The translations under genes were made by a program, and so were the position numbers. Positions 1-64,000 of a stretch of DNA of 64,000 nucleotides are shown here, piece after piece. Origin of the DNA: an uncultured delta proteobacterium (lineage in GTDB: Bacteria > Desulfobacterota > Binatia > UBA9968). Within the stretch, counting starts at the first letter, position 1; every line of letters starts with the position of its first letter. The notes beneath the pieces are model-generated. The model was not told the DNA's origin, made no database searches, and was given only the letters and a program-made list of their open reading frames with translations. The stretch spans positions 224,001 to 288,000 of the forward strand of contig CAVXEP010000012.1 of assembly GCA_963760795.1 (NCBI GenBank), in the 5' to 3' direction.

Positions 1-136
1 CGGCGAGCGCCTTTCTGGGCTACGTAGTCGATTTGATAACGGGTCTTCTCGATCGTTAGACCTTCGGTGCCCGGCTATAAATTAGTAAATTGATCGTGGT
101 TCAATGAGCTTTCCCATTGGCTCCCGAACAGCGAAG

Positions 137-1096
137 CTACGCGGCCGCAGTGATGACGGCGGGTTGTTCGCTCAATTTTTTCGATGGGAGTTCAGCCTCG
201 TACCGCCACGCTTCCCAATAGCTCGTGAAGCGGCGAGCAAAAGCCTTCGGCCTTTCAGCAAATATTCTGTTGCCAATTGTATTTGCCTCCGATCTCAGCT
301 CGGCGCTTCTCCTGTCGATGAGGCCAAGGAGCACCTGGATGTTCCTTTTTTTGCCGTATTTCTTCGGAGATTGGAGCAGAGTCTTGTGCAGCACATCGAG
401 GTTGTGGTCGTCGCCGAGCACGTCTGACAGTTCATCGGTCTCCTTTAAAAGTGAATTAATGACGGGCTTCCACAACTCAGCCAGCAATCTCATGTGAAAA
501 TCGTGATACTTGGCCTGCTTTCGCCATTCGTGAAAATTCTCCGCGGTCGGGTCGCGGTAGGCGGCAAACATTGACTTGCGCGCCTGCCGATATGTGGCGC
601 TAAGCCCGCCTTCGATGCCGTCGAATTCTTTGGCGGTTTGCTTCCAATCCGCAATCCGCGTTGCCGCCTTATTCATGCGAGTGCGAAGCTTTTTGAGTTT
701 TTGGTTCAAGTCGCCGCTCTTTTCGAAGATCCCTTTTCGTCGAAGGGTCAATGCCCGACGCATGGGTGCAAAGGTACGCCGCTCTATTTGATCGCTGAAC
801 TTATCAAGCAGGCTATCGTAGGTCTCAATGATCGCATCGGCGTCCCGGAGTTCGGCAAGTCCCTTGGCCGTATCGCGAAACCAAACGTTTTCGAACTGAT
901 AAATCTGTTCGAATTGAGGTCTTACGAGCCTGAGCACGCCTCGGATTTTTTTACAGTGTTTACGAACCTCATGGATGGCTTCCGTCCGCTTCAATCTCGG
1001 GCTGTCAATTTCCTTGATCGCTTGGCTAATTTCCTCGCTCACTATCCGCTTGATTCCCTCTTCTACGGATTCGTCTTCCTGGAAACAAAATGACAT
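137..1096 (-). CDS. CHAD domain-containing protein (polyphosphate-binding)
   Basis: 319 aa helical protein with CHAD motifs AIHEVRKHCKKIRGVLRL, FHEWRKQAK and LGDDHNL. Confidence 0.85.
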   Translation of the reverse strand: MSFCFQEDESVEEGIKRIVSEEISQAIKEIDSPRLKRTEAIHEVRKHCKKIRGVLRLVRPQFEQIYQFENVWFRDTAKGLAELRDADAIIETYDSLLDKFSDQIERRTFAPMRRALTLRRKGIFEKSGDLNQKLKKLRTRMNKAATRIADWKQTAKEFDGIEGGLSATYRQARKSMFAAYRDPTAENFHEWRKQAKYHDFHMRLLAELWKPVINSLLKETDELSDVLGDDHNLDVLHKTLLQSPKKYGKKRNIQVLLGLIDRRSAELRSEANTIGNRIFAERPKAFARRFTSYWEAWRYEAELPSKKLSEQPAVITAAA

Positions 1097-1254
1097 CGAT
1101 CAAGCTCCTATTCGCTAGCGTATCTCTATACTAGCAATCGGAGCCGACCACACAATATTAAGGCCAGGGAAAACTAGTTATCTTTGTTCAAAACCATCCT
1201 GTACATAGCCGGCAAGGTTGATCGGCACGGCCTCCATGCGTCCGGGTATTACGT

Positions 1255-1788
1255 CTAAGACCCCCCTTGCAGGATTTCCCTAAAGGCGGGTACACGCCAG
1301 CCTTGCCGGTGACGGCTGGCCCGAGTGGCGTCGACGGTAAGAACCGGGCATGCGGCTCTCGCGCTTACAGCGTCGGAGATGCTGCGCGTAAAAAGTCTAG
1401 CGAGCAATGCCTTTTCGGAATGAGCCAAGACGACAAGATCGACTTCCTCCTGGAGCGCTGCCACCACGATTTCTCTCGCCACGTTGCCGAGACCGACTCT
1501 GGTTTTCCAGGTGACGCCGCTACTTTCGCTTTCGAAAGTTGCCCGAATAAAGTTTCTCAGTTTCAACTCAGCTTCCGCGATAATGTGCTTTATTCTGAAC
1601 TTGGATGCTAATCGATCCCACTGATAAAACCCATCTGGTTCGACTGGATAATCAACAAAACTTGGGAATGCAGTTGCGTGAAACATTACCAGTTGAGCGC
1701 TGTTCTCTTTAGCTACCGACAACGCATAGGCAACACCGGTTTTTGATTTTTCTGTAAAGTCTACTGGGCATAGAACTCTTTGAATCAT
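1255..1788 (-). CDS. Universal stress protein (UspA family)
   Basis: N-terminal RVLCPVDF, central G-x-VAREIV...VDLVVL, C-terminal AACPVLTV. Confidence 0.85.
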   Translation of the reverse strand: MIQRVLCPVDFTEKSKTGVAYALSVAKENSAQLVMFHATAFPSFVDYPVEPDGFYQWDRLASKFRIKHIIAEAELKLRNFIRATFESESSGVTWKTRVGLGNVAREIVVAALQEEVDLVVLAHSEKALLARLFTRSISDAVSARAACPVLTVDATRASRHRQGWRVPAFREILQGGS

Positions 1789-2050
1789 GGCAAACTCCTT
1801 CTTAGCATAGTGTTTTCAGAATGAGCGTAGCGGATTTTCTTGAGGATGAAAGCGATTTTGTTTCACGCCCGTCGAAATCAGATGAAATTCTTGTAAACCG
1901 AGGTGAGCAGTTACGTCTGCGTCGGAAAACAAACTCTATGGTCAGGAATTGAACTGTGCCTGACTAGCCACGGAAATCCTGAGGCTATCCTGGCATGAAC
2001 GAAACATGCCCGATCAAGACAACGAGGAGTAGACACAAGTGTTTGCGGCG

Positions 2051-2066
2051 TGGCATACGGTTTGCG
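2051..2066 (+). promoter_or_regulatory. Putative sigma-54 (-24/-12) promoter
   Basis: TGGCATACGGTTTGCG has GG and GC at the canonical 12-nt offset, upstream of the DUF2934 gene. Confidence 0.5.
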
Positions 2067-2295
2067 CAAATTTAAGCCACCGAAATGGGGAAATCTTAAC
2101 TCAGGCGCTTGGAAGAACTACACAAATCCTATAGTCCGTAGGGAATACCGGGCGTATTGATCGCGATACTGACTGATGCAGCAGACAGATCCCATCACCG
2201 AGTGTAGAGAAGCCTTATCACTGTCAGGAAAAAAGCGACAGCGCTCTTCAATGGAGCGAATAGACTGTTACGATTTGATAAGGGAGGTCCATACC

Positions 2296-2613
2296 ATGAA
2301 AGACCAAAATGAGAAAAAGCGGCGTGCGCCACGGAAGGGCTCATCAACCGAAGATACTTCTATAGGGGATGCACCAGATGAGCTCACGACGACGTATCTA
2401 GTAGAGTCAGAGGAAGGGCCGGAGAAAAAGACCGAGTTTCCCGACGAGTGGATTTCTATCGCAGCTTATTACATCTGGAAAGGTGACGGGGAGCCCGAAG
2501 GACGCGATGCTGAATATTGGGAGAGAGCCAGAGCTGACCTAATGAAGCTCCAGAGAGAGGGAACTCTTCCAACTGGTCCAACTGGACGGCAGGCGTTAGA
2601 CGAAGAGCGTTGA
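2296..2613 (+). CDS. DUF2934 domain-containing protein
   Basis: ISIAAYYIWKGDGEPEGRDAEYWERAR matches the DUF2934 pattern; GGAGG RBS before ATG 2296. Confidence 0.7.
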   Translation: MKDQNEKKRRAPRKGSSTEDTSIGDAPDELTTTYLVESEEGPEKKTEFPDEWISIAAYYIWKGDGEPEGRDAEYWERARADLMKLQREGTLPTGPTGRQALDEER

Positions 2614-3170
2614 TTTAGTCCGCAGTTCGCTAACGTTCAACAGCGCGGAGGAGCTATTGTTTCTTTCTTGCTCTTTCGCTTTACATCCTGTCCGTGTGCT
2701 TTCTTGCAGGATTGGATGTCCTTGAATCTGCATTAGAATTAGCCCGAAAGACGGCACCTACGTAGCACAAATGAGCACCAGTCACAGCCTTCTGTTCCGT
2801 AGCGGCTTGTCGTGCTCAGGTGGATGTCGGGTGCATAGGTGTTGGAACGGAAAACCTCGAAAGCGCCGTATCAACTGATAAGAAGGCCGATAGCCGCCAA
2901 CGAAACCGCGATAATGACAGAGCGTTTGGACTCCCACACCTGCCGCTGCCAACTTTTTCGTTCGAACCTTAGCCCTGTCATTCAACTTCATTGATCGGAT
3001 AACCCCTGATTCGTCTTCAAACGGCAAACCCGAAATCGACTTATCGACGGCGATAACAATGTGCAGCCCGATGAAATGTCTGGCGAGTAAACGATCTCCT
3101 TGTTTGCTCATGTTTTCGGATTTTTCTGTCAGAAATGTGACAAGATGTTTTTGCTTTGTCTCTGACATGA

Positions 3171-3476
3171 TTGTCTAATATTGTACATAAAATGAAAATG
3201 ATGGCACACCTATTCGGCCGTAATTCCCCCGGGCGTCGTGTACAAGTGAAGATTCCTGGAGTGAATGGTCTGCTTCGATCACTAAAGGACGAAGCCTTGG
3301 TCGCGATGTTTGCTAAAGCCTGCATGCAAATTAAACAGACGGATGTAAGCTGGCCTCACGAACTTGTGGTTGAGGGTATTGTTGACGCATTCGCACGGTG
3401 TAACGGTTGCGTGCGCGAACTCGAACGTCGTAAAAAGCTTCACCTACTAGATGGGATTGAGAATGTGGCGGAGTGA
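3171..3476 (+). CDS. Hypothetical protein
   Basis: 101 aa ORF followed closely by a second ORF; no recognisable motif; start uncertain. Confidence 0.35.
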   Translation: MSNIVHKMKMMAHLFGRNSPGRRVQVKIPGVNGLLRSLKDEALVAMFAKACMQIKQTDVSWPHELVVEGIVDAFARCNGCVRELERRKKLHLLDGIENVAE

Positions 3477-3487
3477 TAGGAATCTAA

Positions 3488-3694
3488 ATGACAAGCAAAA
3501 CCTCTGAAGAAGTCGAGCAAGTCAAAGAGATGATTAAGACGAGTCAAAAACTTCGCCGCGATTCGATGAGGCTCGCCAAGACACAACGGAAACTAGTCGA
3601 TAAACTTGAACAGGCAATCAAGGCGTTGGACGCCCTAGAGCGACTGCGCATTGCTGCGCAAATCTACTCTGCGGTGAAATCTGCCCGCTCGTAG
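3488..3694 (+). CDS. Hypothetical coiled-coil protein
   Basis: 68 aa, AGGA RBS, heptad-like charged helix. Confidence 0.4.
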   Translation: MTSKTSEEVEQVKEMIKTSQKLRRDSMRLAKTQRKLVDKLEQAIKALDALERLRIAAQIYSAVKSARS

Positions 3695-4027
3695 GGGTTG
3701 CAATCCACTGACGCAAAGCTGTTCCGGTGTGCGGACCATCGATCACGCGATAGCTAATCACGATGCGCCCGCGTTCCACTGCGGCGCCTACGCATGACAC
3801 CTGATATGTACCGGGTTGCATGTCGCTCGATGGTTCCATCCCGCCAAGTCGCAATGGTTGGGCGGTCTGATGGGAAGGCTAACCAGCTTTTGATTAGACT
3901 TAGCTCCTGGTCTATGATAATTCTCGCGTTGCATCGTTCCGCTTCCTTTCTGTCGTCCTTTGCCAGACGACGGACCCTAGATGAAAAAGCTCGTGGTTCA
4001 ACCCGCGGGCTTTTTTATTACCTGCTA

Positions 4028-4204
4028 TCATCTACCTCTGATTTCATCCGCCTTCGATGGCGCGAACTTGATCGCCTTCATCACTTCGCCCTCGTCGAAC
4101 CGCAAGGCGCGCGGACCAACGCGAAAAGCTCAAGGTCAAGTCGGCCATAGACTCATCATATACCCCAACCGCTGACGCGGCTCAGACCGAGGCTTGGGCG
4201 GCAT
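4028..4204 (-). pseudogene. Degraded excisionase/HTH DNA-binding gene remnant
   Basis: Minus strand encodes LGLSRVSGW in one frame and, after stops, AFRVGPRALRFDEGEVMKAIK, which resembles the wing of Xis/MerR-like HTH proteins. Confidence 0.35.
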
Positions 4205-4494
4205 CTTAGCAGGCGAGGTTTCTAGCCCAGGATCGTTCTAAAAGAGGACACTCGCCATGGTTCAGAATATGACTAGAGGTGAGGCTGAGTCCTTTACGCG
4301 CTTCTGCTCGCTGCTCTTCGACTTCGGTAAAGGATCTTATGCGTGGCAGATACCAACCAGCGGGTAAGTTGTAGTTGACGAACGGCTGCAACACCATTGC
4401 ATTCACGGCTTTGTCGCCCCAGCCACCAACCGACTACTGATTATTCATCAGCGCGCCAAACACCCACGGTCCTCGACTTAAGCACCTAAATTGC

Positions 4495-4529
4495 AAAAAA
4501 GGGGAAGGTGTTAAACCCCTCCCCTTTTT
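4495..4529. terminator. Intrinsic, probably bidirectional, terminator
   Basis: AAAAAA-GGGGAAGG...CCTCCCC-TTTTT hairpin just downstream of the 4559-4810 gene. Confidence 0.7.
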
Positions 4530-4558
4530 CGGTAGCAACCATGTAAAGCTAAAATTCC

Positions 4559-4810
4559 TTACTTGGTTTTCCCTTCTTCTTTCTTCTCAGTAGGCGCATC
4601 CGGAGCTGGTGTCCCAGGCGCACCGGGAGCTCCAGGAGCCCCAGGAGCCCCAGGCGGTCCCTCTGGGCCTTTAGGTCCTGGTTCTGCTGGCGCCGCGGGT
4701 GGCGGTGGTGGCGGAGTCACTACCGTTGTTTCCTTCTTCTCGCACCCTGCCAACGCTAAAGTCACAGCAAACAGGGTAATACCGGACAACGAAAATAAAT
4801 TCTTTCCCAT
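4559..4810 (-). CDS. Small lipoprotein with polyproline and collagen-like (Gly-X-Y)8 segment
   Basis: Signal peptide with lipobox LAGC, a run of six Pro, then GPK-GPE-GPP-(GAP)4-GTP; strong RBS and terminator. Confidence 0.75.
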   Translation of the reverse strand: MGKNLFSLSGITLFAVTLALAGCEKKETTVVTPPPPPPAAPAEPGPKGPEGPPGAPGAPGAPGAPGTPAPDAPTEKKEEGKTK

Positions 4811-5134
4811 CTTTGATTCACCCCCTTTCCCGTGAGTAATATCTTTAACAACAATACAATATTTTTTCCTGGTTTACATGCAATGCTTACTTATTTTTTG
4901 ACTCGCATGGCTTAAGATTTCCGATATAAATCGTTTGATTGAACTGAATTCTCCATCGAACAAATCCTGTGAGATTTGCCTGAAGAGCGTTAGGCCGCTC
5001 CGGCTTTCCGCCCGAAAAGTTGGTGCATCGCCGACACGCTCGGTCCAGGAACTATGAACCTGCTGGCTAGCAGAAACTAAAGAGGGACAGCCGGTTCCCC
5101 GACCATCCCTCTCGCAACGTGCATGCTTAGAAGA

Positions 5135-5554
5135 TTACTTTGTGGCAGGTTTCTTTTCCGTCACGTCGCCCTTTGTCTCCGTCGCTTTTTTGGATTCAGC
5201 CTTTACCGAGCTGGCGATCATCTTGCCATCCTTCTCGGTATAAGAAACCCTGACCATATCGCCCACTTTCAGCTTTTCCAGCGTCTCTTTGGCGCTCTTG
5301 GAATCGGCGGTCAGCTTGATCTCTTTGTCCTTTTCCCTAACTGCAAATGTGCCCGCCTTCGTATCCAGAAATGTCACTTCACCGGAGATCTGAGTGGTCT
5401 TCGCCTTCTCGGCCTTCATCTCCGTTTTCTTTTCCGTTGCCGGAGCGGCTGGAGTCGAGGGTGCTGGAGCAGCGGGATTCGCCTGCGCGAAGCCAAGAGC
5501 GCTGAAACCGAACGTGGTCAAAGCGACAAGTAAAATCTTGATCATGTTTTTCAC
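5135..5554 (-). CDS. Secreted Lys-rich protein with small OB-fold-like beta-barrel (DUF5666/DUF1344-like)
   Basis: Sec signal ending AFA-Q-like (GFAQ); ISGEVTFLD...LKVGDMVRVSY pattern; GGAGGTG RBS before GTG 5554. Confidence 0.7.
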   Translation of the reverse strand: MKNMIKILLVALTTFGFSALGFAQANPAAPAPSTPAAPATEKKTEMKAEKAKTTQISGEVTFLDTKAGTFAVREKDKEIKLTADSKSAKETLEKLKVGDMVRVSYTEKDGKMIASSVKAESKKATETKGDVTEKKPATK

Positions 5555-5826
5555 GGTATCACCTCCTTCCTCTTTGTTAGATGTGTTTATTAGACGTGAT
5601 TTTTTCAAGATTCCTTCAAGACTTCACATAAGATTAAAATATTGCGCTGCTACGCTCACTTGCAAGCTGGATGGTTGTCCGCTTTTTCCGTGTACCTGAA
5701 ACAACAAGCCCCAAGAACTACCGTTTACGGCAGCACTCGGGACTTGGTTTTTATTGGGCTTTGTAGGCTGCCTCAGCGTGTAGTCATGACTAAGATTCGA
5801 ATGGCATTCAAGAGGAGGTCGGGTTG

Positions 5827-7059
5827 TTACGCCCTCTTGAACAGCGGTATCACTTCGGCGCCGGCTTTCAGCCCGTCCAGATAATCCGCCCAAGCCTGCA
5901 TCATCTTGCGCCGCTCCGGCAAGTGCTCAGCGAAGTTGTAAGCCGCGCTCACGGCGTTGCGCTCTGCATGCGCAAGCTGGCGCTCGATCGCTTGATGATT
6001 CCAGCCTTGTTCGTGCAGCAGCGTCGACGCCATGCTGCGAAATCCATGGCCGGTCATCTCTTCCTTCGGGTAACCCATGCGCCGCAGCGCAGCCAGTATC
6101 GCATTCTCACTCATGGGCCGCAGCCGTGACTGCGCGCCGGGGAAAACATATCGCGGCGCATCCGGCTTGGCGGGGATTTCACGATTCGTAAGCGGCTCCA
6201 ACTCCTGCAAGATTTCGATGGCTTGGCGACATAGCGGCACAATGTGCTGCTCGCGCATCTTCATCCGCTCGGCGGGTATACGCCATTCAGCTTTAGCGAA
6301 ATCGACTTCCGGCCACTGCGCCTTGCGCAATTCACCCGGCCGCACGAACACCAGCGGCGCGAGTCGTAGCGCGCACTTCGTCGCGAAGAATCCTTCATAT
6401 CCATCGATCGCTCGCAGCAGTCCGCCGACACGCTTCGGCTCGATGATCGAGGCATGGTGCTTTTCCTTTGGCAAGGGCAAGGCGCCGCGCAGATCGCCCG
6501 TCGGATCGCGCTCGGCCCTGCCGGTCGCTACGGCGTAGCGAAACACTTGTCCGCAGTTCTGCTTGGCACGGTGAGTCGTCTCCAGTGCGCCCCGGCTCTC
6601 AACCCGGCGCAACATGGCCAACAACTCGGCCGCTTTGATCTCGGCAATCGCCCGCTTGCCGATCCATGGAAAGACATCCCGTTCGAGGCGCCGTAAAATG
6701 CGCTCGCTGTGGCTCGCGTCCCAGTGCGGCGAAAACTTACTATGCCACTCCCGAGCGATTGCCTCGAAACTCTCCGCCCCCGCCTGCGCCTGCTTCTCCG
6801 CCTTGCGCGCCTCACCAGGATCGATGCCGGCAGCAAGCTGCTGACGGGAAGCATCGCGCTTAGTCCGCGCCGCCTTCAAATTCACATCGGGATAGACTCC
6901 AAGCGAAATACGCTTCTCTTTTCCCGCGACGCGATATTTCCAACGCCACCACTTGCCACCGGCCGGACTAACCTCCAAATAGAGGCCGCCACCATCGAAC
7001 ATTTTTCTGGTTTTTGTTTGGGACTTTGCCGAACGGATAGCAGTGTCTGTCAGCGGCAT
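5827..7059 (-). CDS. intA: P4-like tyrosine recombinase/integrase with N-terminal arm-binding (DUF4102) domain
   Basis: MPLTDTAIR...DGGGLYLEV; catalytic motifs VRPGELR, HGFRSMAST, LAH and AYN. Confidence 0.95.
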   Translation of the reverse strand: MPLTDTAIRSAKSQTKTRKMFDGGGLYLEVSPAGGKWWRWKYRVAGKEKRISLGVYPDVNLKAARTKRDASRQQLAAGIDPGEARKAEKQAQAGAESFEAIAREWHSKFSPHWDASHSERILRRLERDVFPWIGKRAIAEIKAAELLAMLRRVESRGALETTHRAKQNCGQVFRYAVATGRAERDPTGDLRGALPLPKEKHHASIIEPKRVGGLLRAIDGYEGFFATKCALRLAPLVFVRPGELRKAQWPEVDFAKAEWRIPAERMKMREQHIVPLCRQAIEILQELEPLTNREIPAKPDAPRYVFPGAQSRLRPMSENAILAALRRMGYPKEEMTGHGFRSMASTLLHEQGWNHQAIERQLAHAERNAVSAAYNFAEHLPERRKMMQAWADYLDGLKAGAEVIPLFKRA

Positions 7060-7060
7060 T

Positions 7061-7124
7061 TGGGGGCAACTCACTTTCCAGGTCTAACAGTTGCCCCCAG
7101 AGTTGCCCCTAATACGGGGGCAGC
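7061..7124. repeat. Four GGGGGCAAC-like motifs, putative integrase arm-type sites
   Basis: TGGGGGCAAC (7061), GTTGCCCCCA (7090), GTTGCCCCT (7102) and GGGGGCAGC (7116), between int start and tRNA. Confidence 0.6.
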
Positions 7125-7225
7125 TTTAGCTGGACGGCATCGGACCATGCCGGACAATATGCCAGCAAAAAAGCTTTAGATGCAATAGGTTAAAGGACTT
7201 ATTAGGCTTGTGCTGGAAGTGGAAT

Positions 7226-7302
<77 letters not shown>

Positions 7303-8166
7303 CTAGTTTGTGATGGATTTCAAATACTCGAGCACTTTATCTCTAAGGTCGGGCCTTTTCAACGCGTAAGCCACCGTCGCTCGGACAAAACCGAATTTGT
7401 CGCCGATATCGTAACGGTCGCCGACAAACTCGCAGCCAAATATTTTCCGTTCCCGAACCAATTGCGATAGGCCATCAGTGAGCTGTATCTCGCCGCCCCG
7501 TCCTGGAGCTAGGTTTTTTAGAATCTGGAAGATCTCCGGCCGCAGCACATAGCGGCCAATGATCGCCATGCGCGACGGCGCGTCCTTTGCCAGCGGTTTT
7601 TCTACGGTCGCTTCGACCTGATAAAGCCGTTTTTTTATTTCCCGTCCTTGAATCACGCCGTATTGATGCACCTCCGATTGCGGCACCTCCATCAACGCGA
7701 TCACCGATTCTGAGGTCTCCTCAAAAATATCGAGCAACTGGCGAATGCCCGGGACTTCGGACTCGATCAAGTCATCGGCGAGCATCACGGCGAAAGGCTC
7801 GTCGCCGACCAAATCGCGGGCGCACAGCACCGCGTGCCCAAGGCCCAATGGCTTTTTTTGCCGTACCGAAACCACTTCGGTCATCTCGGCGATTTTGCGC
7901 AAAGTTTGAGCCATCTCATGGTTGCCGCGCTCGATCAGCAACTGCTCCAATTCAGGCGCTTCGTCAAAATGATCTTCGATAGCGTCCTTGCCGCGGCCGG
8001 TGACAAAGATGATCTCTTCGATGCCGGCGTCCACCGCCTCTTGCACGACGTATTGGATCGACGGGATATCGACGATCGGCAGCAGCTCCTTGGGTACGGT
8101 TTTGGTTGCCGGTAAGAATCGCGTGCCCAGCCCAGCCACGGGAATAACCGCTTTGCGAAGTTTCAT
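7303..8166 (-). CDS. galU: UTP--glucose-1-phosphate uridylyltransferase
   Basis: KAVIPVAGLGTRFLPATK, PLGLGHAV, VEKP, GEIQLTD. Confidence 0.95.
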   Translation of the reverse strand: MKLRKAVIPVAGLGTRFLPATKTVPKELLPIVDIPSIQYVVQEAVDAGIEEIIFVTGRGKDAIEDHFDEAPELEQLLIERGNHEMAQTLRKIAEMTEVVSVRQKKPLGLGHAVLCARDLVGDEPFAVMLADDLIESEVPGIRQLLDIFEETSESVIALMEVPQSEVHQYGVIQGREIKKRLYQVEATVEKPLAKDAPSRMAIIGRYVLRPEIFQILKNLAPGRGGEIQLTDGLSQLVRERKIFGCEFVGDRYDIGDKFGFVRATVAYALKRPDLRDKVLEYLKSITN

Positions 8167-8183
8167 AAGATTGAAATTGCCGG

Positions 8184-8549
8184 TTAGAGGATCCGCTTGG
8201 CCTTTCTTTCTTCGACTTCCTGGTCGGACTTGCACTGGATGCACAGCGTCGTCACCGGACGGGCTTTGAGCCGGGCGATACCGATCTCTTCACCGCACTC
8301 TTCACAGATACCATAAGCGCCGGCTTCAAGACGCTCCAAGGCTTCTTGAATCTTGAAAATGAGCTTGCGCTCGCGGTCGCGCATGCGCAGCATCGAGTTG
8401 CGGTTGGATTCCATCGAAGCGCGGTCGGATGGATCAGGGAAATTTTCTTCCTCGTCCATGGTGCCGACGGTTTTGCCGGCCTCGGCGCGCAGCTCTTCGA
8501 TGCGCTCGCTCAACATCCGGCGAAAATATGTAGTGGTCTTGGCGTCCAA
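8184..8549 (-). CDS. dksA: RNA polymerase-binding protein DksA
   Basis: DPSDRA coiled-coil tip; C4 zinc finger CEECG...CIQC; TTG start with AGGTG RBS. Confidence 0.9.
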   Translation of the reverse strand: MDAKTTTYFRRMLSERIEELRAEAGKTVGTMDEEENFPDPSDRASMESNRNSMLRMRDRERKLIFKIQEALERLEAGAYGICEECGEEIGIARLKARPVTTLCIQCKSDQEVEERKAKRIL

Positions 8550-8574
8550 AAAGCACCTGTAACGAATTCTCGGT

Positions 8575-8602
8575 ATTATAAGCCACAAGAGGCAAACATC
8601 AA
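8575..8602 (-). promoter_or_regulatory. Putative sigma-70 promoter of dksA-galU-tRNA
   Basis: TTGATG-N16-TATAAT on the minus strand. Confidence 0.5.
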
Positions 8603-8659
8603 CCCGAATTCGCGGCGCTTTATGCGAGCAGCGCATAAAAAGGAAGGAACGGCAACGTT

Positions 8660-9481
8660 TCAGTCGCCGAAACCTGCGGAACGGGGATGGGCAAGCACGT
8701 AAACCTCGGTCGTTTTCGGGAGCATCGAACGATTTAAAGTAAGCTGCGACTCCGCGACGCGTTTGACCGGGTAGTGCTCTTTGGCGAAGGCGGCAAATAG
8801 CTCGGCCTGGCGCGCGATATCGTAATGCATCGGAATCACAATTGGCGGCTTCACCTGGTCGATCACCTTGATGACGTCTTCGAAACCCAGATTGGTCATC
8901 GCATCGATGGGCACCATCATGATATCGACGCGCTGCAGCACTTTGACCTGCTCTTCGCTAAGCAGGTGGCCGATGTTGCCCAGATGAGCCAGGCATAAGC
9001 TGCCCATTTCGTAGACAAATATGGAATTCGCGATGGCGCCCCAATTGGCGCTGCGTTGGCTTGGGATGTTGACGATGGTGATATCTTTCACGCTGGTGCG
9101 AATCGGCTGCCAGGTCTGCTTGAAAGTGATGCCGCGCAGAATCACTGGATTGCCGGTCACCGCGCCAGTGTTGTTATGGGTGAAGTGATCGTTGCTGATG
9201 GTCACCGCGTCGGCTTGAATCCCCGGGGTGACATTGAAATTGGGATCGGCGACGACTTTAGTTTGGCTGCCGGAATGAATCAAGAAACTCGAATGGCCGT
9301 ACCATTGGAGAAAATAAGAACCCAGAGCCAGGCTTTTGCCGTTATTGCCGCGCGCCTGAACCAGCTGGCGTCCATGATGAAAAAAGTGCACCAGCGACGG
9401 ATTGCACACCGCCTCGACGATTTCACGCAGCGGCAATAGCAGAAAGCTCGTGAGGGCGCCGATAAAACTCCGTCGTTTCAT
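8660..9481 (-). CDS. Tat-exported MBL-fold metallo-hydrolase-like protein
   Basis: KRRSFI Tat motif; WYGHSSFLI, VADP, HLGNIGH and IPMHY; metal motif is degenerate (SNDHFTH). Confidence 0.75.
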   Translation of the reverse strand: MKRRSFIGALTSFLLLPLREIVEAVCNPSLVHFFHHGRQLVQARGNNGKSLALGSYFLQWYGHSSFLIHSGSQTKVVADPNFNVTPGIQADAVTISNDHFTHNNTGAVTGNPVILRGITFKQTWQPIRTSVKDITIVNIPSQRSANWGAIANSIFVYEMGSLCLAHLGNIGHLLSEEQVKVLQRVDIMMVPIDAMTNLGFEDVIKVIDQVKPPIVIPMHYDIARQAELFAAFAKEHYPVKRVAESQLTLNRSMLPKTTEVYVLAHPRSAGFGD

Positions 9482-9593
9482 TTCTCCTCCTCATGGCCAG
9501 CGCTATGGATTTGCTGCCGCACCGCTGGCGCTGGTACCATCGCGATGGAAAAACCTTATCGCCACAGCCGCCAGTTTACAAGAAATAAGAATG

Positions 9594-9986
9594 CTAGGAA
9601 GAACAGCTCTTGCAGATACCGTAGAAGGCCGAGTGGTGCGATGTCACGGTGAAGCCCCCTTCGCGAAGCATTGCCGGCAGGATCTCCCATTGGCTTTCGA
9701 CCAGGACGTCGAAGATCCGATCGCAAACTTCGCAGATAAAATGCTGATGACGCGTGACCAGCGGATCGAAATGTTGCGCCCGCCCGAGCAGCAAAACTTG
9801 CAGCTTTTATAGCGTCACCAGCTTCTGCAAGTTGCGATACACGGTACCGAGACTGATATTCGGCAGTTTGTGCCGTACCCGGTCATAGACCTGTTCGGCA
9901 GCGGGATGGGACTGATCATGCTCGATGGCCTGCCAGACCATCGCCAATTGCCTGGTATTCCGCGCCAGCTTCTCGATCGACACCAT
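9594..9986 (-). pseudogene. Fur/PerR-family transcriptional repressor with one in-frame TAA at 9807-9809
   Basis: Read from ATG 9986: HPAAEQVY...ISLGTVYRNLQKL-stop-...HQHFICEVC...CKSC, all in one frame (130 codons). Confidence 0.85.
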
Positions 9987-9988
9987 AG

Positions 9989-10564
9989 CTATTCTGCCAA
10001 ATCCTGGGATAACGACCGCTGCACCGCGGCGCTAAGAACTTTACTAACGCGGTCGTTGGCATGCTCAACGGCAATTTCCACTGGCGCACCGGCGAGAAAA
10101 GCTTGGCGCGCCGTCGCATCGAAGGGAAATCGCACATACTGGACGGCGCTAATCTTGTCCTCTTTGGCGCGGCCTTCTTCGAACCGCCCGGGAACTCTCT
10201 GATCGCCGACCTTGAATAGGAGCGCTTCGTCGATGCCGAGGAATTTTAACAGGTCGTCGCGTAGGTGAGTCTGGTCCTCGATCTCGATAAACAGCGTGGC
10301 GCTGAGTTCGCCGGCGTTGGGAATCAGTTCATTGTAGACGGCGATCTCCTCGCGAATCTTGTCGAGGTCGGTAACCCGTTCGGCGCGCAACATTTCTTGA
10401 ATCTGAAAGATCACCGTGTCGCGGTTTTCAAAGACCAGCGAAATATTCTCGCCCACCGAAACCCGGCGGAGTTTTTTCTGCTCGATAATTTCGCGGCGGA
10501 ACTCTTCGCGCACCTTTTCGTAGGCGATAAAACCCAAGATATCGTCGAGAACAATTTTTTTCAT
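9989..10564 (-). CDS. DUF3501 family protein
   Basis: LVFENRDTVIFQIQEMLRAER, YNELIP, SAVQYVRF; known partner of short rubrerythrins. Confidence 0.85.
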   Translation of the reverse strand: MKKIVLDDILGFIAYEKVREEFRREIIEQKKLRRVSVGENISLVFENRDTVIFQIQEMLRAERVTDLDKIREEIAVYNELIPNAGELSATLFIEIEDQTHLRDDLLKFLGIDEALLFKVGDQRVPGRFEEGRAKEDKISAVQYVRFPFDATARQAFLAGAPVEIAVEHANDRVSKVLSAAVQRSLSQDLAE

Positions 10565-10643
10565 GATCAGCACAAAGAGCGGCAGCGACTGGCGTAAAAA
10601 ATTCCGCGCCAGCCGCCGCCCTGATAGTTAGGTTAGCGAATCA

Positions 10644-11069
10644 TCAGCTACCGAGAGTGTCGAGCCCCTTGGCGAAGCGGCCGGCGTGGGACTTTGCTGC
10701 CTTGGCCAGGGTCTCAAACCATTCGGCCAGTTCGGGCAGACCTTCGTCGCGCGCCGTCTTGGCAAACCCTGGATACATTTCGGTGTATTCGTAGGTCTCG
10801 CATTCCACCGCCGACTTTAAATTCTTCGACGTGGTGCCGATGGCCACGCCGGTGCAGGGATCGCCGACTTCCTTGAGAAAGTCGAGGTGCCCGAAGGCGT
10901 GACCGGTTTCGGCTTCCGACGTGTCGCGGAACAAACCGCTGACGTCCGGATAACCCTCGATATCCGCCACCCGTGCAAAATACAGGTAGCGCCGATTGGC
11001 CTGCGACTCGCCCGCGAAGGCGGCCTTTAGATTTTGATGAGACTTTGTGCCGGCTAATGCTTTTGCCAT
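10644..11069 (-). CDS. rbr: Rubrerythrin, short form without rubredoxin domain
   Basis: [32 protein letters not shown]; second ExxH reads AKSH. Confidence 0.9.
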
Positions 11070-11085
11070 GATGCTTCCGCCTCCA

Positions 11086-11127
11086 AATAATAATCGTTAC
11101 TAATATGAAACAGCGCGATTTGAGTCA
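11086..11127 (-). promoter_or_regulatory. Promoter with overlapping Fur/PerR-like box upstream of rbr
   Basis: Minus strand TTGACT-N17-TATTAG, followed by AT-rich quasi-palindrome TTAGTAACGATTATTA just before the GGAGG RBS. Confidence 0.55.
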
Positions 11128-11392
11128 AGAAACCGCAGACAATTATCTATCGGCCAGCGATAAGCAAGGGCCATTCAGCGAAGCGGGATAACCACCAAGG
11201 ACTTGCGCCAGCGGCCCCGTCGGTATCCATGGATAGTCAGTCGGTTGTATTATCGTGTAGTAGAAGCCGGGCCATCGGGGTAAGCAAATGGCGCAGCAGC
11301 GATCTTGCCAATCGGTGAAATAATCGATACTCAGGCGTGACCGTTGCCGCGAGTGCGGTTGCCCTCTTGTCCTATCCGTCTTGACGAAAGCG

Positions 11393-12628
11393 ATGCCAAT
11401 TTCACTTTCCCGCGCCGGTACCGAGCCCGTCGACAGCCCAAGGCCGACCATCCACTGGACTGAAGCGGGTAAAAGTTGTGCGGCGCTCTGGCGCTCAGAG
11501 CGTGGCGCGCCACCACCCAAGCGGGTCATTGTGGTTGACGACACCACCACCGCTGATGCTGCCTATCGCCTGGCCTGTGAAGGCACGGCTTTGCTCTGGC
11601 GTGGAGATTTTCACAACGCCACACAGTTGCTCCAGGCGCTGGTGCGGCGCATCGACACCCCCCCTGCCCGCAAGCAAAGAAGCCGAAAAAGGGAATCGAC
11701 TCAGACCATATCCCCTGCCGACGCCTTTCACCGCCATCGTCTGGCCCAGTCGCAGAGAGCGCGCCTGTTGGGCTTGCTGCTGCTGCCTTTTAACGCCGAT
11801 TATAGTATTGCGCTGCGCCGCGCCCCCGATGCCCGACAAGCCTGCGCGGAGGCGTGGGAACTGGATCCAGCGGGTGCGGCTGCTGGCGCCTCAGTGGCGT
11901 CTTTGCGCGACCTACTGGGTATGATTAGCGCCCATGAGTGGCGCAAAAAAGGCGTGGAGATTCCCGAGCTCGGCGACGCGCCGAACAACCGCATCCATCC
12001 GCATTACGGCGTCTTCTCTCCTCTACGGGGAGAATACGTGAGCCTCGTCGCCACAGCGCCCTTGCCTGCGACCGGGCAGGCCAGGTTTGTCGCCTTTGAC
12101 ATCGGCACGGGTTCCGGTGTGCTTGCCGCGGTGCTAGCACGTCGCCACATCGAGCAGGTGGTGGCGACCGATCAGGACCCGCGCGCACTCGCCTGCGCGC
12201 GTGACAACCTCGCACGGCTGGGCGTGACGCGGCAAGTGCAGATAGTGCGGGCGGATCTTTTCCCCGAGGGCCGGGCGTCGTTGGTGGTGTGCAACCCGCC
12301 CTGGCTACCCGCGCGACCCGGCGCTCCCCTTGAGTCTGCGGTTTACGACGAGGACAGCCGCATGCTGCTTGGGTTCCTGAACGGCGTGGCGGCTCACCTC
12401 GTGCCGAGCGGTGAGGCCTGGCTCATCTTGTCTGACTTTGCCGAGCACTTGGGCTTACGCTCACGCGTCGATCTATTGGCTGCGTTCGCGACTGCCGGCT
12501 TGAAGGTCGTGGGCCGAATCGATGCCAAGCCACGCCATCCCAAGGCGTCCGATACCGGCGATCCGCTGCACTTCGCCCGGGCGGCAGAAGTGACCTCGCT
12601 CTGGCGTCTAGCCGCTAATCAACCGTGA
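11393..12628 (+). CDS. Class I SAM-dependent methyltransferase (MTS/HemK-like, NPPW motif)
   Basis: Motif I FDIGTGSG, motif IV VCNPPW, HPHYGVFSP; start may be 11381. Confidence 0.8.
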   Translation: MPISLSRAGTEPVDSPRPTIHWTEAGKSCAALWRSERGAPPPKRVIVVDDTTTADAAYRLACEGTALLWRGDFHNATQLLQALVRRIDTPPARKQRSRKRESTQTISPADAFHRHRLAQSQRARLLGLLLLPFNADYSIALRRAPDARQACAEAWELDPAGAAAGASVASLRDLLGMISAHEWRKKGVEIPELGDAPNNRIHPHYGVFSPLRGEYVSLVATAPLPATGQARFVAFDIGTGSGVLAAVLARRHIEQVVATDQDPRALACARDNLARLGVTRQVQIVRADLFPEGRASLVVCNPPWLPARPGAPLESAVYDEDSRMLLGFLNGVAAHLVPSGEAWLILSDFAEHLGLRSRVDLLAAFATAGLKVVGRIDAKPRHPKASDTGDPLHFARAAEVTSLWRLAANQP

Positions 12629-12778
12629 TACAATCCTAGTGCCCGTTTGTTCGCCAACTGAGAAACCAGCGTCAAACTCTCTGGTTCAACCGCCTCCACC
12701 CGTTACGGACGAGGGAGAATATCGCCCGTGCAAGGAAGGTCGCTTTTTTTGCCGCGCCACTTCTGCTACTTTTGTCCG

Positions 12779-13123
12779 ATGGAAACTTCGGAAGCCAGCG
12801 CCACTATATCCATCGACGATTTTAGAAAGATCGAGCTCAAGGTCGCGACGATTACCGCCGCCGAGCCCCATCCCAATGCCGATAAATTGCTAGTGCTGCA
12901 GGTCGATCTCGGCACCGAACAGCGGCAAATCTGCGCCGGTATCAGAAACCACTATACGCCGGAACAACTGGTCGGCAGGCAAATCGTCGTCGTCGCCAAC
13001 CTGGCCACCGCCAAACTGCGCGGCTTGGAAAGTCAGGGCATGCTGCTCGCCGCCTCCAGCGGCGACCAAGTGATCTTCATGACCCCGGAAAAACCGGCCC
13101 TCGCCGGTTCCACCGTCAAGTAA
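12779..13123 (+). CDS. Stand-alone tRNA-binding OB-fold protein (MetG C-terminal/Trbp111/CsaA family)
   Basis: IDDFRKIELKVA, HPNADKLL, RQICAGI, VVANL, ESQGMLLAA. Confidence 0.85.
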   Translation: METSEASATISIDDFRKIELKVATITAAEPHPNADKLLVLQVDLGTEQRQICAGIRNHYTPEQLVGRQIVVVANLATAKLRGLESQGMLLAASSGDQVIFMTPEKPALAGSTVK

Positions 13124-13151
13124 TAAGTTCGCCCAGACAATCTTTGCATTA

Positions 13152-14285
13152 ATGATCATAACCCTGCCAGGGCGGCCTACCCTCTGCGTCATCGACCATC
13201 GAGCCTTGCGTTGGAACTTCAAACAGATCCGCGCACGGGTCGGCGCACGGGTCAAAATCCTGTCCATGGTCAAAGCCAACGGATACGGCCATGGCGCGGT
13301 TGCTGTGGCAAAGACGTTGGCCGGCGCCGGCAGCGACGCCTTCGGCGTCGCCACGGTGGAAGAAGGCATCGAGCTCAGACGCGCGCGCATCAAGCAGCCG
13401 ATCCTGGTGCTCGCTGGTGTTTATCTCGAACAGTTGGAGCAGTTTTTGAAAAACCGGCTAACCCCGGTCATCCATGAAGTCGCGACGTTGAAGACGTTGG
13501 ACAAACGGCTGCAACGACTCAAGGCAACGCTGCCAGTGGAAATCGAAGTCGACACCGGCATGGGCCGCATCGGTTTCCCGACCGATGCAACCGACACTTG
13601 GCTGCCAGTGCTCGCCAAACTCGAAGCGGTTAAACTGCAAGGGGTATTCTCCCATTTCTCCGATGCCGAGAGCGCCAACCAACGATACACTCAGAAACAG
13701 CTCAAGAATTTCCGCCAAGTATTAGACCGATTGGCAGCTGCAAAGATCACGCATCGAACCAGCCACCTGGCCAAGAGTGCCGCTATAATCACCGAAGCCA
13801 CATCGCACTTTTCCATGGTTCGCCCAGGTCTGATTCTCTACGGCATGTATCCGGCGGCCGCGCTAAAAAAGCAGATCGATCTCAAGCCGGTGCTGAGTTG
13901 GCAAACGCGCATCATTCAGTTGAAGCGCGTCCCGGCCGGCACCAGCGTCGGCTACGGCCGAACTTTTGTGACGCAGCGAAACAGCCTCATCGCCACGTTG
14001 CCGGTGGGCTACGCCGATGGTTATCGACGGCTTTTTTCCAACCGCGCGCAAGTGTTAGTGCGCGGCAAACGCGCGCCAGTGGTGGGCAGAGTGAGCATGG
14101 ATTTGACTACCGTTGATGTTACCGATATTAGAAATGTCCAGCAGGGAGACGAGGTTGTTCTCCTCGGCGGTCAAGGCGGCGCGGAAATCGGCGCCGATGA
14201 GATCGCCGGTTGGGCCAACACGATCTCATACGAGATTTTCACTTCCATCGGCGCTCGCGTTCCGCGCATTCACAAAAACGTTTAG
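13152..14285 (+). CDS. alr: Alanine racemase
   Basis: PLP-lysine motif MVKANGYGHG, DTGMGRIG, GYADGY, GRVSMD. Confidence 0.95.
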   Translation: MIITLPGRPTLCVIDHRALRWNFKQIRARVGARVKILSMVKANGYGHGAVAVAKTLAGAGSDAFGVATVEEGIELRRARIKQPILVLAGVYLEQLEQFLKNRLTPVIHEVATLKTLDKRLQRLKATLPVEIEVDTGMGRIGFPTDATDTWLPVLAKLEAVKLQGVFSHFSDAESANQRYTQKQLKNFRQVLDRLAAAKITHRTSHLAKSAAIITEATSHFSMVRPGLILYGMYPAAALKKQIDLKPVLSWQTRIIQLKRVPAGTSVGYGRTFVTQRNSLIATLPVGYADGYRRLFSNRAQVLVRGKRAPVVGRVSMDLTTVDVTDIRNVQQGDEVVLLGGQGGAEIGADEIAGWANTISYEIFTSIGARVPRIHKNV

Positions 14286-14299
14286 GAGGATCACCGGCA

Positions 14300-15874
14300 G
14301 TGGGCAAGATTGAAAGAGCCCTCATCAGCGTTTCCGACAAGCAAGGGATTGTCGAATTTTCCCGCGCCCTTGCAGCCATGGGCGTCGAACTGGTTTCCAC
14401 CGGCGGCACCGCTGCGCTGCTGCGCGACAGCAATATTCCGGTTAAAGACGTCGCCGAGCTCACCGGCTTTCCGGAAATGATGGATGGCCGGGTCAAGACT
14501 CTCCATCCGAAAATTCACGGCGGCATCCTGGCGCTGCGCGACAACCCCGAACATGTCGCCAAGATGAAAGAACATGGCATCAAGCCCATCGATTTAGTGG
14601 TCGTGAATCTGTATCCCTTCGAAGCGACGGTTGCCCGCGGCGCCGGATTCGAAGAAGTGGTCGAGAACATCGACATCGGCGGGCCGAGCATGGTGCGCGC
14701 CGCGGCGAAAAATCATCAGCATGTCGGCGTGGTCGTCGATCCGGCGGATTACGATTCGATTCTCAGCGAAATGCGGGCCAATAACGGCGCGCTCGTGCCC
14801 GCGACGCATTTCCAGCTTTTCTGTAAGGCGTTCCAGCACACCGCGCACTACGATGGCGCGATCTCCAATTACTTTTCTTCCCTGGACCAAGAGATGAAGC
14901 CACAACGCTGGGGCCAGACGGTCAATATCCAAGTCAGCAAACTTCAGGACATGCGCTACGGCGAGAATCCTCATCAGAGCGCGGCATTCTACGGCACCAA
15001 GGGCGACGGCGGCCCGTCGATCTCGCGGGCCAAGCAGTTTCAAGGCAAAGAGTTGTCGTTCAACAACATCCTCGACGCCGACGCGGCCTTGAGCACGGTG
15101 TTGGAATTCTCCGATATCGCCACCGTCGCCATCAAGCACAACAATCCTTGCGGCGTCGCCCTGTCGAGTAAATCCCTCGCCGACTCCTTCCGCAAAGCCA
15201 AGGCGTGCGATCCGGTTTCGATCTTCGGCGGGGTCCTGGCGTTCAATCGCCCGGTGGACGAGGAAACCGCGCTGGAACTCAAGGATATTTTTCTCGAGAT
15301 CGTCATCGCGCCGAGCTTCACGCCGGAAGCTAAAGCGGTGTTGTCGTCGCAAAAGCGGCTGCTCAATATCCGCTTGCTCGAACTCGACATGAGCCAGCCG
15401 CAGACCGGCGGCTACGATCTCCGGCGCGTGCGCGGCGGCATGCTGATCCAAGATTGGGATACCGGCAAGATCGACGTGCGCGCCTGTAAAGTCGTCACCG
15501 AACGCAAACCCACGGACGACGAATATCGCGCTCTCGATTTCGCCTGGCGGGTTTGCCGCCATGTAAAATCCAACACCATCGTGTTCGCGTCGCCCGACCA
15601 AGTGCTCGGCGTCGGCGCCGGCCAGATGAGCCGCATCGACTCGACCAAAATCGCCGTGCTGCGGGCGGCGACTCACGGTCTCGACCTGAAAGGCTCCGCG
15701 GTCGCTTCCGACGCTTTTTATCCGTTCCGCGACGGCCTCGATGCAGCCGCCAATGGCGGCGCCAAGTCGATCATCCAACCCGGCGGCTCGATCAAAGACG
15801 AAGAAGTCATCGCCGCCGCCAATGAACATGGCATCGCCATGATCTTCACGGGCATGAGGCATTTTAGACATTAG
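14300..15874 (+). CDS. purH: Bifunctional AICAR transformylase/IMP cyclohydrolase
   Basis: [31 protein letters not shown], ends MRHFRH; AGGAGG RBS before GTG 14300. Confidence 0.97.
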
Positions 15875-15875
15875 A

Positions 15876-15932
15876 GAATCGAGGATGGAGAATTGAGAAT
15901 TGCGATCCTCTATCTTCGATTCTCCATCCTCA
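15876..15932. repeat. REP-like intergenic palindrome
   Basis: GAGGATGGAGAAT...ATTCTCCATCCTC inverted repeat between purH and purD. Confidence 0.55.
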
Positions 15933-15939
15933 ACGAATT

Positions 15940-17214
15940 ATGAAAATCCTCGTCATCGGCAGCGGCGGCCGCGAGCACGCGCTGGTCTGGAAGATTCATC
16001 AAAGTCCGCGCGTGGACAAAATCTTCTGCGCGCCGGGCAGCGCGGCCATCGGCGAGTTAGCCGAATGCGTGGCGATCAACCCCGAGCAACTCGATCGTCT
16101 CGCCGACTTCGCCGAAAAAGAACATATCGATCTCACCGTCGTCGGCCCGGAGTTGCCGCTAACTCTCGGCATCGCCGATTTATTCGAATCCCGTCATCTG
16201 AGAATTTTCGGACCTAACCAAGCCGCCGCCCAACTCGAAGGCAGCAAAGCCTTCACCAAGGAAATGCTCCGCGCCAACGGAATTCCCACCGCAGCATTCG
16301 CCACTTGCACCGACGCCGCTGCAGCTAAGCAATATTTGGCGCGGCAACAATCACCGTATGTGATCAAAGCCGACGGTCTCGCCGCCGGCAAAGGCGTGCT
16401 GATCTGCGCGACCTTGGCGGAAGCCGAAGCCGCCATCGAGGAAATCCTCGTGCAAAGGGCGTTCGGCGCCGCCGGCGACAAAGTCGTCATCGAAGAGTAT
16501 CTCGACGGTGAAGAAGCTTCGTTCATGGTCTTGACCGACGGCGAACATGTGCTGCCGCTGGCTTCGTCCCAGGACCATAAACGCGTCTTCGATAACGACC
16601 AGGGCCCCAACACCGGCGGTATGGGCGCCTACTCGCCCGCGCCGGTGGTGACGCCCGAGGTCCATGAGCGAGTGCTGCGCGAAATATTGACGCCGCTGCT
16701 TCAGGGGCTGCGGCAGAAAAACATCCGCTACCGCGGTCTGCTCTACGTCGGCTTGATGATTACCGAGGCCGGGCCGAAGGTTATAGAATTCAATGCCCGC
16801 TTCGGCGATCCCGAGTGCCAGCCGATCATGATGCGGCTCAAGAGCGACTTACTGCCGCTGCTCGAAGCCACCATCGACGGCAAACTCGATCGAGTCGAAG
16901 CTGAATGGTACGACGACCCCGCCATCTGCGTCGTCCTCACCGCCAACGGCTATCCCGGCGCCTATGACAAGGGCAAAGAAATTTCCGGCCTGGACAAACT
17001 AGCCAACTGGCGACAAGGCTTCGTCTTCCACGCCGGCACCGCCAAAGAAAACAACCGCTGGCTCACCACCGGCGGCCGGGTCCTGGGCGTCACCGCCCGC
17101 GGTAAATCGGTGGCCGAAGCGGTAAAAGAAGTCTATCGCGCGGTCGGCGAAATCTCTTGGGCCGGTATGCACTATCGCAAAGACATCGCCCGCCGGGCGT
17201 TGCCGAATAGCTAA
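15940..17214 (+). CDS. purD: Phosphoribosylamine--glycine ligase
   Basis: GSGGREHAL, KADGLAAGKGV, GPNTGGMGAY, EFNARFGDPE. Confidence 0.97.
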   Translation: MKILVIGSGGREHALVWKIHQSPRVDKIFCAPGSAAIGELAECVAINPEQLDRLADFAEKEHIDLTVVGPELPLTLGIADLFESRHLRIFGPNQAAAQLEGSKAFTKEMLRANGIPTAAFATCTDAAAAKQYLARQQSPYVIKADGLAAGKGVLICATLAEAEAAIEEILVQRAFGAAGDKVVIEEYLDGEEASFMVLTDGEHVLPLASSQDHKRVFDNDQGPNTGGMGAYSPAPVVTPEVHERVLREILTPLLQGLRQKNIRYRGLLYVGLMITEAGPKVIEFNARFGDPECQPIMMRLKSDLLPLLEATIDGKLDRVEAEWYDDPAICVVLTANGYPGAYDKGKEISGLDKLANWRQGFVFHAGTAKENNRWLTTGGRVLGVTARGKSVAEAVKEVYRAVGEISWAGMHYRKDIARRALPNS

Positions 17215-17229
17215 ACTTTATCTTTTCAA

Positions 17230-17856
17230 TTGAACTCGCACCATCGCCATGACTTGACCAATGCGCTGGCCGCGCTCAAACGCGGCGAGGTAATTGTCTT
17301 TCCCACCGAGACGCTCTACGGTCTCGGCGCCGACGCACTGAATTTTTCCGCCGTCGAAAACATCTTTCAACTCAAGGGGCGCGATCCCGACAATCCATTT
17401 CCCGTGCTGGTCGCGGACCGGGTCATGCTCGATATCCTGGTCGCCGAAATAACTCCGCTGGCGGAAAAGTTAATGGCGCACTTCTGGCCGGGCCCGCTGA
17501 CGCTGGTACTGCCTGCGCGCGACGATATGCCGCGCCCGCTGGTCAACCGCCAGGGCGGCATCGGCGTGCGCCTGTCGAGCCAGCCCATCGCCACGGAACT
17601 GGTGCGCTTACTCGGCCATCCGCTGACCGCCACCAGCGCCAATCCTTCCGGGCAACCAGGCGCGCACACCGTCCTGCAAGCCAAAAACTATTTCTCCGCT
17701 AAGATCACCATCTACGTTGACGGCGGCGAATTGACTTCGCCAACCGGCTCCACCGTCGCGGCGGTTGAAAAAAATAAGCTGAGGATCATTCGCGCCGGCG
17801 AGATCAGCCGGGCAGCTCTCGAAGTTGTCGTGGGCAAAGGAGTCATTGAAGCATGA
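17230..17856 (+). CDS. tsaC: Threonylcarbamoyl-AMP synthase (YrdC/Sua5 family)
   Basis: PTETLYGLG, KGR, FWPGPLT, TSANPSG. Confidence 0.9.
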   Translation: MNSHHRHDLTNALAALKRGEVIVFPTETLYGLGADALNFSAVENIFQLKGRDPDNPFPVLVADRVMLDILVAEITPLAEKLMAHFWPGPLTLVLPARDDMPRPLVNRQGGIGVRLSSQPIATELVRLLGHPLTATSANPSGQPGAHTVLQAKNYFSAKITIYVDGGELTSPTGSTVAAVEKNKLRIIRAGEISRAALEVVVGKGVIEA

Positions 17857-18071
17857 AACTAGAAATTCGCAGAATGGCACCGCTAGCGATTGTCATCTGC
17901 CTGCTTGGCGGCTGCGACGCAAAGAAAGCTCCCGTCGAAACGGGCCGCGCAGCGGTGAAGGAAGTGGTCACCCAACCGTTCAACGCTTTGGACAGTGCCA
18001 AGGAGTCGCTCAAGCAGAGCGAGGACAAACAAAAGGCCGCCCTCGAAGAAGCCGACAAGGAAATCAAGTAG
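17853..18071 (+). CDS. Small lipoprotein
   Basis: Signal peptide with LGGC lipobox; ATGA overlap with the tsaC stop. Confidence 0.65.
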   Translation: MKLEIRRMAPLAIVICLLGGCDAKKAPVETGRAAVKEVVTQPFNALDSAKESLKQSEDKQKAALEEADKEIK

Positions 18072-18154
18072 CAGGCGCCGATTTTTCAGCGCGCCAACAA
18101 ATCAATCGCTGCTTCGTTATATTCAGCACGCGCTTTATGCTATCAAAATGAATC

Positions 18155-19132
18155 ATGTTGGTTTTGTCCGAAAAACAAGTTCAGAGTTTGATCGACATCG
18201 ACGAACTGATCGCTGCACTGGAACAAGCGCATATCCAATATTCCACCGGCAAGGCGGTCATGCCGGTGCGCTTGGTCGTGCCGCTGCCGCAGATCCAAGG
18301 ACGGATCACCAGCATGCCGGGCTATCTGAACGAGGATAAAGCCCTCGGCATGAAAGTCGTGACCTACTTTCAAGACAATCCCAAGCAAGATCTGCCGGCG
18401 ATCCTCGCCACCATCATGTTGTTCAGCAGCGACACCGGCAAAATGATCGCCGCCATGGATGGCGGCTACATCACTGCGATCAGAACCGCCTGCGCCTCGG
18501 CGCTGGCGACGCGAACATTAGCCAATCCCAGCACGCCGGTGCTGGGAATCCTAGGCGCCGGCGTGCAGGCGCGCGCCCATATTCAAGCCCTGACCCGGGT
18601 GCGGCAGTTGAGCCGTATCAAGCTCTACAGTCCGTCGGGAAAGAGCGCGCGCAGTATTAAACAAGACTTGGAAAAGTCCTGCGCCATCTCGATCGAGGTC
18701 GTCGATTCGGCGCAAGCCGCGGTACGCGACAGCGATCTCCTGGTGACGGTAACCACCGCCAAAGAGCCAATCGTCCAGGCCGAATGGCTCAAGCCTGGCG
18801 TCCACATCAACGCCGTCGGCTCGCACCGTCCCGATCAGCGCGAAATCGACGGCGCGACATTGAAACGCGCCAAGGTCGTGGTCGACTCCCACGACGCGGT
18901 CATGGCCGAGTGTGGCGATATCTTGCTCGCGCTCAAAGAACAGTCCATCGGCGCAGCCGATATCCATGGCGAGATCGGCGAAGTCCTCGCCGGCACCAAG
19001 GCGGGACGAAGCAGCCCGAGTGAAATCACACTCTACAAATCCGTCGGCATCGCCATTCAAGATGTCGCCACCGCGCAGATGGTTTATCATAAGGCGTTGG
19101 CACAAAACGTCGGCACAAATGTGGAAATTTAA
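18155..19132 (+). CDS. Ornithine cyclodeaminase/mu-crystallin family protein
   Basis: TAIRTACAS, ILGAGVQA, HINAVGS, YKSVGIAIQD. Confidence 0.9.
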   Translation: MLVLSEKQVQSLIDIDELIAALEQAHIQYSTGKAVMPVRLVVPLPQIQGRITSMPGYLNEDKALGMKVVTYFQDNPKQDLPAILATIMLFSSDTGKMIAAMDGGYITAIRTACASALATRTLANPSTPVLGILGAGVQARAHIQALTRVRQLSRIKLYSPSGKSARSIKQDLEKSCAISIEVVDSAQAAVRDSDLLVTVTTAKEPIVQAEWLKPGVHINAVGSHRPDQREIDGATLKRAKVVVDSHDAVMAECGDILLALKEQSIGAADIHGEIGEVLAGTKAGRSSPSEITLYKSVGIAIQDVATAQMVYHKALAQNVGTNVEI

Positions 19133-19191
19133 TTTGCGGCTGCACACAACGGACCGGCGGGTTTAACACCGGCCCCGACAGCGGAACTATT

Positions 19192-20994
19192 ATGACCTGG
19201 GACCTCACGAGTTACTTTGCTGAATTTAACGGCGCCGAGATGGTTCAATTCAAAACCGCCATCCGTGCCGATGTCGCTGCGCTGCAGCAAACCGCCGCTG
19301 GTTTGCCGGCCCTCACTACTCAATCGGCCAATGGCTGGGAAGATATTCTCCTGCGCAACGAAGACCTGTCGCGCCGCATGTCGCACCTCGGTTCCTACAT
19401 CGGTTGTTTGGCTTCTTCCGACGCGCGCAACGAGGGGTATCAGAAAGAAGAAGCCGAGCTCAGCCGCACCCGCGCCGAGCTCGCTAAAGTCAGAATCGAA
19501 CTGCTGCGCGCCTGCAAGAGCGCCGATGACAAAGTCTTTGCGACCTTCTGCGCGCGTCCCGCATTGGCTGGGGCGCACAACTATCTAACCCGCCTGCGCG
19601 AAGAAGCGCGCCGCGCGATGACCTCGGAAAAAGAAATCCTCGCCACCGATTTGAACGTCGACGGCATCCAGGCTTGGGGCCGGCTCTATGATACGGTTTC
19701 TGCCAAACTAGAATTCGCCATGGTCTATCCCGATGGCAAGCGGGTGCGTTTGCCGATGTCGCAACGCCGCTCATTGATGGACGATCCCGACCGGCGCGTG
19801 CGTCAAGCCGCCTTCGAAGGCGGCAACGCGGCTTGGCAAAGCGTCGAAGACACCGCCGCCGCCGCCCTCAACGCCATCGCCGGCACAAGGTTGACATTGA
19901 ATCGCCACCGCGGCGTCGCTCACTTTCTCGACATCGCGCTTTTTCAGGCCGCCATCGGGCGCAAAACCCTCGACGCCATGTTCGAGGCGCTGATGGCGAA
20001 CCTGGAAATACCGCGGCGCATTCTCCGACTAAAAGCCAAATCGATGGCGCGCCAACAGGTCGCATGGTTCGATCTCGGCGCCCCCCTCGATCTGCCGAAT
20101 CAAGGGAAACTGACTTGGGACAAAGCCCAAGCCACCGTCGCCCAGTCGTTTAGCCGCGCCTACCCGGCGCTGGGAAGATTCTTCAACGAGCAGGTCATCG
20201 GCAAGAACTGGGTCGATTGGGAGCCGCGCCAGGGCAAACGGCCCGGCGGTTTTTGCACCAGCTCCATGCTGAGCAAGGAATCGCGCATCTTCATGACCTA
20301 CAACGAGTCCTTGGGCGATGTCCTGACCCTCGCCCATGAATCGGGCCACGCCTATCACGGCGCCATGATGCGCGACATCCGTCCCTACGCGCGCGGCTAT
20401 CCGATGACGCTGGCGGAAACCGCGTCGACCTTCGGTGAAAATGTTTTGATGAACGGCATCCTCGACGACCCAACGGTCAGCGACAGTGACAAAGCGCGTA
20501 TCCTCGACATCGAAGTCGGCCATGGCGCGGTCTACTTGTTGGACATTCCGGTGCGCTATGAGTTTGAAAAGTCTTTCTACGAAGAACGAGCAAACGGGCC
20601 GCTGACCGTGTCGCGACTGAAAGAGCTGATGGTGCAGACGCAACGACAAGTTTTGGGCGACGTGCTCGAAACCGGCGGCGAGGATCCCTACTTCTGGACA
20701 TCGAAGCTTCATTTCTATATCACCGGCATCACCTTCTACAATTTCCCCTACACCTTCGGCTATCTGCTCAGCCGCGGCCTCTACGCCATGTTTAAAAACG
20801 ACGGCGATGGTTTTCTACCTAAATACGAAGAATTCCTGCGCCGCGCCGGCAGCGACACGGCGGAGAATGTGGTGCGACAGACCGTCGGCAGAGATATCGA
20901 GAAAACTGAATTCTGGAGTGAAGCGATTCACAGCTTGGAAGAGCCACTCGGCCAACTGCAAGCGCTAATGCCGAAACTGACTATTCAAAACTAG
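19192..20994 (+). CDS. M3B family oligoendopeptidase F
   Basis: Zinc motif HESGH, GKRPGGFC, LAETAS, FYNFPYTFG. Confidence 0.9.
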   Translation: MTWDLTSYFAEFNGAEMVQFKTAIRADVAALQQTAAGLPALTTQSANGWEDILLRNEDLSRRMSHLGSYIGCLASSDARNEGYQKEEAELSRTRAELAKVRIELLRACKSADDKVFATFCARPALAGAHNYLTRLREEARRAMTSEKEILATDLNVDGIQAWGRLYDTVSAKLEFAMVYPDGKRVRLPMSQRRSLMDDPDRRVRQAAFEGGNAAWQSVEDTAAAALNAIAGTRLTLNRHRGVAHFLDIALFQAAIGRKTLDAMFEALMANLEIPRRILRLKAKSMARQQVAWFDLGAPLDLPNQGKLTWDKAQATVAQSFSRAYPALGRFFNEQVIGKNWVDWEPRQGKRPGGFCTSSMLSKESRIFMTYNESLGDVLTLAHESGHAYHGAMMRDIRPYARGYPMTLAETASTFGENVLMNGILDDPTVSDSDKARILDIEVGHGAVYLLDIPVRYEFEKSFYEERANGPLTVSRLKELMVQTQRQVLGDVLETGGEDPYFWTSKLHFYITGITFYNFPYTFGYLLSRGLYAMFKNDGDGFLPKYEEFLRRAGSDTAENVVRQTVGRDIEKTEFWSEAIHSLEEPLGQLQALMPKLTIQN

Positions 20995-21055
20995 CGGGCA
21001 AGAGTATTTCACCACCAAGAACCTAGAGCGGCACAGCAACCAAAAAGAAGTATGG

Positions 21056-21196
21056 CCGCAAAGAACGCAAAGGGCGCAAAGGTGACGGGCGATGCCCGTC
21101 ATCCCGAGGGAGCACGAGGGATCGAAGATAGATTTCTCCCAAGGGTCGAAATGACAACGATTCCGAACTTTGCGACCTTGGCGTTCTTGGCGCGAG
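21056..21196 (+). repeat. Composite REP-like element, copy 1
   Basis: Outer CGCAAAG.../...CTTTGCG palindrome encloses TGACGGGC-GATGCCCGTCATCCCGAG...GATTTCTCCC...GTCGAAATGACA. Confidence 0.75.
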
Positions 21197-21245
21197 GAAT
21201 ACCCGACTCGGAAACGTTCGGGGCTAAGAAAATTTGCGCAAGCAA

Positions 21246-22502
21246 CTATTTCTGATTCATCCCTTCCAACAGCGCCGTTCTGAGCAAATCGATGGCGCTG
21301 AGCGTCATGCGCGAGCGGTCGTAAGCGCCGCGGCCGGCGCTGGTGCTTTCACGCCTGAGAAAAGTTTTGCCATCGGTAAGTGAAACATAGGTCTGCCCGC
21401 GCGCAAGATTTTGAATCTTGCTGTCGGGATCGGCGATGGCGTGCAGCGCCAGGCCGAAATCGCAGCCGGACTGTTGGCGCGCCGCCCAAGCCATTTCATC
21501 GGTAAGCGCGGTTGGATCTTTTAAAGTCGCGTCCAGATTGATGCCGCTGCGCGCGTTTTTCAGTAATGAGCGCAGGGCATTTTCGTTATTGCAAATAAAG
21601 CCGGCGCCGAAGTTCTCATTGCCGGCGGTCTGCAGGCGCTCCGCCAACTGACCGCAGGTGAGATCCTCGCACACCGCCACGGTCTGGTTTTTTTCGCGCA
21701 GCAATTGGCCGGTGACAACCTCCATGGTTTCGTCGTCGGCGGCGAAAATGGCCGTGCCCAAAAGTTCCCGCACCTCGGCTTCCACCGGTGCGATCATCTT
21801 CATCGCCTCGGCGCGATTGGCCGCCTTGGCGGCGATGCGCACGTCGACTTGGCCGGGTAACGCCAGCACACCGACGGTTGGATTACTGGAGTTGGCGATC
21901 AAGTGGCCGACTTTATCGTCAACCGCGCTCTCGCCGATGCCGACGATCTTGAGCACGCGGTAGTGAATCACCTCGGCGAGATTGAATTTCTTTCTGAGAT
22001 AGGGTTCGACTTCGTTTTCGAACAGCCATTTCATCTCCACCGGCACGCCGGGCAACGAGAAAACCACGGCGCGCGGATCTTCGACGACAAAGGACGGTGC
22101 CGTGCCGTTGGGATTTTTCACCGGGATCGCTCCCTCCGGCATATAGGATTGGCGCAGATTGTTGGGCGTCATCGGCCGGCCGCGCCGGCGAAAGTGGCCT
22201 TCGACCTGCTCCAGCATGCCGGCGTCTTGAACGAGTTTGCGCCCAGTAACTTCGGCGACGATGTCGCGAGTCAGATCGTCCTGGGTCGGCCCGATGCCGC
22301 CGCTAGTGATAACGATGTCGGCGCGCTCCACCGCCCGCGCGATCACTTCCTTCATCCGCTCAGGATTATCGCCGACCACCGATTTGAAATATAAATTGAC
22401 CCCCAGCGCCGTCAGCCGCTGCGCCATCCAGGCCGAATTGGTATCGACGATCTGACCGAGCAGCAATTCCGAACCGATCGCGACTATTTCCGCGTTTGCC
22501 AT
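21246..22502 (-). CDS. cinA: CinA family protein (MoCF/ADP-ribose pyrophosphatase domain plus degenerate PncC domain)
   Basis: IGSELLLGQIVDTN, GGIGPTQDDLT, NPNGTAP, LPGVPVEM. Confidence 0.85.
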   Translation of the reverse strand: MANAEIVAIGSELLLGQIVDTNSAWMAQRLTALGVNLYFKSVVGDNPERMKEVIARAVERADIVITSGGIGPTQDDLTRDIVAEVTGRKLVQDAGMLEQVEGHFRRRGRPMTPNNLRQSYMPEGAIPVKNPNGTAPSFVVEDPRAVVFSLPGVPVEMKWLFENEVEPYLRKKFNLAEVIHYRVLKIVGIGESAVDDKVGHLIANSSNPTVGVLALPGQVDVRIAAKAANRAEAMKMIAPVEAEVRELLGTAIFAADDETMEVVTGQLLREKNQTVAVCEDLTCGQLAERLQTAGNENFGAGFICNNENALRSLLKNARSGINLDATLKDPTALTDEMAWAARQQSGCDFGLALHAIADPDSKIQNLARGQTYVSLTDGKTFLRRESTSAGRGAYDRSRMTLSAIDLLRTALLEGMNQK

Positions 22503-22621
22503 GGCAAGCATTCTCCTTCAATCGAGTAAAATTTATACCCTAGGCGGCGTGGCCGACACAAGAACGCCCTCGCGCCTGTGCGCCCTCCAGTGATACGATG
22601 GCATGCGAAAGACGGTCGGAT

Positions 22622-22776
22622 TCGGATGTTGCTCTCGCCAAGGCGCAAAGACGCCAAGGCCGGAAGGGATGTCATTTCGACCGAAGGGAGAAATCTCTCA
22701 TAGATCCCTCGCGTTCACTCGGGATGACGGGCATCGGCCCGTCAACTTGCTGGCGCCTTTGCGAGAGATAATCCGA
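22622..22776 (-). repeat. Composite REP-like element, copy 2 (inverted relative to copy 1)
   Basis: 22670-22744 is a near reverse complement of 21083-21156, inside a similar outer palindrome. Confidence 0.75.
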
Positions 22777-22779
22777 CCC

Positions 22780-24831
22780 ATGGTAAATTCACCGCGCGAC
22801 AACACCCGATTGCAGTTCACTCTGGAAGCCGAGTCGCCCGATTCCCGCGCGCGCGCGGCAACTTTTCAGACGCTGCATGGCGCAGTCGAAACACCGATCT
22901 TCATGCCGGTGGGCACCCAGGCGACGGTCAAAGCGCAGAGCGTGGAAAGTTTGCAAGCAACCGGCGCGCGCTTGTTATTGGCGAATACCTATCATCTCCT
23001 GCTTCGGCCCGGCGCCGAAGTCTTCAAGAAATTCGGCGGCATTCACCGCTTCATGAATTGGCCGGGCCCGGTGCTGACGGACTCCGGCGGCTTTCAGATT
23101 TTCTCGCTGCCCCATTCGCGAGCCATGAATGAAGCCGGCGCAAACTTCCAAAGCTACGTCGATGGCAAGAGTTATTTGCTGTCGCCGGAGTCGAGCATTG
23201 AAATGCAGCAAGCCATCGGCAGCGATATCATGATGGTGCTCGATCAATGCATCCCCGCCACCGCAGCGTATCCTCAGGCGCAGACGGCCATGGAGTTGAC
23301 CCACCGGTGGGCGCAACGTTCGCTGCAAGCGCGCGGCGATGCCCCGGCAGCACTCTTCGGTATCGTACAGGGCGGCGGCCATCCGCAGCTGAGAAAAATC
23401 AGCGCCGCATTCCTGTGCGAACTGCCCTTCGACGGCTTGGCCATCGGCGGTCTCGCGGTGGGCGAGACTCACGCTGAGCGTTACGATCTCACCGCACTGG
23501 TCACCGAGCAGCTGCCGGCCCAGCTGCCGCGTTATCTCATGGGCGTGGGCACGCCCAGCGATCTTCTCGAGGCCGTCCATCGCGGCGTCGACATGTTCGA
23601 CTGCATTATCCCGACCCAACTGGCGCAACGCGGCGTCGCCTTTACCTCCCACGGCAAACTACAATTGCGCCGCGCCGTTCATAAACTCGCCGACGAGCCT
23701 GTCGACGCCCGTTGCGATTGCCAATGCTGCCGAGACTACTCGCGCGCCTACCTGCACCACCTGATCAAATCGGCTGAAGTGCTCGGTTGGCATCTCTTGG
23801 GCATGCACAACCTGGCGTTCTACCATCGCCTGATGAAGGAAATGCGCGAGCGAATTTTAGCCGGCAACTTTGCCGCGTACTACCGTCATAAGCGCGCCGA
23901 GTTGATGCGCGCCGATGAAGATAATCCGAATCGCCCGCCGAAGAAAAACAAAGTCGTCCAGCCGGCCCGCTTGGGCGACTATGAGCTGCACCGCTCGGTT
24001 CATGGTTTTTACAGCATTCGCCAAATCAGCTCCGGCGAAATCATGCACTCGGTGAGCGCGCCGAGCGAAGAAGCCAACCAGCTTTACATCGAGCAGTCGG
24101 CTCTCGCCGCGCGCTTAAGCACCGACAACACCGAAGAATTGGTCATCTGGGATGTCGGCCTGGGCGCCGCCAGCAATGCCATGGCGGCGATTCACTGCTT
24201 CGAGCGCTGCCACGGGGGAAATAACCGCGCCGGCCTGCGCCCCCTGCGTCTGCTCAGTTTTGAGCAGGATCTCGATGCGCTCAGCCTCGCCGCCAAACAT
24301 GCCGGCTACTTCCCGCACCTGCACCACAGCGCGCCGTCGAAGATTCTCTCCCAAGGGAGCTGGCAACACGCGTCGGAAATGCTGCATTGGCAACTGCTGC
24401 TAGGAGACTTTCGCGACTCAATCGAAAGCGCAGCGATCCCCGACCTGATTTTTTACGATCCTTTCTCATTCAAAACCGACGCTGAACTATGGACCGGGGA
24501 AATCTTTGCGAGAATATTTGCCCGCTGCCTGGCCAAACCGGCCGAACTCTATACTTACTCCGCAGCCACCGCGGTGCGCGTGGCATTGCTGAGCGCAGGC
24601 TTCTTGGTTGCCCAAGGGGTCGGCACCGGACCGAAGAGCGAGACCACGATCGCATTCAACAAAGCCGAAAGCGCGGCCCAGCATCCGTTGGCGCCGCCAC
24701 TGCTCGACCAAAAATGGCTAGCGCGCTGGCGCCGCAGCAGCGCTAAATTTCCCGCAACCATGGCACCGGCGGAGCAAGCACAATTTGCCGCCATGATCGA
24801 AGGCCATCGGCAATTTTTAGACCCAGCTTAA
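22780..24831 (+). CDS. tgt: tRNA-guanine transglycosylase fused to C-terminal MnmC/MnmD-type SAM methyltransferase (683 aa)
   Basis: TGT domain: FMPVGT, NTYHL, TDSGGFQ, GIVQG, GGLAVGE, DMFDC, CxCxxC...H. MTase domain: GEIMHS, DVGLGAASN, YDPFS...LW, TYSAATAVR. One continuous frame. Confidence 0.9.
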   Translation: MVNSPRDNTRLQFTLEAESPDSRARAATFQTLHGAVETPIFMPVGTQATVKAQSVESLQATGARLLLANTYHLLLRPGAEVFKKFGGIHRFMNWPGPVLTDSGGFQIFSLPHSRAMNEAGANFQSYVDGKSYLLSPESSIEMQQAIGSDIMMVLDQCIPATAAYPQAQTAMELTHRWAQRSLQARGDAPAALFGIVQGGGHPQLRKISAAFLCELPFDGLAIGGLAVGETHAERYDLTALVTEQLPAQLPRYLMGVGTPSDLLEAVHRGVDMFDCIIPTQLAQRGVAFTSHGKLQLRRAVHKLADEPVDARCDCQCCRDYSRAYLHHLIKSAEVLGWHLLGMHNLAFYHRLMKEMRERILAGNFAAYYRHKRAELMRADEDNPNRPPKKNKVVQPARLGDYELHRSVHGFYSIRQISSGEIMHSVSAPSEEANQLYIEQSALAARLSTDNTEELVIWDVGLGAASNAMAAIHCFERCHGGNNRAGLRPLRLLSFEQDLDALSLAAKHAGYFPHLHHSAPSKILSQGSWQHASEMLHWQLLLGDFRDSIESAAIPDLIFYDPFSFKTDAELWTGEIFARIFARCLAKPAELYTYSAATAVRVALLSAGFLVAQGVGTGPKSETTIAFNKAESAAQHPLAPPLLDQKWLARWRRSSAKFPATMAPAEQAQFAAMIEGHRQFLDPA

Positions 24832-25237
24832 TTTAGCTAAGCCCGAATCGTTTTCGCAAAGTGGATGTTTTTGACTAGCTGGATTGGACTGCGGTGGGGA
24901 CTGCCAGACTCGCATCTCCCTGCGTGGCTTGAATAGGAGTACTCAGGCGTATCGTACACTGCGCTTAGTTCTCATTTAATCCTGCACTCGGCTTTATCCA
25001 GGTACACGAAACCGAAAAAAAACCAGTGCTCTCTTAGACCTAATCGTGTACACTGACAATTATTTTCTCCCTTTGTTATTTCAGAGCTGTTTCTTGATCA
25101 ACTTTTTTACAAGAAAGGCTCGCGACGCTTCGCGAAACTGCAATGGCATCAATTTGTCTTGGAACTCCCTGCGGTCTCAATAATAGAGTAAGGTCGACGT
25201 GCAAGATTTCTGGATAACCGCGCAGCAGTTGACCGTT

Positions 25238-25504
25238 ATGAAAGATAGTTTCCTAAAGGATTTCTATGAAGCGGCACACAACGCGAAACGCGCTGTGTTC
25301 CAACAGGCGGTTAATCAGTTAATCGAGGCGGGCGCGGATCAGCGTCGGATTGAATATCTCGTCATGCCAAATAGATCCGAGCGCATCCAATACGGTCGGA
25401 TTTATTTCGAGTTGCACACCAGCTTCAATAACTACTTCATCCGATACGAGATGCGTCCAGGATTCGCGATCAAATCCAGTTTGTTGTCAGACCGTCAGTC
25501 CTAG
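25238..25504 (+). CDS. Hypothetical protein in an AT-rich segment
   Basis: ORF with protein-like composition; start uncertain (25199 or 25238). Confidence 0.4.
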   Translation: MKDSFLKDFYEAAHNAKRAVFQQAVNQLIEAGADQRRIEYLVMPNRSERIQYGRIYFELHTSFNNYFIRYEMRPGFAIKSSLLSDRQS

Positions 25505-25621
25505 CACATTCGCTTCTCCGAATTTTTGCCTAAGAAGTTTAGTTGTACATCTCGCCACTGATCCCAGACCCCTCATCCATAAATCCGTGATGTCATTTTG
25601 ATATTGAGAAATAATTTGCGT

Positions 25622-25700
25622 GACGTCGTGGCAACAATACGGGGACGCCGGTTTTACGCCTGGGCGTTGATGGACAATCACGCGCACATTCTGCTGAGTA
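25622..25700 (+). pseudogene. Fragment of Y1 HUH transposase (RAYT/IS200-like)
   Basis: Encodes TGTPV, a frameshift, then YAWALMDNHAHILL, which contains the NHxH HUH motif. Confidence 0.55.
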
Positions 25701-25831
25701 ATGAGAGTCTGCGCAGAATAGAGGGATGTTGTCGAAGATGAAGATATTGAAAAGAGTTTTGTCCAGCCAGTCAACAACCTCTCTTTTGACATCCCCTTTG
25801 ACAAAAAATAAGCGGAACCCGAGCGTGAAAT

Positions 25832-25862
25832 AAAAAAGGCGCCCCGGGGTGACAGGGCGCCT
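25832..25862 (-). terminator. Intrinsic terminator
   Basis: AGGCGCCC/GGGCGCCT stem followed by a T-run on the minus strand. Confidence 0.65.
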
Positions 25863-26086
25863 GAGTCGGCGGTAGGTTGCAGTATCACGTAAGCTGTACT
25901 CGCACCTACTGCTCTGCCTAGGGAGGCAATGCCAAGAAGCAGAGTATCTCGATCGAGTCGCCAACTTCTGATTTCAGCATAGCGCTGGAAAAGTCGAAGT
26001 GAAGACCTTGTGAGAGAAAAGCCTTAAAGCGGTCCACTTGACGTCCGCACCTGTCACCCATCAGGATCAAGCCATGGGAACGATCC

Positions 26087-26115
26087 TGTAGGGGCGATTC
26101 ATGAATCGCCCGTAC
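26087..26115. repeat. GTAG-family REP palindrome
   Basis: GTAGGGGCGATTCATGAATCGCCCGTAC. Confidence 0.7.
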
Positions 26116-26250
26116 GGAATCATCTACCGCCCTGGCCAGTTTACTTGCCCAAGAAAACTGTCGGTACCACGCCGCCCTCCAACGGTAGCCAATCATCGCC
26201 GGCTGCCCCTTGCACTTGTCCGTTCATGACTTCTTTGCCAGTATGGCCTC

Positions 26251-27000
26251 ATGATCATCTTGCTTTCCAACGATGACGGCATCCAATCCGACGGACTCAC
26301 CGCTCTGGAAACGAGCCTCGCTCACCTCGGCGAACTCTATACCGTGGCGCCGGATCGGGCGCAGAGTTCCACGAGCCACTCGTTGACCTTGCACCGGCCG
26401 CTGCGCGTCCAGGAGCTCGGGCCGCGGCGCATGTCGGTCAATGGCACGCCGGTGGATTGCGTCAAGTTGGCGCTCACCGGCCTTTTGCCGGTAAAGCCAG
26501 ACCTGGTCGTCTCCGGCATTAACAAAGGTCCCAATCTCGGCGACGATATTATTTATTCAGGCACGGTATCCGCGGCCATCGAGGGTACGCTTTTGGGCAT
26601 CCCTGCCGTCGCCGTATCTCTTGTCACCTTCGAAAATTTTGATTTTGGCGCCGCGGCGGAGTTCACCGCGAGGTTGATCGAGTGCATCCAAAAGCCCGGC
26701 ATTCCGGCGGGCACCCTGCTCAACGTCAACGTGCCCAATTTACCGAGAGAACAACTCAAGGGCTGGAAATTCACCCGCATGGGCAAGCGCCATTACAGCG
26801 AAACCATCGTCGAACGGGTCGACCCGCGCGGCGGCAAGTATTATTGGATCGGCGGCGACGACTTGGGTTTCGCCAATGACGACGGCACCGATTGTGTCGC
26901 CGTGCACGAAGGCTACGTCTCGGTGACGCCGCTGCAATGCGATATGACCGACCACCGGCTGCTCAAGGACACGCCGGTGGCACAGTTTCCCTGGCCCTGA
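26251..27000 (+). CDS. surE: 5'/3'-nucleotidase SurE
   Basis: LLSNDDG, GTPVDCV, SGINKGPNLG, YSGTVSAA. Confidence 0.95.
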   Translation: MIILLSNDDGIQSDGLTALETSLAHLGELYTVAPDRAQSSTSHSLTLHRPLRVQELGPRRMSVNGTPVDCVKLALTGLLPVKPDLVVSGINKGPNLGDDIIYSGTVSAAIEGTLLGIPAVAVSLVTFENFDFGAAAEFTARLIECIQKPGIPAGTLLNVNVPNLPREQLKGWKFTRMGKRHYSETIVERVDPRGGKYYWIGGDDLGFANDDGTDCVAVHEGYVSVTPLQCDMTDHRLLKDTPVAQFPWP

Positions 27001-27013
27001 ATTGAGTCGCGCC

Positions 27014-27409
27014 ATGGCCGAACAAGACGAACCGGTGCGCATCGACAAATGGCTCTGGGCCGCGCGCTTTTTCAAGACCCGCGGGTTGGCGGCCGAAGCA
27101 GTGGACGGCGGCAAGGTCGAAATTAACGGCGAGCGCGCCAAACCGAGCCGCATGGTCCGCGCCGGCTATAGAATAACCGTACGCCGCGGTCCCTACGAAT
27201 GGATCGTCATCGTGAAAAGTGTCGCGCGCCTGCGCGGTCCGGCGGCGCAGGCGCAACTGCTTTACGACGAGACCGAGGAGAGTTTGCGTCAACGCCAAAC
27301 CGCCGCAGCGCAATTCAAACTCGAACGGCCGGCGGAATTCGCCGCGCCGGGGCGGCCGACCAAGCGAGACCGGCGGGCGATTTCACGCTTCACCAAACGC
27401 AGCTGGTAG
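27014..27409 (+). CDS. hslR: Ribosome-associated heat shock protein Hsp15 (S4 domain)
   Basis: VRIDKWLWAARFFKTR...GRPTKRDRR. Confidence 0.9.
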   Translation: MAEQDEPVRIDKWLWAARFFKTRGLAAEAVDGGKVEINGERAKPSRMVRAGYRITVRRGPYEWIVIVKSVARLRGPAAQAQLLYDETEESLRQRQTAAAQFKLERPAEFAAPGRPTKRDRRAISRFTKRSW

Positions 27410-27490
27410 CTTGGTCGCCGCGACAAATCTAACTTGAATTCGCCGATCTGCATGGTAGACAACTACAACGTTAATTTCCCAGGGGACATC

Positions 27491-28549
27491 ATGAAACAAA
27501 TGATCTGGTTAACGGCGGTCGCCATGCTGTTTGTCTCACTTGGCAGCGGGGAACTATTCAGCCAAACGGCGCCCTACTTCCAAGGCAAGACCATCCTGCT
27601 GATACAAGGCCGCGAACCCGGCGGCACCGGCGCCCTGCGCGCGCAGGCGGCGATCCCCTTTCTTAAGAAATACCTTCCCGGCGAGCCGATCATCGTCACC
27701 CAATTCATGCCGGGCGGCGGCGGCCGTAAGGCGTCGAACTTTGTCGCGCGCAACGCCAAGCCCGACGGGCTGACCTTGGGCAATGTCGGTTCCGGGCTGG
27801 TCGCCAACGCCGTGCTCGGCTCAACCGGTGTCGAATATGATATCGACAAATTGATTTATCTCGGCGCCGCCAACAGCACGGCGCAATATGTTTTCGGCTC
27901 GGTGGCGCGTCTGGGACTCGATAGCTTGGATAAACTCCGCGCCCATGCCGGTCTCCGCGTCGGCGCGCAAACCGTCGGCCACGACATCTATATAAACGGC
28001 CGGCTCTTCTCCTGGATACTAGGTCTCAAAGATCCGAAATTTATCACCGGCTATTCGGGACCCGAGCTCGACCTCGCCATGGACCGCGGCGAACTCGATG
28101 CCCGCGCCAACATCCCTGACACGATTCTGCAACGCAACGCCGAGCAGATCGAGAAACGTTACCTCAATTTTCATGCGATCATTCAGATCCCCAAGGACGA
28201 TCGCCATCCCCACGGCCTGTTCAGCAAACTGCCTGAGTTGGAGAGCTTCGCCAAGAGCGAGCGCGAGCGGAAGATCATGACCATGTTCCGCACCTTCCGC
28301 CTGGTCGGCTCGCCCTATATTCTACCGCCAGGGACGCCGACTGAGGCGGTGGCGCACTGGCGCGAGGCGATGCGCAAGACTTTTCGCGATCCGGCGTTCT
28401 TGAAGGAATTCAAACGGCTCTCAGCCGACGACGCCACGCCGCTGTTGCCGGAAGCTCAGGAGAAAGCGATCAAGGACATTCCGCGCGACGCCGATGTCAT
28501 CGCGCTATTCAACAAGATCGCCGGCAACGATCCGCTGCCGCCGCGCTAG
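27491..28549 (+). CDS. Tripartite tricarboxylate transporter substrate-binding protein (Bug/TctC family)
   Basis: Signal peptide; FQGKTI, MPGGGG, KPDGLTL, GYSG, AMDRGELD, PPGTP. Confidence 0.8.
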   Translation: MKQMIWLTAVAMLFVSLGSGELFSQTAPYFQGKTILLIQGREPGGTGALRAQAAIPFLKKYLPGEPIIVTQFMPGGGGRKASNFVARNAKPDGLTLGNVGSGLVANAVLGSTGVEYDIDKLIYLGAANSTAQYVFGSVARLGLDSLDKLRAHAGLRVGAQTVGHDIYINGRLFSWILGLKDPKFITGYSGPELDLAMDRGELDARANIPDTILQRNAEQIEKRYLNFHAIIQIPKDDRHPHGLFSKLPELESFAKSERERKIMTMFRTFRLVGSPYILPPGTPTEAVAHWREAMRKTFRDPAFLKEFKRLSADDATPLLPEAQEKAIKDIPRDADVIALFNKIAGNDPLPPR

Positions 28550-28997
28550 GCGCGAGCTATCGCCGGCGTCAGCGAAATCTTAGCCTACGGCACGGCTGTC
28601 TACGTGGAAGCTTTCCGTGGATAAAAAAATGCCAAGCGCTGTTGGCTTGGCGTTGGTCATTCTTGGGAAACAAACCATCATCGGTAACGGTCACCTGGTT
28701 GCTCACTGTCACTGATTAATTTGGTTTAGCAAATTCTCTGAATCACCGCCTCGCGCACTTACCGCTCTAATCAACCTAGCGACATCCGCTGGCCCGATGG
28801 CATCGGCTGCACAGGCACGCGAATGCGTCGCGCGACCGCAAGACGTACACACCTTGAGGCCGGGAACGTCTTCTGCCTCGAAGCTCTGGCTTCACGGCTA
28901 CACTGAACTGGACAAGAGCACGCGCACAAAGGGGGAGCAAAGATTTTGCAATGCGAGGAGCGGCCCCGCTATGACGGTGGGATCTCCTTTATGACCG

Positions 28998-30641
28998 TTA
29001 CTGCTCCAGCCAAGTGCGCCAGAGGCCGCCCTTGGCATGGAAGTATTCTTGCTCCGGACCGCGCTCCCAATTCTTCACTTTGTCGCGCCAGACGAAGTTC
29101 CGGTCGTTCGCCCAGCCGATCACGTAGTAGGCCACCTCATCGTTGAATAACTTTTGCGCCACTGTTTTCCAGATCGCCAGACGCTTGGACCGGCTCGGCT
29201 CCTCCATATACTGGGTCACTAATTTGTCCGACTGAGGCGAGCAGTACCTGGCGACGTTGCCGATCCCTGGTTTGCCGTCGGCGCAGGCAATGTACTGCAC
29301 ATTGGCAACCAGCGGCTCGCCCATGCCACCGCCGCCGTACACCGAAACGTTCAGCTCTCCAGCGATAGTTTTCTGGATGAGCTCGGCTCCGGCGAGGTTC
29401 TGCACCGAGAATTTGATACCCGCCTCCGAAGCCTGGCGCACCACAGCCTCGGTCCACGGATCGTCCTGCCCTCTGGTGGATCCAATGGTAATAGGCTTGC
29501 CTGAGTAACCGGCTTCCTTGAGCAGGCGCTTGGCTTCCTCGATGTTGCGCTTCCATTTAAAGGCGATGGCGCTTTCCCAGTCGGTGCCTGCCGCTCCCCA
29601 GGTCTGCACCGGGACGCCGAAGCCAAACGTGGCCTCCGTCAGGATCGCCTCGCGGTCCAACGACAGAGCAATTGCCTTACGCACCCTAGGGTCCGAAGTC
29701 GGCGCGGACTGGGTATTGAGGACCAATTGTTTGATGCCCACCGTGCCGATGGGCATGAAGTGCAAGCCCTTGAGCGCGCCGCTTTTGATGCGCTGCACGA
29801 AGGTCGGACCCAAGCGCTCGATGACATCGATGTCCCCTGCCTGGATGGCGGCCGCCCTGGAGTTGGTTTCGGTGATGACGCGGAATCGAACGCCCTCCAG
29901 ATAGGGGGCGCCGCCCCAATAATCATCGTTGCGGACAACGTTGATTTCCTGGCCGGGAATCCATGCCTTGAATTTGAAGGGGCCGGTGCCCGGAGGCGGC
30001 GCGCCGCCGACCATCTCTTGTTGCCCGCTTGCCATGGACTTGGCGGGCGCGATGTGCAGGGTGGAGGTATTGCTAAGAATCTCCGGAAACAAGCCGCGCG
30101 GGCCGGGCAAGGTGAACTTCACGGTGTATTTGTCCAGCGCCACAACCTCGCGAACGTTGGCGGACAACTGTCCCTGACCCGCTGCGCCGTTGGCGGGATT
30201 CATAATATGCTTGGCGGACCAGACGACATCCTCCGCGGTCAGTTCCTTGCCGTCGTGGAATTTCACCCCCTGACGAATCTTGAACGTCCACTGGCTGGAA
30301 TTTGCGTTCGCGGTCCAACTTTGCGCGAGCCACGGGTGAATCTCGCCCTTCTGATCGTTCATCACCAGCGGTTCATACATGTTTTCTTTCACGAACTGGG
30401 GCACCGAGGTGTAATCAACAAACGGAATCGGCGTCCCAATATCCTTCACGATGCCGAACCTTAGCGTTCCGCCGCTGCGCGGTTGTCCAGGCGCCGGAGA
30501 CTGAAACACCTTCTGTGCTGCAATCGCTGGGTGTGGAGTTAAAATCTTGCCGGCATCATAGCCAGCGATAAGGCCTAACAACAAAAGCGCCGCGCCAACA
30601 AATGACCAGCGCATAACACCCTTCCTGCTCCAGACTTTCAT
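28998..30641 (-). CDS. ABC transporter substrate-binding protein, family 5 (peptide/nickel)
   Basis: PWLAQSW, IRQGVKFHDG, GTGPFKF, EEAKRLLKEAG. Confidence 0.9.
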   Translation of the reverse strand: MKVWSRKGVMRWSFVGAALLLLGLIAGYDAGKILTPHPAIAAQKVFQSPAPGQPRSGGTLRFGIVKDIGTPIPFVDYTSVPQFVKENMYEPLVMNDQKGEIHPWLAQSWTANANSSQWTFKIRQGVKFHDGKELTAEDVVWSAKHIMNPANGAAGQGQLSANVREVVALDKYTVKFTLPGPRGLFPEILSNTSTLHIAPAKSMASGQQEMVGGAPPPGTGPFKFKAWIPGQEINVVRNDDYWGGAPYLEGVRFRVITETNSRAAAIQAGDIDVIERLGPTFVQRIKSGALKGLHFMPIGTVGIKQLVLNTQSAPTSDPRVRKAIALSLDREAILTEATFGFGVPVQTWGAAGTDWESAIAFKWKRNIEEAKRLLKEAGYSGKPITIGSTRGQDDPWTEAVVRQASEAGIKFSVQNLAGAELIQKTIAGELNVSVYGGGGMGEPLVANVQYIACADGKPGIGNVARYCSPQSDKLVTQYMEEPSRSKRLAIWKTVAQKLFNDEVAYYVIGWANDRNFVWRDKVKNWERGPEQEYFHAKGGLWRTWLEQ

Positions 30642-30780
30642 CGAGAAACCTCCCACGATTTTTTAACTGCCAATGGCCAGCCACCGACGCATACAGTAAA
30701 GCGCTCATCCTCGGTCAATCTGACCGATCAACCAACTAAGCCGATAGGGTCGTAGATGTTCACTCGCTCGAAGCGGTGGA

Positions 30781-30810
30781 ACGTTAGCACCGCCGCAAGA
30801 GAAGTGTCAA
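30781..30810 (-). promoter_or_regulatory. Putative sigma-70 promoter of the SBP gene
   Basis: TTGACA-N18-TAACGT with extended -10 TG. Confidence 0.45.
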
Positions 30811-31063
30811 GAAAAAGCATAACTAAGAATACCCATGATTAAGAAACAATAAAGGCATTGTTGAAATCCAACAACGCGCCGGATTTCGTTTGTTAAAATT
30901 TGGCCTCTCGTTGTACGATTCGCCGACCTCGCGCGGGTGGATTCACAACGCCATGATCGTTTCCCGGAACAGTCCTTTCCATGAGGGTTGGCGCGGGCGG
31001 TTATGCTTAACTGCGATCACCGCATGAGGGTTCCGGCAGGTTTTTGGTCAGGAGGATCCGGCG

Positions 31064-32026
31064 ATGATCTTTAGGTATGGCGCCATGCGCCTTGTGCAAT
31101 TGATTCCCATGGTCCTGGTTGTCACCATGGTGGTCTTTTTCGTCATGATGATCGTCCCTGGGGACCCGGTCATGGTGATGCTGGGCGCGGTGGATGGCGC
31201 GCAGATTTCACGGGAAGTCTATGACGCGATGCGCGCGCGGCTCGGATTGGACCAGCCGCTTATCGTTCAGTACCTCAACTGGCTCACGCACATGCTTCAA
31301 GGAGATTTGGGCAGCTCGATAACGCACCGAACTCCAGCCCTGGCGGTCATTTTGCAGCGCTTGGTGCCGACCATGTACCTGATGGTTGGCGGTCTCATCA
31401 TGGCCGTAATCCTTGCCGTGCCCGCTGGCGTGCTCGCGGCCATTCATCACGATACCAAATGGGACCACTTGGCCACGGGCTTCGTCGTCTTCGGCATCTC
31501 GGTGCCGACCTTCTGGCTGGCCCTGGTCGCCATTTTGATTTTCGCGGTGTACCTGGGCTGGCTCCCATCCATCGGTTATACGCCGCCCCAGGAAAACTTC
31601 GTGGAATTCTTGAAACACCTTGTCTTGCCCATGACCGTGGTGGCCTTGAACATCGCCGCCACAGTCCTGCGCTTCCAGCGCCAAGACTTCCTTGAACAAA
31701 TGCAGCAGGATTACGTTCGGACGGCCAGGGCAAAGGGATTGAGCGAGAAGCTGGTGATGTGGAAGCATGTGCTGCGCAACTCGCTGATGACAACGCTGAC
31801 TGTGGTGGGCTTGCAGATGGCCTATTTGAGCGGACTGATCACCATCGTGGAAACTGTCTTCAACTATCCCGGCATCGGTTTTCTCCTGTTGAATTCCATA
31901 AACACCCGGGACTTCGTGGTCGTCCAAGGCGTGGTTCTGTTCATGGTCTTCCTTGTCATCGCCGTCAACCTGCTGGTCGACATTCTCTACACCGTGGTGG
32001 ACCCCAGGGTCCAATTACACCAATGA
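31064..32026 (+). CDS. ABC transporter permease (DppB/OppB family)
   Basis: PGDP, GLDQPLIVQY, DYVRTARAKGL, ETVFNYPGIG. Confidence 0.92.
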   Translation: MIFRYGAMRLVQLIPMVLVVTMVVFFVMMIVPGDPVMVMLGAVDGAQISREVYDAMRARLGLDQPLIVQYLNWLTHMLQGDLGSSITHRTPALAVILQRLVPTMYLMVGGLIMAVILAVPAGVLAAIHHDTKWDHLATGFVVFGISVPTFWLALVAILIFAVYLGWLPSIGYTPPQENFVEFLKHLVLPMTVVALNIAATVLRFQRQDFLEQMQQDYVRTARAKGLSEKLVMWKHVLRNSLMTTLTVVGLQMAYLSGLITIVETVFNYPGIGFLLLNSINTRDFVVVQGVVLFMVFLVIAVNLLVDILYTVVDPRVQLHQ

Positions 32027-32958
32027 AGGATGAATTTGTCATGGCGGCTCGATCCACCGATGATTCCCCAATCATCGGACGTTCAGCTTCGCGCGCATTA
32101 AGCATCACGCGCACCAGCATCGCATTCGCGCTCAGCGACCGGCGTGCTATGGTCGGCGGGATTTTGCTCATCCTCTACATTCTTATCGCCCTTCTGGGAC
32201 CCGGTATTTCTCGCCACGATTTAAATGCGCCCAATCTTGCAGTGCGGATGCACCCGCCGAGTTCGACCCACTGGCTGGGGACGGACCGCATCGGCAGGGA
32301 CGTCCTGACCCGTATCATTGCCGGGTCTCAGGTCAGCTTGCAGGTGGCGGCGGGAGCAGTCATCTTGGCACTTTTCCTGGGCGCGCCGCTGGGTGCTTTG
32401 GGCAGCTATTTCGGCGGGGCGCTCGATGCGCTGGTTCAACGCGTGATGGAGGGCATCATGGCCTTCCCCTCTCTGGTGCTGGCAATGGCTTTGGTGGCGT
32501 TGGCCGGACCCAGCGTCATCATGCTGTGGTGCGCTATCGCATTCAGCTCCGTTCCCCGCTACGCGCGCCTGGTCAGAAGCGGCGTGCTGACGCAGAAGGA
32601 GCGGGAATATGTCGACGCGGCTCGGGCCATGGGACAATCTCCCATGCGTATCCTACTTAGACAGATTCTGCCGAACATCATGGCACCCATCGCGGTACAA
32701 TTTACGCTCGACCTGGCTCGGGCCATCAGTGTGGAAGCGGCCCTCAGCTATCTCGGCCTTGGACTGTCCGTGCCCTATATCAGCTGGGGCACGATGATCA
32801 GGGACGCCCAGGACTTTTTAGAGGTGGCGCCATGGCTGGCGATTTTCCCCGGACTGGCCTTGGCGGGGTTCATCCTGGCATTCACCCTGGTCGGCGACGC
32901 CTTGCGCGACCGCATGGACCCACGCATGCGCAGAAGCTTGAGCCGGCGGATGTTCTAG
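32023..32958 (+). CDS. ABC transporter permease (DppC/OppC family)
   Basis: HWLGTDRIGRD, EYVDAARAMG, LSYLGLG, GDALRDRMDP; ATGA overlap with upstream gene. Confidence 0.92.
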   Translation: MKDEFVMAARSTDDSPIIGRSASRALSITRTSIAFALSDRRAMVGGILLILYILIALLGPGISRHDLNAPNLAVRMHPPSSTHWLGTDRIGRDVLTRIIAGSQVSLQVAAGAVILALFLGAPLGALGSYFGGALDALVQRVMEGIMAFPSLVLAMALVALAGPSVIMLWCAIAFSSVPRYARLVRSGVLTQKEREYVDAARAMGQSPMRILLRQILPNIMAPIAVQFTLDLARAISVEAALSYLGLGLSVPYISWGTMIRDAQDFLEVAPWLAIFPGLALAGFILAFTLVGDALRDRMDPRMRRSLSRRMF

Positions 32959-33017
32959 ACATAACGATACATTTGGCAGCAACGTTCATTGGCAAGAATT
33001 TTCGACCAGGAGGGACC

Positions 33018-33437
33018 ATGGGCATCGAAGCAATCGATCACTGGGTACTGGTAGTCAAGGATCTGGAAGCAACCTTCGCTTTCTACCGCAAGCTCGGTCT
33101 GGAGGCGGGTTGGCAGGAGCGTCCGGGTGGGCGGGGAACTCGACCGATCATCCGCATCAGCGAGACGCAGAAGCTAAACCTTTACGTCGTCGATCGCTAT
33201 GAGATTGAGAGTCCGACCCACGCGCCGGGCTACGCCTTGGGATCGGCAGACTTCTGCTTAAAGTGGAAAGGCACCGTGCAGGAGGCCCAGGACTTTCTCA
33301 AACAGGCTGGAGTCCCGGTGCTCCACGATCCCGCCGCCCGTTCAGGCGCCCTCGGTCCAGGCACCAGTCTGTACGTGCGTGACCCCGATAACAATTTGAT
33401 CGAGCTGATAACCTACGGCGACCCCAAGTACCAATAG
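33018..33437 (+). CDS. VOC/glyoxalase family protein
   Basis: IDHWVLVV, GSADFC, SLYVRDPDNNLIEL. Confidence 0.85.
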   Translation: MGIEAIDHWVLVVKDLEATFAFYRKLGLEAGWQERPGGRGTRPIIRISETQKLNLYVVDRYEIESPTHAPGYALGSADFCLKWKGTVQEAQDFLKQAGVPVLHDPAARSGALGPGTSLYVRDPDNNLIELITYGDPKYQ

Positions 33438-33465
33438 TTCGGACAACTAAAATTATCCGTTGGCG

Positions 33466-34680
33466 CTAAGCGCCAGGCTTCGCAGTTTCAGGCTGCGGGC
33501 CAACGGTGATCGGACCTGGCCGATATAGCGGCTGGTTGATTTGCGACTTATCGACATCGAGTTTGTAAAGCCCGATGGCGTTGTCCATCAAGATCTTCTT
33601 GCGGTCATCCACCGATACCACGTCCTGGATTGAGTGAGTCCGGCACCACACCGACTTGGGCCAGGTGGTCGTGCCGTGGGGGTAATCGGTGGAGTACATG
33701 ATCTTGTCGACGCCGATCTCATCGCGGCTTCTGATACCGTGGCGCTCATGCCAGAAAGTGCTCCACATGTTGGACCGAAACGCCTCACTGGGTTTCTTGG
33801 TGAGCGTGGTGTTTTTCGCTACCCTGCGCTCGTCAAACTCATGGTCCAGTTCTTCTAACAGATACGGCAGCCAACCCACGCCGCTCTCGACACTGATGGT
33901 CTTCAACTTGGGAAATTTTTCAAACACGCCCGAATAGAGAATGTTGGAGACGATCTCCATGTGGCTGACAAAGGTCATGGAAACCTGCAGAGCGGTCCTC
34001 GCGCCTCCCTGCAAGGATTCCCAGGCCGGCAAGGCCGGCAAGGCGGTGGAGTGCAAGCATAGGGGAACATCCAGGTCGCAGCACGCCTGGAAGACCGGGT
34101 ACCAATAGGGATCGTTGAAATATTTCAGCCCGAGGACGTGCGGCGCGCCGTGCCAGGCCAAAGCTTTGTGGCCGCGCTTCACGGCGCGATGGATCTCGGC
34201 AACGCACAAGTTCACGTCCCACATCGGGGTCACGCACTGGGCGATGAACCTGGGCGAATAGTCTTGCCACTCTTCGATGAGCCAGTCGTTGTAAGCGCGA
34301 ATACAGGCCAGACGGAACTCTTCACTGCCTTCTTTCTGAAAATTCTGATTGGTGATGCCGATGATGTTGGGGAACAGCACCGAAGCGTCCACTTCCTCTT
34401 GGTCAAGAATCTTCAGACGCTCGGCCGCGACGTAGGTGGAAGGGGGCACTTCGTCCCAGGTGCGCACCTTGGCTTTGACACCGGCGATGCGCGCCAGCCC
34501 GCCGAATCCTTGCGCGTTGCCGCCCAACGCCCAGGTTTGGCTGCCGTCTGGCAGCTCGACGATGTGCGGGATGTCATCGCCAAACTTGGCTTTGGACATC
34601 CGGTTGGTCCAAACATCGGGGGCTTCTTGGACGTGATCATCAGCGGAGACGACGCCATACTTCATCTTCAGGATTGCCAT
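33466..34680 (-). CDS. Amidohydrolase family protein (Amidohydro_2)
   Basis: VSADDH, RAYNDW, LCLH, ESGVGW, STDYPH. Confidence 0.88.
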   Translation of the reverse strand: MAILKMKYGVVSADDHVQEAPDVWTNRMSKAKFGDDIPHIVELPDGSQTWALGGNAQGFGGLARIAGVKAKVRTWDEVPPSTYVAAERLKILDQEEVDASVLFPNIIGITNQNFQKEGSEEFRLACIRAYNDWLIEEWQDYSPRFIAQCVTPMWDVNLCVAEIHRAVKRGHKALAWHGAPHVLGLKYFNDPYWYPVFQACCDLDVPLCLHSTALPALPAWESLQGGARTALQVSMTFVSHMEIVSNILYSGVFEKFPKLKTISVESGVGWLPYLLEELDHEFDERRVAKNTTLTKKPSEAFRSNMWSTFWHERHGIRSRDEIGVDKIMYSTDYPHGTTTWPKSVWCRTHSIQDVVSVDDRKKILMDNAIGLYKLDVDKSQINQPLYRPGPITVGPQPETAKPGA

Positions 34681-34951
34681 AGGAACTCCTTGCGCAATAG
34701 TTGCAGCCAATTTGTCAGGGAACCCCGTGTCAGTCGAAAGGGCCCCGTCGAACCCTGACGAGACGAGACTGCACTGTCATTGGCCGTCCCACTGCCAAAA
34801 CCGGACATTGCTATTTCAACCAGTGCCAACCCAGGCCGGCAAACGAAGCCGAATCTACGCTCGCCGGTAAATTTCTGTCAATTGTCAGCGGAGAAATTAG
34901 CAACTTGAACACTGCAGCGGCGGACGCGTGAAAGCGCAGGTTCTAAGCCCG

Positions 34952-35752
34952 CTAGGAACTTCCAATGGTTCCGCCGTTGACCACCAGCGTTTGCCCGGTG
35001 ATAAACCGCGCCATCTTTGAGGCGAGGAATAGAGCGGCCTGAGCAATATCCTCCGGCTCTCCCCTACTCCCCAACGGGTTAGAGCTGACTACCATTCGGC
35101 TTGCAGGAAGTTCATCTCGAGCTGCCGAGGTGGGACTTCCAGTGTTGATGCCACCCGGCGCTATGGCATTGATCCTGATCCCTAAAGGCCCGAGTTCAAA
35201 GGCCAGCACTCGTGTCAATTGAATAATCGCTGCCTTGGACGCGGCGTAGTGGACGCCTTGCCCGCGGCTGTAAAAAAGCCCGGCGTGAGACGCGATGTTG
35301 ATGATGCAGCCGGTTCGCTTTGCCATCATCATGCGGGCAGCCCGCTGAGAGCACATGAAGGTTCCCTTCAGGTTGACCGCAAGCACGCTGTCCCATTCGG
35401 AATCGGCGATCTCCAGGAAAGGCCGTCTAAACCAGATGCCGGTGTTGTTGACCAAAATATCTACGCCGGCGAATTTTTCTTGCACGGTGCCGAACAACCG
35501 GTCCACGTCCGCAGGCGAGGCAACGTCAGTCTTGACCGCCAACGCCTTTCTGCCGATCTGCTCCATCCTCTCGGCGATCTTGCGGGCGCTATCTTCGTTG
35601 ATGTCGGCGATGACAAGGTCAGCGCCGGCCCTGGCAAACGCTTCGGCGATAGCGGCGCCGATGCCGCGGCCGGCCCCGGTGACGATGGCCAGCTTACCGC
35701 TTAGATCGATGACTGCTTCTGACTTTGACTGCACGGATATTTCCTTGGGCAT
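34952..35752 (-). CDS. Short-chain dehydrogenase/reductase
   Basis: TGAGRGIG, catalytic YAASK, NAIAPG. Confidence 0.92.
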   Translation of the reverse strand: MPKEISVQSKSEAVIDLSGKLAIVTGAGRGIGAAIAEAFARAGADLVIADINEDSARKIAERMEQIGRKALAVKTDVASPADVDRLFGTVQEKFAGVDILVNNTGIWFRRPFLEIADSEWDSVLAVNLKGTFMCSQRAARMMMAKRTGCIINIASHAGLFYSRGQGVHYAASKAAIIQLTRVLAFELGPLGIRINAIAPGGINTGSPTSAARDELPASRMVVSSNPLGSRGEPEDIAQAALFLASKMARFITGQTLVVNGGTIGSS

Positions 35753-36113
35753 CGCACACGGGTCTTGTCACCCACGAGCGAGTCTTAGCAAATTCATGAT
35801 AAATCGCCAACTCGCGCGCAAGAGCTTTAGACGTACGGACCGCTATTATCGAACTTACAACAAATCAGTGAGAGATCAGGTTACGCCTACGGTAATTATT
35901 GATACCTAGCGTCACTCCAGTGAAGATTCTCCCGTTCAGAAGTTCAAGAGCCTGCCCTGAGTATGTCGAAAGGTCCAAGGGCGCGGGAAAAAAAAGAACC
36001 CGTTTCCCCTCATGCTCACTAATGGTTGCCTCTTGGATGATTTGTCCGTGTCCATCTTGATCGGCAAACAGTTCCGCGTGTTCGACAATTGCCGAACGAT
36101 GCTTGCCCTTGAA

Positions 36114-37995
36114 TCAAGGCAGGCTGTTCGCGTGCTCCATCAGGATGCGCTTCACTTCCTGAATCGTCTCCGGGTTGCCCTGCATCGAATGCGCCGAATG
36201 GACGATCTTCTCCGATGCGACGCCGTCGATGTGCGCGCTCGAATATTTTACCACTCCGTCTCCTCCATCTGCCGGCGGGCCACCGCCTTCCACGCCGACG
36301 ATGGAATGGGCGATCACTCCATCGGCGATGGGGGTCGCCGATAAGGCCACGATGAAGCGATTGGTCGGGTTCATGTTATCGATGCTGGTTGGGATGCCGG
36401 TCATGGGGCCGACGTACAATCCCTTGCTCTTTAGCGTCACTAGGTCGACACTCATTTTGGTAAAACGGCCCGGCATAGTCACCAGCCAGGAGCCGATCCG
36501 TCCCAGCACGCCGAGAGCCTGATAACTGCCGCGATGCGGCGTCGCAATAAATATCACTCGGCGGACAAACGGAAGCGGCTTGAACAGTAGCGAATTGGCA
36601 AGCAGGTCACGCGTTTCAACGTCAATATCCAACTTCTCCGGCGGCACGGTGAAAGGCCACAGGTGCAGTGCCGCTATCGATCACCGTCATCTTGGTCAAC
36701 AATCCCCCTTGACTATGGCCCGCGACGACGAGCTGTCGGAGGCCTGGATCCTTTCCCTCCGGATCCAGCTCTTTCACGACACTAAGCAAATTATCGCGCA
36801 GGAGCATCGCCGAATAAGCGATCGGATTACCGGTGTTGTACATGAATAGCCAGATCTCATAATTTTCCCAAAACCTGGGGTCATTCTCTAATTCGTTGAT
36901 CAGCTCGGCCCAGCGCGCCGGGCTCGAGGCGGTGCCGTGCACGAGCACCACCGGGATACGGCCGACCTTATGCGGGTGAAGCATGAACAACCCTTGCCGC
37001 AAGTTTGCGCCACTGGGCGCGAAGTCGCCGGATCTGAATCCGGCAATTTCGAAGTCCCAAACCGGCGCGCCTTCCAGAGTGAAGGCCAGTGCGGAAGTGG
37101 TTTCGTATTCGATCGACACGTCCATGCCTGCGACCTTGAGCGTTCTGGCGGAATCCGGAGTGTAAAATTCCAGCTCGCCGCGCAGCTTTCCGGAAGCCAA
37201 TGCCGCGCGCGGATCGTCAAGCCGCAGAAATGCCGTGACCGGAATCCTCAGCCGCAGCGGAATACGCATGGTCTGTTTGACGGCTGCTCCTTCAATCGGC
37301 TCGAGCGACGCGGCGAGAGGCGCGCCGATACCCGGCGTGCGGTAGCGATTACGCAGACCACGCACTTCGACGTCGGCCGCGGGAACGAAATCCTTCATGC
37401 GGAAGCCGCCCCATAGGAGATCGCGTTCATTGAACGAGACTGTAAGCTCGCCGAAGGGCAGCTTGAAGGTGCCGCCCATGGGGATGGCGTAGGCGCCTTC
37501 GGCTGACTTGGCCGCTTGGGTCAGCGAGTGATTGTAGAGATCCGCCGCCCAGCGCACTCGCGGGTCGGTTGCCCGGGGCGGCGTGCCGTGCTGGCCGGGA
37601 AGAAGAAATGCGTAAGCATAGATGGCGGACGCGAGATAATAGGATCGCTCGCCGCTCTTCTGGGCGTGCAGAAAAGAAAGCTCGGCCAGCGCAAAAATCC
37701 GATCCTCATCGCCTTTTGGCGCCAAACTCGCATGCAGATCGGCCAGCGCCTTTTGCGGATTGTCTGCGAATTCCTGGTAAAGATTAGAATTGATCAGCTC
37801 CCGCGACGAAAACGAGCTTGCCCGCTCGGACGATATCGCGTTTGCCGTGAGCGACTGATAGGCGACACGGCGATCCACATAGTTTACGCCGATCGGCGTC
37901 GCGCAGCCGGCTAAAAACCCTGCAAGCAAGTAAAGCGCGGTGAATCTAACGATTATTCCCTGGCTCAATTGTATGAAGTTCTCGAACCGACTCAT
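36114..37995 (-). CDS. Alpha/beta-hydrolase (lipase-like) lipoprotein, frameshifted near 36665
   Basis: LAGC lipobox, VLVHGTAS, nucleophile GHSQGG; C-terminal part (ATPHRGS, DGVV..SAH) is in ORF 36114-36647. Confidence 0.75.
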
Positions 37996-38075
37996 GTCAT
38001 CTCCCTTACCACGAAAAAGGTTTATTCTGCAGCCGCCAATTATCGACCCGAGCTTTTGTCTCGGAGAGCAGCGAA

Positions 38076-38402
38076 TCATTGTTTCTCCACCTCCGGCGCG
38101 CGCCCGGTCAGCGTGTGACGCATCGATGGATAGAGCGTCAATTGTCGGATGTTGCCCTCGATCTCCTTGCCGAACGAGATGGCCGCATCCCGAATCACGA
38201 CGCGGGGTCGGGGAAACCAAAAGAGATCGATCTTTTCGATCCGCGCCACGCCGTTGGTCCTATCAGCGACGAAAGCGCGAGCTTTTGCCTTGACGGCGTC
38301 GCCGTCGACGATCATTGGAATTAGCAGTATCAAGGCGAACGACGACAACAGAAAAAGTCCAGAGATGAGCGCAACCCATCTGACGACACGCGACTGGTTC
38401 AT
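38076..38402 (-). pseudogene. Truncated N-terminal fragment of an AsmA-like membrane-anchored protein
   Basis: TM anchor followed by IDLFWFPRPRVVIRDAAI-type beta strands, ending after about 100 aa. Confidence 0.4.
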
Positions 38403-38466
38403 TTATTGTATGAATACAGTAGAAGGCACTAGATTCCGCCAAACCGGCTACTCGCCCGTTGGTCAC

Positions 38467-39471
38467 TTACTTCTGCCGTGGCCCGGGCATCGGCAGTCCT
38501 TCGCGGATGCGCTGCGAAAACGCTGGGTCCTTTTCGGCGCCATGCGCGCGGGAGTTCACCAATGACAGCTTTTCGAGCTCGACGAAGGGACGCGAGGTGT
38601 CGATCCGGCCAAGATCGTAGAGATAATCCGGCACGTAGCCGCTCAGCAGGACTTTCCAAGACATGCGCGGCGCCCCCGGGTTCATGCGCGTGTGAAATAA
38701 AATACTCGTCGTGCAATTGGTCGTCAGCGTATTGTAATAACTCGGCCGCTCGCGCAAATCGTTTATCGACTTTATGTAGTCGAGAAAAATTCGCCGGACA
38801 TTTTCAATCGGCGCGTTGGTGCGGTAGACATAAACGTCCTCCTGGGGTTGGCGATAGGTCGTGCGCACGCCGATCACGTCGCGCTCGTCGGCAACGACGT
38901 AGTAAAGCTCATACTGTCTGAAAAAACCCGCCAGGGTCGAATAACTCTCGCCCTTCTCTTTGCGGGTTTCGATGGACACCGCGAGATAATCTTTGCCCGC
39001 GAAACCGAAGCTCACCATGACATGAGCGATGGCCTTGCCGGCCCAGTAGACCGCGATGACGTCCGCGGAATCCAGCTTGCTGAGATCGTAGGTGCGGGTG
39101 TCCCAGCGCGGATCGAAGTCGGTTTCCGTGCGATAGTCAAAATTTCTGATGTTGTGAATCGTAATCAGATCGCCGTTGATCGTCGCATAAGGCAAATTGG
39201 CTACTTCCGGCTGCCAATCGCGATCGTTCGACGCGGGGATGCGGAAAAACAATCCGACGAGCAAGGCAAACACGATGACCGCGACAATCGCGGTTCGTCC
39301 GCGCTGCGGCAAGAACAGAAAGGCGAGAACGGTGAGCAGGACTAAGGTTACCGCGGCCGGTGCGCGCCAAGCCTTGGGCAATAACGGCGCGTAGTACAAC
39401 GCGCCGGCACTCCATAGCAGCAAGCCCGCAAGCAAGATCCCGAGAATGATTTGACCGATTCGTCGTGCCAT
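38467..39471 (-). CDS. DUF4105 (Lnb N-terminal-like) domain membrane protein
   Basis: Three N-terminal TM helices; NIRNFDY, AHVMVSFGF, SIETRKE, YNTLTTNCTT. Confidence 0.85.
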   Translation of the reverse strand: MARRIGQIILGILLAGLLLWSAGALYYAPLLPKAWRAPAAVTLVLLTVLAFLFLPQRGRTAIVAVIVFALLVGLFFRIPASNDRDWQPEVANLPYATINGDLITIHNIRNFDYRTETDFDPRWDTRTYDLSKLDSADVIAVYWAGKAIAHVMVSFGFAGKDYLAVSIETRKEKGESYSTLAGFFRQYELYYVVADERDVIGVRTTYRQPQEDVYVYRTNAPIENVRRIFLDYIKSINDLRERPSYYNTLTTNCTTSILFHTRMNPGAPRMSWKVLLSGYVPDYLYDLGRIDTSRPFVELEKLSLVNSRAHGAEKDPAFSQRIREGLPMPGPRQK

Positions 39472-39639
39472 TACCGCTGCGCCGTGTTTCTGCTTGCCGG
39501 CCCCTTCGTCAGCGCGCCAGGGACCGCATCATGCCGCGCATGTCCTGCACGCGCATGAGATCCTGCTGGCGCTGGAGTGGTTTTTCATTGAACCCGTGGC
39601 GGTCCTGGATATTTGATAACACGGAGTTTGAATAGTTGC

Positions 39640-39661
39640 CTATTAGACCTTGGTCCAATAG
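39640..39661 (-). promoter_or_regulatory. Palindromic activator-like site, copy 1
   Basis: CTATTAGACCTTGGTCCAATAG; TATCAA lies 21 nt downstream on the minus strand. Confidence 0.6.
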
Positions 39662-39842
39662 GCAGGCTGCTGAAAAAGACCCCTATGCCGATTGCCCTGA
39701 GCATTGTCGAAGGGTGCGCTCAATCGCCTCGCTGCGACGTATTGAGAGCACGCCCTTAGCCTATCCTGAGAAGTCGAAGGAAGCGAATTCGAAGGATCGA
39801 TTTTTCGCGCGCCTCGCCTCTGGATCTTTTTGAGCAGCCTGC
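39662..39842. mobile_element. MITE-like non-autonomous element of about 180 bp
   Basis: Terminal inverted repeats GCAGGCTGCTGAAAAAGA / TCTTTTTGAGCAGCCTGC (17/18 match), TAG near both flanks, no coding capacity. Confidence 0.7.
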
Positions 39843-39897
39843 TAGTCCATGACAGTTACTTACCGCGTAGCATTGCCTTGCCATGACTCGATAGGGG

Positions 39898-41337
39898 TCA
39901 CCTGGGCGGCGGCGGATCGAACCAGCCGCCGTCGGGCGCAATCGACGCGCTCGCCTGGGCCGGCCCCCATGTGCCCGGCTCGTACTCGTAAACGGGAGCC
40001 GCATCGCCCAAGATTGGATCCACTATCCGCCATGCTTCTTCGACATAGTCCTGGCGCGCAAAGCGACCGGAATTACCCCGCATCGCGTCATACAACAGTT
40101 CCTCGTAAGCGCCCATCTCGGCGGGATCGGATTGCTGGCTGATCACGAGTTCGACCTGTTGGCCTTCGAGCGGCTCGCCGGCTTTCTTCACCAAAGCGCC
40201 GACCGCAATCATCAGATCGGGTGTCACGCGGAAACGAAAATAGTTGGCCGGAAGGGGAATCTCCGAGAAGACCGCCGGAGGCTGGCGCAGCTTGACGATG
40301 ACCTCGGTTGCCGTCACGGCAAGGCTCTTGCCGGCGCGGATGTAGAACGGCACACCCTTCCAGCGCCACGAGTTGATCTCAAGCCGCAACGCCACAAAGG
40401 TTTCCGTCTGAGAGTCGGCCTTGACGCCTCGCTCGTCGCGATAACCGCGAAACTGACCGCGCACCACGTCTTGCGGCCGGAGCGGGCGAATTCCTTTGAG
40501 CACCTTGGCTTTTTCGTCCCGCAACATCTCGACATCCACGCCGGGCGGAGGTTCCATGGCAACGTTGGTCAGCACTTGCAGCAGATGGTTTTGCACGACG
40601 TCGCGGAGCACCCCCGTGCGATCGTAAAAATTGCCGCGACCGTCGACACCGAAGTTTTCCGCCATCGTGATCTGCACGCTTTCGACGCACTGGCGATTCC
40701 ATAGAGGCTCGAGAAAGGAATTGGCGAAGCGGAAGAAGAGCAGATTTTGCACCGCGTTTTTGCCCAGATAGTGGTCGATACGAAAAACCTTTGCTTCCTC
40801 GAAGACCTCGTGCACCACCCGGTTCAGAGACTTCGCTGTCGCAAGATCTTGTCCGAAAGGTTTCTCGATGACGATGCGCGCGCCCTGGGCGCAACCCGAT
40901 TCGCCGAGTTGATGAATTACCGTCTCGAACAGGATGGGCGGAATGGCCAGATAGTGCAGCGGCTGCTTCGCGTCGCCCAGTTTCCGGCGCAACTCCTGAA
41001 AAGTCGCCGCCTCGCTATAGTCGCCGTCTACGTAGTCCATGAGGCCGCTCAAGCGGCCAAATGCGTCCGGGTCAAAACCGCCGTACCGTTCGACGCTGTC
41101 CCGCGCGCGTGCTCGAAGTTGGTCGAGCGTCCAGCCGGCTTTGGCGACGCCGATAACCGGGATGTCGAGATTGCCGCGTTTGGCCAGCGCTTGCAGGGCG
41201 GGAAATATCTTCTTATGGGCGAGATCCCCGGTAGCGCCAAAGAAAACCAGCGCGTCGGAAGAGCCAGCGCTTGGGGCAATGCCTTCTTTCATAGTTTCGA
41301 ATATCGTGTTCATGTCACTCAGCGCTTTCGCTACCAC
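39898..41337 (-). CDS. zwf: Glucose-6-phosphate 1-dehydrogenase
   Basis: [35 protein letters not shown]; start may be 41313 or 41292. Confidence 0.95.
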
Positions 41338-41682
41338 GCTTTTGTTTCATAAACCGCATGTCCTTCTTGCGAAAATTCGCATGTGTATGGGTGCTGTCAA
41401 TTTTTGCTTTGTCCGAATTGTCTCGAATTTCGAGCTTCGAGTTTCTAGTCTTGTCTGTGCTTCTCAGTCATTGGCGGCCCCTTCGACTTCGCTGCTACGT
41501 GGATGTCAAGGCACTAACAGACGAATGCTCTTAATTCTCCTATGACTTTACTTCCTCACCCACCCAAGAGAGACTCACTGCTATGCGTGACACGGCACAA
41601 AGCCGTCACACCTGTCGGCGAGCGTTGCCACGATTGATCACGCGGTAGCAGATCTCTCCAACGGATTCTCTCCCTGCCTGCT

Positions 41683-43233
41683 CTACAGCTGGTCTTCAAT
41701 CGGCAGCATGCCGATGAGGCCGATGGCGAACCGGTACATGAAACTTGTTTCCGGGTCTCTGTCGTACTGCACTTTTTCCGCGTTGTTTTCAGCGCTCCAG
41801 AGCAGATTCTCGTTGTTGTCGAGCGTGACGCGATAGGCGCTGCCGGGGGAGACCCCTTCATCCATCAACTCTCCCACCTGCCCGGCAATCTCCGGACTAT
41901 CGATGATCACACCGATCTCGGTGTTGAGGGCCGTCGATCGAGGGTCGAGATTGAAACTCCCGATGAACACGGACTTGCGGTCGAACACAAGGGACTTGGC
42001 ATGCAACGCAGCTTTCGATTGACCGGCCAAGGCCGACCAATCTCGTTTCATATTGCTATCCGGACGCAGCTCGTACAGCTCGACGCCGGCGTTGAGCAGT
42101 TTCTTGCGCGTATAGACATAGCCGGCCAGCGCCGGGAGCACGTCATGGGAGGCCGCGGAATTGGTCATCACACGCACCTTGACGCCTCGAGATGTGAGTT
42201 GTCGCACCCTCTCGATAGTCACGTCGCCCAATATGAAGTACGGCGACTCGATCAACAGTTCGCGCTCCACCTCACTGACCCGTTGGCGGAGTGCCAAAGC
42301 GATGATGTTGTCCGCATTGGCGTTGACCCTGGAGGGATGCTCGACGACAACTTTGCCGGGCGCCCAGATGAAATTGTCCCGGATCTTGACCAAGCGCGCG
42401 CGCAGATCGGCCAAATGTTCGTCGATCGGATAGGGATAGCCGGTGGCAGCGAGTTTTTCCGCTAGCCGTGTCCTAAATTTCGCCAATTCCCGTTCGGTGG
42501 CGTCCTCTTTCACGACCGCACCGACCGGTAGCGCCCACTCGCTGTTCCAGAACATATCGAAGCTCGTCGACAACTCGTTGACGATCGGACCGCTGTTCAT
42601 AACATCGAGATCGCGAAAGTTGTAATCCGCCTTTACGCCAAAATAGGTATCTGCGATGTTGCGCCCGCCGACAATTGCCACGGCATTGTCCATGACGAAC
42701 AGCTTGTTGTGCATCCGATGGTTGGCACGGCCAAACTCGGCCAAGAAGCTCATAACGCGCCAACGCCGGTTCCTGATCGGGTTGAAGAAACGAATCTCGA
42801 TGTTGGGATGGGCGTCGAGCGCGGCAATGTTGGCGTCTCTGGTTTCCGACATATAATGGTCGTCGATCAACAAGCGCACACGGACGCCGCGGTCCGCGGC
42901 ACGCAGCAGCCGGTCGGCTAAGATCAGCCCGGTGGTGTCGCTATCCCAGATGTAATATTGCCCGTCGAGCGTCTTTTCAGCTAAGTCGGCCATCCCCAAC
43001 CGAGCCATAAACGCCGTACTACCGTCGCGAATAAGAGAGAAGCCGGATAGTCCCGGATGTTTGTCGGCCGCTTCCTGAAACAACGCGCCGACGGTAGTGG
43101 TTTGCGGAGATGCGAAGGTATTCGACGGGGTGCGCGGATAATTCCAGTTGATCGCGGGAGCGCACGCGCTCACGAGCAAGGCAAATACGAGCATCGCCAA
43201 CATGCTTTTGTCCAACTGATATCTTGTCCTCAT
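41683..43233 (-). CDS. Phospholipase D family lipoprotein (ClsC/YmdC-like)
   Basis: VSAC lipobox; two HKD motifs, HNKLFVMD and HAKSLVFD; GSFNLDPRS. Confidence 0.9.
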   Translation of the reverse strand: MRTRYQLDKSMLAMLVFALLVSACAPAINWNYPRTPSNTFASPQTTTVGALFQEAADKHPGLSGFSLIRDGSTAFMARLGMADLAEKTLDGQYYIWDSDTTGLILADRLLRAADRGVRVRLLIDDHYMSETRDANIAALDAHPNIEIRFFNPIRNRRWRVMSFLAEFGRANHRMHNKLFVMDNAVAIVGGRNIADTYFGVKADYNFRDLDVMNSGPIVNELSTSFDMFWNSEWALPVGAVVKEDATERELAKFRTRLAEKLAATGYPYPIDEHLADLRARLVKIRDNFIWAPGKVVVEHPSRVNANADNIIALALRQRVSEVERELLIESPYFILGDVTIERVRQLTSRGVKVRVMTNSAASHDVLPALAGYVYTRKKLLNAGVELYELRPDSNMKRDWSALAGQSKAALHAKSLVFDRKSVFIGSFNLDPRSTALNTEIGVIIDSPEIAGQVGELMDEGVSPGSAYRVTLDNNENLLWSAENNAEKVQYDRDPETSFMYRFAIGLIGMLPIEDQL

Positions 43234-43619
43234 GTTTCACCTCGTCTAGTTTACTAAGGCACGGCGCACGAGATCGCAGAGCGATCTTTATCGCCTGCCC
43301 CTTCCGTTTAGTTTTATGATGGCGCCAGTTGGCGCCCGGAACATAAGTCCACCATTGGTAGCAGTCGTTGAGATTGACGTTGTTTGGGTTTTTGAAAAAC
43401 CACCGACGCAGGCACGAGCATTTCCGGTTTGGCGGTGGGATAATCGTTGGGATTCGGCGTGCGTTCGGCGTGCGTGACGTGCTTGGCCGCTTCGACGAAG
43501 GGCAGACGGAGCGTTTGGCGCAGATTCTGATATCGTGCTCATGTCAGTCATCGCTTTCCTTGCCTCCATACAACTTTCACTAAGCTGTTCCGGGTCGCTC
43601 TTTCACAAAGGCTTGATCA

Positions 43620-44701
43620 TTAACCGGCCGGGATCGTTATGACAGGTGCGCCTTGTCTATCACCCGAGTCGGTGAGCGTGAAGAGAAACATGATAAAAGA
43701 AAACAATCTCTTAGAGGCGAAGTCTTTGTCGTCGATCCAGTACCAGTCTTGACCATACGGCACGGCAGCAAAGGCGTCGTCGGGTTTTTGCGATGAGCTG
43801 AGAATCCGTATAAGTGCCGGCACGGGAGCACCGTTTACTATCTCCGGCGCAGGGGTGGGAAACGTGCGCTTTTGCTCCACCTTGGCGGCCGGTACATCAA
43901 TGTAAGAAGAGAGATCGGTAATGATTTCAAGCACGGAACGGGTCAGCAGGGCGATCTCTTTGTCATTGGCGGGCACCGAGCCGTAGACCACGTCAAACTC
44001 TTCGGTCCGCGGATCGACACCGAGGAGTTTGCGTACTTCATCGCGGTCCGTCGCTATCGCTGGGTCTAACTTCTTACTAAATACGATTGCCGTCGCCGAC
44101 TGGGCGCCGGTTTTTTTCACCCGCAGGCCGATTTGTCCGGATTGCTGAATGTTGCGCAGCTTCTCGACAAGCGGAAAAAACTCCGGATCGGCCTCGCGCG
44201 CCCGTGCACCATAGCCGTAGCGGCTATGAATGCCATTGATGGCATGCACGGTGAGCCGCAGCACCACATCGACCGGATAGCCGGCCTGGAGAAAATTTAG
44301 AATCGCCGCGGGCGGGATCGGCGTCATGAGACTGCGGGCGAACTTGTCCCCGCTAAGCGGCGAGTAAGTGACGGTCGGCCTTTCTCCAAAAGTCCCCGCG
44401 GCCGAAACACCGACGGATGAAGTAAAGGGAAGTTGCAAGAGATTTTGCCACCAGGAACCCGAAACTGCCGACGTGTGCCCTGGTAGCCGGTCTGGGTGAT
44501 CACCGAAGTGACATCGAGAAAGACCGGCGCATCCGCGTAGCGCAGTTTGACCACATTGAGCAGCATCTGTGCCTTCCAGGAATCGGAGATTGCCGAAATG
44601 TAATCAAAGCGATCTCGCGCCACGGTACGGGGTCCGATACTGCTGCAACCGCTCAGTCCAGCCAAAATTAGAACTACAACTGGGAACATTTTCCACCGCA
44701 T
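43620..44701 (-). CDS. Conserved hypothetical lipoprotein, frameshifted near 44460-44480
   Basis: LSGC lipobox and QMLLNVVKLRY in ORF 44324-44701; continues as PTVTYSPL...APVITIP in ORF 43620-44438. Confidence 0.65.
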
Positions 44702-44716
44702 GTTTCTCTCCTCACG

Positions 44717-45773
44717 TCAGTTTTGCAACGACTGTCGCGTCCAGATGCGACCATCGAGCCAGTAGTGGCAGAAGAGACCGCCCGTTCCAAGCGGCGCCAG
44801 CCATGCAAGGTCAAACCAGCCGCCGGCGCAGGCTCCGACGAAACCGATAACAGGCCAAACAGCAAAAGTGGCCGCGTGTCTTAATTCGGTTTGAAAGCGG
44901 CGCCGCGTTTCAATTGACTGCACGCCGGACCTGTTTACCGCGGACTCCATGCCTGTCCGGCTTCTATCATAAAACCCGTCTGGGCGACTCATGGCGTACG
45001 TGAAATAGAGATATTGCACTTCGTGATGCACGGCGAGAACCAATAAAAATGAAACATTGGACGCGCCGAGCACGTAGCCGCTGCCGAAGGCGACGCCATG
45101 GGCGAGCACCACCCACCACTCGCCTGGATGGATGCCGATCTCAGTTTTGCCGGGCGTTAACGTCACTCTGTCGACGCGGCTCTCTCGCAGCGTCCAGACA
45201 AAATAGGCGATTACCCAGAGCAGCGCGCCCAGGCCTACGGTCCAAGCTATTTCTGCTCCGACGCTCAGGGCGACATAGGGTTGGCCTTCGTATTCTTCAG
45301 GCGCGAGATGCGTGTATGCGAGCACAGCCGCCAGCATGGGCAGATAGATGGCGCCGCGGAACAAAACTTCATGGGTCCGCGACACCGGCCCGCCCATGCC
45401 GCGCTGGTAAAAGCGCGCCACTCCCAGACTCTGGCGGCCGCGGTGCCAGACGGCAGCGTACATAGCGATCGATGTGAGTCAAGATCGTTTGCCCGCCCAG
45501 CGAAAGAGCGTAGGTCGTTAGCAGAATGATCAGAGGGATCAGAACGACATCAACTTGACGATGACGCCACAGCCGCCGCCGTAACACGGCATCGTAGGTT
45601 GCTCCCAGATGGAATTCCGATAAGACGAAGTCAATGGCATCGATTTCTCGGTCGCCGCGCAGAAATATCAGAAGCATCGCCGCCAGCAGCCCGATCGAAG
45701 CTCCGCCGCAGGCCAGCCAGAAATCCGCGCGGCGAGAAAAAAGCCAGAGGGACCGTTCGGATGTGGCTTTCAT
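44717..45773 (-). CDS. Hypothetical polytopic membrane protein with His motifs, frameshifted near 45475
   Basis: Two overlapping hydrophobic ORFs with FHLGATY, WHRGRQSLG, VHHEVQY and CHYWLDGRIW. Confidence 0.6.
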
Positions 45774-46184
45774 GGTCTTGCGTTGTTCCTCGCTCACTTC
45801 ACCAAACGCTGGGGCGCGCGCTGTCACAGCTTTGGCTCTCTCTTCATCTCGGACCCTCACAAACAGTCTCACACCAGAGTTCGTCTGAGCGCTCGAAGCT
45901 GGCGGATAGAGCGGATCAGCGGCGCCTGCCGCCAGCGGTTCTGGGCATGTTCCAGACATGTTCCGGATAGAACCATGCCGCAGAGAAAGAAGGCGACGCT
46001 CGTGATCTTGACGGTGCCAGAAGCGTAGTGGGCTTTTCAATGCCCTTCGGCATCACCTTCGAGGCTGACAAATTGCGCCCATATCCAATCGCCCGTCTCG
46101 GTCAGGACGCGAAGACCGCTAACTCGCCGCGTTTCGGGAAGCTGCGCGCGCCGCCTGAAACTACCGCGCGCGCTGAAGCACCGT

Positions 46185-46206
46185 CTATTGGACTTTAGGG
46201 CAATAC
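46185..46206 (-). promoter_or_regulatory. Palindromic activator-like site, copy 2
   Basis: CTATTGGACTTTAGGGCAATAC; TAGTTT lies 21 nt downstream on the minus strand. Confidence 0.6.
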
Positions 46207-46490
46207 GAAAAGTGGCAGTGTCTGTAGTAATCGGAGCATAGGGCGTTTTCAATCATAAGCGGTTTTGTTTGCAGACGATGAATCCCTACACCGCGCAGTT
46301 TCGTATCGGACTGTTCCCATTCACAGCGTTCTCGGCTCTAGTGCGGCGACAAGTTCCTTTGAACCTGCTCCCCACTGAGAGATCGACTTGATCGCCTGTG
46401 TAAAGGGAACATTCAGAGGATGCACCCGTTCCCGGCTAAGAATATAGACGGCGGTTCCGCCACCAGATCGAACACTCGCAACGGGCTTCG

Positions 46491-47793
46491 TCAGGATGGT
46501 TTCGTTCCAGCTTCGCTAACCTGCTGCGCAGTGGAAGATTCGCGCGGCTCGCTGCTCCAGCTCGCCGTGTCCGCGCCCATCTTTTCGCCAAGATCCGCGA
46601 GATTGTTCATGGTCTCTTTATGGAAAGGTGTCGGCGCGGGTGGAATCCAGTCTTCGGGAATTGACACGATACGCACCTCCACATCGGCTTTCCGCTTGAG
46701 CCGTGAGATCTCGGCCATCGCGAAGAGATGCCGCACCGCGGTCGCCGTAGCCGCGCGCGTGGATGTCTCCAGGCTGCGTTGAACGACTGCCGGCCAGTTA
46801 GGCGCCACCGGTTTAGGCACCGGACGGAACTGGTTGTTGAAAATCACCCAGAAGCGAAACTTAGGAGCGCGGTGGTTCGGATAAGCTTCCTGCCATAGGG
46901 CCGGCAGGTTGTCCTCTTCCGCTATTCTACCGCCGTAGATGATGTTTCCGGTCACCCCACCGTCGACGTAGAGCTCTCCGTCGATCATGCGGAACGGAAA
47001 CGCGCCGGGAATCCCCGCCGAGGCGAGGATAATGTTGTGAACGCGCTCAAGGTCTGCCGAATCGACAGCCCGCTGCGCTTCCGCCACCAGGTCGAACACC
47101 CGCGGCTGTCCTATGTCAAGCTGCGGTCGTGTTGACTAACAAAAGACGGCCGTCGGCGCCCGCTCTCGTGATCCGGCCAAGCATGTCCATGGTGATGTGC
47201 TGGCGTATCTCCCGCTCCAGTCCAGGTACCTCGGCGAACGAAATGTTGTCCGGCAAGAAATAAAGGTATCCGCGCTGCTTCACCCAGTCCTTCTTCGGGT
47301 TGCGATACATGTTTAGGATCTGCTCGATCGACTGTTCGTCGCCCAAAAATGCGAACGGAGCGATCAGCGTTCCCGTGCTTACGCCAGTCACGGCGTCGAA
47401 TTCCGGCTTGGCCAGCGGATGAGACACTGGCACCTTCTGCCAACCTTTGAGAAATCCCGCGCCGAAGGCTCCCCAGTCGCCCCCACCTGAGATCACCAGG
47501 ATGTCGACCGCCGGTGGTTCTTTCCGCCCGTCGGCGGCATAATGGTCGTACTTGGCCTTGATGCGTTTAACCAGGCGGCCAAGCAACTCGCGGGCTACTT
47601 CGGATTGCTCATCTGCCGTGGTGCGCCGTTTAAGGAGATCCGGCGCCGCAACTTGCGGGCGTTTTAGCCAGGCGCCATAGCCCCACAGTGGCCGTCCGCT
47701 GATTGCTCCCACCAATGAGAGCAAGCGCCGTGTGGCCACCGCTGCGCCAAGCACGACACCCGTGGCAAGGATTAAAGATGTTCTCACTCGCAT
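46491..47793 (-). CDS. Patatin-like phospholipase, frameshifted near 47110
   Basis: SGGGDWGAFGAG and GVSTG in ORF 47116-; ASAGIPGAF and YVDGG in ORF 46491-47099. Confidence 0.8.
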
Positions 47794-48256
47794 AGGCTCC
47801 TCCGAGCAGGATAGATTAGCGCGCGCCGCAGAACCGTCTATACCAGATCTCACCGCCTGGAATTTTATCCCAGAACGCCTCGTCGACTTTCTTCCACGTC
47901 GGACTTTGCCGCACTCCCCGATAGCGGGCCAGCGCTCCGGCGAACAGTCGCAGAGTTTGTAGACGAAAGTAATACGGGCGTCAAGCACTCGCCTTCTTGT
48001 GCGGGCTTCGGATGGAACGCCTTGCAGTTCTATCTCGACGCCCCCGCTCTTGCGCGCTAACGTCGAATCTATCGCAGGTTGCGGAAAAACTCACGCACGC
48101 TTTACTTCTTGGTTATTTTGTATTCACGGCTGTCGAGAAAATTGAAAGTCTGAATAACCTGATTGGTCGGCTCATAACCGCGGTAAAGAAAATAGGTTTG
48201 AATGATGGAGCGCTTCCATTTGGCGTGTCGGTCGCCAACCACTGGGATTTTGCTCG

Positions 48257-48436
48257 CTAGAGATTCTTCGCCGAGCCACAGGTAGGTCCATCCTGCGAGA
48301 AGGCACCGATGATTGGCGCCAGCCAAAAGAGCCAGAGTTGGGAAAGCGCCCAACCTCCGACAAAGATCGCTGGACCCGTGCTTCTGGCCGGATTGACCGA
48401 GGTGTTGGTTACGGGAATGCTGATCAAATGAGGGTC
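48257..48436 (-). pseudogene. Partial duplicate of the aqpZ 3' end
   Basis: Near-identical to about 50275-50460 ([20 protein letters not shown]...), with a frameshift; most of the gene is deleted. Confidence 0.8.
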
Positions 48437-48762
48437 AAAATGAACTACCTGTATTTCGCCGAGCTCATTGTTGTTCCCCTATTCCGTTCTCGCGCCATGC
48501 GCGGCAAACTTCCGTAAGAGAGCAAAACTCCAGAGCTTTTTCGACAGTACCTAATCCGCCGAGGATCGATCTAGTGGATCTAAGGTCCAATAGATACAGC
48601 GCCATTAAGGAGTCGAAGCGGACCCTTAAAGCTAATGCAGTCCGATGTTGAAGCAGAAAAGAAGATATTCAGCAGGCGGGAAACAAGTCTTACAGGCCAT
48701 CCATGCGCGCATTGTTCGGGATCCCGTGATCGAGCACCCCGCGGCAACGGGCGAATCATGCA
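48437..48762 (+). repeat. Direct duplicate of the aqpZ upstream region (about 51130-51460)
   Basis: Long shared blocks such as CGCCGAGCTCATTGTTGTTCCCCTATTCC and GTCCGATGTTGAAGCAGAAAAGAAGATATTCAGCAGGC. Confidence 0.9.
48571..48593 (-). promoter_or_regulatory. Palindromic activator-like site, copy 3 (inside the duplication)
   Basis: CTAGTGGATCTAAGGTCCAATAG; TACTGT lies 21 nt downstream on the minus strand. Confidence 0.5.
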
Positions 48763-48981
48763 ACTGTGCCGGTGGGCAAGCCTCATTGAGCCTGTTTTCC
48801 CGGTTCAGAGTTCAGTAGCTCTTTGAGTGCGCAGGCCCCGCGACTTATGGCAATGTGGTAATTGATGAACCCCTGCAATTTGCTGCAGCTATACCCTTTC
48901 ATTCCAGGTCAACGGCATTTGTCAGGTCCTGCAGGACGGCGAATCGCTCCTTAGTTCGGAGCGATCCGCCCCTGCACCTCG

Positions 48982-49844
48982 CTACTTACTCGTACCCTTG
49001 TTGACCAGAACGCGGACGTCAACCCGGTTTTCCGCCTCTTTACCTGTTACCGTCGTCGCTCCGCCATAGCCCATAGGTATCGACATGCGACGTAGCGGAA
49101 TGTTGTGCTTCGTCGCTAGGTACTGCAGGACTGCCTCAGAGCGGTCCAGGCTCAGGTCGAGAACCTTTGAAGCCTGGTCACATCGGAGTAGCCTTTAACT
49201 TCTACCAGATAATTCTTCGCGCCCGGCGCCTTCGAAGCGAGATCATCCAGTTGCGCTTTCCCCTTATCCGAGAGCGTAGCGCTGTTCTCGGCGAAAGGCA
49301 CCGTCACAACCTTAACCAGCTCATATTGATCGATCGCATCAATTCGCTTGTTGGCGTCGACAACTTCCTTGCTCGTCTGGGCAAGTTTTTGTTCGGTCTC
49401 TGAGAGCTTCTTATTTATCGGAGCCGTTTGAGCGTACGCGGTTATCGCCTGCTTGAGGTCAGCTTCGGTGAACTCAATCTCCTCGGCCACCAGACGACCC
49501 CCAGCACCCTTGCCCTCGACCTCAAGGATTAGCCCGGGAATGAGCACGGTTGCATCCATTCGCTTGTCTCGTTTAAGTAGCCCCTTACGCTCAACCTTTA
49601 TTTCGCTTTTGTCGGTTATCGCAACCAGCGTATCGGTGCGCGCTATGTCGCGTAACACAAATAGCTCACCATCACGATTGAGGATAACGCCTTTAATTTC
49701 GAGCTTCTCGCCTTCCTTGATCTCGCGCTTCTTGCCCGGCTGGAATTGACTGTGGCCGCTGTCCGGAAGCAACACTCCCATAGTCATAATCAGACTCAAG
49801 CTGATCGCGAAAACCGTAATTCTCATTGCATCTCGATTTTGCAT
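48982..49844 (-). CDS. OmpA-family peptidoglycan-binding protein with N-terminal DUF5666-like domain, frameshifted near 49170
   Basis: Signal peptide; VPFAENSATLS...VEVKGYSD, then in another frame LSLDRSEAVLQYL...GYG...NRVDVRVLVNKG-stop 48982. Confidence 0.75.
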
Positions 49845-50234
49845 ACTTTGTCTCCTTATTTTTGGTTACAACCTGTTACACGTCTACACCAAGCGCATCG
49901 AGGCGGCCGGGTTTAGTCCTTTACATGTCATCACCTCCTCCAATCTTGCGTCGGCGCGGGAGCCCGTCATCAGCAGGAAATCCCATTACCGCCCGTCAAA
50001 GGCTTGCTCATTCGCTAGCTGCTTTGGAGTCCATAGCACGTCGAGCCGCCTTTTGGGGATCAGGAGTTTCCTGATTTTGCGCGTCGGAATCCCTTAGGTG
50101 CGATCTGAAGCCCCACGCATCGAACCGTGCTCCAGTCGGCGCCGTTTTATTTGGCGGGTTCACTTCGGCGATCTGTGTCATTGCCAATCAACAACTGGAT
50201 GTCACTTCTCGATAGACTCTGTTTCGCAGATGTC

Positions 50235-50975
50235 TTAACGCCGTGGTGGGTCGCCCTCTATTGGAACTCTCGTTGCGGGCTCTTCTTCGCTGAGCCACAG
50301 GTAAGTCCATCCGGCAATGACGGCACCGATTATTGGTGCGACCCAGAAGAGCCAAAGTTGCGAGAGCGCCCAACCCCCAACGAAAACTGCTGGACCCGTG
50401 CTTCTGGCTGGATTGACCGAGGTATTGGTTACCGGGATGCTGACCAAATGAATTAGGGTTAAGGCGAGGCCAATAGCGATACCAGCAAACTCCTCAGGCG
50501 CGCGTCCGTGCGTAGCACCCAAGATAACGATAAGAAACATGTAGGTCATCACAATCTCGCACACGAATGAGGCAACGAGAGAGTAGCCACCTGGCGAATG
50601 AGCTTCATAGCCATTCGCAGCAAATCCGCTTTGAACGACATCAAATCCCGCTTTGCCGGTCGCGATAATATAGAGCACAAACGCGCCGGCGATCGCGCCA
50701 AGCACTTGCGCTACGATGTAAGGAATTAAATCCGAAGCGGGAAAGCGTTTACCGGCCCACAAACCGAAGGAAACCGCCGGATTAAGATGACAACCCGAGA
50801 TGTGGCCGACAGCGTAGGCCATACTCAAAACGGTTAGACCGAACGCTAAAGAAACTCCGTAAAATCCGATCCCGAGATTAGGAAACGCCGCTGCCAATAC
50901 CGCGCTTCCACACCCTCCTAAAACCAGCCATAAGGTTCCAATAAACTCTGCAACCAGCCGCTTCGATAACTTCAT
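50235..50975 (-). CDS. aqpZ: Aquaporin Z
   Basis: [24 protein letters not shown]; AGGAG RBS. Confidence 0.95.
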
Positions 50976-51265
50976 GACTGACTCCTTTCGAAAAATTTCT
51001 CACAGGTTGAGGTTCTGCCTTCGCGTTAGGCGCACGATCCATGGCCCGGCGTATCTTGAAGTTGCGCTCTCGCGCTCTCGCTCGCGGTGTTTGAAGCAGG
51101 GGTCAGAAAAAGCCCGATACACCAACCGCAAAAATGAAGTACCGGTAGTTCGCCGAGCTCATTGTTGTTCCCCTATTCCCTTCTCGCGCCATGCCCGGCA
51201 AACTTCCGTAATAGAGCAAAACTCCAGAGATTTTTTCGACAATAGCTAAATCCCCCGAGGATCGT

Positions 51266-51287
51266 CTATTGGACCTTAGTCCAATAG
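51266..51287 (-). promoter_or_regulatory. Palindromic activator-like site, copy 4
   Basis: Perfect arms CTATTGGAC-CTTA-GTCCAATAG; TATTGT lies 21 nt downstream on the minus strand. Confidence 0.65.
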
Positions 51288-51531
51288 ATACAGCACCGTT
51301 AAGGAGTCGAAGATCGCACCCTTAAAGCTAATGTAGTCCGATGTTGAAGCAGAAAAGAAGATATTCAGCAGGCAGGAAACCAGCCTTACAGGCTATCCGT
51401 GCTCGCAGCGCGCTCGGGGTTCGTGATCGAGCGCCATGAGGCTAGGGCCGGAATCATGCAATTGAGCCCTACATGCAGCATGGTCCGGACAATCATCTCA
51501 GGCCTTGAGGGTACCGGCTCAAGACGACAGA

Positions 51532-53016
51532 TCACGGCAGCTTTTGCAGCCTTAAGACGTGGTAACGCCAGGGAGCGAGATCGACATAGAGACCGCGCGC
51601 TTGCAGATCGTTACCGTCGCGATCGTAGTGCGTCATTTTCCAAGCACGATCCTGCAAACGCCATCGGCTGTTGGCAAATCGGCGAACGGCAGTCGGACAC
51701 AGCACTGGCTCTGGTTCGGCGCATAGTTGACCGTCACCAGCAGCCGCTCGCCGCCAGCAGCCCTGCCAGGCGAAAGCGACAAAACAATCCCACGTCCAGT
51801 TGCCGTCCCAGGCGGGAACGCATTCGAGCAGCTGCCAGTGACCGTTGCGTACGACGTCGTGGCGCAGCACGGCAAGCAACCGGTCATAGAATTTCTTCAC
51901 CCGCTCATCGACCGGCTCTTCCGGCCCTCGCACCAGATGCGGTGAAATCCGCTTCTTCCGAGCCTCGAATTGTCCCTGATGAAAGAATCGTAGCCCAGGC
52001 GACAGGAAAGTAATTACCGCCGCAGCTTCATGAACTGCCGGTGAGAAAGTCGCGGCCGCGCGCGGCTCGTCGTGGTTTTCCAGAAAGCGCGCGAGCTTGT
52101 TCTGGTAATCCAACCCCGCGTGAAAATGCTCGCGCACCGGCCGCGCATGACCCTCGCGCAGGCGGTCGTATAGCCGTTTGTCGTAAGCGTAATCGAACCC
52201 CTGTTGCAGCAGCGTCCATTCCCGATCCCAGTAGACCTCGGCCATGAACTGGAAGTTCGGATGCTTGCGCCGCGCGGACTCGGTTGCCTTGGGCCAGAAC
52301 AGCTCAGCCCGGATGCCCCAGGTGCTTTCGAATACGTCGGGCAAGAGCAGCATGGCCATGTCGCAGCGCACGCCGTCGCATTGCCCGGCGATTCTCTCCA
52401 GCTCGCCGATCATCGCCTGCTGCAAATCCGGGTTGCCGTAGTTGAGCTGCAGCGTGTCGGGCCAGCCGTCAAAGTACGGGTCGCGCCCGTAGGCGAGCAC
52501 CAGCGGGCCGTTTTTCGTTTGCACCCGGCAATAGTTCTGCGGCGCGCGAGCCAAATCACTCTCGCTGCCATGGACAAAGTAGTCCGGATGCTCGTCGACC
52601 CAGGGGTGATCCGGCGCCATATGGTTGGGGACAAAGTCGAGCATCAGTTTCAATCCGCGTTTTTTCAGCCGCTGTTGCAAACGGGCGAGCGCCGCATCCC
52701 CGCCGAGATCGCGATGCACGGTGTAGCTTTGGATGGCAAACCCGGAGCCGGCGATGTCTGCTTCTTTGAGATCCGGCAACGTTTCGTGAAATTCCTTGCG
52801 CCATCCGGCGTTGCTGCGTGACACCTGCTGCGCCGCCGGTCCGGTCTGCCAGACGCTCAGGAACCAGACCCAGTCAAAACCCAGCTGCGGCAAGTCGATC
52901 CAGCTCGGCGTCCGGAATATCGTCCAGAGTCGCTGCCCGACCAAGCTATGAGACATCGCTGTCAGCCAGACTCGGCTGTTGATTTGGTAAAGTGAAGGAG
53001 AGCGACGATCGGACAT
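51532..53016 (-). CDS. Alpha-amylase family (GH13) glycosyl hydrolase with local compensating frameshifts
   Basis: LDFVPNH, DGVRCDMA, MAEVYW, FLENHDE; the C-terminal ERLLVTVNYAPNQSQ segment lies in an alternative frame. Confidence 0.85.
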   Translation of the reverse strand: MSDRRSPSLYQINSRVWLTAMSHSLVGQRLWTIFRTPSWIDLPQLGFDWVWFLSVWQTGPAAQQVSRSNAGWRKEFHETLPDLKEADIAGSGFAIQSYTVHRDLGGDAALARLQQRLKKRGLKLMLDFVPNHMAPDHPWVDEHPDYFVHGSESDLARAPQNYCRVQTKNGPLVLAYGRDPYFDGWPDTLQLNYGNPDLQQAMIGELERIAGQCDGVRCDMAMLLLPDVFESTWGIRAELFWPKATESARRKHPNFQFMAEVYWDREWTLLQQGFDYAYDKRLYDRLREGHARPVREHFHAGLDYQNKLARFLENHDEPRAAATFSPAVHEAAAVITFLSPGLRFFHQGQFEARKKRISPHLVRGPEEPVDERVKKFYDRLLAVLRHDVVRNGHWQLLECVPAWDGNWTWDCFVAFAWQGCWRRAAAGDGQLCAEPEPVLCPTAVRRFANSRWRLQDRAWKMTHYDRDGNDLQARGLYVDLAPWRYHVLRLQKLP

Positions 53017-53025
53017 ATTTACGCC

Positions 53026-55766
<2,741 letters not shown>

Positions 55767-56071
55767 GGTTCTCCTCCTATTGGTATTCTTCGCCTACTTC
55801 CCTTTCTCGATCTCCCAGCGCGTCAGTCTTGAACAGTAGGTCACAGAGGAAACGGAGTTACCTTGTTATTAATCTCCGTTCTGTCCGTTGGCTGCTGTTC
55901 AAATTCGTTATCACGTCGATCTTACCTCGTCACTAGACCCTCGACACTCATTCGCCTCAGCGGCCCACGGAGTTGCCAAGAACGAACGCAGCTCGGCCGC
56001 GTCGTCCTTGATCAGCTCGCCGCTCACCGGCTGGTCGCGCCGTGGAGAGTACCGGTGAACTTGAACGAAGG

Positions 56072-56092
56072 CTATTGGACCTGGTCCAATAG
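56072..56092 (-). promoter_or_regulatory. Palindromic activator-like site, copy 5
   Basis: CTATTGGAC-CTG-GTCCAATAG; TACTCT lies 20 nt downstream on the minus strand. Confidence 0.6.
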
Positions 56093-56147
56093 GCCCGGCC
56101 CGGCCAGCTCTGCCCCGCCGAATATTCGACGATACCGTCTGGGAAAG

Positions 56148-56169
56148 CTATTGGACTCAAGGGCAATAC
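56148..56169 (-). promoter_or_regulatory. Palindromic activator-like site, copy 6
   Basis: CTATTGGACTCAAGGGCAATAC; AATATT lies 21 nt downstream on the minus strand. Confidence 0.55.
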
Positions 56170-56244
56170 GGGAATGATAGGGTCATGATACTTTGATGGA
56201 CCCGGAGCGTACCAACTTGCAACGTCAGCGCTCCGCGTCTGCGC

Positions 56245-56706
56245 TCAATGCGGGTCTTTGCCCGAGTGGCTATTCTGCCACGCTTCAAATTGCACCTTGA
56301 TCAACTGCTGCAGGATCGCCATCAGGGCCGCGCCTGTCATGCCGAACATCAGTACCCCATTCGCAGCCTCGAGGGGACCCATCAGCTTCCATCGCGCGCT
56401 CATCACCACGTCACCGTAACCCAACGAGGTGAAGTTCACCGCCGAATGGTAGACCGCCTCATACAGCTCGCTGAATTCCCCCAGGCAGATGAACAAAACT
56501 CCCCAGATCATGATCTGGATAAAGTTGCCCAGCATCATGGCGATCATCCCGATCAGGAGCGGGCGGATTTGCGCGATCAGTCCGCTACCGGATGGCATTC
56601 GGCCTGATTGGCGCATGTAGAACCGGACGCTCCAGAAAGTGAAGGCTGCCTGCAACGTCAGGCATACCAGCATGATCGGCAGCCCAATCATCAGGATCAT
56701 CAGCAT
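56245..56706 (-). CDS. Potassium channel family protein (Ion_trans_2)
   Basis: Selectivity filter TSLGYGD between TM helices; AGGAG RBS before ATG 56706. Confidence 0.85.
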   Translation of the reverse strand: MLMILMIGLPIMLVCLTLQAAFTFWSVRFYMRQSGRMPSGSGLIAQIRPLLIGMIAMMLGNFIQIMIWGVLFICLGEFSELYEAVYHSAVNFTSLGYGDVVMSARWKLMGPLEAANGVLMFGMTGAALMAILQQLIKVQFEAWQNSHSGKDPH

Positions 56707-56722
56707 TGTGCGACTCCTTTGT

Positions 56723-57751
56723 TCAGGTGCGCCTGAAGACCAGCGCTCTGGATCTTGAGGCACGCCAGCGTTCAAGCGCCCACACCGTTGCCCACGCGTA
56801 GAGCGCCACCCCGACAAACAGGGTGACGCGGACGATGGAAGCGGCGTAGACGTCCTTGCCGTTGTCGGAATCCTCGATGGCGGGCCCCAGCAGGATCAGC
56901 ATCGTCACCAGAGCGTTAGCCCAGAACGAGGGTGCAAAAGCAGTCGGCCTAACTCCAAATAGTTTTGCGCCAGCCCATAGCGCTGCAGCCACCATCCATA
57001 ATATCAGCATCCATAAGTTCGGCCGCAGGGTAAGGCCGAACCAGACCAGTGCCGCCATCCATGCTCCCATCAGGGTGGACCCCACCAACTCGCGTCCGGC
57101 CGACTGCGCGTTGGTGGCTCCGGCCTGCTGGCCCAGTGTCACCGTTTTCATGATGGCTGCCAGATAGAAGGCCGGGTTGGTCAGCGCCAGGACGAAGACG
57201 GGCATGACGACCAGCGTGGCCTGCATAGCAGCCCAGCTTGCCGTTTCCGGACTGACGGCGGCGGGCGGCGCTGCGACTTGAGCTGGCGCGGGAGCATCCG
57301 GAAAAAAAGCGTGGGAAACGCCACTGACCAGAACTCCGGTGCCGAGCCCGACACCAACGGCCACGGCCAGACCGGTGGCCAAAGCCTGCTCGGCGACGCC
57401 GGCCACCGGAATAAACGTAATGGCAATCACCAGAAAGATCGTCAACGGATTTGCACTGCGCGCGCCAGCGAAGAACACTGCGTAGAGGAATGCGCCGGTC
57501 AGCAGGATGCCGGTGACAGCGTAGTTTTCCAGGATTGGAACCATCAGCACGCCCACCACCAACAATGCAGCGATGACCATGGCCATCACCGCGCCCTTCA
57601 GGAACGGGATCGGCGGCCCTGGCTTGCAGAGCAACAACACAGTCAACACGCAGACCACGAATGGCATCGGCAGCGCCAGTCCGTAGGCGATCAGCGCGGA
57701 CAGGCCCAGGCCTACGCCCAACCGCAGTATTGCTTTGTCAGCCCGGTCCAT
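56723..57751 (-). CDS. DUF2955 family inner-membrane protein (FUSC-like)
   Basis: About 10 hydrophobic segments; directly downstream of HlyD and TolC-like genes. Confidence 0.7.
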   Translation of the reverse strand: MDRADKAILRLGVGLGLSALIAYGLALPMPFVVCVLTVLLLCKPGPPIPFLKGAVMAMVIAALLVVGVLMVPILENYAVTGILLTGAFLYAVFFAGARSANPLTIFLVIAITFIPVAGVAEQALATGLAVAVGVGLGTGVLVSGVSHAFFPDAPAPAQVAAPPAAVSPETASWAAMQATLVVMPVFVLALTNPAFYLAAIMKTVTLGQQAGATNAQSAGRELVGSTLMGAWMAALVWFGLTLRPNLWMLILWMVAAALWAGAKLFGVRPTAFAPSFWANALVTMLILLGPAIEDSDNGKDVYAASIVRVTLFVGVALYAWATVWALERWRASRSRALVFRRT

Positions 57752-57760
57752 CTGCGGCAA

Positions 57761-58953
57761 TCAATAGAGATACGAAAAGTAGCTCATCAATCTGATGAAG
57801 ACCCCGGCAAGCCAGTTCATCACGGGGTGGTCTCCCGTGTAGATCAGCACGTCGGCCTGGCCGCCCATTCGCACCCCACGCAGTCGCTCCCGTTCGGACG
57901 GGTCGAACTCCACGGCCACCGGGAAGCGCTGTGCCTGCCGCAGCCAGTCGCGGCTGTTCTCGACCGCAGGCAGGGTGCCGGGTTGAGGTTGCTTTCCGGG
58001 ACCGACGCCGGTACCTACGCTGCGTACGCGCCCCTTCAACACTTCGCCCGGCATCACGTCGAGCACGATCGCCACCTTATCGCCGGGTTTGACGTTGCCG
58101 AGGTTGTTCTCGGTCATGTCCGCGCTGATCCAGAGATCGTGCATGGCGATCAGAGTCATCGCCGGCGCGCCGGCCTGCGCAAATTGCCCGACGTCGGTGC
58201 GCAGGTCGGTGACCGAACCGCGGGCGGGCGCGACCACTTGAGTACGTTTGAGATCCAGCTCGGCCTTCTCGATCGCCGCGCGTGCACTCAACAGTTGCGC
58301 GTTCTTTTCACCGCTTTCGCCCGCTGTTTCCTGGGCCTGCGCAGATCCGCCTCGGCTTTCTTCTCCTGACTTTGGGCCGTGATCCGGCTGGCCTGTGCAC
58401 TCTGGACGCGGCGGACAGAGAGCGCGCCTGGATCTTCGGCATGGATCTCTTCCAGTCGCGTCGCATCCTGCCGTGCGTAGACATGATTTGCCACAGCCGC
58501 CTGCAGTGACGCCCTGGCCGCTTCCACCGCCGCCGTCGAGGCATTGACCGAAAGACGCACCGACTCGTAGTCTGAACGGCTGCGTTCAAGCGCGATCCGG
58601 TACTGGCTCGGATCGATATCGAACAGGCGCTGCCCGGGCTGCACCTCATCGTTGTTCTTGACGTACACCTTCAGTACTGTGCCCGATACCTCGGCCGCCA
58701 CCGGCACGACGAAGGCCTGAATCCTGGCCTGCGAGGTGTACGGGGTTAGCCGATCCGAAACGAAATACCAGGCCAGGCTCGCGACGATCAGTATCAGCAC
58801 GATGATCGCGCCCAGCCGGCTTCCCTTGCCAGGCGCGGACGGCGGCGATTTCTCTCCTATCGGAGCCGGGGACTCGTCCGGCTTGGACGGCGGCGACGTT
58901 GTCTCTCCAATCGGGGCTGGGGTCTCGTCCGGCTTCGTGGATTCTTGACTCAT
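57761..58953 (-). CDS. HlyD family secretion/membrane fusion protein, frameshifted near 58290-58340
   Basis: DRLTPYTSQA, VAAEVSG, LFDIDP; then VVAPARG, ENNLG, WLRQAQRFPV. Confidence 0.85.
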
Positions 58954-60523
58954 GGTCTTGCCGTTCCGGGACGGCTTTGTGGAGCATCAGCGCCGGGCGC
59001 CGGTAGCGGGTCGTCCAGTATGCCTTTCCATTTACTGCGTTGGCCCATGGTTTCCCGCGTCGCATCGTCCAGCACGGGCCGGTGCGGCCCTGCTCCCAGC
59101 CGCCACCCATCGCCTTGTAAAGGGCAATCAGGTTCTGTGTCAGGTTGCCACGGTTGTTGACCAGAAGGTCCTGTTGGCTGAACAGCGTTCGCTGAGAGTC
59201 GAGCACGCGCTCGAAGTCGGTCAGCCCTTCCCGGTACTGGAGGGTGGCAATGTCCAGCGAGCGCTGCGCGGCCTTTACGGCGTCTGCGAGCAGCGCGATC
59301 TGCTCTCCGGTTTTGGCGAAGCCAACCGCCGCGTCGTCGACCTCGCGGGCCGCCCGCAACACCGAGTCCTGATACTGTTCATAGAACTGCTGGAATCGGG
59401 CGTCCTGGACCAGTACGGCGTTGGTGAGTCGGCCATAGTCGAACACGTTCCAGACCAGGCTCGGGCCGAAGCTCCCACTCAGCACCGACGGCGCCCCACT
59501 CAAAGTCGTGGCTGACAGGCTAACAAATCCCAACAGCGATATCGATGGATAGAGGTCCGCCACGCTCACGCCGATCAGGGCGGACTGAGCGGCCAACTGC
59601 ATTTCTGCCGCCCTGATGTCCGGGCGGCGGCTCAGCAAATCAGCCGGCATGTCTACGATGACGTCCAGTTCAGCCTGCGGGATCACGTCTTTGCCCGCGG
59701 CCATTTCAGGTAATGGGCCCGGAGCTCTGGCGAGCAATGTGCTCAGTGCATTTTCTGTCTGGCGTTGCGCGCCCTCCAGCTGAGGTATGGTGGCCAGCGT
59801 GCCAAGATACAAGGCCTTCGCCTGTTGCACATCCAATTCGGACTCGGTGCCACCCTTGAATAGCCGCTCGGTAATCTCCAAGCTGCGCTTTTGTAGGGCT
59901 GCATTTTCGCGAGCGATCACCAGCCTCGCTTCCACGGTACGGATCAAACAGTAGAAGCTGGCCACTTGGGCGGCCATCAGCACCTGCAGGTCATCGTACT
60001 GGGCGATGCTGGCAAAATAGCCGGCATCCGCGGCCTCGATGCTGCGCCTGAACTTGCCCCAAAAATCGAGCTCCCAGCCCATCTGCAGCCCGGCGTTGAA
60101 AAACACCGCGCTGATGTCACTAGCGCCTGCCCTTTTCTCTCCCGCCCAGAGCACCTCGCCGGTGGCCTGCTGAAACTGCGGGTAGCGCGTGCTGCCGGCA
60201 ATCCCGAGTTGGGCGCGCGCTTCCATGATGCGCAGACCGGCGGTGCGCACGTTTGGATTCACGCGTTGCGCCTCGGCAACGAGCTGCTCGAGGACGGGAT
60301 CATTGAAGGTGCGCCACCACTCCGGTATTTGCCCGCTGCGTGGACTTCGCGGCGCAATGCGCAGCGACTCGAGTGAACCGCCGGTCCAACCGGCCAGCCA
60401 GGAGGGCACTTGCGGTCGCGTGAAGTCAGGCCCCACCGTCGTGCAGGCGCTGAGCAACACGGCCACGGCCCCCGCCAGCCCCACCGCCCGCATTCGCAAC
60501 CTATTGACAGACCTGCCCCACAT
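58950..60523 (-). CDS. Efflux transporter outer-membrane lipoprotein (TolC/NodT family), frameshift near 59080
   Basis: LSAC lipobox, WELDFWG, RRPDIRAAE, LYKAMGGGW; the corrected frame ends ...GTARP-TGA overlapping the HlyD ATG. Confidence 0.85.
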
Positions 60524-60529
60524 ATCAAC

Positions 60530-61654
60530 TCAGCTCGCAGCCTGAGATTTGTGCTCCGCCGCCGCCTTGTCAGGATTGTTAGCGACCCACCGCATGAAGA
60601 TCTGATAACCCAGGGTCAGCAGGGTTGCGCCGACGAACATCCCCACGACGCCGTGGGTTGCCAAGCCGCCCAACGCGCCCAGCAGAATTACGACCATCGG
60701 CGCATCGACACCTCGACCCAGCAGCAGCGGTTTCAGCACGTTGTCGAGCATGCCGGCAACTACCAGCAGCACGGTGTAAATAACGGCCGCCACGGTGCCG
60801 TAGTCGCCGCTCATCCAGATATAGACGATGACCGGCACAGTGACCAGCAGCGCCGGCACCTGCGCGATTCCCAGCACCAGCACGATCAATGCGAGTACGC
60901 CTGCAAATGGAACGCCGGCGATCATCAATAACAAGCCGACGACGATGGCCTGGATGAACGCCACGCCGAGGACACCTAATGCCACCGCGCGAATGGTCGC
61001 CGTGGACAGCTTTGCAAATTCTTCGCCCTGCCCTGTGCCGACGATGCGATCGAAAATGGACGCGGTGCTTCTGGCGCCCGCCTGGCCGAAGGCCATGATG
61101 ATTCCGGCAATGATGAAGGAGACCAGAAACAGCAGCAGCGCGCCGCCGATGCCGGCAACAATCCCCAGCGCGTGTTTAGCCAGGTCACCGAGCTTCGGCT
61201 GCAGGCTCTGAACGACTGCCGGCAAATCCGCATGAGCCCGCGACCAAAGACCATGGACCCTCTTGCCGACGATCGGCCACTCGGCAACCCCCGGCGACGG
61301 TGCGGGAATCTGCAGGGTGTTGTCGCGCACGCTGCCGATGAAATCATGAACTGAATCGCCGAGCGAGGCCAACAGCACAGCAGTAGGCACTCCGATCAGC
61401 ACGATGCCACCCAGCACCAGCAGGGTGGCCGCAAGCCCCTGTTTCTCTCCCATTCTGTGCGCCAGCTTTTGATGCGCCGGATAAAGCGTCACTGCCAGAA
61501 TCAGCGCCCACACCATCAGAGCAAGAAACGGCGAAAAGATCTGGTAGCATAACACCGCCATAGCGAAGACCAACCCGGCCCGGATGAGGACATCTAGCAG
61601 TCTTCCGGATAGACGCTTCTCGAGCTCCAGATCAGGCGTGGAGGGTGCATTCAT
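60530..61654 (-). CDS. AI-2E family transporter
   Basis: ILAVTLYP, DNVLKPLLLGRG, GMFVGA; polytopic. Confidence 0.88.
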   Translation of the reverse strand: MNAPSTPDLELEKRLSGRLLDVLIRAGLVFAMAVLCYQIFSPFLALMVWALILAVTLYPAHQKLAHRMGEKQGLAATLLVLGGIVLIGVPTAVLLASLGDSVHDFIGSVRDNTLQIPAPSPGVAEWPIVGKRVHGLWSRAHADLPAVVQSLQPKLGDLAKHALGIVAGIGGALLLFLVSFIIAGIIMAFGQAGARSTASIFDRIVGTGQGEEFAKLSTATIRAVALGVLGVAFIQAIVVGLLLMIAGVPFAGVLALIVLVLGIAQVPALLVTVPVIVYIWMSGDYGTVAAVIYTVLLVVAGMLDNVLKPLLLGRGVDAPMVVILLGALGGLATHGVVGMFVGATLLTLGYQIFMRWVANNPDKAAAEHKSQAAS

Positions 61655-61733
61655 GGGATCAGCTCCTTCTTCTGCGTTAGTCGTTACCCAACTAATGCGG
61701 GTGCAAGACCCGCTATTAGCCGTGAGCTAAAAT

Positions 61734-62006
61734 CTAATCACTTTTCTTCTCCGGCAGAGGTGGGTTGTTTTTCGGCGACAATTGTTCGGATTTACCGCCG
61801 CGCAACTGGCGCAGAAACTCTTCTTTCGATTTAAACGTCCGGCCAACGAACGCCCCCTGGTGACAGTGATAACTGACTTTGTCCGGACCGTGATGACATC
61901 CATAGCCATCGACGATTCCGGAGTGCGCGGCCGCTGCGCTACTAAACCAAAACAAGATCCCAAGCGCCAGCGGAAACTGCCGAGGCAAGTCATAAAGTTT
62001 TGTCAT
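61734..62006 (-). CDS. Small secreted YHYH-domain-like protein
   Basis: Signal ending AAA-HSG; HSGxxDxxGCH...YHCH motif. Confidence 0.65.
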   Translation of the reverse strand: MTKLYDLPRQFPLALGILFWFSSAAAAHSGIVDGYGCHHGPDKVSYHCHQGAFVGRTFKSKEEFLRQLRGGKSEQLSPKNNPPLPEKKSD

Positions 62007-62233
62007 AGAGAATGTATTTCTGCTTCACAAATTTCATCTATCGGCCCTGGAAGCCTGGGGTTAAAATCAATTCCGATCCTGAGACCTGAACACTGAAACC
62101 GTCTTTGTACCATTCATCGATCGCGGATGACGGTTCTCCCCTTTCCACTCGCCCCTTGACGGCGCTCGGGACCAACACTCAATCAGCCGCGTTTTCTATT
62201 CATGACCACACCGCCGCTAAGACTGATGCTCGC

Positions 62234-64000
62234 TTAATCGACCCAATGCAGCAGGTTGCGGATCACCGACCAGCGGGGTTGCTTATCTGTGGCGAATTGT
62301 CCCAGGACCCAATAGTTATAAAGTTTTTTAAAGGTGCCGTCGCTCTTTTTAAGTTCCACCAAGGCGTTGACGTAATCGACCAGCTCCCGGTCACCGCGCG
62401 CCATCGCATAACTCACCGGTAGCGCGATCGGCGGTTGCGTCATCACAACCGCGTATTCCGGATAGAGCAGGCTCCAGGCCGATCCCGCCTCGGCGCTATA
62501 AACAAAGCCGTCGAAAGTTTTTTCCTTGGGTTGAAAAAACTCTTCGGCGGAATTCACGATCACCAACTCTGCTTTGGGCAGATGCTCGCGCACGAATGAG
62601 ATAAAATAGGGGACATTCAAAATGGCCAGCTTCGGCGCCTGGAGTTTTTGCCGGGCTTCACGGCTGCTGAATTCAGAGCGACGATAGTCTTGGACTACCA
62701 ATGCCATGGTGGCTTCCATGTAGGGCGTCGAGAGACTCGCGGCCTCGGCGCGTTCCGGAGTCACCACCATTCCCGACATGACGATGTCAAAGTAACCTTC
62801 GCTGAGCTGCTGAAACATCTTGCCGCGATCGACGGCCACGAACTCGAGGCCGACACCGAGAGAACGCGCCAGAATATGCGCCATTTCAACATCCAGGCCG
62901 ACAAGTTCTCCCTTGCCGTTAAAGAAACTAGCGGGACGATTATCCTCGAGATAGCCGACTCGGATCACACCCCGGGCACGGATTTTTTTCAGCCCCGATT
63001 GCGACGAATCCATCGGCAATGGCGGCGGCGCTGATTTGTCGAGCTTGGCAGGGCCGGTGGCGAATAACGGCTGCATTTGGCCGATGATCTTATCCCTGTC
63101 GTAGGCGTTCTGAACCGCAAATGAAAAATAGGCGCGCGCGCCAATTACCGCGCCCGCGAGCAAGCCCACCGTAAGCGCTGTCACGGGAACCAAGCGCTTC
63201 CACTGAAAACGCAGAGTCCCGGCCATGGCATAGCCGCCGAGCACCGCAAGGGTAAATAGGTGCATCGCCGAGGCCAAAGTGCCGAATTGCGCAACGAAAA
63301 TCCCCGAGGCGAGGTAAAGTTGCATCATGTCCGCGGGTAGGTGAAGCAGATCCAGCAAAAACGGCATGGCGGCAACCGGCTTGCCGAAAAAGCTTAACAG
63401 ACCGGACACTGTTAAATTGACATACCCCGCAAGGCTGATGGCGGTCTTGGTGAACCAAGCGGCAAACAGGATGAAAAGCAGCTGGAACAGCCTGCCGACG
63501 TTAGGGAAATTGAAGGAAATCGGCACGATCACGTCTACGCTATGCTCAGATTCGGCGCTGACGCTCGCGCCTGCTCCCTTTCGCAGCAGTTCCTTGGCAT
63601 GGTCAGTCAGCATCGGTATGACGATCAGCAAATTGTCGGTGGCGAACGCCATTAACAGCGCGTCTTTTGTGGCCCGGACGATTTCCCGGTAACCGAGCGG
63701 CGTCAGCACCATGATGAGCGCAGGGAGCACGCCAAAGGTCATCAACAGGGCGGCCAAAATATCGGCGATGATATAGACCTGCAAGCGGCTCAATTGCTCG
63801 ATATCCATGGTGCCGGCGGTGCTCGCGGCAATCGCGAAAATACCGAGCGGGGTGAGTCTGGAGACAAATTTCGTGACCCGCTTGAGTGCTTCTTCCATGA
63901 CATCAAAGGCGGCAATCAGTGGCGCCTTGCTCTCGATCCCCATCAGGGCAAGGCCCACCGCGATGCTGAAAAGCACCACCGCCGGCACGATGTTGTTAGC
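62234..64000 (-). CDS. Cation:dicarboxylate/amino acid symporter (DAACS) fused to a family-3 substrate-binding domain; 5' end lies beyond the window
   Basis: TM region with PLGIFAIAA and FNFPNVG, then IRVGY...GELVGLDVEMA...STPYM...LYNYW. Confidence 0.85.
   Translation of the reverse strand, partial: ANNIVPAVVLFSIAVGLALMGIESKAPLIAAFDVMEEALKRVTKFVSRLTPLGIFAIAASTAGTMDIEQLSRLQVYIIADILAALLMTFGVLPALIMVLTPLGYREIVRATKDALLMAFATDNLLIVIPMLTDHAKELLRKGAGASVSAESEHSVDVIVPISFNFPNVGRLFQLLFILFAAWFTKTAISLAGYVNLTVSGLLSFFGKPVAAMPFLLDLLHLPADMMQLYLASGIFVAQFGTLASAMHLFTLAVLGGYAMAGTLRFQWKRLVPVTALTVGLLAGAVIGARAYFSFAVQNAYDRDKIIGQMQPLFATGPAKLDKSAPPPLPMDSSQSGLKKIRARGVIRVGYLEDNRPASFFNGKGELVGLDVEMAHILARSLGVGLEFVAVDRGKMFQQLSEGYFDIVMSGMVVTPERAEAASLSTPYMEATMALVVQDYRRSEFSSREARQKLQAPKLAILNVPYFISFVREHLPKAELVIVNSAEEFFQPKEKTFDGFVYSAEAGSAWSLLYPEYAVVMTQPPIALPVSYAMARGDRELVDYVNALVELKKSDGTFKKLYNYWVLGQFATDKQPRWSVIRNLLHWVD

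Follow-up and report, generated by a model that had tools for sequence, protein, structure and literature searches.

The window analysed here, a stretch of 64,000 nucleotides, carries on its forward strand a gene that joins a TGT, which we call Tgt2, to an MnmC2-like SAM methyltransferase. The translation of positions 22780-24831 runs through 683 amino acids without an internal stop; an alternative in-frame ATG at 22603 would give a protein of 742 aa, and the N-termini of homologues agree with the start at 22780 (alignment consensus). The gene and its features are as follows.

22780..24831 (+): whole gene, Tgt2-methyltransferase fusion, 683 aa plus stop (open frame and translation, both Pfam domains in one frame)
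22846..23898 (+): TGT domain, aa 23-373, member of the Tgt2 paralog clade (Pfam TGT, E 1.1e-143)
23077..23091 (+): TDSGG, aa 100-104, with catalytic D101 (Z. mobilis D102) and S102 (invariant in 92/92 Tgt2 and 37/37 canonical sequences)
23446..23466 (+): GGLAVGE, aa 223-229, preQ1/guanine pocket (Z. mobilis G229-E235; L225, A226, V227 and E229 each in 92/92 Tgt2)
23590..23604 (+): DMFDC, aa 271-275, with nucleophile D274 (Z. mobilis D280; D274 and C275 invariant in both clades)
23605..23631 (+): Tgt2 signature IIPTQLAQR, aa 276-284, replacing V.PTR..RN of canonical Tgt (clade comparison of rows)
23713..23730 (+): CDCQCC, aa 312-317, with zinc ligands C312, C314 and C317 (92/92 Tgt2)
23806-23808 (+): H343, fourth zinc ligand (92/92 Tgt2)
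23899..23970 (+): linker, aa 374-397, with a basic PPKKNK stretch (pLDDT 67-77 against 93.6 overall; variable in length and sequence, alignment A2)
23971..24828 (+): MnmC2-like SAM methyltransferase domain, aa 398-683, a separate subfamily (Pfam Methyltransf_30, tree)
24148..24177 (+): motif I, WDVGLGAASN, aa 457-466, predicted SAM binding (D458, G460, G462 and N466 invariant in 55 fused sequences)
24454..24468 (+): motif IV, YDPFS, aa 559-563, predicted catalytic D560 (E. coli MnmC D178, Aquifex D193; D560 invariant, P561, F562 and S563 at least 90% conserved)
24658..24828 (+): C-terminal extension past the Pfam domain, WL.RW.RS ... H.QF (W646, L647, W650, R652, S653, Q678 and F679 at least 90% conserved, A2)

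A single frame joins the two domains

The initial annotation had described one 683-aa frame joining a TGT to a SAM methyltransferase. The frame is indeed open, with both Pfam domains inside it, and contigs from other soil metagenome runs bridge the domain junction without indels. A metagenome contig (X2 record 21) spans 23583-24437 across the junction and an RNA-library contig (X15 record 11) spans 23611-24026. The fused architecture in one frame recurs in 76 of 80 related loci, which are those kept from species-representative genomes among the matches listed, and these represent at least six phyla; the remaining four comprise two true stand-alone genes and two genes truncated by contig ends. 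The fusion is neither chance nor an assembly artefact.

At least 581 stretches of species-representative genomes contain the fusion, and the databases hold 1768 proteins of this type. Their public names are simply "Tgt" or "queuine tRNA-ribosyltransferase", which makes the second activity invisible in annotation, and our literature search found no publication on a Tgt2-methyltransferase fusion.

A complete TGT with an altered RNA-contact motif

The TGT half is complete and of the bacterial type, with both catalytic Asp, the GGLAVGE pocket and the zinc site all in place, as had been claimed. It matches Z. mobilis TGT by sequence at E 1.8e-108 with ∼46% identity, and its structure model superimposes on that enzyme with a TM of 0.95-0.96 and an rmsd of 1.6 Å. 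Against the NCBIfam Tgt equivalog TIGR00430 the fusion scores 443.6 bits, above the cut-off of 306.75, and the canonical Tgt copy of the window's genome scores 506.1 bits. The window's protein and 92/92 Tgt2 rows carry equivalents of the Z. mobilis catalytic pair (D102/D280), pocket (D156, C158, GGLAVGE, M260) and zinc ligands (C318, C320, C323, H349); in the numbering of the fusion, the catalytic and preQ1-pocket residues kept in all 92 are D101, S102, Q106, D155, C157, L225, A226, V227, E229, M254 and D274.

The canonical motif that follows the nucleophile Asp, DCV.PTR..RNG, is absent from Tgt2. All 37 canonical Tgt rows have the residues corresponding to Z. mobilis V282, R286 and R289, and 34/37 have that of N290, whereas the equivalents of V282 and R286 are found in 0/92 Tgt2 rows, the latter position being Q, A, S or V. 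The R289 equivalent is R or K in 26/92, position 284 is R in 51/92 and Q in 41/92, and among further fused database proteins Arg stands at position 280 in 5/139. Changes also occur elsewhere, as Z. mobilis E157 is replaced by Q in 68/92 Tgt2 rows and position 226 (Z. mobilis A232) is A in 92/92 Tgt2 rows against S in 30/37 canonical rows; other RNA-side residues (K/R51, V44, L67, N69) are retained.

We take Z. mobilis R286 and R289 to be U35 contacts. Because the RNA-contact motif PTR..RNG is changed, the target tRNAs may differ from the classic GUN set, and the altered Arg286 may reflect either a different set of tRNAs or a different way of holding or handing over the loop. Loss of this Arg may even mean a target other than the classic UGU loop, in which case the modified position would not be fixed at 34. 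The altered PTR..RNG motif had been missed in the initial annotation.

Tgt2 is added to canonical tgt

Queuosine is among the best studied tRNA modifications, and the bacterial pathway after Tgt is viewed as linear, leading from preQ1 through oQ to Q. If the fusion were the housekeeping tgt of its hosts, it would be a single-copy gene often lying beside queA. Instead, queA adjoins the canonical copy. In a tree of 129 TGT domains, 90 fused and 2 stand-alone rows are separated from 37 canonical Tgt of the same genomes by a split with an SH-aLRT of 100. Within the window's class a second TGT locus is present in 20/22 fusion-bearing genomes vs 4/129 other genomes, and in other phyla it is present in 29/30 fusion genomes. 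With both samples pooled, and the one genome that they share (G173 = G324) counted once, canonical tgt stands beside the fusion in 48/51 genomes. The window's genome itself has a stand-alone tgt that adjoins queA on another contig, and QueA is present in 38/40 fusion genomes, often adjacent to canonical tgt. Tgt2 is an addition to canonical tgt and not its replacement, and the suggestion that the fusion provides an alternative to queuosine is not borne out; its pathway looks like an added side branch of queuosine synthesis.

QueF exceeds its cut-off in only 21/40 fusion genomes, and the genome of the window yielded no QueF. This scarcity leaves the source of preQ1 uncertain in many hosts, though QueA there needs preQ1 too. 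No que gene adjoins the fusion, whose best shared neighbour occurs in 8/101 loci, and searches for a preQ1 riboswitch gave no match in 11 fusion loci or in the window. The window's TGT copy groups in the tree with Verrucomicrobiota copies and not with most copies of its own class, and the gene seems to move between phyla.

In comparison with Tgt of Z. mobilis and E. coli (TIGR00430, PF01702), the fusion thus shares the catalytic Asp pair, the preQ1 pocket, the zinc site and the fold, but it differs in its separate paralog clade, its lack of queA linkage, the replaced V.PTR..RN and the C-terminal methyltransferase.

An MnmC2-like methyltransferase domain in a clade of its own

The second half had been described as a full MnmC2/MnmD-like SAM domain, and a complete MnmC2-like domain with its motifs kept does occupy aa ∼398-683. 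Pfam Methyltransf_30 (PF05430) matches aa 511-626 with E 1.9e-17 and 63.8 bits, above the cut-off of 22, and hhalign against the N-domain of E. coli MnmC gives a probability of 98.2. The closest solved structure is Aquifex MnmC2 (3vyw, E 5.3e-8). Motif I aligns to E. coli ESGFGTGLN and D560-P-F aligns to D178-G-F180 of E. coli MnmC, with N466, SFE, GDF and TYS also kept; the role of motif I and the catalytic role of the motif IV Asp in MnmC2 are described in excerpts of PMC3527978.

The NCBIfam MnmC2 domain model NF033855 matches aa 419-626 with 78.9 bits, short of its cut-off of 136, and the 16 subfamily members scanned, the window's included, all stay below that value at 62.8-104.3 bits. In the methyltransferase tree, a quick search under a single model with long branches flagged, the 85 subfamily rows form one clade (SH-aLRT 99), with E. 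coli MnmC, Leptospira MnmC2 and nine further canonical rows outside it. The C-terminal extension is found in stand-alone members as well and is modelled as helices with pLDDT >90. Basal members of the subfamily are stand-alone genes whose neighbours are unrelated to queuosine, and they could be ordinary divergent MnmC2.

Set against MnmC2/DUF752 proteins (the N-terminal domain of E. coli MnmC and the stand-alone Aquifex aeolicus MnmC2, 3vyw), the fused domain has in common the PF05430 fold family, motif I, SFE, GDF, D.F and the motif VI aromatic residue. It differs in its sub-cut-off score, its own clade, D-P-F for D-G/A-F and the conserved C-terminal extension, and also in its partner, which is Tgt2 and not the MnmC1 oxidase, and in its presence both where no MnmEG was found and beside true MnmC2. 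Judged from its sequence, the methyltransferase half is not simply MnmC2. A full-length model of the fusion (pTM 0.69, with a low-confidence linker) gives no fixed arrangement of the two active sites.

The fusion is kept independently of MnmE and MnmG

If the methyltransferase were bound to nm5U, the fusion would always co-occur with MnmE and MnmG, which make this substrate. The window's genome does have mnmE-mnmG, and the MnmG C-terminal domain is present in 36/40 fusion genomes, which leaves room for an MnmC2-like role in most hosts. The domain was, however, not found in G250, G290 and G173, which are 98-100% complete, nor in G326. In the first three the sole GIDA match is TrmFO-like, at 305-321 bits vs 572 bits for MnmG of the window's genome, and in G326 there is no GIDA match; MnmE likewise does not exceed its cut-off in any of the four, the best match in the first three being ∼105 bits vs 252.6. 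The methyltransferase part in G250, G290 and G173 nevertheless has a dN/dS of 0.24-0.33 and keeps its invariant catalytic residues. The fusion is therefore under purifying selection in three near-complete genomes in which MnmE and MnmG were not found, and it is independent of MnmEG.

Bona fide MnmC2 or MnmC enzymes exist alongside the fusion in 3/30 genomes, namely G297 (235.4 bits), G311 (140.6 bits) and G322 (197.8 bits for MnmC2 and 216 bits for MnmC1). For the other 27/30, as for the genome of the window, no PF05430 protein of MnmC2 type was found apart from the fusion or its subfamily. Two genomes, G314 and G323, have a split form, with the methyltransferase as a gene of its own and Tgt2 as a stand-alone gene on a different contig; the halves from both genomes nest beside the same fused relatives in both trees, and both halves are retained together when the fusion splits.

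Proposed coupled insertion and methylation of preQ1

Comparative genomics suggests that the pair makes a still undescribed tRNA modification and does not carry out the two textbook jobs. We tentatively favour a dedicated two-step tRNA-modifying enzyme, distinct from housekeeping Tgt and MnmC2, that would insert preQ1 and then N-methylate it. In the first step, to go by the conserved residues, Tgt2 would use the canonical Asp pair, pocket and zinc site to swap an anticodon-loop guanine, most likely G34, for preQ1 (7-aminomethyl-7-deazaguanine). In the second, to go by family chemistry and genomic coupling, the tethered MnmC2-like domain would, with SAM and the catalytic Asp of D-P-F, place a methyl group on the primary aminomethyl nitrogen of the inserted base, with N-methyl-preQ1 as the predicted product. 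As canonical Tgt, QueA and QueG are present in the same cell, preQ1-tRNA would be a branch point, and fusion, or the keeping of both halves after splitting, would let methylation outcompete QueA and so open a side branch of the queuosine pathway. The coupled function originally proposed is thus favoured by paralogy, by the separate clades, by co-occurrence and by the conserved preQ1 pocket, but without its role as a substitute for queuosine. Anatomy, clades, co-occurrence patterns and purifying selection are observed here, whereas the base acted on, its site, the sequence of the two steps and the product are predictions.

QueA, which occurs in the same genomes as the fusion, is itself SAM-dependent and modifies tRNA-borne preQ1-34 at its aminomethyl nitrogen. 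What it transfers on the way to queuosine is the ribosyl moiety of SAM; the fused domain, in contrast, is a class I methyltransferase that would compete for the same nitrogen. A parallel for two consecutive wobble-base steps in one chain is MnmC (MnmC1-MnmC2), whose methyltransferase takes a primary aminomethyl made by its partner, according to excerpts of PMC3527978. The partner here is a base-exchange enzyme acting on G and not a FAD oxidase acting on cmnm5U, and here we infer that the steps are consecutive. In phage, excerpts of PMC10516641 describe a transglycosylase, DpdA, that inserts preQ1 and a methylase, DpdM, that then yields 7-(methylamino)methyl-7-deazaguanine, so that N-methyl-preQ1 does occur in nature, in phage DNA. 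This precedent, invoked from the start, holds for the product but not for the enzyme, since DpdM is a DUF3109 protein with Cys-rich metal sites, unrelated to PF05430, and has DNA as its target (same excerpts). Finally, bacterial TGT tolerates substituents on its substrates, a point in favour of coupling; an excerpt of PMC13416341 calls the E. coli enzyme highly promiscuous, with diverse substrates inserted.

Two known identities were considered for the fusion and rejected. For DpdM (DUF3109, with its CxxxCxxCC metal site), Pfam finds TGT and Methyltransf_30 only, and for DpdA of Dpd systems no PADLOC family matches at E <= 0.001.

Alternative explanations

If the two halves were wobble enzymes that merely share a chain and work independently, the TGT would supply preQ1-tRNA for queuosine and the methyltransferase, as the host's MnmC2, would convert nm5(s2)U34 (made by MnmEG with ammonium) to mnm5(s2)U34 on other tRNAs. 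This was the plainer alternative in the initial annotation, and several points speak for it: mnmE-mnmG is present in the window's genome, which has no PF05430 protein besides the fusion, MnmG accompanies the fusion in 36/40 genomes, the nearest solved methyltransferase, Aquifex MnmC2, is a proven nm5U methylase that works without MnmC1, every MnmC2 catalytic motif is retained and the TGT half passes the Tgt equivalog cut-off. Such a pair nevertheless fits the comparative data poorly and is, in our view, decidedly unlikely. Its TGT would be redundant in the 48/51 genomes with canonical tgt and its methyltransferase in the 3/30 with true MnmC or MnmC2, while the three near-complete genomes in which MnmE and MnmG were not found would offer the methyltransferase no substrate, and yet it is under purifying selection there. 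In addition, both halves lie in clades apart from the housekeeping enzymes, split forms retain both, and no reason is offered for fusing enzymes of different tRNAs. Tight coupling, on the other hand, needs only a shared tRNA and not a shared nucleotide. The TGT could deliver the tRNA, or insert preQ1 normally, for a methyltransferase that targets another amine of the same anticodon loop, for example an exocyclic one at 32, 35, 37 or 38. The altered RNA-contact motif by the catalytic Asp would agree with this, as would motif IV, where D-P-F is the form of Trm1 (exocyclic amine of G26) and MnmC2 has D-G/A-F (excerpts of PMC3527978). We consider this unlikely, as a mere binding module would have no need of TGT catalytic and pocket residues kept in 92/92 rows, nothing explains why canonical Tgt could not serve, and the sole chemistry proven for the family, in the same excerpts, is methylation of an aliphatic aminomethyl on base 34.

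The same product could also arise in the reverse order, with free preQ1 being methylated, the specialised Tgt2 inserting N-methyl-preQ1 and canonical Tgt inserting preQ1 for queuosine. A second, specialised TGT would then be accounted for, the promiscuity of the E. coli enzyme (excerpt of PMC13416341) would permit it, and there are clade-specific changes near the pocket (E157 to Q in 68/92, A at 226 in 92/92). However, L225, V227 and C157, with which TGT contacts the aminomethyl group, are unchanged, a free-base enzyme would need no tether to a transglycosylase, and known MnmC2 act on tRNA and not on the free base, as far as excerpts of PMC3527978 describe them, so that this order appears very unlikely. 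Most improbable to us is that Tgt2 works on another nucleic acid altogether, be it tRNA away from position 34, some other RNA or, like DpdA, DNA, with the methyltransferase completing the modification there. The absence of canonical Arg286 from all 92 Tgt2 rows, the changed residues next to it, the lack of que gene linkage and the apparent movement between phyla, with the window's copy among those of Verrucomicrobiota, would be consistent with such a target. Against it stand the ∼46% identity and near-identical fold to Z. mobilis TGT, the score above the Tgt equivalog cut-off, the other RNA-side residues that are kept (K/R51, V44, L67, N69) and the absence of a match to any PADLOC model for defence systems, Dpd included.

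Implications for queuosine biology

Coupled insertion and methylation can be carried further, to a version that we regard as possible but doubtful. In it the fusion would be a self-contained, horizontally mobile module that installs an undescribed tRNA nucleoside, N-methyl-preQ1 (7-(methylamino)methyl-7-deazaguanosine) or a dimethyl form, by base exchange and on-enzyme methylation that divert preQ1 from queuosine, and with Arg286 replaced it would do so on tRNAs or loop contexts unlike the classic U33-G34-U35. To our knowledge, N-methyl-preQ1 has so far been reported solely in phage DNA, and a 7-deazaguanine derivative of phage DNA may then occur in cellular tRNA as well. The replaced Arg286 also offers a natural experiment in anticodon-loop recognition by TGT and is relevant to TGT-based site-specific RNA labelling. 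If our reading of the fusion is true, the queuosine pathway would branch. In the further version, preQ1 would gain a third fate in bacteria, and several hundred soil and freshwater species, from Verrucomicrobiota, Bdellovibrionota, Steroidobacteraceae, some Leptospira and the window's class, would possess a new determinant of decoding.

Architecture and distribution of the fusion

The gene that joins a TGT domain to an MnmC2-like, SAM-dependent methyltransferase occupies the following stretch of the window:

22780-24831, + strand: Tgt2-methyltransferase fusion, a single open frame of 683 aa

In the fusion protein Pfam recognises a full TGT domain at aa 23-373 (E 1.1e-143), followed by Methyltransf_30 at aa 511-626 (E 1.9e-17). 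With the NCBIfam models the first half exceeds the Tgt equivalog cut-off (443.6 bits vs 306.75), and the second half (aa 419-626) matches the MnmC2 domain model at 78.9 bits, below the cut-off of 136. In a search against solved structures, aa 8-374 match Z. mobilis TGT (E 1.8e-108) and the best match of aa 381-630 is the stand-alone Aquifex aeolicus MnmC2 (3vyw, E 5.3e-8), with no chain spanning both halves. An AlphaFold model based on 55 fused homologues reaches a mean pLDDT of 93.6 and a pTM of 0.69, with lower confidence in the linker (about aa 380-400), and its TGT half fits Z. mobilis TGT with a TM of 0.95-0.96. A Foldseek search of the full-length model against the PDB returned only TGT chains among the best 50 matches listed, none of them spanning both halves (TMq ~0.52). 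The residues named in the initial annotation (both catalytic Asp, the GGLAVGE pocket and the Zn site) are every one present. The methyltransferase half retains motif I, SFE, GDF and TYS, the roles of the MnmC2 motifs being those described in PMC3527978, and D560 in Y-D-P-F-S (motif IV) aligns with D178, the catalytic Asp of E. coli MnmC.

An artefact or mis-assembly is ruled out by the conservation of the fusion in several phyla and by independent contigs that span the junction. Among species-representative genomes at least 581 of 600 pattern matches were confirmed; in the best 80 of these loci, which were kept for comparison, the two domains lie in a single frame in 76, as had been read in the window, L062 and L065 are true stand-alone genes, and two others are cut by contig ends. 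These 80 loci are spread over Bdellovibrionota, Verrucomicrobiota, Steroidobacteraceae and other Gammaproteobacteria, a cultured isolate of Leptospira ilyithenensis, Lentisphaerales, Kiritimatiellia, Vicinamibacteria and Riflebacteria. Contigs assembled in further soil metagenome runs pass through the junction with no indel; one of these contigs is from an RNA library and attests presence, not transcription. A word-indexed search with the methyltransferase part (8000 scored candidates) gave 1768 proteins at E <= 0.001, of which the best 120 all have both Pfam domains and are named in their source merely "Tgt" or "queuine tRNA-ribosyltransferase", and an exhaustive search of cluster representatives gave 2070 matches at E <= 0.001 (259 at E <= 1e-30), fused proteins of ~660-690 aa being mixed with shorter forms. 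A phylum-wide PF05430 scan of 151 genomes gave a match in 16, strong in a fused-size frame only in the window's own genome; the other long frames were weak (E 4e-4 to 1e-3).

The TGT half is an additional paralog

In the genome to which the window belongs (6.58 Mb, 88.9% complete) the fusion is accompanied by a second TGT gene, a stand-alone one of 397 aa directly after queA on a different contig. This genome also encodes queG, queC and an mnmE-mnmG operon; neither another PF05430 protein nor QueF was found in it. Within the window's class, carriers were called by a PF05430 match in a frame of 677-810 aa, which places the fusion in 22 of 151 sampled genomes. A second TGT locus is present in 20 of these 22 (both exceptions are 89% complete), and two TGT matches occur in only 4 of the 129 non-carriers. 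The same holds for 29/30 carriers from other phyla, making 48/51 for the combined samples (G173 and G324 are one genome and counted once).

A maximum likelihood tree of 129 TGT domains (quick IQ-TREE, LG+G4), with canonical rows taken from the same genomes, separates 92 Tgt2 rows (90 fused and 2 stand-alone) from 37 canonical Tgt with an SH-aLRT of 100. The window's Tgt2 groups with a congener and is nearer to Verrucomicrobiota copies than to most copies of its own class, which hints that the fusion gene of this lineage was acquired horizontally. Directly downstream of the gene, ~1.2 kb of the window (24850-26000) have 45-47% G+C vs ~59% around and hold only a 101-aa frame (25199-25504), with no Rfam match. 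Left-over foreign DNA is a possible origin of this stretch, one that would agree with the hint from the tree.

The active site of Tgt2 is fully preserved. D102, S103, Q107, D156, C158, L231, A232, V233, E235, M260 and D280 (Z. mobilis numbering) and the four zinc ligands are each present in 92/92 rows, and conservation of G229 and G230 is at least 97% in the Tgt2 and canonical clades alike. That the TGT domain is dead and serves as a mere anchor is unlikely given that catalytic, pocket and zinc residues are all invariant. The difference lies just after the nucleophile Asp, where the canonical motif is DCV.PTR..RNG (V282, R286 and R289 each in 37/37), a reading shared by Z. mobilis and E. coli TGT in the structure-match alignments. 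The Tgt2 motif is DC(I/T/S).P(T/S)x..(Q/K/R)(R/Q)G: V282 is found in 0/92 and R286 in 0/92, being replaced by Q, A, S or V, the R289 position is R or K in 26/92, and an Arg lies one position later in 51/92. Among 139 further fused database proteins, five have Arg where canonical Tgt has R286. Further positions that set Tgt2 apart are A68, Y126, M151, S160-T161, R234 and Q156. We take Arg286 and Arg289 to contact U35 in PDB 1Q2R; with Arg286 replaced, the position and the set of tRNAs addressed by Tgt2 may differ. The literature searched, including passages of PMC5395182, PMC13416341, PMC6165067 and PMC8136771, yielded no printed statement on the role of these two residues.

The methyltransferase half is not a plain MnmC2

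In a quick tree of 96 methyltransferase rows, with long branches flagged, the fusion-type domains form one clade (55 fused and 30 stand-alone, SH-aLRT 99), and the E. coli MnmC N-domain, Leptospira MnmC2, a bifunctional MnmC and 8 other canonical or Aquifex-like MnmC2 fall outside it. Members of this subfamily score 62.8-104.3 bits on the NCBI MnmC2 model. A genuine MnmC2 or MnmC stands beside the fusion in 3/30 carriers from other phyla: the Leptospira isolate (235.4 bits), G311 (140.6) and G322 (MnmC2 197.8 plus MnmC1 216).

Extra stand-alone subfamily copies accompany the fusion in G307, G310 and G321. These paralogs (L146 and L147 in G310, L148 in G321, L149 in G307), one or two per carrier, score 107-156 bits against the window's domain and take basal positions in the methyltransferase tree; two of them sit divergently beside leuS. 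The neighbours of the four comprise an RlmF-like methyltransferase, leuS, YceI, DJ-1 and accA, none of them queuosine-related; such basal members may be ordinary MnmC2 or something else. A relation to phage DpdM was rejected, DpdM being a DUF3109 protein (PMC10516641); as to DpdA or defence systems, the fusion protein has no PADLOC match.

The two halves are retained together, also where MnmEG was not found

G314 and G323 encode the methyltransferase as a gene of its own (279 aa), and each of them has two stand-alone TGT genes, one canonical and beside queA, the other on a different contig. The second TGT falls inside the Tgt2 clade beside fused Bdellovibrionota (6-row clade, SH-aLRT 100), and in the methyltransferase tree the two unfused methyltransferases join these same relatives (5-row clade, SH-aLRT 98). 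The arrangement looks like a fission with both products kept.

If MnmEG-made nm5U were its only substrate, the fusion should be lost where MnmEG is missing. The MnmG-specific C-terminal domain was found in 36/40 carriers, and three of the remaining four (G250, G290 and G173) are 98-100% complete genomes of a single family in the window's class. Their sole GIDA-family match scores 305-321 bits, a value like that of the TrmFO-like paralog and unlike that of MnmG in the window's genome (313.5 and 572 bits, respectively), and no MnmE match exceeds ~105 bits (cut-off 252.6). G164, a non-carrier of the same family, agrees with them in the GIDA and MnmE scans, the scan for the MnmG C-terminal domain having covered the three carriers; in all four genomes (98-100% complete) only a TrmFO-like GIDA match and no MnmE above the cut-off were found. 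This suggests that the xm5U34 pathway was lost at the level of the family, a free-living lineage whose genomes measure 5-7 Mb. The fusion of G250, G290 and G173 nevertheless has intact catalytic residues and is under purifying selection (Nei-Gojobori dN/dS of 0.17-0.21 in the TGT part, 0.24-0.33 in the methyltransferase part), which argues for its independence from MnmEG.

After discarding shadow frames overlapping the fusion gene itself, no conserved neighbour was found, the best being shared by 8/101 loci. No riboswitch or other RNA element was found in window 22400-26400 at E <= 0.1, and the only elements over the Rfam gathering scores in 11 related loci were three tRNA genes. One frame in the vicinity was noted from its translation:

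17230-17856, + strand: 208-aa frame, ~5 kb upstream of the fusion

It presumably resembles L-threonylcarbamoyladenylate synthase TsaC/YrdC, which acts in the synthesis of t6A37 in tRNA; such a frame beside the fusion is not conserved in other genomes.

Proposed function and relation to queuosine

A dedicated Tgt paralog, a dedicated amine methyltransferase, their tight co-inheritance, the redundancy with both housekeeping enzymes and the independence from MnmEG together point to two steps on one substrate. We propose that Tgt2, judging from its pocket, would insert preQ1 into tRNA, and that the methyltransferase domain, if the steps run in this order, would use SAM to N-methylate the inserted base to N-methyl-preQ1. 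At preQ1-tRNA, where the two routes would part, tethering would allow the methyltransferase to compete with QueA. The product is predicted from the preQ1 pocket together with the chemistry of the methyltransferase family, whose only known activity is to methylate, with SAM, a primary aminomethyl group of base 34 (PMC3527978). N-methyl-preQ1 itself is known from phage DNA, where its maker is an unrelated enzyme (PMC10516641). The methyl may instead be placed on another amine of the loop, a reading favoured by the D-P-F of the fusion, which is the Trm1-type form of motif IV (PMC3527978), and set against the family's aminomethyl chemistry. Coupled preQ1 insertion and N-methylation, the mechanism first put forward in the initial annotation, is offered tentatively, as a serious possibility drawn from sequence comparison; the weaker claim, that the halves cooperate in a function distinct from Tgt and MnmC2, we consider quite probable. 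Both parts come from known families. In the literature searched there is no account of this pair of paralogs, of their fusion, of the product predicted here or of methyl-preQ1 in tRNA; supplements, such as the comparative-genomics tables of queuosine papers, might list such fusions.

In the genome profile that had been advised, QueA is present in 38/40 carriers, and QueF is above the cut-off in 21/40. QueF does not discriminate carriers, since its distribution in the class follows order, with or without the fusion: it occurs only in the window's order (16/19 genomes, G000, the window's own, included) and in 0/132 elsewhere. In this class sample, where PF14489 stood for the QueF family, TGT is present in 148/151 genomes and QueA in 10/10 class genomes checked. 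The source of preQ1 in most of the class could be salvage or a non-orthologous reductase. The queA beside the canonical tgt of the window's genome (G000:C19:138701-139730, or ~297-1326 of locus L001, outside the window) lies in two frames: residues ~1-70 end in a stop, and the remainder is in the other frame from about the ...FPARLL / GTKDSGGKVEV... junction. The cause is a genuine frameshift (pseudogene) or else a fault of the assembly; seen alongside the missing QueF, it may point to decay of the classic queuosine branch in this organism.

With QueA in nearly all carriers, the fusion supplements a queuosine gene set that is ordinary in other respects and does not replace it, contrary to its initial description as an alternative to queuosine. 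In G318, a Riflebacteria MAG (L092), the fusion was found and canonical tgt, QueA and QueF were not, the only such case among the 30 carriers from other phyla and one that may reflect an assembly gap. If that absence is real, the fusion would be the sole 7-deazaguanine enzyme of that organism.
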